DNA of 45,741 nucleotides from Octopus bimaculoides (Eukaryota), in the NCBI RefSeq assembly GCF_001194135.2, contig NC_068999.1, forward strand, positions 20,127,817-20,173,557, read 5' to 3'. Shown here in pieces: positions 1-45,741 of this stretch. The position numbers and the translations under genes are program-made. The notes beneath the pieces were generated by a model. The model had not been told where the DNA came from. It ran no database searches and saw nothing but the letters and a program-made list of their open reading frames with translations. Numbering within the stretch: the stretch's first letter is position 1; each line of letters begins with the position of its first letter.

Positions 1-26
<26 letters not shown>
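1..26. repeat. (TA)n microsatellite
   Basis: Seen directly. Confidence 0.95.
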
Positions 27-31
<5 letters not shown>

Positions 32-582
32 CATACAGATATGCAACACACACATTCACACAATGTATAGTTCGTTTTCATTTGTAATCTTGCAAAACAC
101 CCTTAAATATTATCAGTGATGCTCTGTGAGATCATCTGGAATTTCGATCTTTCCGGAATGTCAGATATTTTTCGATTACAATGAAGAAAATATTTATGTA
201 ACCCAAACATTTCTCCAGTTGGAGCTAATCTGTCTAATATTACTCATTCAAGGGCTCACAAATCGTGATCTATGTTAGAACCTCTGCTTCATGTACAGTT
301 AACTGAATCCTATTCTGCTTCGTTTTTCCTCTGAAACCCAGCGGTAGCCTTTGGTTTGAAATCGACTTGCGGCCGCGCTATCTTACTTCAATCCATCAGT
401 GTAGCATATTTGAAACAGCACTTAAAACAAATCTTCTCGATTGCTTCCTTTATAATCTCTTCTTGGATGAGTAGAGTTTTCTACCAGTCTATTTGGTTTG
501 TTTTGGAGATAAACATTTTGTCTGGCCCTAGCATTNNNNNNNNNNTTCACTGCATGAATATATATATGCGTCTGTAGGCTTG

Positions 583-633
<51 letters not shown>
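583..633. repeat. (GT)n microsatellite
   Basis: Seen directly. Confidence 0.95.
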
Positions 634-634
<1 letters not shown>

Positions 635-1694
635 ATTCGTGTGCGCTGCGTCGGTATTCGACATTATGGCCCTAAGATGAATTGGCTTCAATGGTTTATG
701 TTTAATCCGCTTGTTCCTTCTGTACAAGTATTATGTAGTATGTAGTATTTTGTGGAATTTCTCAGGACAAGTATATTTGATTTCTTAGCCTATCACATGA
801 TGTAGCAACCTACATTTATTTTACCAGATCGATTTAATCAAAATGCCTGACTATTTCTGTCTTTATATTGATGGGCTGTTAGTTTTAGTTTGCGTGGCAT
901 TTTATATGTTGAGACATCTATGTCATACTAAAGATTTCTCTTTGATAATCGCCGTATTTTCTGGAGAAGGGAAAATGGAGTATTGCCTTCCAATTCTAGA
1001 GTATATTCTTTCCACTGATATCGCTGATATTCTTTAACTTATTTAGAAGACCAATGGATAAAATTGTGCTGGTTTACAGAATCGGTAGTGCAACACAGAA
1101 CTATGTGCCATGTAGTATTGAATTACGCTTTGTTATGTTCTGATTTCGATTGATGTTACATACAGATCTGAATGATATCCTTCAAGTATAGATAAAATAA
1201 GCAAGTGGGAAGTATTGCCTTCGATTCAATTGATTGTAGAGTTCACCAATTTCTATGAGAAAACGTTATTCCTTATGACTTTTAATTTATGTAAGCAAAA
1301 AGTTTCACAGCAACTTCCAAGTTTTCGCTTTCCAGCCGTTCTTAATCGGTAGTTTAAAGACGAATCTTAAGTGAAAATTTCGAAGTCATCGTCAGTGGTT
1401 TATTTATTTATTTATCTATTTATTTCGTTAGAAATTAGCTAATATCTACTCCACTACAATGTTCTCTGTGATCCTTCTGCTAAATGTTGAATTATTTTAT
1501 ATATATAACTCAACATGACAACATAGTTTTGATTAAATGTTGACGTTCATAACACTGAAGTGCGGTGCTAATCTTGTTCATAATTTGTACAAAACCATTT
1601 AATCATCTCTCACCAAAAAGTTTAGCTAAACCTATAGAAAACTGTCAGGTGCATTGTACGTACTATTATTACGTTGACATAAGAGATGGTGAAA

Positions 1695-1850
1695 TACAAG
1701 GATCATTGTCGTATCGGCCAAAATGCTCAATGACTTATCACCTGAATCTCTACATTCTAATTTCAAATGTCGTTGATGTCGACTTTCACTTCCTTCCTAG
1801 TTTTTTTAGATAACTTAAATACCCAGTAACAGACTTCTCTCCCCTCAAAA
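1695..1850 (+). mobile_element. SINE family B, highly diverged
   Basis: ggccaaaatgct...ttcaaat...gtcgacttt...gataacttaaatacccagt is colinear with 21915-22025. Confidence 0.55.
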
Positions 1851-2624
1851 CTTCTTTTTTTTTTAATGCCAAAATCAGAATAGATCATTATGTAGACTTA
1901 AAATTCAAATATAAACTATTGTGCAGTTTACAATATCATCCTTTATATCATTTATAAATTATATGATCCTTATCTTCCACACGCTAACATGTTATCTCCT
2001 TAGCTGGATGCATTAGCATACGTTCATATTTCATGCGTTATATTAATTTAAAGACATACACTGTACATATACCAAATAGTTTGTTAATTTAATCATGTCA
2101 CTCTCGTTATGGTTGTTGTTGTCGTCATCATTGTTGCTGTTGTTTGTTTTTATTTTTATTGTTGTTGGTGGTGGTGGTGTTGTTGCTGTTGGTGTTGTTG
2201 TTGTTGGTGGTGGTAGTTAGAATTTATGTGTGTGTGTGTATGTGTGTGCATGTGTATGTATGAGTATGCACGTATGTGTGCGCATGTATTTATTTATCTA
2301 CGGGTGTGAAACTATTGGCCCTACGATTGCAAGATCTATGTTGATTTCTCAAAGCGCATCTCGTTGTGTACTAGTACAGACCGCTTCATTTCACGGTATT
2401 CAATTCTACACACATTATAAACAATTAATTCCCAAGTTCTGATACAACCCACTCTCACTTAAGCTTCCCCATCCAGGATATTCTGCTGGGTTATTGCCGG
2501 GAGTGACGAGAATTTGTACATTTTTGTTCATTATAAGATGGGTACATTAAGCAATTTGGAAAATCATGGCACAAGGGAATAAACCATACTCACTTGTCAA
2601 TGAATAATTTGGTATTTGGCAAAC

Positions 2625-2855
2625 ATGCTTTGTGTCTTTAAGCAATCACTTTATTTCACGTTGTTCCTGTCAAATCAGCTGGCAAAAATGAATAGTATCT
2701 GTATTTCGAAGGGCCAGCCTTGTCACCCAGTGTCACGCTGAATCTCCTTGCGATCTACACTAAGGGTACACGTGACTGTGGAGTGGTCAGCCACATGCAC
2801 GTTCACTTCATGAGCAGGCTGTTCCATTGATTGGTTCAACTCGTCATCGTACTCA
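2625..2855 (+). mobile_element. SINE family C (head missing)
   Basis: Begins with ttgtgtct..aagcaa.cactttatttcac, a central SINE domain shared with 14052-14090, and is GC-richer than its flanks. The family is recognised from memory only. Confidence 0.6.
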
Positions 2856-3630
2856 TGAATTTCATGATTGTTTTAATCCAGTAGTCACCATCACTAATGT
2901 TCACAGTTTTTACTTTTACTTCATGCTCAATAAACTATCTGTTTGAATATTTTCAGAATACTGAGATTATGTATTTTCTCTATTCATTAACTTAACAAAA
3001 TAACACGTCTACATGGTTTTTTCAATGTGCTATGTATAACATAATATTCAAATCATAGAATACTGTGCTAAGTAAAAAGGGTAGTATATGTCCTAGATAT
3101 TGATGTCCAAAAAAAGATAGGTATGCATCTGAAAATAGATCTTGATCATGAGCCGAAAAGCAACATCGAAAACAACGAACACAAATGATCAGATGATCGA
3201 GCTCTATTGTTGTTTTATATATTGCTATATATTAGATAGAAATATGTGACAAGAGCTCATTGCTTTTGTAATACCTCTGAAAATTCGTGTTACTGGAGTA
3301 TGGCTGGCTTATTTACAATTGATGCCGTCGAACTGGAAACCTTCTCCAAATGACTGCAAAGAGTGAATTGTTTTGAATTTTCCGAAGGGTTCGGTAGTTA
3401 CGCGTCGATTAGAAAGTATTTTTTCCTGATAATTATTTTGGTTCTAAATATATTGCAAACATTCAAACAACAGCCAGCTACTAGAAGATTGCATCTATCT
3501 ATATTTAAATCAATAACTAATACTGACAATTATATTAACATTAATCAAATAAAAGATTTAGCAGCCAATTTCATTATGGGAATTCTGAGGCAAGGGAATC
3601 ATAGAAGTCCTTGTAACTATTTTATTACAG

Positions 3631-3690
3631 ATGAAGGTTGAAATTTATCGAATGTTAGATGCTGCTGTATTGAATGCAATGTGCCAAAAG
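3631..3690 (+). CDS. Candidate 60-nt phase-0 exon (MKVEIYRMLDAAVLNAMCQK), product unknown
   Basis: tgtaactattttattacag acceptor, AAG|GTGAAC donor, and only frame 0 is open. No family was recognised. Confidence 0.35.
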
Positions 3691-4304
3691 GTGAACATTC
3701 ATTTCGCAATGTCAACGTTAATAACTGAAGAAACGCAAATGCACTCATTTAATGACGAATTTGGCTAATCCAACTATTAGAATGTCAGGCAATTAGATGT
3801 AATTGTCAATTTGTTGATCTTAAGCAAGTGATGTTCTAGGGATTGTTCCAACAGAACCTGTCTGTTCGCAGAATTTCGAAATATCTGCCTCATTAATTTA
3901 TTGGATGTTATCCAATCTAGAAAATTGTGCGTCTAATGAATTTCTAGTTGTACTACATTATTACACAAGACTAATAAAATAGATTTTTTTCCCCCGAAGA
4001 CTTCTTTCACATATTGAATGGCTGCACGGAGCAATTAAATACATAGTCGTCTCATGTCGCTTCTTCTGTTTAAGCGTCTGGAGGATGTCGTCTGCTTTTG
4101 ATCGCTTCACAGATGTAGGCACCGTTTTATGTAAGAAGAAAAGCTAAATATAGACGCAATTTTTCTAACGTATCCCTCTCATTAACAACTACTGCTTGTG
4201 ATTGGTTCTTGATGAAATTGAAAGAAAACAAAGATATATTCCACAGTTTTAACAGTTCGTTTTATATACTATATATTTATTTTTGATACTGACATATAAT
4301 AAGG

Positions 4305-4307
<3 letters not shown>

Positions 4308-4345
<38 letters not shown>
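4308..4345. repeat. (GATA)n microsatellite
   Basis: Seen directly. Confidence 0.95.
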
Positions 4346-4346
<1 letters not shown>

Positions 4347-4796
4347 GGAAAGAGACAGAGAAAAAGACGCAGACACACACACAGACAGGGAGATTGAGAT
4401 ACAGGAAGGGAGGCAGACAGGCAGAGACAGAGAGAGAAAGAGAGAAAGACATGGGAGAGAGGGATAAAGAAAATTTGAGGTATGTTTGATGTGGACAGCA
4501 ATTTATTGATAATTTATTCGTATTACGAAGAAAAATGAAGATTGATGATGAACACTGTAGCTATGACAACATAGATGACAGAATACTAATGATGCCTGAC
4601 ACAGCTCTGTCAAGATTAAAGCAAACCAGCATCTACAAACTAGTGTACCTTTCTTGAAATGACACCAAATACATATTCTAGTCAGTTGGATAATCACATG
4701 AATCAACCCGAGTATATGAGTGGTTTTACTTTATTAACACCGGAAGAAGGAAATACTAATGTGATCTTGGCATGATAGGAATTCAGAATATAGATA

Positions 4797-4946
4797 GGCA
4801 TAGTTGTGGCTGTGTGGTAAGAAGCTTGATTTCCAACCACGTGGTTCCGGCTTCAGTCCCACTGCGAGGCAACTATGCAAGTGTTTTCTACTATGGTCAG
4901 GGGCCGACCAAAGTCTTGTGAGTGGATTTGGTAGACGGAAACTGAA
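4797..4946 (+). mobile_element. SINE family A, 5' half
   Basis: gtggctgtgtggtaag...gtggatttggtagacggaaactgaa matches the family head. Confidence 0.85.
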
Positions 4947-4972
4947 TGTTAAGGCTTCTTTTATCGTGTGTC

Positions 4973-5346
4973 ATTTGCCTGTTTCAGTCATTCGACTGCA
5001 GCCATGAGGGTACCGCTTTGAAGAACTTTAAGTCGAATAAACCGAAACAAATCATTTGTGTTATTTTTTTTATTTTTTTAAGCCTGGTGCTTACTTTATT
5101 AGTCATTTGCCGAGGCGCTTAGTTACGGACACGTAAACATACCAACACTAGTTGTGAAGCGGTGCTGCGGAACAAACAGAAGCATACACACACAAACATA
5201 TATATAAACATATATGCACACATATACATAGGTAGATATACGACGGGCATCCTTCAGTTTCCGTCTTTCAAATCTACTCACAAGGCTGTGGTCGGCCCGA
5301 CGTTACAGCAGAAGATACTTGCCCAAAATGCTACGCACTGAAACTG
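4973..5346 (-). mobile_element. SINE family A, minus-strand copy lacking the tRNA head
   Basis: The reverse complement is colinear with 27060-28210, including a short ungapped internal microsatellite (5185-5240). Confidence 0.8.
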
Positions 5347-6421
5347 TTTAGATAACAAATATTTATTTGCTTTCACATTTATTTAAGCAGAGTGTTTTCA
5401 CAAAGCTATCTATATATTTACATATGCATCATTTGTTTTCTTGGAGGGGAGGCTGGGATTCTGGTCTATGTCTTCTGAAGGGAATATGTTTCCAAACCTT
5501 ACACGTCTATAAACTTTTCCATCTTTTGATGTGGTAATTCTTAAAGTTATAAATGTGAATGATTATTAGCAATATGTAAATGCAATCTGGTGAAGGTATT
5601 TGCAAATTCTCTGGTTAGAATTCACAGAAAATATCTTAATGTGTGTGTGTGTGTGTGTCTGTGTTTGTGTGTGTGTCTGTGTTTGTGTGTGTCTGTGCGT
5701 GTGTNNNNNNNNNNNNNNNNNNNNNNNNNNNNNNNNNNNNNNNNNNNNNNNNNNNNNNNNNNNNNNNNNNNNNNNNNNNNNNNNNNNNNNNNNNNNNNNN
5801 NNNNNNNNNNNNNNNNNNNNNNNNNNNNNNNNNNNNNNNNNNNNNNNNNNNNNNNNNNNNNNNNNNNNNNNNNNNNNNNNNNNNNNNNNNNNNNNNNNNN
5901 NNNNNNNNNNNNNNNNNNNNNNNNNNNNNNNNNNNNNNNNNNNNNNNNNNNNNNNNNNNNNNNNNNNNNNNNNNNNATATATAAACAAACATCTCAGTTT
6001 GCATATGTGAGTGTGCGTGTGTGTTAAGAAATAATTCCTTAGCCCCTTTAAATAGTTTTCGAATTTTATTCGCGATCGGAATTCGAAAAGCCCATTCAGT
6101 CTGAATGCGTAGGTTTGCATATATATGTTAAAACACTTCAATATTTATATAGCGTCATCTGGCTCGTTGTTTTCCTGCATTTTCCAATGTGCAATGTTAT
6201 ATGCTTAATTTCATGCAATGGATTTTACTGAAATACCTTCAGCATATTTCATGACATTATGTTATCGCTTATTGAACACTCAGTTTTTCCACCTATCCAT
6301 CTATATATCTATATCTATATCTATCTATCTATCTATCTATATATATATATATATGAAAATTGATGTGTATATATATAAATATATATATATTTATATATAT
6401 TTATATATATATATATATATA

Positions 6422-6457
<36 letters not shown>

Positions 6458-7942
6458 TATACACACACTTATATACAGACATNNNNNNNNNNNNNNNNNN
6501 NNNNNNNNNNNNNNNNNNNNNNNNNNNNNNNNNNNNNNNNNNNNNNNNNNNNNNNNNNNNNNNNNNNNNNNNNNNNNNNNNNNNNNNNNNNNNNNNNNNN
6601 NNNNNNNNNNNNNNNNNNNNNNNNNNNNNNNNNNNNNNNNNNNNNNNNNNNNNNNNNNNNNNNNNNNNNNNNNNNNNNNNNNNNNNNNNNNNNNNNNNNN
6701 NNNNNNNNNNNNNNNNNNNNNNNNNNNNNNNNNNNNNNNNNNNNNNNNNNNNNNNNNNNNNNNNNNNNNNNNNNNNNNNNNNNNNNNNNNNNNNNNNNNN
6801 NNNNNNNNNNNNNNNNNNNNNNNNNNNNNNNNNNNNNNNNNNNNNNNNNNNNNNNNNNNNNNNNNNNNNNNNNNNNNNNNNNNNNNNNNNNNNNNNNNNN
6901 NNNNNNNNNNNNNNNNNNNNNNNNNNNNNNNNNNNNNNNNNNNNNNNNNNNNNNNNNNNNNNNNNNNNNNNNNNNNNNNNNNNNNNNNNNNNNNNNNNNN
7001 NNNNNNNNNNNNNNNNNNNNNNNNNNNNNNNNNNNNNNNNNNNNNNNNNNNNNNNNNNNNNNNNNNNNNNNNNNNNNNNNNNNNNNNNNNNNNNNNNNNN
7101 NNNNNNNNNNNNNNNNNNNNNNNNNNNNNNNNNNNNNNNNNNNNNNNNNNNNNNNNNNNNNNNNNNNNNNNNNNNNNNNNNNNNNNNNNNNNNNNNNNNN
7201 NNNNNNNNNNNNNNNNNNNNNNNNNNNNNNNNNNNNNNNNNNNNNNNNNNNNNNNNNNNNNNNNNNNNNNNNNNNNNNNNNNNNNNNNNNNNNNNNNNNN
7301 NNNATATATATATATATATATATATATATAGACTTATCTATGTGTGTATATACTTACAGAGAGACACACATATATACGTATAAACATACATCTATAATAA
7401 TAAATGAATGCATATTTTAAGAGAATACTCTATATTGCGTGTTTTTTTTAAATAAATAATTCCAATCGTATAACCTATAAGCAACAATATTTTATTTTTA
7501 AATATTGCATGTTGTGTGTCACCCGGGGTCACAAAAACCTTTTAACATATTTGCATGATCAGCATTTAGAATAATATTTTTCTTTCCCTTTTCCGAAATA
7601 TGAAAAGGATTTGAAAGAATTTGTTTCGCAGTCTTATGCTAAAAGATCCGTGATTTATATCACTATTCTACTGCTGAATTTTATGCCATGGTAGGATATT
7701 CTGAGTAATACTCCATAAATGGGATATTGTTATTAAAGAAAATAAATGCTTTTTAGATAAAATATCTACTGAATTAAAATATACTCCTTATTGCATGTGT
7801 GTAGGTGGGGTAAATTCATGGATAAGAAGGATAATTTTACTTGGGTCACTCATAGGTTTGCTCACCCAGGTTCGACTTAACTCTTCAAAAAGAAGAATTA
7901 TCGGTGGGAGACCATTCAGAAAAAATTGATATGTAATGTATG

Positions 7943-7973
<31 letters not shown>

Positions 7974-8029
7974 ATGTGTATGTGTTTGACTGTGTGTGTG
8001 CGTTTGACTATGTGTGTGTNNNNNNNNNN

Positions 8030-8480
8030 AACGGGAACTATATCATCAGCTTAAAGGAGCTCTTGAACAAGGGCCTGGAATGTCTTCGACTTTGCATTAA
8101 AGCGTTTAACATCAAAGACCTTACCTGTGGTTCTGAAGCAAATATAGACGCCGATGTCACAGTCTTGGAAAGCGTGCAGGATAGTTACAGCAAAATATAT
8201 GGAAAAATGTTGGAGCACCAATATCACCTTGTTTAACTCCGTTATCGATGGAAATTGGTTCCGATAGTGACCCATTGAAGTTAAGATGAGCTTTCATATC
8301 ACTATGAATTTGTATAAACAGGTTTACAAATTGAAGTGGACACCCAAGTTTACCAAGAAAACGGCCTTATTAACAGTATCGATAGCTTTTGTTGAATCGA
8401 TAAACACCTGGTAAAGAGCGTTTTAACAATCATGTGTGATCTCGTCGAGGTAACACCTTCAAAACCGAGCTTAGCATCTA
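8030..8480 (-). mobile_element. RTE-clade LINE reverse-transcriptase fragment (pseudogenised)
   Basis: Minus-strand translation with frameshifts: LYQVFIDSTKAIDTVN; FVNLFIQIHSDMKAHLNFNGSLSEPISIDNGVKQGDIGAPTF; IYFAVTILHAFQDCDIGVYICFRTTGKVFDVKRFNAKSKTFQALVQELL*ADD. These are typical RTE/BovB-type RT motifs. Confidence 0.9.
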
Positions 8481-9164
8481 TGAATTTGCATTTTAACGGT
8501 CCTCCTGTACTCTTCTGAGAACTGGAGGATATATCGGCGCAACATCAAGTCTTTTGAAAGATTCAAGTGGCATTCATCGTATATATATATATATATATAT
8601 ATTATTGGCTATAAGCCTCTCCAGGCGCTAGAAAAATATACGCCTAAAAACGCTATTAACATCTTAAAAACTCCGAGAAATAAAATACCGGCCGTAGTCG
8701 GGCAAAAGTGAGGTAATGAATTAAAATTTTGGTATGAATTCACTCTCAATCGTTTGAAGGCCGATTTCGAAAAGGTATCTGTGAAGAATATTTTGTTTTT
8801 AGCACAATATGTCTATAAATGCATTTCCCCAGATGAAAGCAACAGCAACAGTCTTTTCAAATACATAGGAGCGTTAATATAATATCAGACAAATTTAACC
8901 GCCAGTGAAACGTCTGCTGATCAAGTAGCCTTTCAACCAACTCACATCCTTCTGGGAAGCTTATAGCATTACATATACAAATGTGTATACTAAAACTGAA
9001 CAATTTAAAGCTGATACACACATTCACATTACCTTTCTCTGCTTGATTGAACTCTGAACAGAAGCTTCCAGGTTATGGAATGTTTTAATGGTTCACAAGA
9101 GAAAGTAAATATGTGGAAAGTTGGAAGTTATTAAATGCTCCATAACCTATAGCTGACACACCTA

Positions 9165-9400
9165 TCTAAACGTTTTGCACGCTGGTCCGACCTCTGAACA
9201 ACAGTGTATACATTCTAAATCCAAGAATGTGGAGACTCACGTTAGTGTTCAAATAATAGAAACAATAAAACCTAGTTACACATCGGGTGTCCGTCTAACA
9301 TTGTTTTGTGATTCCCTAAAACATCTTCAACGTCTGAAGCCGAAACATCTAAAATGACACGCATGATCACACGGTCGGACATGCTCGACTGAATGGTGTG
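9165..9400 (+). mobile_element. Possible very old CR1-like 3' fragment
   Basis: TLVRP-like motif near 9178, and cggacatgctc near 9376 shared with the TRGH region of the CR1 copy at 17970. Heavily decayed. Confidence 0.3.
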
Positions 9401-9933
9401 AAAAAGACGCAAATTTAAGGTCAATCAATAAAGCAACATTCTTAGTAAGTTTCAATCAGAACCTAACCTACAACATAATTAGTATTGAAAGAGCTTCACA
9501 TACCAGAGTAAAATCAGACTAACCAGAGATTATGTAAAGTCAAGACGAAGTTTCATACGAATGCTACGCAGGCCAAAACAGCGAAGTTATTAGAACCGTT
9601 ATTCTTGTAAGAAGAAGAATAAACATGTAGTACCACCTTAGCCCGAAGCAAGAGCACTTGTTATTGTCCCAGATATAGACTGCAGAACATAAAAATAATC
9701 GAGCTGGTATCCAACTTGTGCTGATTGGCCTTTGTTCGTTGTAAAGGCATCTCTCTCGGAGGGATAGAGTCCACTGCCCCACTGAACTGGAGATATTATT
9801 CTGTACTTGCGTTTCTTCATTTTAATAGTGCTAGTGGTTGTGGTCATATACGAATTAGACTCTTGCACTGGCATAACTGACACTCACCTGTCGGAAATTG
9901 TCATGCTCGTTCTAACGAATTGAGAGCCATCAG

Positions 9934-10006
9934 GTATGTATGTATGTATGTATGTATGTATGTATGTATGTATGTATGCATGCATGTATGTATGTAGGTA
10001 GGTATA
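9934..10006. repeat. (GTAT)n microsatellite
   Basis: Seen directly. Confidence 0.93.
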
Positions 10007-13000
10007 CGATCGTTTCCAAAGCTAAAAATCTCGATAATATGAGTTTAAAATCAGTTCATACTTTATTATATAATCCACCTTTTAGTGCAAACTACTGCAG
10101 TAACGTTTGTTCAAATATTACGACAGAGGAGAAAAGTACATTAAGTTTGTCTTAGTGGGAGCGGTAAGAAATTCGATGACGAGCCAATCGTGCCACCTTC
10201 CATAGATCGGTCAAGAAACACAGAAGGTGCGGTCATATATTAATATAACAATTCTTAATCGGCATTATTTGAGCTAATGCTTATATTCGAGGTGTTATGG
10301 CGTTCAATTTTCTATTCTGTTAAACGCGCCAAGTGGACGCTGCAATAAACAAATTTCCAACTTTTGAATATTGATGTAGATAAAATTAATTATTGAAGCG
10401 TCGTAAAAAAAGCACAAAATCGTCAATAGTAATGATGAATAGCAAAAATAAAAATGAATTACAGAATAAAAGAAAAACTGCTGTATGTGTAAATGTGTGT
10501 GCTTGTGAATGTATGTATGCGTGAGTGCGTACATTCCGACTCGTGTGCGTGCCTGCACATATGCGTGTGAGGATAAGATGCAATATCTGTATGAGAGGAT
10601 ATAAAGGATATGATCCATAAGCAACTCTAAGAAAATTCGTGCTCCGAATAGGAAATCAAATTATATAACCGAGAAAATACATAAGGAAAACATGCACACT
10701 ATCAATAGGTGAGGACATATCAAAGTGAATAACGAAATATATATATGTATGTATATATATATATATATATAAGTAAATGTAAAAGCGAAGAGGGTACTAG
10801 AAGACACCTGATAATATCTAAAGTCGTGAATCATACAGACAGAATTAAAATAAAATTATGTAATAGATAGGTGTTTTTATACAAACGCTGCGTTACAATT
10901 TATGAATATTGTCTTAAGCACAAATATTTGTATAGAGATAAAAAACATAATACAAAATATAAAACGTAAAACAAGATAACATTAAACATATGCCACAGAG
11001 ATATTCACTTAGATAAAATATGATAGTGACTTAGGTACAAAAGCAAAATATTGAATAGTTAGAGGGGAAAGTACATTAGAGCCTCAATAAATCACCATCA
11101 CTCTCTCATTTTCTTAGGGTGTAAATTATATTTAAGACCTATGGCGAAATATATAACCAAGTTGAATATAAATCTGAGGAAATATAAACATAATAGATAA
11201 CAATGTACCGGTATAGGCACATTATTAGAAGCTAGGGTAATATAGTCGCTATATAATATTTTAGATATTGATAAGAACTGGTATTCTTACGAATAAAATT
11301 AAGGATTTGTGGCAGAGAGACTATTTACGTAATCGATGTCTGCATCTTATAATCATTTCATCATGGTTAGGGATGTTATCTTTGTAATCCATGATAATGT
11401 ATGATTATTTATTGTTAGAACCACTACATTGTGCTGCCCTTCGAATTATCGCCGTTGTAATTGAGTAGCACCATGTTCCCCTTTAACCCACAAATTTCTG
11501 AGAAAGAACCGTGCTACCACCCATGTCTTCGGATTTGAATATCTGATTATGTTACGTAAATGGAAATTAAAATCATTGAGCGTAGCCCTAATATATAAAG
11601 ATGTTTAGATTTCCGCATATTAAAGTCGCGTTTGTTTAACGATGTTGTTAATTAGACTTTTATTATCTAAAGGGTATGTAGAGGGGCGCCTAATATTAAA
11701 CAGTTTTGTTGGAATGCTGTATAGTTCACTGTTATTCTTATCGTTCCTTGGTTTATTACTACCATTATCATTATTATTGTTGGCGATGTGATTATTGTAA
11801 TTATTACTGGTAATCCATTACGATATACAGGGTTTACATTATAATTTCGCTCGTTAAATTGAACACGGTACAGTTTTGTTTCGTTGGGTATGTTTACAGA
11901 TTCGGAATGTTCTGTACCGGTGTTACATTAATAGGTGGATCAATCAGTCCATAAATATATACAAGACGTATTATATCTTCTAAGTCAAACGAGTTGGAAT
12001 AAGAGAGTTTATCTTCGTGGAGAATAAATATTATCGACACGTATTGCACATCAATCCAGTAAGTATTTGTTATATATATTGTTGCGGAAAGTTATAAATT
12101 TTTTTATCATTTTATAGATTAGCTAGCCAGGACCTTAAGGAGCCGGATATTTTTTCTCCATATGTAGCCTTTAGGGACAAAATTGGGCTTTCTTCAGCTA
12201 ACATGAACCTCAATTGTGTTTAAAAAAAAAAAGTAAAATGTATCTTTCGCTCGCTGAAAAGAACACAACAAATTGCAAAAGCAAGTGACAACAACAGCAG
12301 CAGTAACGTTAGCATAATGAATAGCAACAACAGCAAAGCAACGACAACACAGCAGGAGAAATGCATGAAAGTAACATTTTGCCACTAGAAATTTGCAGTC
12401 TCAGCATAACAGGAAGAAGAAATGAGATATATGAAACAAAGCAACAACACCAGCGAGAACACTGTTACCTCCACCACTACCATCAACTGCTACAGCAAAC
12501 CTATCACTACCAATATCATTAGCGAAAAACCATATGAACAGTGAAAAGGAACCATGCAAATCTTCTGTTAGCGGTTTCGCCACCGCGGCGCGGCAAATGA
12601 TAGAAACAACGTTTATAATTGAAAATGAATTTAAAAGTGCAAAATATAAGTTGGAGAAATGTGGGCGAAATGTGGCACTGAATGTCCTTAGATCTGTCCT
12701 GCAAAAAACTAATTTGTGGACAAGTCTACTTAAAAAAAGAAGTAGAAAAAGAATAAAACACTCAACACACCACACAATTGGAAGATGCTAGTATTTCTCC
12801 CAGGGGTTAGAAATCTGAATCAGATGAAATGAAGTTCACTTCAGATGAAGATGCCAAAATGCCCTCAACACCTACGCTGACGAGTGACGAAATCATCTTC
12901 ATCACGATTAACCTTGTGCGAAGGGTGTGTAAAATAACAATATTAAATATACAATCACAAATCAACATCTGCTGGTTGATGGCCTCGGTTCTCTTGGACA

Positions 13001-13977
13001 TAGTAGAGAGCTCACTATTCTTCAGATAAAAGAATAGAAAACCAGAACTGTTTAGAGCAAGGTATGCAGTTATTAATATAGGCGGATCAGTTTATTGTCG
13101 AGGTCATCTCGGACTTCATAACCCTGCCATTGTTCTAAATCTATGTTAAAATTGTTTATAAGGAGAATAGTAAATACCTTCATTTAAATTGCATACATTG
13201 TTTGTAACGAACTAAAAATCCCTTGTAAAATATTAAAATATCGAAATTTTAAAATGTTGCACAAAGCGTTGTTATGAGCGGCCAATAACCAACATCCATT
13301 AGCTTTACGAGAATAACTTGAAACGTGTCTCTTTTGAAGTTTATGTTCATTTACTAGGCTTGATTATGACACTTAACTTCGAGACTTGAATGAAATATGC
13401 AGCATTAATTTTCAGTGTGTTGTTCAAGCGTCAAAATCAAACCTTGTTTATAACGATTATTAAAATCGACGTGTAATAAAAATGAGTTCAATAAGGTTTT
13501 TAAGTCGACACCAAAAACACAAACACAAATAGAATTATTCAAAATAAATATCATAATCTATCAAACTAATTACTTTATGAGAAGTGTTTAAATTTATATG
13601 TGTAGGAAGCCAACCTAGTACAAGTGAAGCTAAGGAAAACGCGAAACAGTAAAGGCAATGTTGAGCCAATTTGAACAAGTAATTACCCAGAAACAACAAG
13701 AGACAAAGTAAAAATATGAACCACAGAAAATAAAATTACTACAAAAATATTTGTGAGTTCGCAAATTTTTTGTTCGCACGTGATAATTATTTGATACAAA
13801 ATTCTATAAATCATCCATATTTATTTTTGAAAATATAAAAATAAACGACTGATGTATGTACTGAATCTAGAAGGCTTCTGAGAAGCAAAGTCTGTCTCAA
13901 ATGTCCGAGATGTTAGTGTTTTATCACATCCATGAAACCGTGACATAAATGGTTTAGACAACTTATTACTGTATATA

Positions 13978-14234
13978 GACGTGGACAGGTGGTTACTCTG
14001 TTGACCTCACGATCGCATTATCATGGATTCGATTCCTTGATTGGGCGGCGCGTTGTGTTTATGAACAAGACACTTCTTTTCACCATGCTCCAACCCCATT
14101 TTCGATCAAGGAGTAATGTTAGCCTACTCAAGTAGCGGGGTGATGTCTTTGAAGGCTAAAACAACGCAAAACACATTGTGACCAGCGATGTGCGACAACA
14201 TTTGATACACTGGCCGGTCACGTGATTACGTGAT
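13978..14234 (+). mobile_element. tRNA-derived SINE family D
   Basis: A-box-like gtggacaggtgg, B-box ggattcgattcc, central ttgtgtttatgaacaagacactt domain, and a cacgtgat x2 tail followed by microsatellite. Confidence 0.65.
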
Positions 14235-14264
14235 ATATGTATGTATACGTAAATAGATTGAAAC

Positions 14265-14294
14265 ATAGACAGACAGACAGACAGACATACATAC

Positions 14295-14372
<78 letters not shown>

Positions 14373-14418
14373 GTAGGTAGGTAGGTATGTAGGTTGATAT
14401 ATATATATATATATATAT
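14265..14418. repeat. Compound (GACA)(GATA)(GGTA)(TA) microsatellite
   Basis: Seen directly. Confidence 0.95.
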
Positions 14419-14621
14419 CGTTTTGACTGCTGTTCTGTTTATTTATTCACATTTCTAAATTTTACATAAAGCATATACACACTACGGTATGGATGTTGAC
14501 ATTTCTGATTGATATCACGTAGAAACTCCAAAAGTCACTCATCAATTAATGTAGGCTCTACATTGTAGAGTGATTTGCCAGATTCTATGTCAATGGCTTG
14601 ATCATACAAACATTGTAATGA

Positions 14622-14785
14622 GTTACGTGGCTATGTAGTAAGAAGGTTGCTTTCCAGCCACATGGTTCCAGGTTCAGTCCCACTGCATGGGACCTTGGCC
14701 AAGTGTCTTCTGCTATAGCCTCGGGCGGACTAAAGCCTTGCGAGTGGATTTGGTAGGCGGAAACTGAAAGAAGCCCGTCGTATAT
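14622..14785 (+). mobile_element. SINE family A, 5' half
   Basis: Homologous to 27005-27165 and runs into (TA)n and a gap. Confidence 0.85.
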
Positions 14786-16837
14786 NNNNNNNNNNNNNNN
14801 NNNNNNNNNNNNNNNNNNNNNNNNNNNNNNNNNNNNNNNNNNNNNNNNNNNNNNNNNNNNNNNNNNNNNNNNNNNNNNNNNNNNNNNNNNNNNNNNNNNN
14901 NNNNNNNNNNNNNNNNNNNNNNNNNNNNNNNNNNNNNNNNNNNNNNNNNNNNNNNNNNNNNNNNNNNNNNNNNNNNNNNNNNNNNNNNNNNNNNNNNNNN
15001 NNNNNNNNNNNNNNNNNNNNNNNNNNNNNNNNNNNNNNNNNNNNNNNNNNNNNNNNNNNNNNNNNNNNNNNNNNNNNNNNNNNNNNNNNNNNNNNNNNNN
15101 NNNNNNNNNNNNNNNNNNNNNNNNNNNNNNNNNNNNNNNNNNNNNNNNNNNNNNNNNNNNNNNNNNNNNNNNNNNNNNNNNNNNNNNNNNNNNNNNNNNN
15201 NNNNNNNNNNNNNNNNNNNNNNNNNNNNNNNNNNNNNNNNNNNNNNNNNNNNNNNNNNNNNNNNNNNNNNNNNNNNNNNNNNNNNNNNNNNNNNNNNNNN
15301 NNNNNNNNNNNNNNNNNNNNNNNNNNNNNNNNNNNNNNNNNNNNNNNNNNNNNNNNNNNNNNNNNNNNNNNNNNNNNNNNNNNNNNNNNNNNNNNNNNNN
15401 NNNNNNNNNNNNNNNNNNNNNNNNNNNNNNNNNNNNNNNNNNNNNNNNNNNNNNNNNNNNNNNNNNNNNNNNNNNNNNNNNNNNNNNNNNNNNNNNNNNN
15501 NNNNNNNNNNNNNNNNTGTATGTATGTTTGTATAGTCAAATCGAATATTAAAAGTTGAACATTAACAATCGAAGACTAGAAAAAAAAAAGAATATTTAAA
15601 ACTACAAAGTTTTCAACCTTTCTAGCATACATCCTCGTCAAAAAGTCCAGAGAAGAAAAATTCACGAACAGCACGTGTATATTTTTCATTAAATATGAAA
15701 TACATTTATTCTGCACGAACATGTTTTTAGGTGCCCTTTAGGGTGTATATATTAGAGTGTATTTGCATACAGCATAGACGGGCCTCTGTATATTTTCTGT
15801 GTACGAAATTTCACATAGAAATATGTTGATAACCAGAGAGTATGATAGAAGAAGCTGCTATGATGCTACACATTTGGATCGAACCCAGAACAATTAACCT
15901 TCACAACCACAGTTGTTCCCAATATATTATTATAGTATTTTATTTTATTCTCTGTTAGATTAAATTTATTCATCCACGAGGTGGTTCAATTTTCCGTCAT
16001 CATAGTAAGTTTTTCTTTCAACGAAGGAAACCAAATAATCTACTGGATGTCAACAATCTACATTTTCTTTTCTAGATAACCGCTGTTTCAACAGACAATC
16101 TTTCCGTGTAGACGATAGATTTTACAGATATATGTCTAACCTTTGTCTTCGTAGTCTATTATTTACACTTAAATCAATGCTGGATTGTCAGTTTATTTTG
16201 TCTCAGAATAAATCAAATCTTTATAAAATGTAGGTCAATGCATGTGAATCTGAAAATAGTGGGATCTTCTTAAATTATAGCAAATCTACTTGGTGTCTCG
16301 AACGTCCAGAAATAGCAACGAAACGTCCATCACATCACACCCTACTTTCTTTCAACAAAGTTTGTATTCGATAACGTAAACTTAGAAAACTATATATGAA
16401 TAAAAGATGGGATGGTCAAGCACAGGCTGTCAAAGAGAAATACAACAACAGCAAGAACGAAAACAGCACCACCAACAGCAACAATATTAGCAACAATCAA
16501 AAGAATTTCATGATGTTTTATATTTTCTCGGAAAGTTCAGCAGTTATAGTTTCCGAAACCTTCGTAGCAACGAAACAGGAAAATATATCAGAGCCAAATG
16601 TACGGGATGGATACTAAACTCACACATACATCCACCCAGCCACACACACACACACACATTCACACAGTCGCATGCACACATGGAAATGTGTGTGCGTGTG
16701 CGAGTATGTGTGTCTGTGTACCTAAAGGCAGAACTATATACGTCACTAAAGTGAACAAGAGCATTAATAATGAGCAGCAATGTTGCTAGAAATAAGTGTT
16801 AAAACAACTCGAAATCCACTAATGCACTATCTCAATG

Positions 16838-16979
16838 AGCTGACAAGAGAGACAAGCCCCCTACGGTCGTAGATAGAGATAGATCACCTATGATTTCGCA
16901 TTCTGATGCTTAACGCATCTTAATGATCATCAGTTGCTCTCACCACACCTTGGGCTAAACTCATCTCGCCTGGTCAGCT
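16838..16979 (-). ncRNA. Type I hammerhead ribozyme, repeat unit 1 (core intact, proximal stem I partly decayed)
   Basis: Minus strand reads ...gtgagagcaa CUGAUGA ucauuaagaugcguuaagcaucagaaugc GAAA ucauaggugau C uaucucu... Core CUGAUGA is at plus 16927-16933 and GAAA at 16894-16897. Stem II is catt/aatg plus gatgc/gcatc. Stem III is ATCA-tagg-TGAT with an AUC triplet (predicted cut between 16882 and 16881). Extended stem I is closed by agctgaccag/cttgtcagct. Defects: the 10.1-11.1 pair is U.C instead of G-C, and there are two mismatches in proximal stem I. Confidence 0.8.
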
Positions 16980-17181
16980 TAAAAGAACTCTGTTGAAATC
17001 ATATGCTGATTTCTTAAACGGTGGTGTGAGAATTGTAAATAATATGGGTGGCTCATTCGCAATTTTACAACCTAAAGGCAGAAATATATGTGTCACTAAA
17101 GTGAACAAGGGCAATAATCAGGACCAATACTCCTAGGAATAAGAGTCAAAACTCAATAACCACAAAAGCACTATTTGAATG

Positions 17182-17323
17182 AGCTGACAAGAGTGACAGA
17201 TCTCATACGGTCGCAGATAGAGCTAAATCACCAACGATTTCGCATTTTGATGCCCAACGCTTCTTAATGGTTATCATTAGCTCTCAACGCGCCTAGGTTT
17301 AAAGTGATCTTGCCTTGTCAGCT
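17182..17323 (-). ncRNA. Type I hammerhead ribozyme, repeat unit 2 (stem I perfect, core mutated)
   Basis: Same 142-nt fold as unit 1. Stem I is agagcta/tagctct (7 bp perfect) with distal agctgacaag/cttgtcagct (10 bp perfect). Stem III is ATCG-ttgg-TGAT and GAAA is at 17238-17241. The core reads AUGAUAA (C3A, G8A) and position 17 is U, so it is probably inactive. Confidence 0.7.
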
Positions 17324-17729
17324 TATAAGATCTACCTATACATATAAACACATGTATGTGTGTGTCTGTCTCTGTGTGTGTGTTTATATGTATATCATAA
17401 TAAAGAGTAATTAATAACGGATAAGTAACACGGACAAAATGCTGTTTAAGCTCTCTGCAGGTACAAATACACCAACCTAACGTAAGATGTTGATTGGTAT
17501 TGAACTCCGGTTAGTGCGAGAGCTCAAATCCGAATTCGAAGTCCGTCACAAGTCAACTTTTTAAACAAATGGTTGCATTTCCGAGTTAATATGGTATATT
17601 ATACTGAGTGATATATAATCAATACGAAACAAGAGATGTATCTAAACAGCTCCTTTGGCATAGCGTTCAAATTAAAGTAGTAATCGATGTTAATACTTTC
17701 ATCCATCGCAAGAGAGAAGTGATACAAAC

Positions 17730-18150
17730 TCTTCCCTTGGCATAACGTCCAAAATATAACAATAATCGCAAAAAAGCATATAAATCTCCTGGAAATTGTT
17801 CAGAAACGTGCAACCCATCGTCAGGTACCTACCAAAACCTGAACGTCTTGGTTCCCTGCATATGGACACATTGAAGCTCGGACGTCTGGCAATTGACTTG
17901 GTAGACACCCATAACATTACCCACCATCTCTCCAAACACAAACCTTTTTGAATTCCATTTATCAAGCACTCGCGGACATGCTCACAAAACCAAAAAACAA
18001 CACAGTACCCACGACTTTCGGAAACATCTTTTCACGCTCAGAATTTTTGAAGCATGGAATAAACTACTCATATTCATCGTTACTACATCCTTCAAAACCT
18101 CCATGCTTTCTGAAATCCGCCAAAAGTGCACCTAATGACTTGTTTATTCT
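17730..18150 (+). mobile_element. CR1/L2-group LINE 3' end fragment
   Basis: Plus-strand translation: PW...KHINLLEIVQKRAT; ERLGSLHMDTLKLGRLAIDLVDTHNI; STRGHAHKTKKQHSTHDFRKHLFTLRIFEAWNKL...FKTSML, with the stop at 18133-18135. These are the canonical CR1 ORF2 C-terminal motifs. Confidence 0.88.
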
Positions 18151-18587
18151 TGTGTTTTCTGGGGTTTTTTTTCTTATTTGTAGTACACCTCAGCACTGTA
18201 TACACATTCTTTCATATTTCATAACACCTGGAAATGTTTTGTTGTAAATATGCACTTATCGTATCGCTAATTACTGTATTTTATATTTTATGTTATACTC
18301 TGGCATAGGTATTAACTGTGACTTTTCAGGGCAATTTTCCCTGGGTTGTAAGGTGGTGGGCTGCTCAATACCAGTCATTTAATATTATACGTTTATTTAA
18401 TCATTAGTGAAGATCGATTTGCTTTATGCCTATGCCTCAATGTTGAGACGTGTTTTATGATATGGAAATTTGAAAGCTCTTGAACAACAATCTATTTAAA
18501 AGGATCTGTAACAATCGAGCATTAATGTAAGTTCTTCTTAAGGGTTTGTTTATTAATGTATATTTATTCGCACCCTACAGTCACAAT

Positions 18588-18596
18588 TATTGTTGC

Positions 18597-18663
<67 letters not shown>

Positions 18664-18690
18664 ATTATTATTATTATTATTATTATCATT
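18588..18690. repeat. (GTT)n(ATT)n microsatellite
   Basis: Seen directly. Confidence 0.95.
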
Positions 18691-18692
18691 TA

Positions 18693-18966
18693 GGCGGTGA
18701 GCTGGCAGAGTCGTTAGCGAGCTGGACGAAATGCTTATCCGTATTTCGCCCGTCGCTACGTTCTAAGTTCAAATTCCCCCGAGGTCGACTTTGCCTTTCA
18801 TCCTTTCGGTACTTAATTTATCGACCCCGAAAGGATGAAAGGCAAAGTCGACCTCGGCGGAATTCGAACTCAGAAACGTAGCAGCGAGCAAAATACCGCA
18901 GCGGCAGACCAAAATACCGCTATGCATTTCACCCGGCGTACTAACGTCTTCTCTCAGCTCGCCGCC
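18693..18966. mobile_element. Two SINE family B 5' halves fused tail-to-tail (fold-back)
   Basis: Plus copy 18693-18809 and minus copy 18827-18966. The inner arms 18779-18809 and 18827-18857 are a perfect 31-bp inverted repeat with a 17-nt loop. Confidence 0.9.
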
Positions 18967-20454
18967 CTCAGGTTCTCTCACAATGGATATGGTCTACCTT
19001 TCTTGCGCCTATTTATCGAGGTGCATCTTTCAGAAACTCCAATGCCAGTTTTCTTGTGATTAGAGGTAGTGTTTAGAGGTAATAGGTTTCTTATATATTT
19101 TTTATGCGTCTTATGACTGCAATAAGTGGACGAGGGAATATTTGTTTGAAACGACGATACTTCTCTGAAATATGTTGGTAATTTCATGCAACACTTTTGG
19201 AATGTCAGTGAAATTTCGGTGTCAGTTAATCTCTAAAGGAATTTGAGGAGAAATTTTATTTTAGCTGCTAAACTTATGCGTGGAAGTTTGCCTTTCCTTG
19301 TTAATTTTCGTTATGTATTGGCGATTTCATTTAATAGTGATTCACTGTAACCACGCTTAACATAATGACGTACAAAAGCATTTGCATGTTCCAGGAATCC
19401 CATACGTCAGCAGGTATTTGCTTTATCTTAAAAATGTGAGATTTCGGATTTGATTTAATTCTATGATGTTGATCATCGGAGTGCTAGTGAAAGTAGATGT
19501 GGGATGACTTGGGCGTCCAAAATAGCTTTGTGATTATTCTGCCTTCTATAAACTTAACTCTTATGTCCAGAACCTCAGTGCTAGTTTCCGAAAAACTAGA
19601 CAGGAATTTCATATTGGACGTATTTCATATTTTACGTAACAATCACAGAATTACAAGAAGATAAATAACCTGTCGTGCGATCCTTCTTAGGGAAAATCAG
19701 AGAATTGGTACAATACCCTGCTTTGATTTGAACGTCTCCATTTACTGTATCTTGAATTTTGCCCAGAATATATTAGTGAAATTAATTGCTATTGGGGTAT
19801 ACATGGAGAAAATTCACGTCTGATGGTAAAATGTTTTTTTTCAAATGTCACTCTGTTATTTTGTAACACACACTTCGATTATATACCGACAAAATTAGAT
19901 GAATTAAAAACTGTTTTCCTTGTATATATTGGGCCATCTCCGTCGAGCGACGGTAAGTGATTAGAGACTTGTTGTGGGAGTGAAATAACTCTTCCTAAAT
20001 TAACCTGTGGGCGGTTGCATATTCAGGTATACCCGTAAGATAGGATTCAGGCTGAATCAACGAAACACAGCGTGTGAGAAATCTATCGTTCGAATTACAG
20101 GTCTAATGCAACTGAGGCGTTTCTCTTCAGTCTGCCTCAGTAGCTTATACAATTATGAATAAGACCGATTTGGTAACCTTGTGTTTGATAAGCAAACTTC
20201 TTTAACATTCGGCCATACTGCCCTTTATCTATATTATATCATTTATCTGCCTGATATAACGAATATAGGCAACACTTTCAAATTGACATGGTAGGTTGTT
20301 TTGCTCTCTTTATACAATTCATCGCATTAAAAAAGCTTCGCTCAGATTCAGTACATATGCAAGGGATGCTTTTGAACAAAATCACATAGCGTGTGACAAG
20401 TTCTACATTGTAAGCAACATAAATGTTAGAGCGATAGTTATGTATGAAATACCC

Positions 20455-20456
<2 letters not shown>

Positions 20457-20517
<61 letters not shown>
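20457..20517. repeat. (GT)n microsatellite
   Basis: Seen directly. Confidence 0.95.
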
Positions 20518-20518
<1 letters not shown>

Positions 20519-21053
20519 ATTGTCGTGTCTCTTCACTTATATAGGATATATTTAGGAGACTTCATATATTTACTCATCTATTCACTTGCTATAAAAAAAA
20601 TTATGACAGTTAAATTTATAACATTTAAGTTAATGCACTCTATAGTAAATAAGAATTTTAGCAATGTTTTTATACTTTTATACTGCTTAACATTTTCATC
20701 CTGTCCATAACAGTGTTTGGAATGGCGGACAATTTGGAGAATAGATCGAACGAAATATATTTTGTTTATTTCCGCTACTTTGAAGAATGTTATTAGTAAA
20801 ATTTTTTCGTTAAAAAAAAAAATGGTACTTGAAAATATTACATTGTTTTGATATCAACAATGAATGGCACCACAGTCTCATATATCTCATATAGTAGATA
20901 CCTGTTCGGTAATAATATTGTAAACGTACCAGTGGCACACAGATGCACTCACACATCAGAGACACCTCTTCCACGCAGATACAGACACATTCATACACGC
21001 GCGTACACACATACACATACGTACACACAAACACATACAAATACACACACACA

Positions 21054-21056
<3 letters not shown>

Positions 21057-21113
<57 letters not shown>
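21057..21113. repeat. (TA)n microsatellite
   Basis: Seen directly. Confidence 0.95.
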
Positions 21114-21117
<4 letters not shown>

Positions 21118-21881
21118 TTTGTGCAAAAGTGATTGAATTTTTTTTGCTATTTTAAACATTGAGGTTGTGATGTTTATTTAGAGTCTATAATTTTACTTTC
21201 CCATGCAAATTTATATCACCTTTGCTGAATTGCTGAATTGTCAAATATTGTCATTCTTTATTTAATAAGGTAACTTGGAATGGTGGCATTGTGGTACGAA
21301 ATAGGATAGAAGATATAGCGAAGGAATCGGGTTGTAATATTTACCAAGACTTTCACCAACGATGCTTCAACCAGAATTTAGCTCTGTATCACCTTAAGAA
21401 ACAATGTGTTTGAGAAAATAAATCTCTGAAGACTGGTTATGTACCGTTAGATTTTCAATGACAAAATACCGGTGGGAAACTAATAATGAAGATGCCCTAT
21501 GTTCAGCTACTCACAACGTTAAGGAAGTTCTAAAAATTTTAATATTTAAAACCGTTTAACAAATGGATGGTGCTTGAGGTGGGTGGAAATAAACCACATT
21601 GCGTTGTATTTCCGTCCTTTTCAGAACTAAAACGATCTACTTTCTTTTAATTACTTTGTGGCATGTGACGGAAAAGTAATTGTGTAAGAAAATTGAGTTC
21701 ATTCCATCCATTCTGTGGTTAAGCAGATGCAGACCTCTAACATTATTTCAAACTGACGCTGCTATAAATGATGAATACGGTTTGAAAATCGCATAGACTT
21801 TTATATCCTGGCCAAACCACTGCATTAAGAGAGATATATATTCAGGGAAAGTCATTATGCCAATATTATCAACACTATTAA

Positions 21882-22102
21882 GGCGGCGAGCTGGCAGAAA
21901 TGTTAGCACGCCGGGCGAAATACTTAACGGTATTTCGTCTGTCTTTACGTTCTGAATTTAAATTCCGCGGAGGTCGACTTTGCCTTTCAACCTTTCGGAT
22001 TCGATAAATTAAGTACCAGTTGCGTACTGGAGTCGATCTAATAGACTGGCTCCCTCCCCCAAAATTTCGGGCCCTGTCCCTAGATTAGAAAAGAATATTA
22101 TT
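21882..22102 (+). mobile_element. tRNA-derived SINE family B, full length (about 220 bp)
   Basis: ggcggcgagctggcagaa head, B-box-like g(a)atttaaattcc, gaggtcgactttgcctttca body and an attatt tail. Homologous to 18693-18966 and 26036-26236. Confidence 0.88.
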
Positions 22103-22384
22103 AACACGCGCACCGGTTCGATTTCACTCCTTTATTATTAGCCAATTGTTTCACTATCCAACTAACTAGCGAATTGTTTGCTTAGTTTACTTAAACAGTA
22201 AGTGGTGGTGGTGGGAGGGGGTCGTTTGTCAAAGCTATTTTGTTGCACTTATGTGCACGTGCTTATATGCTNNNNNNNNNNNNNNNNNNTTTATTTGCGT
22301 ACGTAATTCTGCTGCCTTTTGCGTGTTTGTGTCCCCTTGTATGTGCGTCTGTTTGATTTTGTGTGTCTATATGCGTATCTGTCC

Positions 22385-22665
22385 GTACTACCTATTTGCC
22401 TATTTATTTATCTATCTATCTACCTACCCACTTACCTACTTACCTACCTGCCTGCCAACCTACCTGCCTACCTATCTATCTACCTCCCTATCAAACTACT
22501 TACCTAGCTACCTACCTATCTATTAGATTGCCTGTCATCCCACCTATCTACCTACCTACATAGTTAACTAAGTAACTAACAATCTATATAACTGATCTAA
22601 CCACCTAAAACTTATCTACTTACCTATCGTATTCCCTCCCTATTTACCTACCTGACCGCCTACTT
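22385..22665. repeat. Degenerate (CTAC/CTAT)n low-complexity tract
   Basis: Seen directly. Confidence 0.85.
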
Positions 22666-22799
22666 ACAAATGTACTTATGCATGTACGCTGAGTGAGTGA
22701 TATCTGTGACAATAGGGTATCCCTACCTTGTATGTGAATTGTCTACTTAGTTAAGGTAATGTCTCATTTATGAAGATGTACGTTTGTATTTGTGTAAGA

Positions 22800-22905
22800 C
22801 AGGGGTCCTTTGGGTGTTTCAACAAAATGCGGATGTCAAAACGGTCCAGTATTCCTCACGTTGGCCTTGGTATGTTGATAGATTATGGACGACTGTTTCT
22901 GGTCA
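22800..22905 (-). mobile_element. Possible Penelope-like ORF fragment upstream of the RT
   Basis: Minus-strand translation VVHNLSTYQ..REE...VL, a frameshift, then FVETPKGP. This resembles the PLE motif V.NLS...L...E..+L..GL.F.PTP. Confidence 0.4.
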
Positions 22906-23259
22906 TTATAGTTTCTTCAGTGCTTGTTTAGATACAGAGTACTGCATGCAGTGCATGAGTTTCTGTGTGCTTCTTTGTTTTATTGAGTTCACACGGCGGG
23001 GTCATCCTGAATTTTTAATTCTGTCAATGAGGAAACGATTTGCTAATGGGGGATTACTTATATATTTATTCCTATGTATACCTATGGGAAACCTACTGGG
23101 AAAGAATTGTATTTAATAAGGTGTATATAATACGAAACTTCTCCAATTTTCTGTTGTAATATGAAACTATTGTATTTCCATTCTTTATCAATATTCTTCA
23201 CTCTTTTCAATGACTATTAACATTATGTATATATTTTGAAGCACTAGAACATGCAGATA

Positions 23260-23295
<36 letters not shown>

Positions 23296-24189
23296 NNNNN
23301 NNNNNNNNNNNNNNNNNNNNNNNNNNNNNNNNNNNNNNNNNNNNNNNNNNNNNNNNNNNNNNNNNNNNNNNNNNNNNNNNNNNNNNNNNNNNNNNNNNNN
23401 NNNNNNNNNNNNNNNNNNNNNNNNNNNNNNNNNNNNNNNNNNNNNNNNNNNNNNNNNNNNNNNNNNNNNNNNNNNNNNNNNNNNNNNNNNNNNNNNNNNN
23501 NNNNNNNNNNNNNNNNNNNNNNNNNNNNNNNNNNNNNNNNNNNNNNNNNNNNNNNNNNNNNNNNNNNNNNNNNNNNNNNNNNNNNNNNNNNNNNNNNNNN
23601 NNNNNNNNNNNNNNNNNNNNNNNNNNNNNNNNNNNNNNNNNNNNNNNNNNNNNNNNNNNNNNNNNNNNNNNNNNNNNNNNNNNNNNNNNNNNNNNNNNNN
23701 NNNNNNNNNNNNNNNNNNNNNNNNNNNNNNNNNNNNNNNNNNNNNNNNNNNNNNTATATATATATATATATATATATATGCCATTTTGAGTTCCTGTTGT
23801 ATGTGTTTTTATTTGCGCATGCGTATATCCCTGTATGTGTCTATGTTTGATAAGTGGTGGGGGGGAATATTTATGGTACCTGCGTTATCCTCTGTTTATT
23901 CACGTTTATTTTATTTTATTTTATTTATTTATTTGTTTTTATCTACATTTTCTAAAATTAATTTATTGTGTGTTGTTTATATATTTAATTACTTAATTCC
24001 ATTCATTTATCCAAGTATTGTAATAGTTTCATATTATTGTTACTGGTTTACGTGGATCTTATTATGTCATTGGGTTGTGGTGTGTGTGGGGGGAAGCTAG
24101 TTTTCCATTCTAGTTTTCTATTAAGCTTAGGTTTATCGTCTATAATATGTGTAGCTTCCATAATTTGTCTAAACGTTGCGTTTTGCACT

Positions 24190-25205
24190 TAACTTATTCA
24201 TAGTGCAAGTTTTGAAGAGTGCAGTTCGATTTTAACAGTCATCTGTTTAAAGCTATAATGGAAATGACAAAGTAGAATATTCAGCATATTTTGCTTTATG
24301 AGTTCAATAAAGGCAACAACGCAACGGAAAGTGCGAGGAATATTAATGCAGTATATGGGGATCGGACAATAAGCATAAGCCAATGCCAACGGTGGATTCA
24401 GAAATTCCGAGTCGGAAACTATAGTCAAGAAGAAGAGCCTCGTCCTGGAAGATCAGAAGAGCCCGACCAGGACTTCATGCAAATCCTGGTGGAACAAAAT
24501 CCGAACATGCGTGCCATCTGAAACGTCAGCAAAATGGGTCAATGGGGTCCCCACAAACTTACCGTGTTTAATCGCGCGCAGAGAGTGAACGACGTGTGCT
24601 CACCTTTGCTGTCACATCTCAAAATGAACATTTTTTTGGATTGAATAGGGGATGTTGACGAGAAATGAGTTTTCTATAAAAAATTCAAGCGTCAACGACA
24701 GTGGGTAAGGAATGGAGAAACACCGGCACTGCAGGCTAAAGAAGGTTTCATCCCCATACGATGTTATTTGTTTGGTGGGGTATGAAAGGTTTAGTCCACA
24801 TTGAACTTTTAAGCCCAAACGTGTTCTTCCATCAGGATTATGCTTGGTTAAATACAGCGAGGATGACATTCCAAAGGCTGGAACAGTTTGAATGGGAAAC
24901 GATGCCCCACCCTCCATATTTGCTGGGCATTGCCCCCATCAGATTATCATTTTTTCTGCAGTCTTCAAAATCATTTAGACGGAAATAATATGAATCCTGT
25001 AGACGAGGTTAGAACAATACTGGAGGAGTATTTTTCGTCACGGATAAATGAATTTTGGAAGAAAGGCCTTTCAAGTCTACCAGATAGATAGAAGAGCATT
25101 GTAGAAAATGAAGGATAGTTTATTTTAGATTAAAAACGAACTTTGTTTATATTAATATTGAAAAATGAACGATATAAATCTGCACTATATATGGGATGAC
25201 CCACC
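24190..25205 (+). mobile_element. Decayed mariner (DD34D) DNA transposon
   Basis: Remnant transposase runs from ATG 24258 to TAA 25133. It has an HTH region (LLYEFNKGNNATESARNINAVYG...CQRWIQKF), WGPHKL (WVPHEL-like), (G)DEK at 24657, HQD at 24830 and PSDYHFF at 24936. The second-to-third Asp spacing is 103 nt (34 codons + 1 frameshift). There are stops, frameshifts and two internal deletions. A right-terminus candidate ...atatgggatgaccca ends near 25203; no left TIR was found. Confidence 0.93.
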
Positions 25206-25229
25206 ACGCACATACACACACACACACAC

Positions 25230-25266
<37 letters not shown>

Positions 25267-25321
25267 TGTGTATATGCGTGGTGGGTCATCCCATATATAG
25301 TGCAGATTTATATCGTTCATT
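25164..25321. repeat. Near-perfect palindrome (fold-back duplication) centred on acg|cgt
   Basis: 25164-25210 and 25275-25321 are exact reverse complements (47 bp). They continue inward as (CA)n/(TG)n meeting at 25230/25231 with no spacer. Confidence 0.95.
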
Positions 25322-26035
25322 CAGTATGTATTCCACACATACTGAAATACATGCAGATGATGTTAGAAATGAGTATCCGTATAACAATAAACTTATATAT
25401 CCTGATTTGAAGAATAAACATAATTTTATAAAAATAAGTCAAAATGAATATTCAAACATTATAACTTTGTGCATTTTATATAATTCCGCCTACACCAACG
25501 GCACGTTTAGTTTCGGTTCTTATTTACAGACTTGTGTTATCATTGTATCTTTCAGTGTGAACGGCATTGTTGTTTATACCAATTAATCGCAAAACGTTCA
25601 ATTTATGCCAACAAGGAATAATAATTACATGATTCGTTGTGTTTATTAACCTGGGATTAGCTTTTAAAGTATTTAGTGGATGATAATGTGAAAAGTATAA
25701 AACATTTCCTATCACCTTAGTATAGTTTGCATGAGTTTAAGGTTGCTCATACTATGACAACTACAGCTCAGATTTGGATTTAAAATATATTGAGAAAATT
25801 TAAATAGATCCATTTTACATTATAGATTGAGCGCTTGACAAATAAACTCACGTAGAAAATAATTTGAAAAATTATCAGTTCTGAAGGACTAAGCCCTAGA
25901 ATTTGTATGATTTTACACAATCGTTTATTCGTTAATTTGCAATTATGAGATACTCTACATTTACAACGAGACTCATTTTCCTAGTGAGATTGATTATGAG
26001 AGCTAAGTAGCATTGGGCTTTTCAAGCGAATAATA

Positions 26036-26339
<304 letters not shown>

Positions 26340-26589
26340 TCAGAACATCGTGCTTGTGGGAACTGCCCATAATCTATGTAAAATGCTGTCAATGTAATCT
26401 CAAATTTTAAAGCAAACTCATAATATTGTTATGTTTTCTTAAACGTTCTCTAGAGCAATACTATGTACAAAACCGAATAAATGACACCGTAGGCATACCA
26501 CCAACATGGCCTTGTAACTTGTTGTCTCTTGAGGTCTCTGGAGGAGACTTGGAGTCAGCTTGCACAAATACAAAGCAAAAGTCAAACAT

Positions 26590-26592
<3 letters not shown>

Positions 26593-26646
<54 letters not shown>

Positions 26647-26670
26647 TATTATTATTATTATTATTATTAT
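26593..26670. repeat. (AAT)n switching to (ATT)n
   Basis: Seen directly. Confidence 0.95.
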
Positions 26671-26684
26671 ACGAAGAATAATTT

Positions 26685-26852
26685 TCCTTCGCCTTTACAC
26701 TCTGAGTTCAAATATGCCGAAATCGACTCTGCCCTTCAGTTTTTCTGGGCCGATAGAATAAATACCACTCAAGTTTTGGGTCCGATGAGATCGACAATCT
26801 CCCTAACCATAAAATGTAAGGGCTGATGCCTATAGTAGAGATGATTATTGTA
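26685..26852 (+). mobile_element. SINE family B, 5'-truncated and diverged
   Basis: ctgagttcaaat.gccgaaatcgactctgcccttca aligns with the family body. Confidence 0.65.
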
Positions 26853-27000
26853 GTTGACATTATTGTTGTTTGTTCTGGTTTTTTTGGGGTTTTTGTCTTT
26901 TTGTAGTAGCTCTTGAAGTTCAGTCTACGACTGACGAATGTCGCTTTATTACAAGGTGTATAGTGTATAGTTATCCAGCCGCTATAAGTATTATTATATA

Positions 27001-27970
27001 GGTGCAGGAGTGGCTGTGTGGTAAGTAGCTTGCCTACCAAACACATGGTTCCGGGTTCAGTCCCATTACGTGGCACCTTGGGCAAGTATCTTCTACTATA
27101 GTCTCGGGCCGACCAGAGCCTTGTGAGTGAATTTGGTAGACGTAAACTGAAAGAAGCCCGTCGTATCTATGTATATATATATATATATNNNNNNNNNNNN
27201 NNNNNNNNNNNNNNNNNNNNNNNNNNNNNNNNNNNNNNNNNNNNNNNNNNNNNNNNNNNNNNNNNNNNNNNNNNNNNNNNNNNNNNNNNNNNNNNNNNNN
27301 NNNNNNNNNNNNNNNNNNNNNNNNNNNNNNNNNNNNNNNNNNNNNNNNNNNNNNNNNNNNNNNNNNNNNNNNNNNNNNNNNNNNNNNNNNNNNNNNNNNN
27401 NNNNNNNNNNNNNNNNNNNNNNNNNNNNNNNNNNNNNNNNNNNNNNNNNNNNNNNNNNNNNNNNNNNNNNNNNNNNNNNNNNNNNNNNNNNNNNNNNNNN
27501 NNNNNNNNNNNNNNNNNNNNNNNNNNNNNNNNNNNNNNNNNNNNNNNNNNNNNNNNNNNNNNNNNNNNNNNNNNNNNNNNNNNNNNNNNNNNNNNNNNNN
27601 NNNNNNNNNNNNNNNNNNNNNNNNNNNNNNNNNNNNNNNNNNNNNNNNNNNNNNNNNNNNNNNNNNNNNNNNNNNNNNNNNNNNNNNNNNNNNNNNNNNN
27701 NNNNNNNNNNNNNNNNNNNNNNNNNNNNNNNNNNNNNNNNNNNNNNNNNNNNNNNNNNNNNNNNNNNNNNNNNNNNNNNNNNNNNNNNNNNNNNNNNNNN
27801 NNNNNNNNNNNNNNNNNNNNNNNNNNNNNNNNNNNNNNNNNNNNNNNNNNNNNNNNNNNNNNNNNNNNNNNNNNNNNNNNNNNNNNNNNNNNNNNNNNNN
27901 NNNNNNNNNNNNNNNNNNNNNNNNNNNNNNNNNNNNNNNNNNNNNNNNNNNNNNNNNNNNNNNNNNNNNN

Positions 27971-28018
<48 letters not shown>

Positions 28019-28238
28019 TGTGTGTCTGTGTTAGTCCCCCCACCCAACATCGCTTGGCAACCGATGCTGGTGTGTTTACGTCCGCGTAACTTAGAGGTTC
28101 GGCAATAGAGACCGATAGAATAAGTACTACGCTTACAAAGAATAAGTCCAGGGGTTGATTTGTTCGACTAAAGGCCGTGCTCCAGCATGACCGCAGTCAA
28201 ATGACTGAATGAAGTAAAAGAGTAAAAGTGTAAAAGAG
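27001..28238 (+). mobile_element. tRNA-derived SINE family A, full length, with internal (TA)n spanning a gap
   Basis: A-box tggctgtgtgg, B-box ggttcagtccc, ccttgggcaagt (resembles the start of the CORE domain), an internal microsatellite/gap at 27170-28015, then the 3' half ending in a gtaaaaga tail repeated three times. Confidence 0.88.
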
Positions 28239-29485
28239 CATTGTAAATTTCTCTCTACAGTAGTGACGTCAGATTATTCATTCTCTGTTTTATTAGTATT
28301 TCTATCACCCATATATATATTTCTCCTAATAACTTAGAGATACATTTGTTATTTTTATGAGTATATGAGGACACTTATCATGTTCTACATATGTATTTGG
28401 AATCATTATTTACATTGATGCTATTACAGAATCCCCTGGGTTGCTGTCTTTATTATTCACTAGAGCGTTAACTTGTTTCATTGCATTGTTTTTGTTTTTT
28501 TTATATATTTCTACTAAACATTTCATTTTCTTTTCTTTCTCATGTCGGGATCATGAATTATAGAAAATATCCTTAGGCATTAATGTATCATTTGTAAAAC
28601 CATCACAATGTACTTTATTTACCCTTAGCAATCGTATAAAATATTAACAGATATGTTAATATGATGTAATATTCTCATTAATTTGATGTTAGAATTATAC
28701 GATAGTTTTCATCGTTTCTACTTCTCATGAAATTTTCATTATAATAGGATACATTATCTTTAATATCTTTCGTTTAGCTGAAAGATTTGATATTGTTAGA
28801 GATATTTCTAACAATACTATTTACTAAAGAATTGGGATGGGTAGATATTTCATTTATTTATTGTAAGGTTTCGTTAGACTTATGAATTGAGTTTTAGAGT
28901 ACAAGGAAATTAATAATTTGTATATTCTTATCGAAAGTGATACGGAGATTGCATATCCTAAAGAGTTTGTAGTTAGAATTTCTAAGGTATTCTCAGTGAG
29001 AAGAAACGTAATTAATTGTTGAAAGTTGTAAAAAAAAAAAAGTAATCTTCTTGATACAATCCAGTGCCTAAACCTGAACACGTCTCTTTTGAATTCACAT
29101 ATGTGATATAAGCCAAATAAATGTGTTACCAAAGCGAAATCAGAGAAACGTATAGTAATATCGAAATTATCAGATCTATATTTACTAATCCAATAATGAC
29201 GTTCGAAAAATATCTATGTAATTATAGCAAGTAAACTTATGTTATTATCACAGTCTTAAACTAGAAAACTTTCTAGCAAACATGAGAGAGTTATTCAATA
29301 ATGTGGGGAAAACCATGGATAATAGTTACCAATGCAAAACAGTAAGATGGGTGTTTTCTGCTCAGTTTGCAACATAACATTCAGTTGTCTAAAATTATAC
29401 AAATTATTGCAGAGACATTTCTACAGGACTATTTGTTTTCGGTACTATATTTTCTAAGAATCTCTTAGTGTATATGCGTATACAC

Positions 29486-29524
<39 letters not shown>

Positions 29525-30419
29525 NNNNNNNNNNNNNNNNNNNNNNNNNNNNNNNNNNNNNNNNNNNNNNNNNNNNNNNNNNNNNNNNNNNNNNNNNNNN
29601 NNNNNNNNNNNNNNNNNNNNNNNNNNNNNNNNNNNNNNNNNNNNNNNNNNNNNNNNNNNNNNNNNNNNNNNNNNNNNNNNNNNNNNNNNNNNNNNNNNNN
29701 NNNNNNNNNNNNNNNNNNNNNNNNNNNNNNNNNNNNNNNNNNNNNNNNNNNNNNNNNNNNNNNNNNNNNNNNNNNNNNNNNNNNNNNNNNNNNNNNNNNN
29801 NNNNNNNNNNNNNNNNNNNNNNNNNNNNNNNNNNNNNNNNNNNNNNNNNNNNNNNNNNNNNNNNNNNNNNNNNNNNNNNNNNNNNNNNNNNNNNNNNNNN
29901 NNNNNNNNNNNNNNNNNNNNNNNNNNNNNNNNNNNNNNNNNNNNNNNNNNNNNNNNNNNNNNNNNNNNNNNNNNNNNNNNNNNNNNNNNNNNNNNNNNNN
30001 NNNNNNNNNNNNNNNNNNNNNNNNNNNNNNNNNNNNNNNNNNNNNNNNNNNNNNNNNNNNNNNNNNNNNNNNNNNNNNNNNNNNNNNNNNNNNNNNNNNN
30101 NNNNNNNNNNNNNNNNNNNNNNNNNNNNNNNNNNNNNNNNNNNNNNNNNNNNNNNNNNNNNNNNNNNNNNNNNNNNNNNNNNNNNNNNNNNNNNNNNNNN
30201 NNNNNNNNNNNNNNNNNNNNNNNNNNNNNNNNNNNNNNNNNNNNNNNNNNNNNNNNNNNNNNNNNNTGTACACCAATTGCATACATATTTTTTGTACGCA
30301 TACATGTTCGTATGTGTGTGTGTGTGTGTGTTGGCCGTATATCAACAAAACACACAAACCTTGCCTTACATATATATACTGATAAATGATTTGAAATAAA
30401 TATATTTTGGAAATGGCGA

Positions 30420-30756
30420 TTTACGGTACAATACCTAGAAACGTGAAAATCAGACCACATGGGTTTGTTTACATCAATTCGGCAGAGATAGAGAGAGCGC
30501 GCTCTCCCTCGCTATCTCTCTCCCTCCCTTACACACATTTATCTCTCTTTCTTTCTTTCTTTCTCTCTCTCCCTGTTTCACACACACACATCAACATTAC
30601 ACACACACACACATGCTGCTCTGTCACACTAACAAAAGAACTTCACATACACACCACACTTTCTGTCTGGCATACTCACTATAAAAAGATAGCGTCTATT
30701 TCTTTTTGGCAACATGTGTTTTGTGTGTAGTGTTGCTGTGTGTGTGTGTGTTAGAG

Positions 30757-30791
<35 letters not shown>

Positions 30792-31210
30792 GAGATAACT
30801 GGCATGTGTATGTAAGGGAGGGATAGATAGAGAGAGGGAGAGAGAAAGAGAGAGAGAGAGAGAAAGAGAGAGGGAGGGGTATTTTTTTCTGTTTAATTGC
30901 TGCTTACCACACAGACGCTGGCAAAGAAATGTAACTCTCCTTCACCCTCCCTCTCACAAACATACAATATCTCTCTCTCCCTATCTATCTCTCTCTCTCT
31001 CTCTCTCTCAACTTCAGCGCGTACGCACAGATTTGACTTCGCCATGTCAACAAACTTCAAAATTGGTAAAAGTTTATCGATTATTACAGGTATACGCGAG
31101 TACCTCTGAGAGAGAAAGTTCACTAAAATGCACATAGGGTCATTCCGAATCTTCTCCTAAAATTGGAGCGACATGCGTGCTAATTCGTGGACGTGCATAA
31201 ACCACATTCA
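30420..31210. promoter_or_regulatory. Possible promoter/5'UTR region
   Basis: Local CpG enrichment among CT/GA tracts. gccATG at 31044 is followed by candidate donors after 31065 and 31089. Confidence 0.25.
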
Positions 31211-32549
31211 CGTACACACACACACACACANNNNNNNNNNNNNNNNNNNNNNNNNNNNNNNNNNNNNNNNNNNNNNNNNNNNNNNNNNNNNNNNNNNNNN
31301 NNNNNNNNNNNNNNNNNNNNNNNNNNNNNNNNNNNNNNNNNNNNNNNNNNNNNNNNNNNNNNNNNNNNNNNNNNNNNNNNNNNNNNNNNNNNNNNNNNNN
31401 NNNNNNNNNNNNNNNNNNNNNNNNNNNNNNNNNNNNNNNNNNNNNNNNNNNNNNNNNNNNNNNNNNNNNNNNNNNNNNNNNNNNNNNNNNNNNNNNNNNN
31501 NNNNNNNNNNNNNNNNNNNNNNNNNNNNNNNNNNNNNNNNNNNNNNNNNNNNNNNNNNNNNNNNNNNNNNNNNNNNNNNNNNNNNNNNNNNNGTACAATG
31601 GTAAAGTTAGCAGTACATTTTATGGATAAACAGCTGTAAGACTTTATACATACAAACGCTAATACACGACCTATGTTATAATCCCCACTCTTGTTCATAC
31701 AACGAATGGGGCAAAACTAGCCGGTATACAGCACTTACTCGGTATTACTTGTATCTTTGGGTTTGGTTAAATCCAATACCCTTCCTATCCTAACCTTATA
31801 TATATATTATAATGTACTGTTCCGTGATGGAAAATTCAACAATAACAGTACTCCATCCGGTGAGAGTTAATTATTATTTATTTAAAGGGCATAATAGACG
31901 TATTAAAGCGTTACTAATAGTTCCATATGTTTAGAAACTCAAACATATTCTAGAAAGAATATGAGTCAGGAATAAAAGGAATTTTCCAGTACCTTAAAAT
32001 ATATTTATACATGTACATGCAACTACTGAAAATTTCTGACCTAGAATTCAGTAGATTACCTGCACATGATCCAATATATGTCTTTTTATCAGTTGTATTA
32101 ATATTTACGCTTGCATTAACTTCTGACTGACATATGATATATTTAATCATACATCATTGGTCAAGTGGAAAAGACCCTGGGTCAAGACAGATCACGTGTA
32201 ATGATACTCTTCATATTGGGGCAGCAGCTATATGGTAACTTCATAGAACGCTGATTAAATATTTCCTGTATCTGTATGAAGCTGGAAAGAGTTTGTCTAG
32301 GAGAGACAGGAATCTTTTTCCTATGTTAGCTTTTAGTTTGTGTATTTTTGTTTCCCGTTTTTCGTTTTCTGTTGTTTACTCTCTGCGTTTCGTATATGCT
32401 ACTGTGTCAGATTTTCTTTTATCCTTAATTTTTTGTTTACTTCGTTATGATATGTGGGTTGCTCCTGAAGAATTATGTTTTCTCAACGTAGGAAACTATT
32501 AGTTGCGCTTTAATACATGTATTGTGCCTTTTAAATATATAATGTATAC

Positions 32550-33346
32550 GCAGGAATGTATGTGTGGTAAGAAACTTGCTTTCACATGGTTCTGGGTTCA
32601 GTCGCACGGTGTGAAATCTTGGGCAAGTGTCTTCTACTATAACCTCGAGCTGAATAAAACCTTGTGAGTGGATTTGGTAGACAGAAACTGTAAAAAAGCC
32701 CGTCGTGTATATATATATATATATATATATATNNNNNNNNNNNNNNNNNNNNNNNNNNNNNNNNNNNNNNNNNNNNNNNNNNNNNNNNNNNNNNNNNNNN
32801 NNNNNNNNNNNNNNNNNNNNNNNNNNNNNNNNNNNNNNNNNNNNNNNNNNNNNNNNNNNNNNNNNNNNNNNNNNNNNNNNNNNNNNNNNNNNNNNNNNNN
32901 NNNNNNNNNNNNNNNNNNNNNNNNNNNNNNNNNNNNNNNNNNNNNNNNNNNNNNNNNNNNNNNNNNNNNNNNNNNNNNNNNNNNNNNNNNNNNNNNNNNN
33001 NNNNNNNNNNNNNNNNNNNNNNNNNNNNNNNNNNNNNNNNNNNNNNNNNNNNNATATATATTAGTTTATGTATATATTAATATTATCTCAGTTTTTATTT
33101 ATATGCGTTTTGCTCCATTTATTGTTATTATTCATATATATATATATATTGTGTGTTTCGTTTTTTGTCCGACCACCATCGCTTGACAACCGATGTTGTT
33201 GTGTTTATGGTCTCATCAACTACCGGTTCGGCAAAAGAGCCCGATAGAATAAGTACTAAGCTTACAAAGAATAAGTCCTGGGTTCGATTTGTTCGGCTAA
33301 AAGCGACACTCCAGCCTAGCTGCAGTCAAATTACTAAACAGGCAAA
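32550..33346 (+). mobile_element. SINE family A, full length, diverged
   Basis: Colinear with 27001-28238 on both sides of the internal (TA)n/gap. Confidence 0.85.
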
Positions 33347-33480
33347 GTATAAAACAATATATATAAATATATATATAACAGAGTAAGCACATAAATGTGA
33401 AACACGGTACTGAAAGTAGTACTCGAATACCAGAGGTAGAGTAATAAGCTTTATTAAAAAGTGGCAAAAATATCACAAAA

Positions 33481-33516
33481 ATTGTTACTCAGAGTTTCAC
33501 GCACCAGTCGTCGGAA
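33481..33516 (-). ncRNA. Decayed minimal hammerhead motif, probably from a Penelope-like element terminal repeat
   Basis: Minus strand reads CCGACGA ctggtgcgt GAA actctgagt A. The core, near-palindromic stem III (actc-t-gagt) and GUA triplet are retained, but stems I and II no longer pair. A minus-strand AATAAA lies about 30 nt downstream (33450-33455). Confidence 0.45.
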
Positions 33517-33894
33517 GTTTCGTTTAGAATGAAGCAAGATAAAGTTATATGCAGAAATACAATTACTTTGATAGATACACCTTTGAAAATGGTTTTGTTT
33601 CATTGGTCCTTTTCAATAACCGGTTTCAGTTTATTACGAATTGCGGTCTAAAATCATATTATTAGAAAAATCAAAGAACACCTTAAATTGAAAATAGCTT
33701 ATGAAGAAGGAAAAAGGCCTGAATACCCAGGGTAAATAATTAGCTGTAAAAATAATAGTAAATTAATAAATTAAAAGATACATCCGTTTAAAACATTTTT
33801 ACGCTAACACACATATACATTACGCAATAAATACACATACCAAATAATCTATAATATACGTATATACACTCAACTTAAATTGTAAATGTAGTTT

Positions 33895-34045
33895 GGTTAG
33901 AATGCAGAAAATTGCCACTCTTATCCTGTTGCTTCTTCACACATTCGTTTTCTTAATCATCAGCATTCTCCTTTTCATGGCTCTTTGCATCGCTCTTAAT
34001 TTACTTACAACATTCTTGTTAGTTGTCTATATTCACCTTTCAATT
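33895..34045 (-). mobile_element. RTE-like LINE fragment downstream of the RT core
   Basis: Minus-strand translation SKLRAMQRAMKRRMLMI...*RSNRIR resembles the RTE motif KL..xQRAMERxMLGI...NxxIR. Confidence 0.55.
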
Positions 34046-34877
34046 TCATGTCTGATTTTTATCCTTTAAACATACTTTACTATGGTATGTGTTTGTGTTT
34101 ACACTTTCAAATGTTTAATCATCCATTACTATATTTCCAGCTGTGATTAAATGATTAGAGATTATATTCATATATAGGTAGGTAGGATTTTCTATGTATT
34201 AATTTGAATGTATTTGAATAAAAACTTCAGTACGTAAATTTTCTTCATTTTCTTTTTTAAGATTTATTTAGGTAACTATACGCTTCGTTGATAAACTAAT
34301 ATACTTGGTTTTCTCTGAACGCTGGTATAAACCGGTAAACTAGGGCGCTCGCATCCTTTAAGGGACTTTAGTTCTTTGATTTATTAAATGAAATTGAATT
34401 ATATATANNNNNNNNNNNNNNNNNNNNNNNNNNNNNNNNNNNNNNNNNNNNNNNNNNNNNNNNNNNNNNNNNNNNNNNNNNNNNNNNNNNNNNNNNNNNN
34501 NNNNNNNNNNNNNNNNNNNNNNNNNNNNNNNNNNNNNNNNNNNNNNNNNNNNNNNNNNNNNNNNNNNNNNNNNNNNNNNNNNNNNNNNNNNNNNNNNNNN
34601 NNNNNNNNNNNNNNNNNNNNNNNNNNNNNNNNNNNNNNNNNNNNNNNNNNNNNNNNNNNNNNNNNNNNNNNNNNNNNNNNNNNNNNNNNNNNNNNNNNNN
34701 NNNNNNNNNNNNNNNNNNNNNNNNNNNNNNNNNNNNNNNNNNNNNNNNNNNNNNNNNNNNNNNNNNNNNNNNNNNNNNNNNNNNNNNNNNNNNNNNNNNN
34801 NNNNNNNNNNNNNNNNNNNNNNNNNNNNNNNNNNNNNNNNNNNNNNNNNNNNNNNNNNNNNNNNNNNNNNNNNNNNN

Positions 34878-34937
<60 letters not shown>

Positions 34938-35640
34938 AATCGCACCTAGACATCCCAAAGAAATAGGATAGGAAGCGATGTGGAACCTTTATTAAATATT
35001 ACACTTGCTCCTATCCCTTGTCTTTAAAGACGAGATTTTTCATTGCCTGATCTTATAGCAGTTAATCATTTGAGGTATAATTTCATATTTGGAATGGTCC
35101 AAGATAGAGACTTATTTTAAAACATTACTTGATTGGTTGTTTATTATCTTGCCTACGTTTAAAACTGCTGTTGTTATTTGAATGAAATTCTCTTATCTGT
35201 ACACTGAACTCTTATATATAACCTACATTTTATACAGATTGGCTTTGCACTTAAATCACTGGCGTGGTCTCATAGTCCAGCAACTACGCTATCAAGTGGA
35301 AATGTTTTATGCAAGGAATTATTTAAATAGATGCATCGATGAGCTTTGAATTGTTGGTCTCTGATGAATCCTATTTCAAACATCAGGTCATACACTATTA
35401 TTAATTTCACAAATGTGCTTGAAAGGAATTTATGTCTGTCTTAGTAACGGTGTATTAAATGTATAAATCATAGATAAACAAACTTATAATCACATTGATG
35501 GACATAGTTATACACACTAACATATCTTCGTATATATAATCAGAAACATAGATATATCGACATGCTAACGCACATGCAAGCTTACACGTTTGGACACACA
35601 CACGCATATCTATATATCTATCTATTTATCTGTCTATCAA

Positions 35641-35692
<52 letters not shown>

Positions 35693-35726
35693 CGCGCGCG
35701 TACGTGTGTGTATGTATATGTACATG

Positions 35727-35766
<40 letters not shown>

Positions 35767-36146
35767 CAAATATTATATCAGGACCCCATAGGTATATCGA
35801 AACAGTGAGGTCGATCTTTACTAACCCAAAAATTTATTATCAAATTTGATATTGGGAAAGTAATACCCTCTCGAAATTGAGGTAGATATACTACAGTATC
35901 TGAGGCACTATCCTTTCAACCTTCTGACTTTCCAGTCAAAGGGGACGTAATTTTAATTCTTCCTCTTGATTTTTCCGATTTCTTTTTCATTTTCCGGTTT
36001 CTCAACCTATGTGAGAAGAGCCTGAGGATTGCCTGAATGTACCAGACTTATTAAGAACGCTGTCCGAACTGTGATCATCACATGAAACTAATAGTAGATT
36101 ATGAATATATATATTGTATTTATTAAATAATATATATATGTGTGTA

Positions 36147-36177
<31 letters not shown>

Positions 36178-36429
36178 CTGCGAGTGTGTGTGCCTATCAA
36201 GACAAACTTCAATACATGCAGATACATTTTATGATCGAGGTTTTATGAAATGAAATATCAGTTTATTGCATGTGTTAGTTCTACCCACCATTCCTTCCCT
36301 TACTCAGAATTTTAAGTTTAAATATTGTTCTCTAGTAGTGACTGTAGAAATATTAGAATTGCATCAGATAGAAGTCATATATAAACCTAGCATGCATCTG
36401 TTTTAAAGCTACTATTCATTTACCAATTT

Positions 36430-36493
36430 ATTCTCTCTCTTATTCTCTCCCTTACTCTCTCTCTCTCTCTCTCTGTCTGTCTCTCTCTCCCTC

Positions 36494-36560
<67 letters not shown>
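36430..36560. repeat. (CT)n microsatellite
   Basis: Seen directly. Confidence 0.93.
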
Positions 36561-36562
<2 letters not shown>

Positions 36563-38129
36563 CTCTCAAAAATATAAAATTTTCCTCGATAGTTGTAATA
36601 TTCTTGAGTAGATTCCCATGAGATAGTTTAAGTTAAATACTAGATTAAACTATTTCTTTTGAATTTTGATTCTTCTCTGAAGGTCATCTTTCTGCCCTGT
36701 GTCCCATCTACAATGGACAGCTTTCTTGGAACGAAATCATAGCAGATTGCATTGGAACAGTAAAATATCAATATTGGATTTCGCTCCTATCTGTCTTTGA
36801 GCGAAGCTATCTTGAAAACTGCGCCACTTCATTTATTTTGATCTCAGAGCACTAAGTTTACATTCTTATTTTGATGTAGAGAAGTACAGAAATAATAGGA
36901 GAAAACAAAGTATCTAGAAATGTATTAGCCGACCTGTCTTGCATTTTTCTGAGAGTGTTGTATTACTTAAGGGATATCAAATGCTATTTTTTACAGGTTC
37001 ACTTTCTACATGTGTACTGCCTTTCCTAAACCCGAGAAAGGAAAACGAAATACAGTATTTAAAGTTTTCTCTCTCGACATATTATGAGTTAAAAATGGAA
37101 GTATTTGATTCATGAAATATTTCTTTTATTTAGCACCTGCATTCAAACTGTGTACCTCTGTCTCTCTACATCCTGAAAACCTTTAATTCTTACAAACTCA
37201 GTAGCGTATGGTTCATTGTAGAAATTGAAGAATACTGAAATATATGGGTTGCTTTCTAGGGTTCACTTTAAAAAAGATGATCTATTGAATCGATATTGTC
37301 TTCAAATGCCATTCATATTTTAATTCTTTTTTTTTTCTTCTTAAACTTTAATTACGTCTTCTCAGAGTTTCTGTCAACTATTTTGAAAGTCAGTTGTTCG
37401 AAGATATAACGTCTGCTGCAGTAGAATTCTCGACATAAATTGCACAATTTATTCATGCAGTCGGTTGATATATATGCACATGATTGAAGGAATTGATTTA
37501 ATCCACAATAAATATGTGAAAGACAAAGTGACAATGGATGTCTTTTTTTCAATCTCCACAGCAAAAAAAAACAGAAAAGAAAATTAAGCAAGTAATTTCC
37601 ACAAATGCTTTCGTATATTTCTTTATATCCAATGGCAGTAGCTAGCTACTAATATCTTTTTAAATCAAATACGAAAGAAATATTTTAGAAATATCATTTT
37701 AATGTTTTATTTTATCCTATAGTTTAGTTTTTTATAAACGATCTGTGGAAAAAGTTAATACTTTGAAATATATATATAATATTCATAATATAAATAGCTT
37801 TCAGATGGTTAACCGAACTTTATTTTCGCAAAAAAGATGGAAACATTTTATATATCTCTACCTCCCTATTACTGTTGCTGTCCCTTCTCTAAAGCATGTA
37901 TGTACGAGAATTTATGCAAACACACATATTTATATTNNNNNNNNNNNNNNNNNNNNNNNNNNNNNNNNNNNNNNNNNNNNNNNNNNNNNNNNNNNNNNNN
38001 NNNNNNNNNNNNNNNNNNNNNNNNNNNNNNNNNNNNNNNNNNNNNNNNNNNNNNNNNNNNNNNNNNNNNNNNNNNNNNNNNNNNNNNNNNNNNNNNNNNN
38101 NNNNNNNNNNNNNNNNNNNNNNNNNNNNN

Positions 38130-38217
38130 TAGAGGAAACTGAATGAATCCGTCATATATATATGTGTGTGTCTGTCTGTTTGTGTCCCCCACCATCGCTT
38201 GACAAACAATGTTGGTG
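38130..38217 (+). mobile_element. SINE family A internal fragment, cut off by the TIR element
   Basis: ggaaactgaa...gtcccccaccatcgcttgacaa matches the family body. Confidence 0.7.
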
Positions 38218-38219
38218 TA

Positions 38220-39840
38220 CGACCGTTTCGAGCGGCTCTATTTAATTGAACAATGCAATCATTACATCAATTTAAATACAGGGCTATCCTCAGCTGCGTA
38301 AATAAATAGAATTTTAATATTGGACACATTAATATAATTTTACTCAAATTCTCTAATAGAACAAGAAGAGGAAAAGAGTCCATGTTGCTGCTAATGTAGC
38401 TAAGAGTATACTACACTTCTAAAAACTACATGAAGTTTGTTAGGGTCATAGCTTGTAAAGGATTGTGGTTCATTTTTTGAATTTATTAGTCTTATTTTAT
38501 CATCCACCATATCTAAGACTGGAGGACTATGTCTGTTTAGAATGGAGGGCAGGAGTGAGTTGACATTTTACAGTTGGGTATGGTCATAAATATTATCAGG
38601 ATTTTAGGATTTGTATAAGGAGCTGTCTATAAGACCCCAAATCAAGATGTTAATTACTAGTCAAAGGGACAAGACGTTAATAAAACCTATGACGTTAATA
38701 CAGATGAAATTATCATGGGGTACTACGCAAGATTGCATATAAACAATATTTTGATGTTGTGTAAAGATAAAATTTAAGATTACTAAAAATGATATTATAA
38801 CCAGAATAGATAATATGAGTATATATGTATAACAATTTCGAACATTGGAAAGGGAAGATTACATAGAATCGGTTTAATATTCATTCCTGTACTTAATTAT
38901 TTACTTATTAGGTGTTTTCTATAAAGATTTCTCTGGGCATTTACTTATAGAATACCGGGGCGATAAATCATGCTATATTTATATTAATTATAAGCTAAGA
39001 ATAAAAAAAAAATCGGACAAATTAGTTCTGCACAGATACATACATATATTTAACAATGTGCACACATGCAAATATACACAAATATTTGTACTTTATTATG
39101 GGTATATTATAATCAACTCTCATAAACTTAAGTAACAACGTTACTTAACTTAACTAGTTAAGTAAGAACATTAATGACTTAAAAGAGAAAAGAGGTTAAT
39201 AGGTAAAGGGATCAAAATAAGACAAAAAAAAAGAAATTATAGAGAATAGTAAGAAAATCTATGACTTTTTATATATAATACTTGGGGCTAGGTTCACATC
39301 AGATACAACAGTTGACTTCCCTTATGCAGGGAAATTTCGAAAATGTTTAAATGTACAGGTGACCCTATGTACGCAAGATATCCTGAGGTCTAATCTGTTA
39401 TTAATCAGGTTGCTTCGGTCCTTATATTTAAATTCCATTAGTTTCCATAAATCACAGCTTGCACCCGTATCAACTATCTCTATAAGGCTGTGCTTTCCTT
39501 ATAATATCCCATTTAAGGCAAAATTCTATTCCGCTTTCCTTCAGTTCTCAAATCTTGCTAGATACGGACGTACAATTGACCTAATGTTTGAGATGAAAAA
39601 TGGCTATTAATACGCTCTTTCCTATTTATTGAACATCCTATATATACATAGTTACCAGCTACAATTGTGATTGCACACTTATAGATTACCTTCTTGTTCT
39701 ATTAGAGAATTTGAGTAAAATTATATTAATGTGTCCAACTGATTAAAATTCGATTTATTTATGCAGCTGATGATAGTCCTGCAAATAAACTGATGTAATT
39801 ATTGCATTGTTCAATTAAATGGAGCCGCTTGAAAAGGTCG
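38220..39840. mobile_element. Non-autonomous TIR DNA transposon with TA target duplication (Tc1/mariner superfamily-type)
   Basis: 55-bp inverted termini, 38220-38274 versus 39786-39840, match at 50/55 and start CGACC. TA flanks both ends (38218-38219, 39841-39842). No transposase was recognised inside. Confidence 0.8.
39345..39600 (-). mobile_element. Penelope-like element GIY-YIG C-terminal fragment
   Basis: Minus-strand translation ELKESGIEFCLKWDIIRKAQPYRDS*YGCKL*FME, then NLINNRLDLRISCVHR. This matches the PLE pattern W.I+.KA.PY....C.LC..EK...NL+N.R.E...CRH. Confidence 0.62.
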
Positions 39841-40191
39841 TACTGCATCATCTCTTGATATCCTGTTGCTTATTTAGATTTTATTCACCTCACTTTGAGT
39901 TGTACGGATAATAGCGCACTGACTTGGTGGTTGAACTTAAGTACCTAATTCAACTGAATCTCAACTATTTCTCATATANNNNNNNNNNNNNNNNNNNNNN
40001 NNNNNNNNNNNNNNNNNNNNNNNNNNNNNNNNNNNNNNNNNNNNNNNNNNNNNNNNNNNNNNNNNNNNNNNNNNNNNNNNNNNNNNNNNNNNNNNNNNNN
40101 NNNNNNNNNNNNNNNNNNNNNNNNNNNNNNNNNNNNNNNNNNNNNTATATATATATATATATATGTATGTATATATATATATATACATACA

Positions 40192-40227
<36 letters not shown>

Positions 40228-40614
40228 TATGTATATATATATATATAGAACGCACACAGTGTAATGCGGTGAATATTTCAGAAATAACTGATTATGCGTT
40301 GGGTCCAGCTGATTAGCTTAAGTATATTTTACATACACAAAGCAAAATCTACACATCTTGGAATATACGCATTCTTAGTTACGTATTCCATGCAGATAAG
40401 CCTGTCTCTGTTATATTTATCACATCCACTGCGTGTATTTTTTTTATAGTGAGTAAATTGAGGTTTAGAGCAATAGCAATGTTCATAGCAAGTGGTAGTT
40501 CAACACCCTTCTGTATTTTATCTATGGTTTTCCTATATATGTGTAAACTTGCTAGGCACTGTATTATTTACATTATTATTACCAATGTTAATGATAATCA
40601 TTTGCTCGTTAATT

Positions 40615-41400
40615 ATTTGCTCTGTATTGAAATTATTTTCTCACTGTTACCTGCCATAATTCGAAGCAAAACGAAAAAAGTTGCAGCGCAGACTTCAACA
40701 TGACGTGCTGAGGCGCTTTATCATGGTAACGCGTGCTGAGGAAGCTGAGGCTATTATGCCAGTCGAGAAACCGGTCCACGTGAGTCCATATACTTGAATG
40801 TATGCTGAGAGTTTGTCATAGCATTTTTGCATTCGGACTGTTGATTTCTGTAGATATTATCAGAGTATTTTGACGATTTCAATAAGAGTGTTGACTGCTA
40901 TTTCCAGCAGGTAGACATACTTAGTATGTTCTTTGATTAAATTTAATCCTTAAGTTATTTAATGCTTTTTGGGGGCCTGCAGTCGCCTATATCATTGATT
41001 CTGTTATTACCATTTTAAAATTGTTACCCTAAATAATAAAAGAGTCAATATCTTCGCAAATTATTTCTCATAGATTATTTTATTTGCCCCGTATTGAAAT
41101 TATTTCACACTGGTGGCTGACATGATTCGGCGCAAAACTGATCAGTTGCAGCGCTGACTTCAACATGACGGCGTTGGGCTCTCTATCGTGGTAACGCGTG
41201 CTGAGGAAGGTGAGGATATTATGCCAGTCCAGAAACAGATCCACGTGAGTCTAGGTACTTGAATGTATGCTGAGAGATTCTCTGAGCTCGTTTGACTTCG
41301 GACGGTTGATTTCTGTAGTTATTATCAGTGTATTTTGGCGATTTAAATAAGAGTTTTGACTGTTATTTCCAGCAGGTACACATACTGTATTATGTCCTTT
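40615..41400. repeat. Diverged tandem duplication, period about 465 bp
   Basis: 40681-40920 versus 41146-41385: 34 substitutions in 240 bp and no gaps. Similarity extends to about 40615/41082. Confidence 0.92.
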
Positions 41401-42735
41401 AGTTAATTATATATATATATATATATATACACCCTATTCATTATGCGTACTACTCCACCTCCGGTATTTGAGTAATAATTTTTCCACCTTATTTCACATT
41501 TTTGTGCTTACTCACTCTCTCTCTCTCACACACACACACGCACATATATATATATATATGTGCGTGTGTGTATATATATATATACACACATATANNNNNN
41601 NNNNNNNNNNNNNNNNNNNNNNNNNNNNNNNNNNNNNNNNNNNNNNNNNNNNNNNNNNNNNNNNNNNNNNNNNNNNNNNNNNNNNNNNNNNNNNNNNNNN
41701 NNNNNNNNNNNNNNNNNNNNNNNNNNNNNNNNNNNNNNNNNNNNNNNNNNNNNNNNNNNNNNNNNNNNNNNNNNNNNNNNNNNNNNNNNNNNNNNNNNNN
41801 NNNNNNNNNNNNNNNNNNNNNNNNNNNNNNNNNNNNNNNNNNNNNNNNNNNNNNNNNNNNNNNNNNNNNNNNNNNNNNNNNNNNNNNNNNNNNNNNNNNN
41901 NNNNNNNNNNNNNNNNNNNNNNNNNNNNNNNNNNNNNNNNNNNNNNNNNNNNNNNNNNNNNNNNNNNNNNNNNNNNNNNNNNNNNNNNNNNNNNNNNNNN
42001 NNNNNNNNNNNNNNNNNNNNNNNNNNNNNNNNNNNNNNNNNNNNNNNNNNNNNNNNNNNNNNNNNNNNNNNNNNNNNNNNNNNNNNNNNNNNNNNNNNNN
42101 NNNNNNNNNNNNNNNNNNNNNNNNNNNNNNNNNNNNNNNNNNNNNNNNNNNNNNNNNNNNNNNNNNNNNNNNNNNNNNNNNNNNNNNNNNNNNNNNNNNN
42201 NNNNNNNNNNNNNNNNNNNNNNNNNNNNNNNNNNNNNNNNNNNNNNNNNNNNNTATATATATATATATATATTTGTCCATGCATAAGTATGCATATATAT
42301 GCATATGTGTGTATTTTATCTGTATATAAAATCTGTTTTCGGAAAAAGCATTATGTGTATTTGAAGAACATTACGTATATAACAGGATGATTTAACATCA
42401 AAAGTTTCACTAATACATAGATATGTAATCACATCTCCTTTATAATAGTAAGAATGTTTAATAAGATTCTATTAAATGCTATTGCACTCACACATGCTGC
42501 AATAATGAGATCTGAAGCGTAGTTATTAAGGTTTATATAAAAGAATTACACATGACTTATACAGACAATTTAACAACTGCTGTAGGTCTGACAGTGCACT
42601 TTCCTTTATATTATAAAAAAGGAAAACGATATATGCTACTATATGAATAGAATATTTATTTTAAAAGCCTTTTAGTTACCACCGAGACTTTGCTTTAGAA
42701 CAAACTATGTAAATAATACGCACACACACACACAA

Positions 42736-42737
<2 letters not shown>

Positions 42738-42787
<50 letters not shown>
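42738..42787. repeat. (TA)n microsatellite
   Basis: Seen directly. Confidence 0.95.
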
Positions 42788-42792
<5 letters not shown>

Positions 42793-42946
42793 GTAGTATA
42801 TTGCCACTTAAGTGTGGCTGACCCCTAGGGGTGGATGTTACTGTTGCTTTTAGCCCCAGGAGGACATCTCCTCCAGCTGGCTTATCGACACACGACTGTG
42901 TCCTGTTTGCCAAGGGAAGTTATCCCTCTCACCTCGATCAGCAGCA

Positions 42947-42991
42947 CGAACGTATCCGGATTTCAGGGTTATTTCCCTTCGTCGGCGTTCG
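42947..42991 (-). ncRNA. Minimal type I hammerhead ribozyme (U4C core variant, palindromic stem III)
   Basis: Minus strand reads cgaacg CCGACGA aggg-aaataa-ccct GAA atccggat A cgttcg. Stem I is 6 bp perfect, stem II is 4 bp with an A-U closing pair, stem III is the palindrome AUCCGGAU, and the triplet is AUA (predicted cut between 42953 and 42952). Confidence 0.75.
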
Positions 42992-43056
42992 ACAGCTGAT
43001 GACCTTGGTGAGAGAGAAAAAACCTGGCAAACTTATATCTTCTTTTCCAGTGAAAT

Positions 43057-43395
43057 TCTTCACTGATATTGAAAAGGTGAAAACAAGAAATGTTAATTCT
43101 CTAAATGAAGTATTAACAGTAACTGCACGATAAAGTGTAGTATATTGCCACTTAAGTGGATCGAATATATATATAATGGATCGAATTCAGCAGAGAATCT
43201 TATGGATCACTGTTTCTCAAAATACAATATACACTCTGAAATACAGACTAGTTTGTTTTAGATATCAGGGTATATCCATTGATTTACCTAATCCGCTTAA
43301 GTGGCAATATACTACACTTTATCGTGCAGTTACTGTTAATACTTCATTTAGAGAATTAACATTGCTTGTTTTCACCTTTTTAATATCAGTGAAGA
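43057..43395. repeat. 104-bp inverted repeat (3 mismatches) around a 131-bp spacer
   Basis: 43057-43160 versus the reverse complement of 43292-43395. Confidence 0.95.
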
Positions 43396-43849
43396 TATAT
43401 ATATATATATATATGTATATATAAACATTTATATTGATTTATATTTATATATAAGCATTTATATTGATTTATATATGCTGTCTGTGGGTGCATCCATGCG
43501 TGCATATATGTGTCTATACGTAGCTTATAGAATATGGGTGCGTATGTGTGTATGTGTGTGTACATAGACAAAGAGAGAGAGGGAGGGAGAGAGATGCGAG
43601 GAGATGGTTTGATAGGTGACATATATAACGAAATATGTTTACCTTAATACATAACATTGTACACGAGTGACATTTCAATACACATATTGAAATAAATACT
43701 TAGTTTATGCAAATATTAAATGCAAATGAAAAAAAATATCATACATAAAACAAGTATTAATCTATCCAGATTTTATGTCACGATACAAAAAAAAGCATAT
43801 AGTATAAAATGTACATAGAATGTTCTGCTTTATGTTGAATAGGATTACT

Positions 43850-43972
43850 GATTAGGTAAATCAATGGATATACCCTGATATCTAAAACAAACTAGTCTGT
43901 ATTTCAGAGTGTATATTGTATTTTGAGAAACAGTGATCCATAAGATTCTCTGCTGAATTCGATCCATTATAT
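43850..43972 (-). repeat. Exact 123-bp inverted copy of 43171-43293
   Basis: Base-by-base comparison gives 123/123 identity. Confidence 0.95.
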
Positions 43973-44049
43973 TTTACTATATTAAAATATTTTGATAAGT
44001 AGTAAGGTTACAAATATATAATTGCAATGCTAGTAGAATTTGGCGACCA

Positions 44050-44430
44050 AATACATACGCAGAGGATGTTGTAATATTTATTTATAGTGATCAAATATTT
44101 GTTCTGCACCTTAGCTCACAGACTGTATGAAACTGAAATCTCTTTGTATTATGGGCATATCTAGTGACAGGGCCTGCCCGAGTGATTGTGGGCATGTCTA
44201 AAAGGGCTATTATGAACAATAGTGTCCCACAGAAGACTTTCCTGGGGGACACCATTAAGGATTTGAGTTTCCTCGGAAACGGTGACATTTGCTGCAACAT
44301 GACTTCTGTTTTTAAGGAATCCATTCAGGCACTCTCCCAGTTTACTAGCAACGCCAAGGTCTCGTAGCTTATGATTTATCATGCCATGATCTACCTTATC
44401 AAATGCTTTTGCGAAGTCAAGTTATATGTG
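44050..44430 (-). mobile_element. CR1/L2-group LINE reverse-transcriptase fragment
   Basis: Minus-strand translation: LDFAKAFDKVDHGMINHKLRDLGV...FLKNRS...NGVPQESLL, a frameshift, GTLLFIIALLDMP, then RYAHNTK (a decayed YADDTK). Confidence 0.88.
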
Positions 44431-44601
44431 AATTTTGCTACCCTGGTATATATTTAATTTTTTCGTGTTATGTGTACACATTGAAAAAATGAACATACAT
44501 ATACATTTATGTATATATATATGTTTATGAATGTATATTTATGTATATATATGTATGTATTTATATGCATATATATGTATCTATATGTATGTATATATGG
44601 G

Positions 44602-44658
<57 letters not shown>

Positions 44659-45107
44659 ATGCATGTATGTGCATATAGACTCATTATATGAATGGGTGTG
44701 TTGAAGTATATTCTGATGTGTTTGGGGAGAATCATTCTCTTTTAGAGCCATATAATTTAACAAACTCACTGGTAAAGTTTCCACTCATTTACTTATTTAT
44801 TTTTCAAAACTTCTCATTGCGTCTTGCAACCGTTTCAATAGTTGCCGACTCTCTCTCTNNNNNNNNNNNNNNNNNNNNNNNNNNNNNNNNNNNNNNNNNN
44901 NNNNNNNNNNNNNNNNNNNNNNNNNNNNNNNNNNNNNNNNNNNNNNNNNNNNNNNNNNNNNNNNNNNNNNNNNNNNNNNNNNNNNNNNNNNNNNNNNNNN
45001 NNNNNNNNNNNNNNNNNNNNNNNNNNNNNNNNNNNNNNNNNNNNNNNNNNNNNNNNNNNNNNNNNNNNNNNNNNNNNNNNNNNNNNNNNNNNNNNNNNNN
45101 NNNNNNN

Positions 45108-45169
<62 letters not shown>

Positions 45170-45667
45170 CACGAAAGCAAATGAGTTAAATACGTAAACG
45201 AAGAGAGAGAAAAATGGAAACAGGAGAAATAATACAAAGAATACATAGAACAACACTTCATCAGATGTCGGCTGTCTATTTACTACCCATGTTGAACAAT
45301 CAACGACAATATGAATCTAAGAAGACAGTAACTCTCATGAATGCAAAAATAAAATTTTGGATTTATGGAGGATAAAAGCTGGGAACAAAAACAGGTCAGT
45401 TGGGACATACAAGGAACCCAAACGAAAACAAACATGGAGGGTCGTTAGCCCAGAAAGAGGAGAAAATAGTGAACACTGAGTGGAATATTTTCTTTGAAAA
45501 GAGAAAATATACAATAGAACGTCCGTGTAGGAAAAGAAAGATGTACGATGGTCACATGTCAGCAACGAGAGATAAAAAAGAGAGAGAGGGAGAGAGGGAC
45601 AGGTAGATGATAGTGAAAGGAAGAAAAAGGGAAGAATAGGAGAGAAAACAGTATAGAGTAGAGTCGC

Positions 45668-45700
<33 letters not shown>

Positions 45701-45703
45701 ATA

Positions 45704-45741
<38 letters not shown>

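What the first reader, a model, noticed from the sequence alone, without database searches (positions are those of the whole stretch)
16721..17330. Tandem type I hammerhead repeat: candidate cephalopod non-LTR retrozyme (344-nt circRNA unit)
Seen: two diverged ~345-bp units, each folding on the minus strand into the same 142-nt type I HHR. The decay is complementary: unit 1 keeps CUGAUGA/GAAA/AUC, and unit 2 keeps a perfect proximal stem I. Their consensus is therefore a near-canonical ribozyme. Differences between units preserve pairing: stem I cgcg/tgcg versus tgtg/tacg includes a C-G to U-A double change and a C-G to U.G change, and stem III has A-U versus G.U. Predicted cleavage sites (17226/17225 and 16882/16881) would release a 344-nt monomer. 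Established: tandem 150-400 bp repeats with type I HHRs (newt satellite 2, Schistosoma SM-alpha, coral, Mytilus and axolotl retrozymes) are transcribed, self-cleave and circularise. Inference: this is an old copy of an octopus family of that kind. I do not know of one described in cephalopods but cannot check. Caveat: the 10.1-11.1 pair is U.C or C.C rather than G-C in both units.
Basis: partly seen in the sequence, partly recalled or inferred. Interest (0 to 1): 0.92.

Follow-up and report, generated by a model that had tools for sequence, protein, structure and literature searches.

The report
Decayed hammerhead-ribozyme tandem repeat (probable retrozyme fossil)
Two diverged copies of a ~344-bp repeat each carry the remains of a self-cleaving hammerhead ribozyme, most likely a dead copy of a known class of animal mobile elements (retrozymes) that spread through small circular RNAs; it is an ordinary find of a known kind, and the family behind it could not be looked for.

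Summary
On the minus strand, 17333..16720 is a 1.78-unit direct repeat with a 344-nt period and about 80% identity. Each unit opens with a 142-nt hairpin domain.

- **Downstream copy:** it has a complete type I hammerhead core (CUGAUGA / GAAA-U / A-U-C), a 4-bp helix III with a tetraloop, a long helix II, and a helix I with two mismatches.
- **Upstream copy:** it has perfect helices but a dead core (C3>A, G8>A).
- **Chance:** a descriptor fitted to the motif hits once in the window and never in 40 Mb of random sequence or 1.9 Mb of real control sequence.
- **Family traits that fit:** period, GC content (39.6%), dimer form, and insertion into a (CA)n microsatellite with a 5-nt TAGGT repeat at both junctions all match non-LTR retrozymes (Cervera & de la Peña 2020).

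The evidence against is substantial. No Rfam hammerhead model matches, even at E<=10. A covariance model built from four tested retrozyme ribozymes does not match either. The G10.1-C11.1 pair is absent. Covariation amounts to one pair, no better than shuffles. The ribozyme domain is no better conserved than the rest of the unit. I found no other copy anywhere, and the source organism could not be verified.

Verdict: a probable inactive fossil and a new member of a known kind. Interest is modest.

The parts
16720..17333 (-). Whole array: 1.78 units of a 344-nt direct repeat, 39.6% GC
16990..17333 (-). Upstream full unit (344 nt)
16720..16989 (-). Downstream truncated unit (270 nt). It lacks the 80-nt segment present at 16990-17069.
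16838..16979 (-). Downstream 142-nt hairpin domain with an intact hammerhead core. Helix I runs to a 7-10 bp closing stem, AGCUGAC.../...GUCAGCU.
   Evidence: (z = -4.1)
16927..16933 (-). Core box CUGAUGA (C3-A9) of the downstream copy
16898..16926 (-). Helix II of the downstream copy: U.C mismatch at 10.1-11.1, then 4 bp, an AA/AG internal loop, then 5 bp (GAUGC/GCAUC) closed by loop GUUAA
16882..16897 (-). GAAA (16897..16894), helix III A-UCA/UGA-U with loop UAGG, and C17 at 16882. The predicted cleavage is between 16882 and 16881.
17182..17323 (-). Upstream 142-nt domain. The helices are intact, with a perfect 7-bp proximal helix I, but the core is AUGAUAA (17277..17271; C3>A, G8>A). GAAA is at 17241..17238 and U17 at 17226.
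   Evidence: (z = -3.1)
16641..16719 (.). CA/TG microsatellite abutting the 3' end of the array (RNA sense)
17353..17383 (.). TG/CA microsatellite 20 nt from the 5' end of the array (RNA sense)
17334..17338 (-). TAGGT immediately upstream of the array. It repeats the TAGGT that ends the array (16724..16720). This may be a target-site duplication or microhomology.
   Evidence: interpretation inferred

Best explanation
The array is an old, now inactive dimeric insertion of a non-autonomous retroelement of the non-LTR retrozyme kind.

**How the family works (established in PMC7229834).** The tandem repeat is transcribed, here from the window's minus strand. A type I hammerhead in each unit cuts after position 17. 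[quoted passage not shown] A host RtcB-type tRNA ligase circularises it. A reverse transcriptase supplied by an autonomous element, probably a Penelope-like element (PLE), copies the circle more than once round. The multimeric cDNA then integrates.

**What is inferred for this locus.**
- A 1.78-unit cDNA landed in a (CA)n microsatellite at a TAGGT site.
- The two units have since diverged by about 20% with no constraint on the ribozyme.
- The upstream ribozyme is dead because C3 and G8 are both mutated.
- The downstream ribozyme keeps its core but has two mismatches next to the core in helix I and a Y.C mismatch at 10.1-11.1.
- Release of a monomer needs both cuts, so this locus most likely produces no 344-nt RNA today.

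**Shown versus inferred.** The repeat, the motif, its rarity by chance and the fold of the domain are shown. The ribozyme ancestry, the mobility and the circular-RNA cycle are inferred.
For: - **Core motif.** The downstream copy has the complete CUGANGA / GAAAY / RUH core with three helices in type I topology.
- **Rarity by chance.** The fitted descriptor gives 1 hit in the window, 0 in 40 Mb of random sequence and 0 in 1.9 Mb of real control strands. Even a much looser descriptor expects only 0.02 hits per window.
- **Right context.** The motif sits in a tandem repeat of 344 bp at 39.6% GC, in dimer form. This lies inside the published definition of about 170-400 bp, under 45% GC, dimers to multimers. 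Most families reach at most seven units, and dimers are common.
- **Structured domain.** The 142-nt domains fold with z = -4.1 and -3.1.
- **Rod versus ribozyme fold.** The stable rod competes with the ribozyme fold, which is 7.4 kcal/mol weaker. From my own knowledge, not tested here, viroid-like and retrozyme RNAs behave the same way.
- **Insertion site.** CA/TG microsatellites lie on both sides and TAGGT at both junctions. PLE-family elements insert preferentially into microsatellites, including (CA)n, and retrozymes are linked to PLEs.
- **Precedent for the helix II mismatch.** A mismatch at the base of helix II occurs naturally in a cleaving retrozyme hammerhead.
Against: - No Rfam hammerhead family scores at E<=10.
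- Model R1, built from four tested retrozyme hammerheads, gives nothing at the site with filters off.
- The highly conserved G10.1-C11.1 pair is absent from both copies.
- Helix II is far longer than the canonical 4 bp, and loop 3 is not palindromic.
- There is only one compensatory pair, which shuffles equal.
- RNAalifold prefers a rod in the centre of the domain.
- The ribozyme domain is no better conserved than the rest of the unit.
- Whole-unit circles are only marginally more stable than shuffles, z = -1.2 to -1.6. The chimeric 344-nt monomer is not more stable at all, z = +0.6.
- No second locus was found in the window, and nothing turned up by protein-word or DNA-pattern searches.
- The window contains no RT/EN remnant and no PLE-type minimal hammerhead.
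Confidence: 0.6

Rival explanations
1. Coincidence. The array is an ordinary local tandem duplication, or an unclassified repeat that happens to contain a long hairpin. The hammerhead-like core in one copy is a chance match found by a motivated reading.
For: - Both independent covariance-model tests fail.
- G10.1-C11.1 is missing, and only one of the two copies has the core.
- Covariation is at chance level.
- The consensus fold prefers a rod.
- There are no other copies.
- My descriptor was written after seeing the motif. If very many windows were screened, an expectation of about 0.002 per window is not negligible.
Against: - The full 13-nt core plus helices II and III and the GAAAY/RUH context occurred 0 times in 40 Mb of random sequence and 1.9 Mb of real strands.
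- The motif falls exactly in a tandem repeat of the right period, GC content and strand register. That repeat covers under 2% of the window.
- The array is embedded in a microsatellite with matching 5-nt junction repeats, which points to an insertion rather than an in-situ duplication.
Confidence: 0.25
2. The array is a remnant of the tandem pseudo-LTRs of an autonomous Penelope-like element whose coding region has been lost. It is not a dedicated non-autonomous retrozyme.
For: - PLE pseudo-LTRs carry type I hammerheads, often with a helix II longer than usual (7-8 bp).
- PLEs form partial tandems and insert into microsatellites.
- Retrozymes are phylogenetically sister to PLE pseudo-LTRs.
- PLE remnants are reported in cephalopods.
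Against: [quoted passage not shown] This motif instead has a 4-bp helix III with a tetraloop and a symmetrical mismatch.
- No RT or GIY-YIG ORF remnant appears among the window's ORFs.
- No minimal hammerhead exists elsewhere in the window.
- The 344-nt period matches retrozyme units.
Confidence: 0.1
3. The locus is still active. The downstream hammerhead cleaves on its own, or the two copies act together as a dimer, and the locus yields processed or circular RNA.
For: - The downstream core is intact, and its helix III is stable enough for monomeric action.
- Natural hammerheads tolerate a mismatch at the base of helix II.
Against: - Releasing a monomer needs two cuts, and the upstream copy has C3>A and G8>A. 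Both positions are invariant, and A3/A8 is not the known compensating U3-A8 variant.
- The downstream helix I has mismatches at 1.2-2.2 and 1.3-2.3.
- The copies show no sign of constraint.
Confidence: 0.05

Closest known systems
Metazoan non-LTR retrozymes (Cervera & de la Peña 2020, PMC7229834), e.g. Mytilus galloprovincialis Mg353, Acropora millepora Amil224, Ambystoma mexicanum Ax330/Ax353
   Same: - A type I hammerhead lies in each unit of a short, AT-rich tandem repeat.
- The unit size of 344 bp compares with 350-390 bp in mussel and 330/350 bp in axolotl.
- The dimer form matches.
- The core reads CUGAUGA/GAAAY/RUH.
- Helix III is closed by a tetraloop, as in the invertebrate examples.
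- There is a mismatch at the base of helix II, as in HHR_Amex2.
- The ribozyme is embedded in a longer self-paired domain.
   Different: - There is no sequence similarity to those elements.
- Helix II is about 10 stacked pairs with an internal loop, not 4 bp plus a 5-6 nt loop.
- Helix III is 4 bp with a non-palindromic loop.
- Positions 10.1-11.1 are Y.C.
- A covariance model of four of these ribozymes does not detect the site.
- Only one decayed dimer is known here, with no evidence of a family, of expression or of cleavage.
Hammerheads of Penelope-like elements and Terminons (Cervera & de la Peña 2014, PMC4209133)
   Same: - Both are type I hammerheads in tandemly arranged non-coding repeats of a retroelement.
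- Helix II is enlarged and loop 1 is poorly defined.
- Both show microsatellite-biased insertion (PMC8557442).
   Different: - PLE motifs in animals lack helix III or have 1-2 bp with palindromic loops.
- They have a single unpaired base after A9 and a conserved G10.1-C11.1.
- They flank an RT-EN ORF. None of these features is seen here.
Classical satellite hammerheads: newt satellite 2, Schistosoma SM-alpha, cave-cricket pDo500 (Rfam RF00163 Hammerhead_1)
   Same: The tandem repeat units are a few hundred bp long and are transcribed and self-cleaved by a type I hammerhead. The strand-specific motif has the same core.
   Different: RF00163 and the other Rfam hammerhead models give no match here, even at E<=10. 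Those ribozymes have a 4-bp helix II, conserved loop 1-loop 2 contacts and a very short helix III that works as a dimer.

Membership tests
Hammerhead ribozyme (type I) | Conserved core CUGANGA ... GAAA ... UH, with context GAAAY / RUH | tested here: met
   The downstream copy reads CUGAUGA, GAAA-U, A-U-C. The upstream copy fails: AUGAUAA, with C3>A and G8>A.
Hammerhead ribozyme (type I) | Three helices around the core, with helix I open and helices II and III closed by loops | tested here: met
   The constrained fold is feasible in both copies. 96% of cells are paired in a 42-pair common structure, but that structure was derived from these same sequences. The downstream helix I has 2 mismatches next to the core.
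Hammerhead ribozyme (type I) | G10.1-C11.1 pair at the base of helix II | tested here: not met
   The pair is U.C in the downstream copy and C.C in the upstream copy. PMC4209133 describes this pair as highly conserved. A natural exception, U.U in HHR_Amex2, does cleave.
Hammerhead ribozyme (type I) | Match to the curated covariance models (Rfam Hammerhead_1/3/II/HH9/HH10) | tested here: not met
   There is no hammerhead hit at the gathering threshold on the window, nor at E<=10 on 851 nt or 83 nt.
Hammerhead ribozyme (type I) | Match to a model of experimentally cleaving retrozyme hammerheads | tested here: not met
   Model R1 (coral, mussel and two axolotl sequences taken) gives no match at the site, with default filters or with filters off. 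The model is narrow (4 sequences, 4-bp helix II). The 16-nt longer helix II alone could explain the failure.
Hammerhead ribozyme (type I) | Compensatory changes supporting the helices | tested here: inconclusive
   Only two sequences are available. There is one double change (C-G/U-A), equalled by 249 of 500 shuffles.
Hammerhead ribozyme (type I) | Self-cleavage at position 17 | not testable with these tools
   This needs in vitro transcription of 17345..16700 (minus strand) or of a family consensus.
Non-LTR retrozyme | Hammerhead repeated in short tandem units (~170-400 bp), dimers to multimers | tested here: met
   The period is 344 nt with 1.78 units, and the two predicted cleavage sites are 344 nt apart.
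Non-LTR retrozyme | Low GC content (<45%) | tested here: met
   The array is 39.6% GC.
Non-LTR retrozyme | Monomer RNA predicted to be stable and highly self-paired | tested here: inconclusive
   The 142-nt domain has z = -3.1 to -4.1. Whole-unit circles have z = -1.2 to -1.6 with 55-61% of bases paired. The actual 344-nt cleavage product has z = +0.6.
Non-LTR retrozyme | Multi-copy family dispersed in the genome | not testable with these tools
   There is no other copy in the 45.7-kb window. No searchable collection holds the source genome. Protein-word searches and DNA scans gave only chance matches.
Non-LTR retrozyme | Expression as linear and circular unit-length RNA | not testable with these tools
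   No transcriptome data are accessible.
Non-LTR retrozyme | Co-occurrence with autonomous Penelope-like elements in the same genome | not testable with these tools
   There is no PLE remnant in the window. Cephalopods are reported to carry PLE remnants, but the source organism is unverified.

The most novel reading that the evidence does not exclude
Its hammerhead would be structurally atypical: a helix II of about 10 bp interrupted by an internal loop that could replace loop 2 in the tertiary contact, a stable 4-bp helix III, and a pyrimidine.C mismatch instead of G10.1-C11.1. Younger copies elsewhere in the genome would still make 344-nt circular RNAs.
Probability: 0.3. Interest if true: 0.45.

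Novelty: new member of a known kind. Interest (0 to 1): 0.3.

Why it matters
If confirmed, this would add one more animal lineage to the list of genomes carrying hammerhead retrozymes. In the held literature I found no paper describing a hammerhead or retrozyme in octopus, squid or other cephalopods.

It would also add a hammerhead variant with an unusually long helix II and no G10.1-C11.1 pair. Current covariance models miss that variant, which is a reminder that model-based censuses undercount divergent ribozymes.

It would not change the picture of how these elements work. They are already reported in cnidarians, molluscs (mussel), rotifers, flatworms, annelids, crustaceans, insects and many vertebrates. 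The locus itself is almost certainly dead.

Tried and rejected
**Covariance models**
- Rfam cmscan at the gathering threshold, and at E<=10 on two nested slices, gave only spurious miRNA/snoRNA matches to the flanking CA/TG microsatellites and no hammerhead.
- I built a covariance model from four published, experimentally cleaving retrozyme hammerheads. It gave no match at the site.

**Structure and covariation**
- RNAalifold on the two domains predicted a rod in the centre, not the three-way junction.
- A covariation count gave one double change, at chance level.

**Search for more copies**
- blastn of the unit against the window found none.
- An 18-mer and degenerate patterns were scanned in the viral, metagenome and GTDB genome collections. 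The 142 matches equal the number expected by chance, and none extends beyond about 25 nt.
- A 69-aa pseudo-ORF, and then all six-frame peptides of the array concatenated, were searched against 5.8 billion proteins. Both found nothing.

**Attempts to identify the organism**
- Exact look-up of two window ORFs found nothing on record.
- An ORF from a dispersed repeat matched one 543-nt ENA metagenome scaffold carrying the same two repeat families, presumably host DNA. Its sample identifiers appear in no held paper.

**Other checks**
- A search for a nearby Penelope-like element found no Pfam hit in the ten longest clean ORFs and no minimal hammerhead.
- I tested whether a second direct repeat at 40613-41406 is related. 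It is not, and the weak blast matches to it are chance.
- I rejected the register in which one base after A9 is bulged, as in PLE hammerheads. The 3' strand would then also need an unpaired C, so the arrangement remains a 1x1 mismatch.
Full report
**1. The observation**

Read on the minus strand, window 17333..16720 is a direct repeat with a 344-nt period.
- The repeat finder reports two in-register blocks, 184 nt at 79% identity and 57 nt at 86%, spaced 344 and 350 nt apart.
- blastn aligns 270 nt at 78.9% identity, and MAFFT gives the same picture. TRF did not list the repeat.
- The upstream unit (17333..16990) is complete. The downstream unit (16989..16720) stops at ...CUGCCUUUAGGU and lacks the 80-nt segment 17069..16990. 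The array is therefore 1.78 units long.
- No other copy exists in the window.

- The downstream copy carries CUGAUGA (16933..16927) and GAAA (16897..16894).
- Its helix III is A-UCA/UGA-U closed by UAGG, and C17 is at 16882.
- The upstream copy carries AUGAUAA at the homologous place (C3>A, G8>A) and U17 at 17226.
- The two predicted cleavage sites are 344 nt apart.
- Proximal helix I is a perfect 7 bp upstream. Downstream it has A.A and C.U mismatches at 1.2-2.2 and 1.3-2.3.
- Positions 10.1-11.1 are U.C (downstream) and C.C (upstream).
- Each ribozyme sits in a 142-nt domain closed by AGCUGAC.../...GUCAGCU.

**2. Is it more than chance?**

I wrote a descriptor that the downstream copy just passes. 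It requires:
- an exact CUGANGA and an exact GAAA;
- at least 4 consecutive pairs in helix II, starting at 10.2;
- A15.1-U16.1 plus at least 3 further pairs and a 3-12 nt loop;
- a non-G at position 17;
- at least 5 of the 7 proximal helix I pairs.

The descriptor hits once in the window, at the candidate. It hits zero times in 40 Mb of first-order Markov sequence with the window's composition. It also hits zero times in 0.97 Mb of unrelated real DNA, both strands. A much looser descriptor expects 0.02 hits per window.

My analytic estimate for the fitted descriptor is about 0.002 per window. The descriptor is post hoc, so these figures are optimistic. However, the motif also falls inside a tandem repeat covering under 2% of the window, and that is an independent coincidence.

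The 142-nt domains fold better than dinucleotide shuffles on the minus strand, with z = -4.1 and -3.1.

**3. Tests that failed**

- No Rfam hammerhead family matches, at the gathering threshold, at E<=10 on 851 nt, or on an 83-nt slice.
- I took four experimentally cleaving retrozyme hammerheads (coral Amil224, mussel Mg353, axolotl Ax353 and Ax330) from the supplement of PMC7229834. I aligned them, built model R1 and searched the window. It gave nothing at the site, even with filters off.
- RNAalifold on the two domains keeps the outer helix I but prefers a rod in the centre.
- By nearest-neighbour energies, the hammerhead conformation is 7.4 kcal/mol less stable than the rod.
- Covariation amounts to one double change (C-G/U-A) and a few G.U changes, and 249 of 500 shuffles do as well.
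- The ribozyme domain is no better conserved between the units than the rest, 79.6% versus 82.1%.
- Whole-unit circles are only marginally more stable than shuffles, z = -1.2 to -1.6. The actual 344-nt cleavage product combines diverged halves of helix I and is not more stable, z = +0.6.

Most of these failures have explanations:
- The models expect a 4-bp helix II, while this one is 16 nt longer.
- From my own knowledge, not tested here, viroid-like RNAs commonly favour a rod over the active fold.
- Two dead copies are expected to decay neutrally.

They remain failures, and the G10.1-C11.1 pair described as highly conserved is genuinely absent.

**4. Context**

The window looks like non-coding, AT-rich (34% GC) draft eukaryotic sequence.
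- It is 13.7% N and has microsatellites every couple of kilobases.
- It has no tRNA genes, and none of its ten longest clean ORFs matched a Pfam family above the curated cut-off.
- It has no PLE-type minimal hammerhead.

The array is embedded in CA/TG microsatellite sequence on both sides (16641-16719 and 17353-17383). It is bracketed by the pentamer TAGGT (17338..17334 in the flank, 16724..16720 as the last bases of the array). That pattern suits an insertion with a short target duplication or microhomology better than an in-situ duplication. Penelope-like elements insert preferentially into microsatellites, including (CA)n. Animal retrozymes are thought to be mobilised by PLEs and derived from them.

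**5. What it most likely is**

The best reading (confidence 0.6) is a fossil dimer of a non-LTR retrozyme.

The family mechanism is established in coral, mussel and axolotl:
1. The tandem repeat is transcribed.
2. A hammerhead cuts in each unit.
3. RtcB-type ligation produces a circle.
4. Reverse transcription runs round the circle.
5. A multimeric cDNA integrates.

Unit size (344 nt), GC content (39.6%) and dimer form are inside the published ranges. The helix II base mismatch has a precedent in HHR_Amex2, which has U.U, about 60,000 copies, 22% cleavage as a monomer and efficient cleavage as a dimer.

At this locus the upstream core is dead. A3/A8 is not the tolerated U3-A8 covariant. The downstream helix I is damaged next to the core. 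I therefore infer that the locus releases no monomer today.

Rivals:
- Chance motif in an ordinary repeat: 0.25.
- Remnant of PLE pseudo-LTRs: 0.1. This is disfavoured by the 4-bp helix III, the symmetrical mismatch and the absence of any RT/EN trace.
- A still-active locus: 0.05.

**6. What could not be done**

The decisive test is whether a multi-copy family exists and what its consensus looks like. It could not be run, because no searchable collection contains the source genome.
- DNA-pattern scans of the viral, metagenome and GTDB collections returned only the number of matches expected by chance. None extended beyond about 25 nt.
- Two protein-word searches with pseudo-ORFs of the array found nothing.
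- As a control, an ORF from a dispersed repeat elsewhere in the window found a 543-nt ENA metagenome scaffold carrying the same two repeat families. Host-like DNA is therefore only sparsely represented in that collection.
- The organism remains unidentified.

**7. Novelty and score**

Searches of the held literature found no description of a hammerhead or retrozyme in octopus, squid or cephalopods. Type I hammerhead retrozymes are explicitly reported in molluscs and many other invertebrate phyla, and PLE remnants are reported in cephalopods. A specialist would expect such elements there.

This is at most a new member of a known kind, represented here by one decayed copy. The mildly interesting aspect is the atypical architecture, which escapes covariance models. 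Interest: 0.3.

Noticed in passing
window 40613-40940 and 41080-41406: A second pair of direct repeats: 329 bp at 83% identity, 467 bp start to start, separated by about 140 bp of unrelated sequence. It is unrelated to the hammerhead unit and has no hammerhead core (CTGATCA only).
   Followed up: partly
window 4806-4946, 14627-14783, 27010-27166, 32550-32730: A dispersed repeat family of about 150 bp with four copies at 76-85% identity. Several copies abut N gaps and TA microsatellites. It resembles a SINE or MITE, but ARAGORN found no tRNA-like head.
   Followed up: partly
window 18671-18966, 21864-22047, 26054-26177; locus L143 237-420: A second dispersed family whose copy at 18741-18896 is self-complementary (palindromic). 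It occurs next to the previous family both in the window (26054-27098) and on a 543-nt ENA 'metagenome' scaffold (ERZ23499442, SAMN16869657). That scaffold is therefore probably host DNA from the same or a related animal.
   Followed up: partly
window 17337-17394: A perfect 16-bp inverted repeat (TATACATATAAACACA / TGTGTTTATATGTATA) encloses the TG microsatellite that lies directly beside the 5' end of the array.
   Followed up: no
window 43057-43395 and 43171-43293 / 43850-43972: A 340-bp self-complementary stretch (78% identity), plus a 123-bp inverted repeat that is 100% identical. The perfect identity may reflect a recent event or an assembly artefact.
   Followed up: no
whole window: 6266 of 45741 bases are N. 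They lie in about 20 gaps, nearly all bounded by TA, TG or GA microsatellites, which is typical of a short-read draft assembly. The Rfam 'miRNA' matches at 16640-16720 and 17337-17394 are artefacts of these CA/TG repeats.
   Followed up: yes
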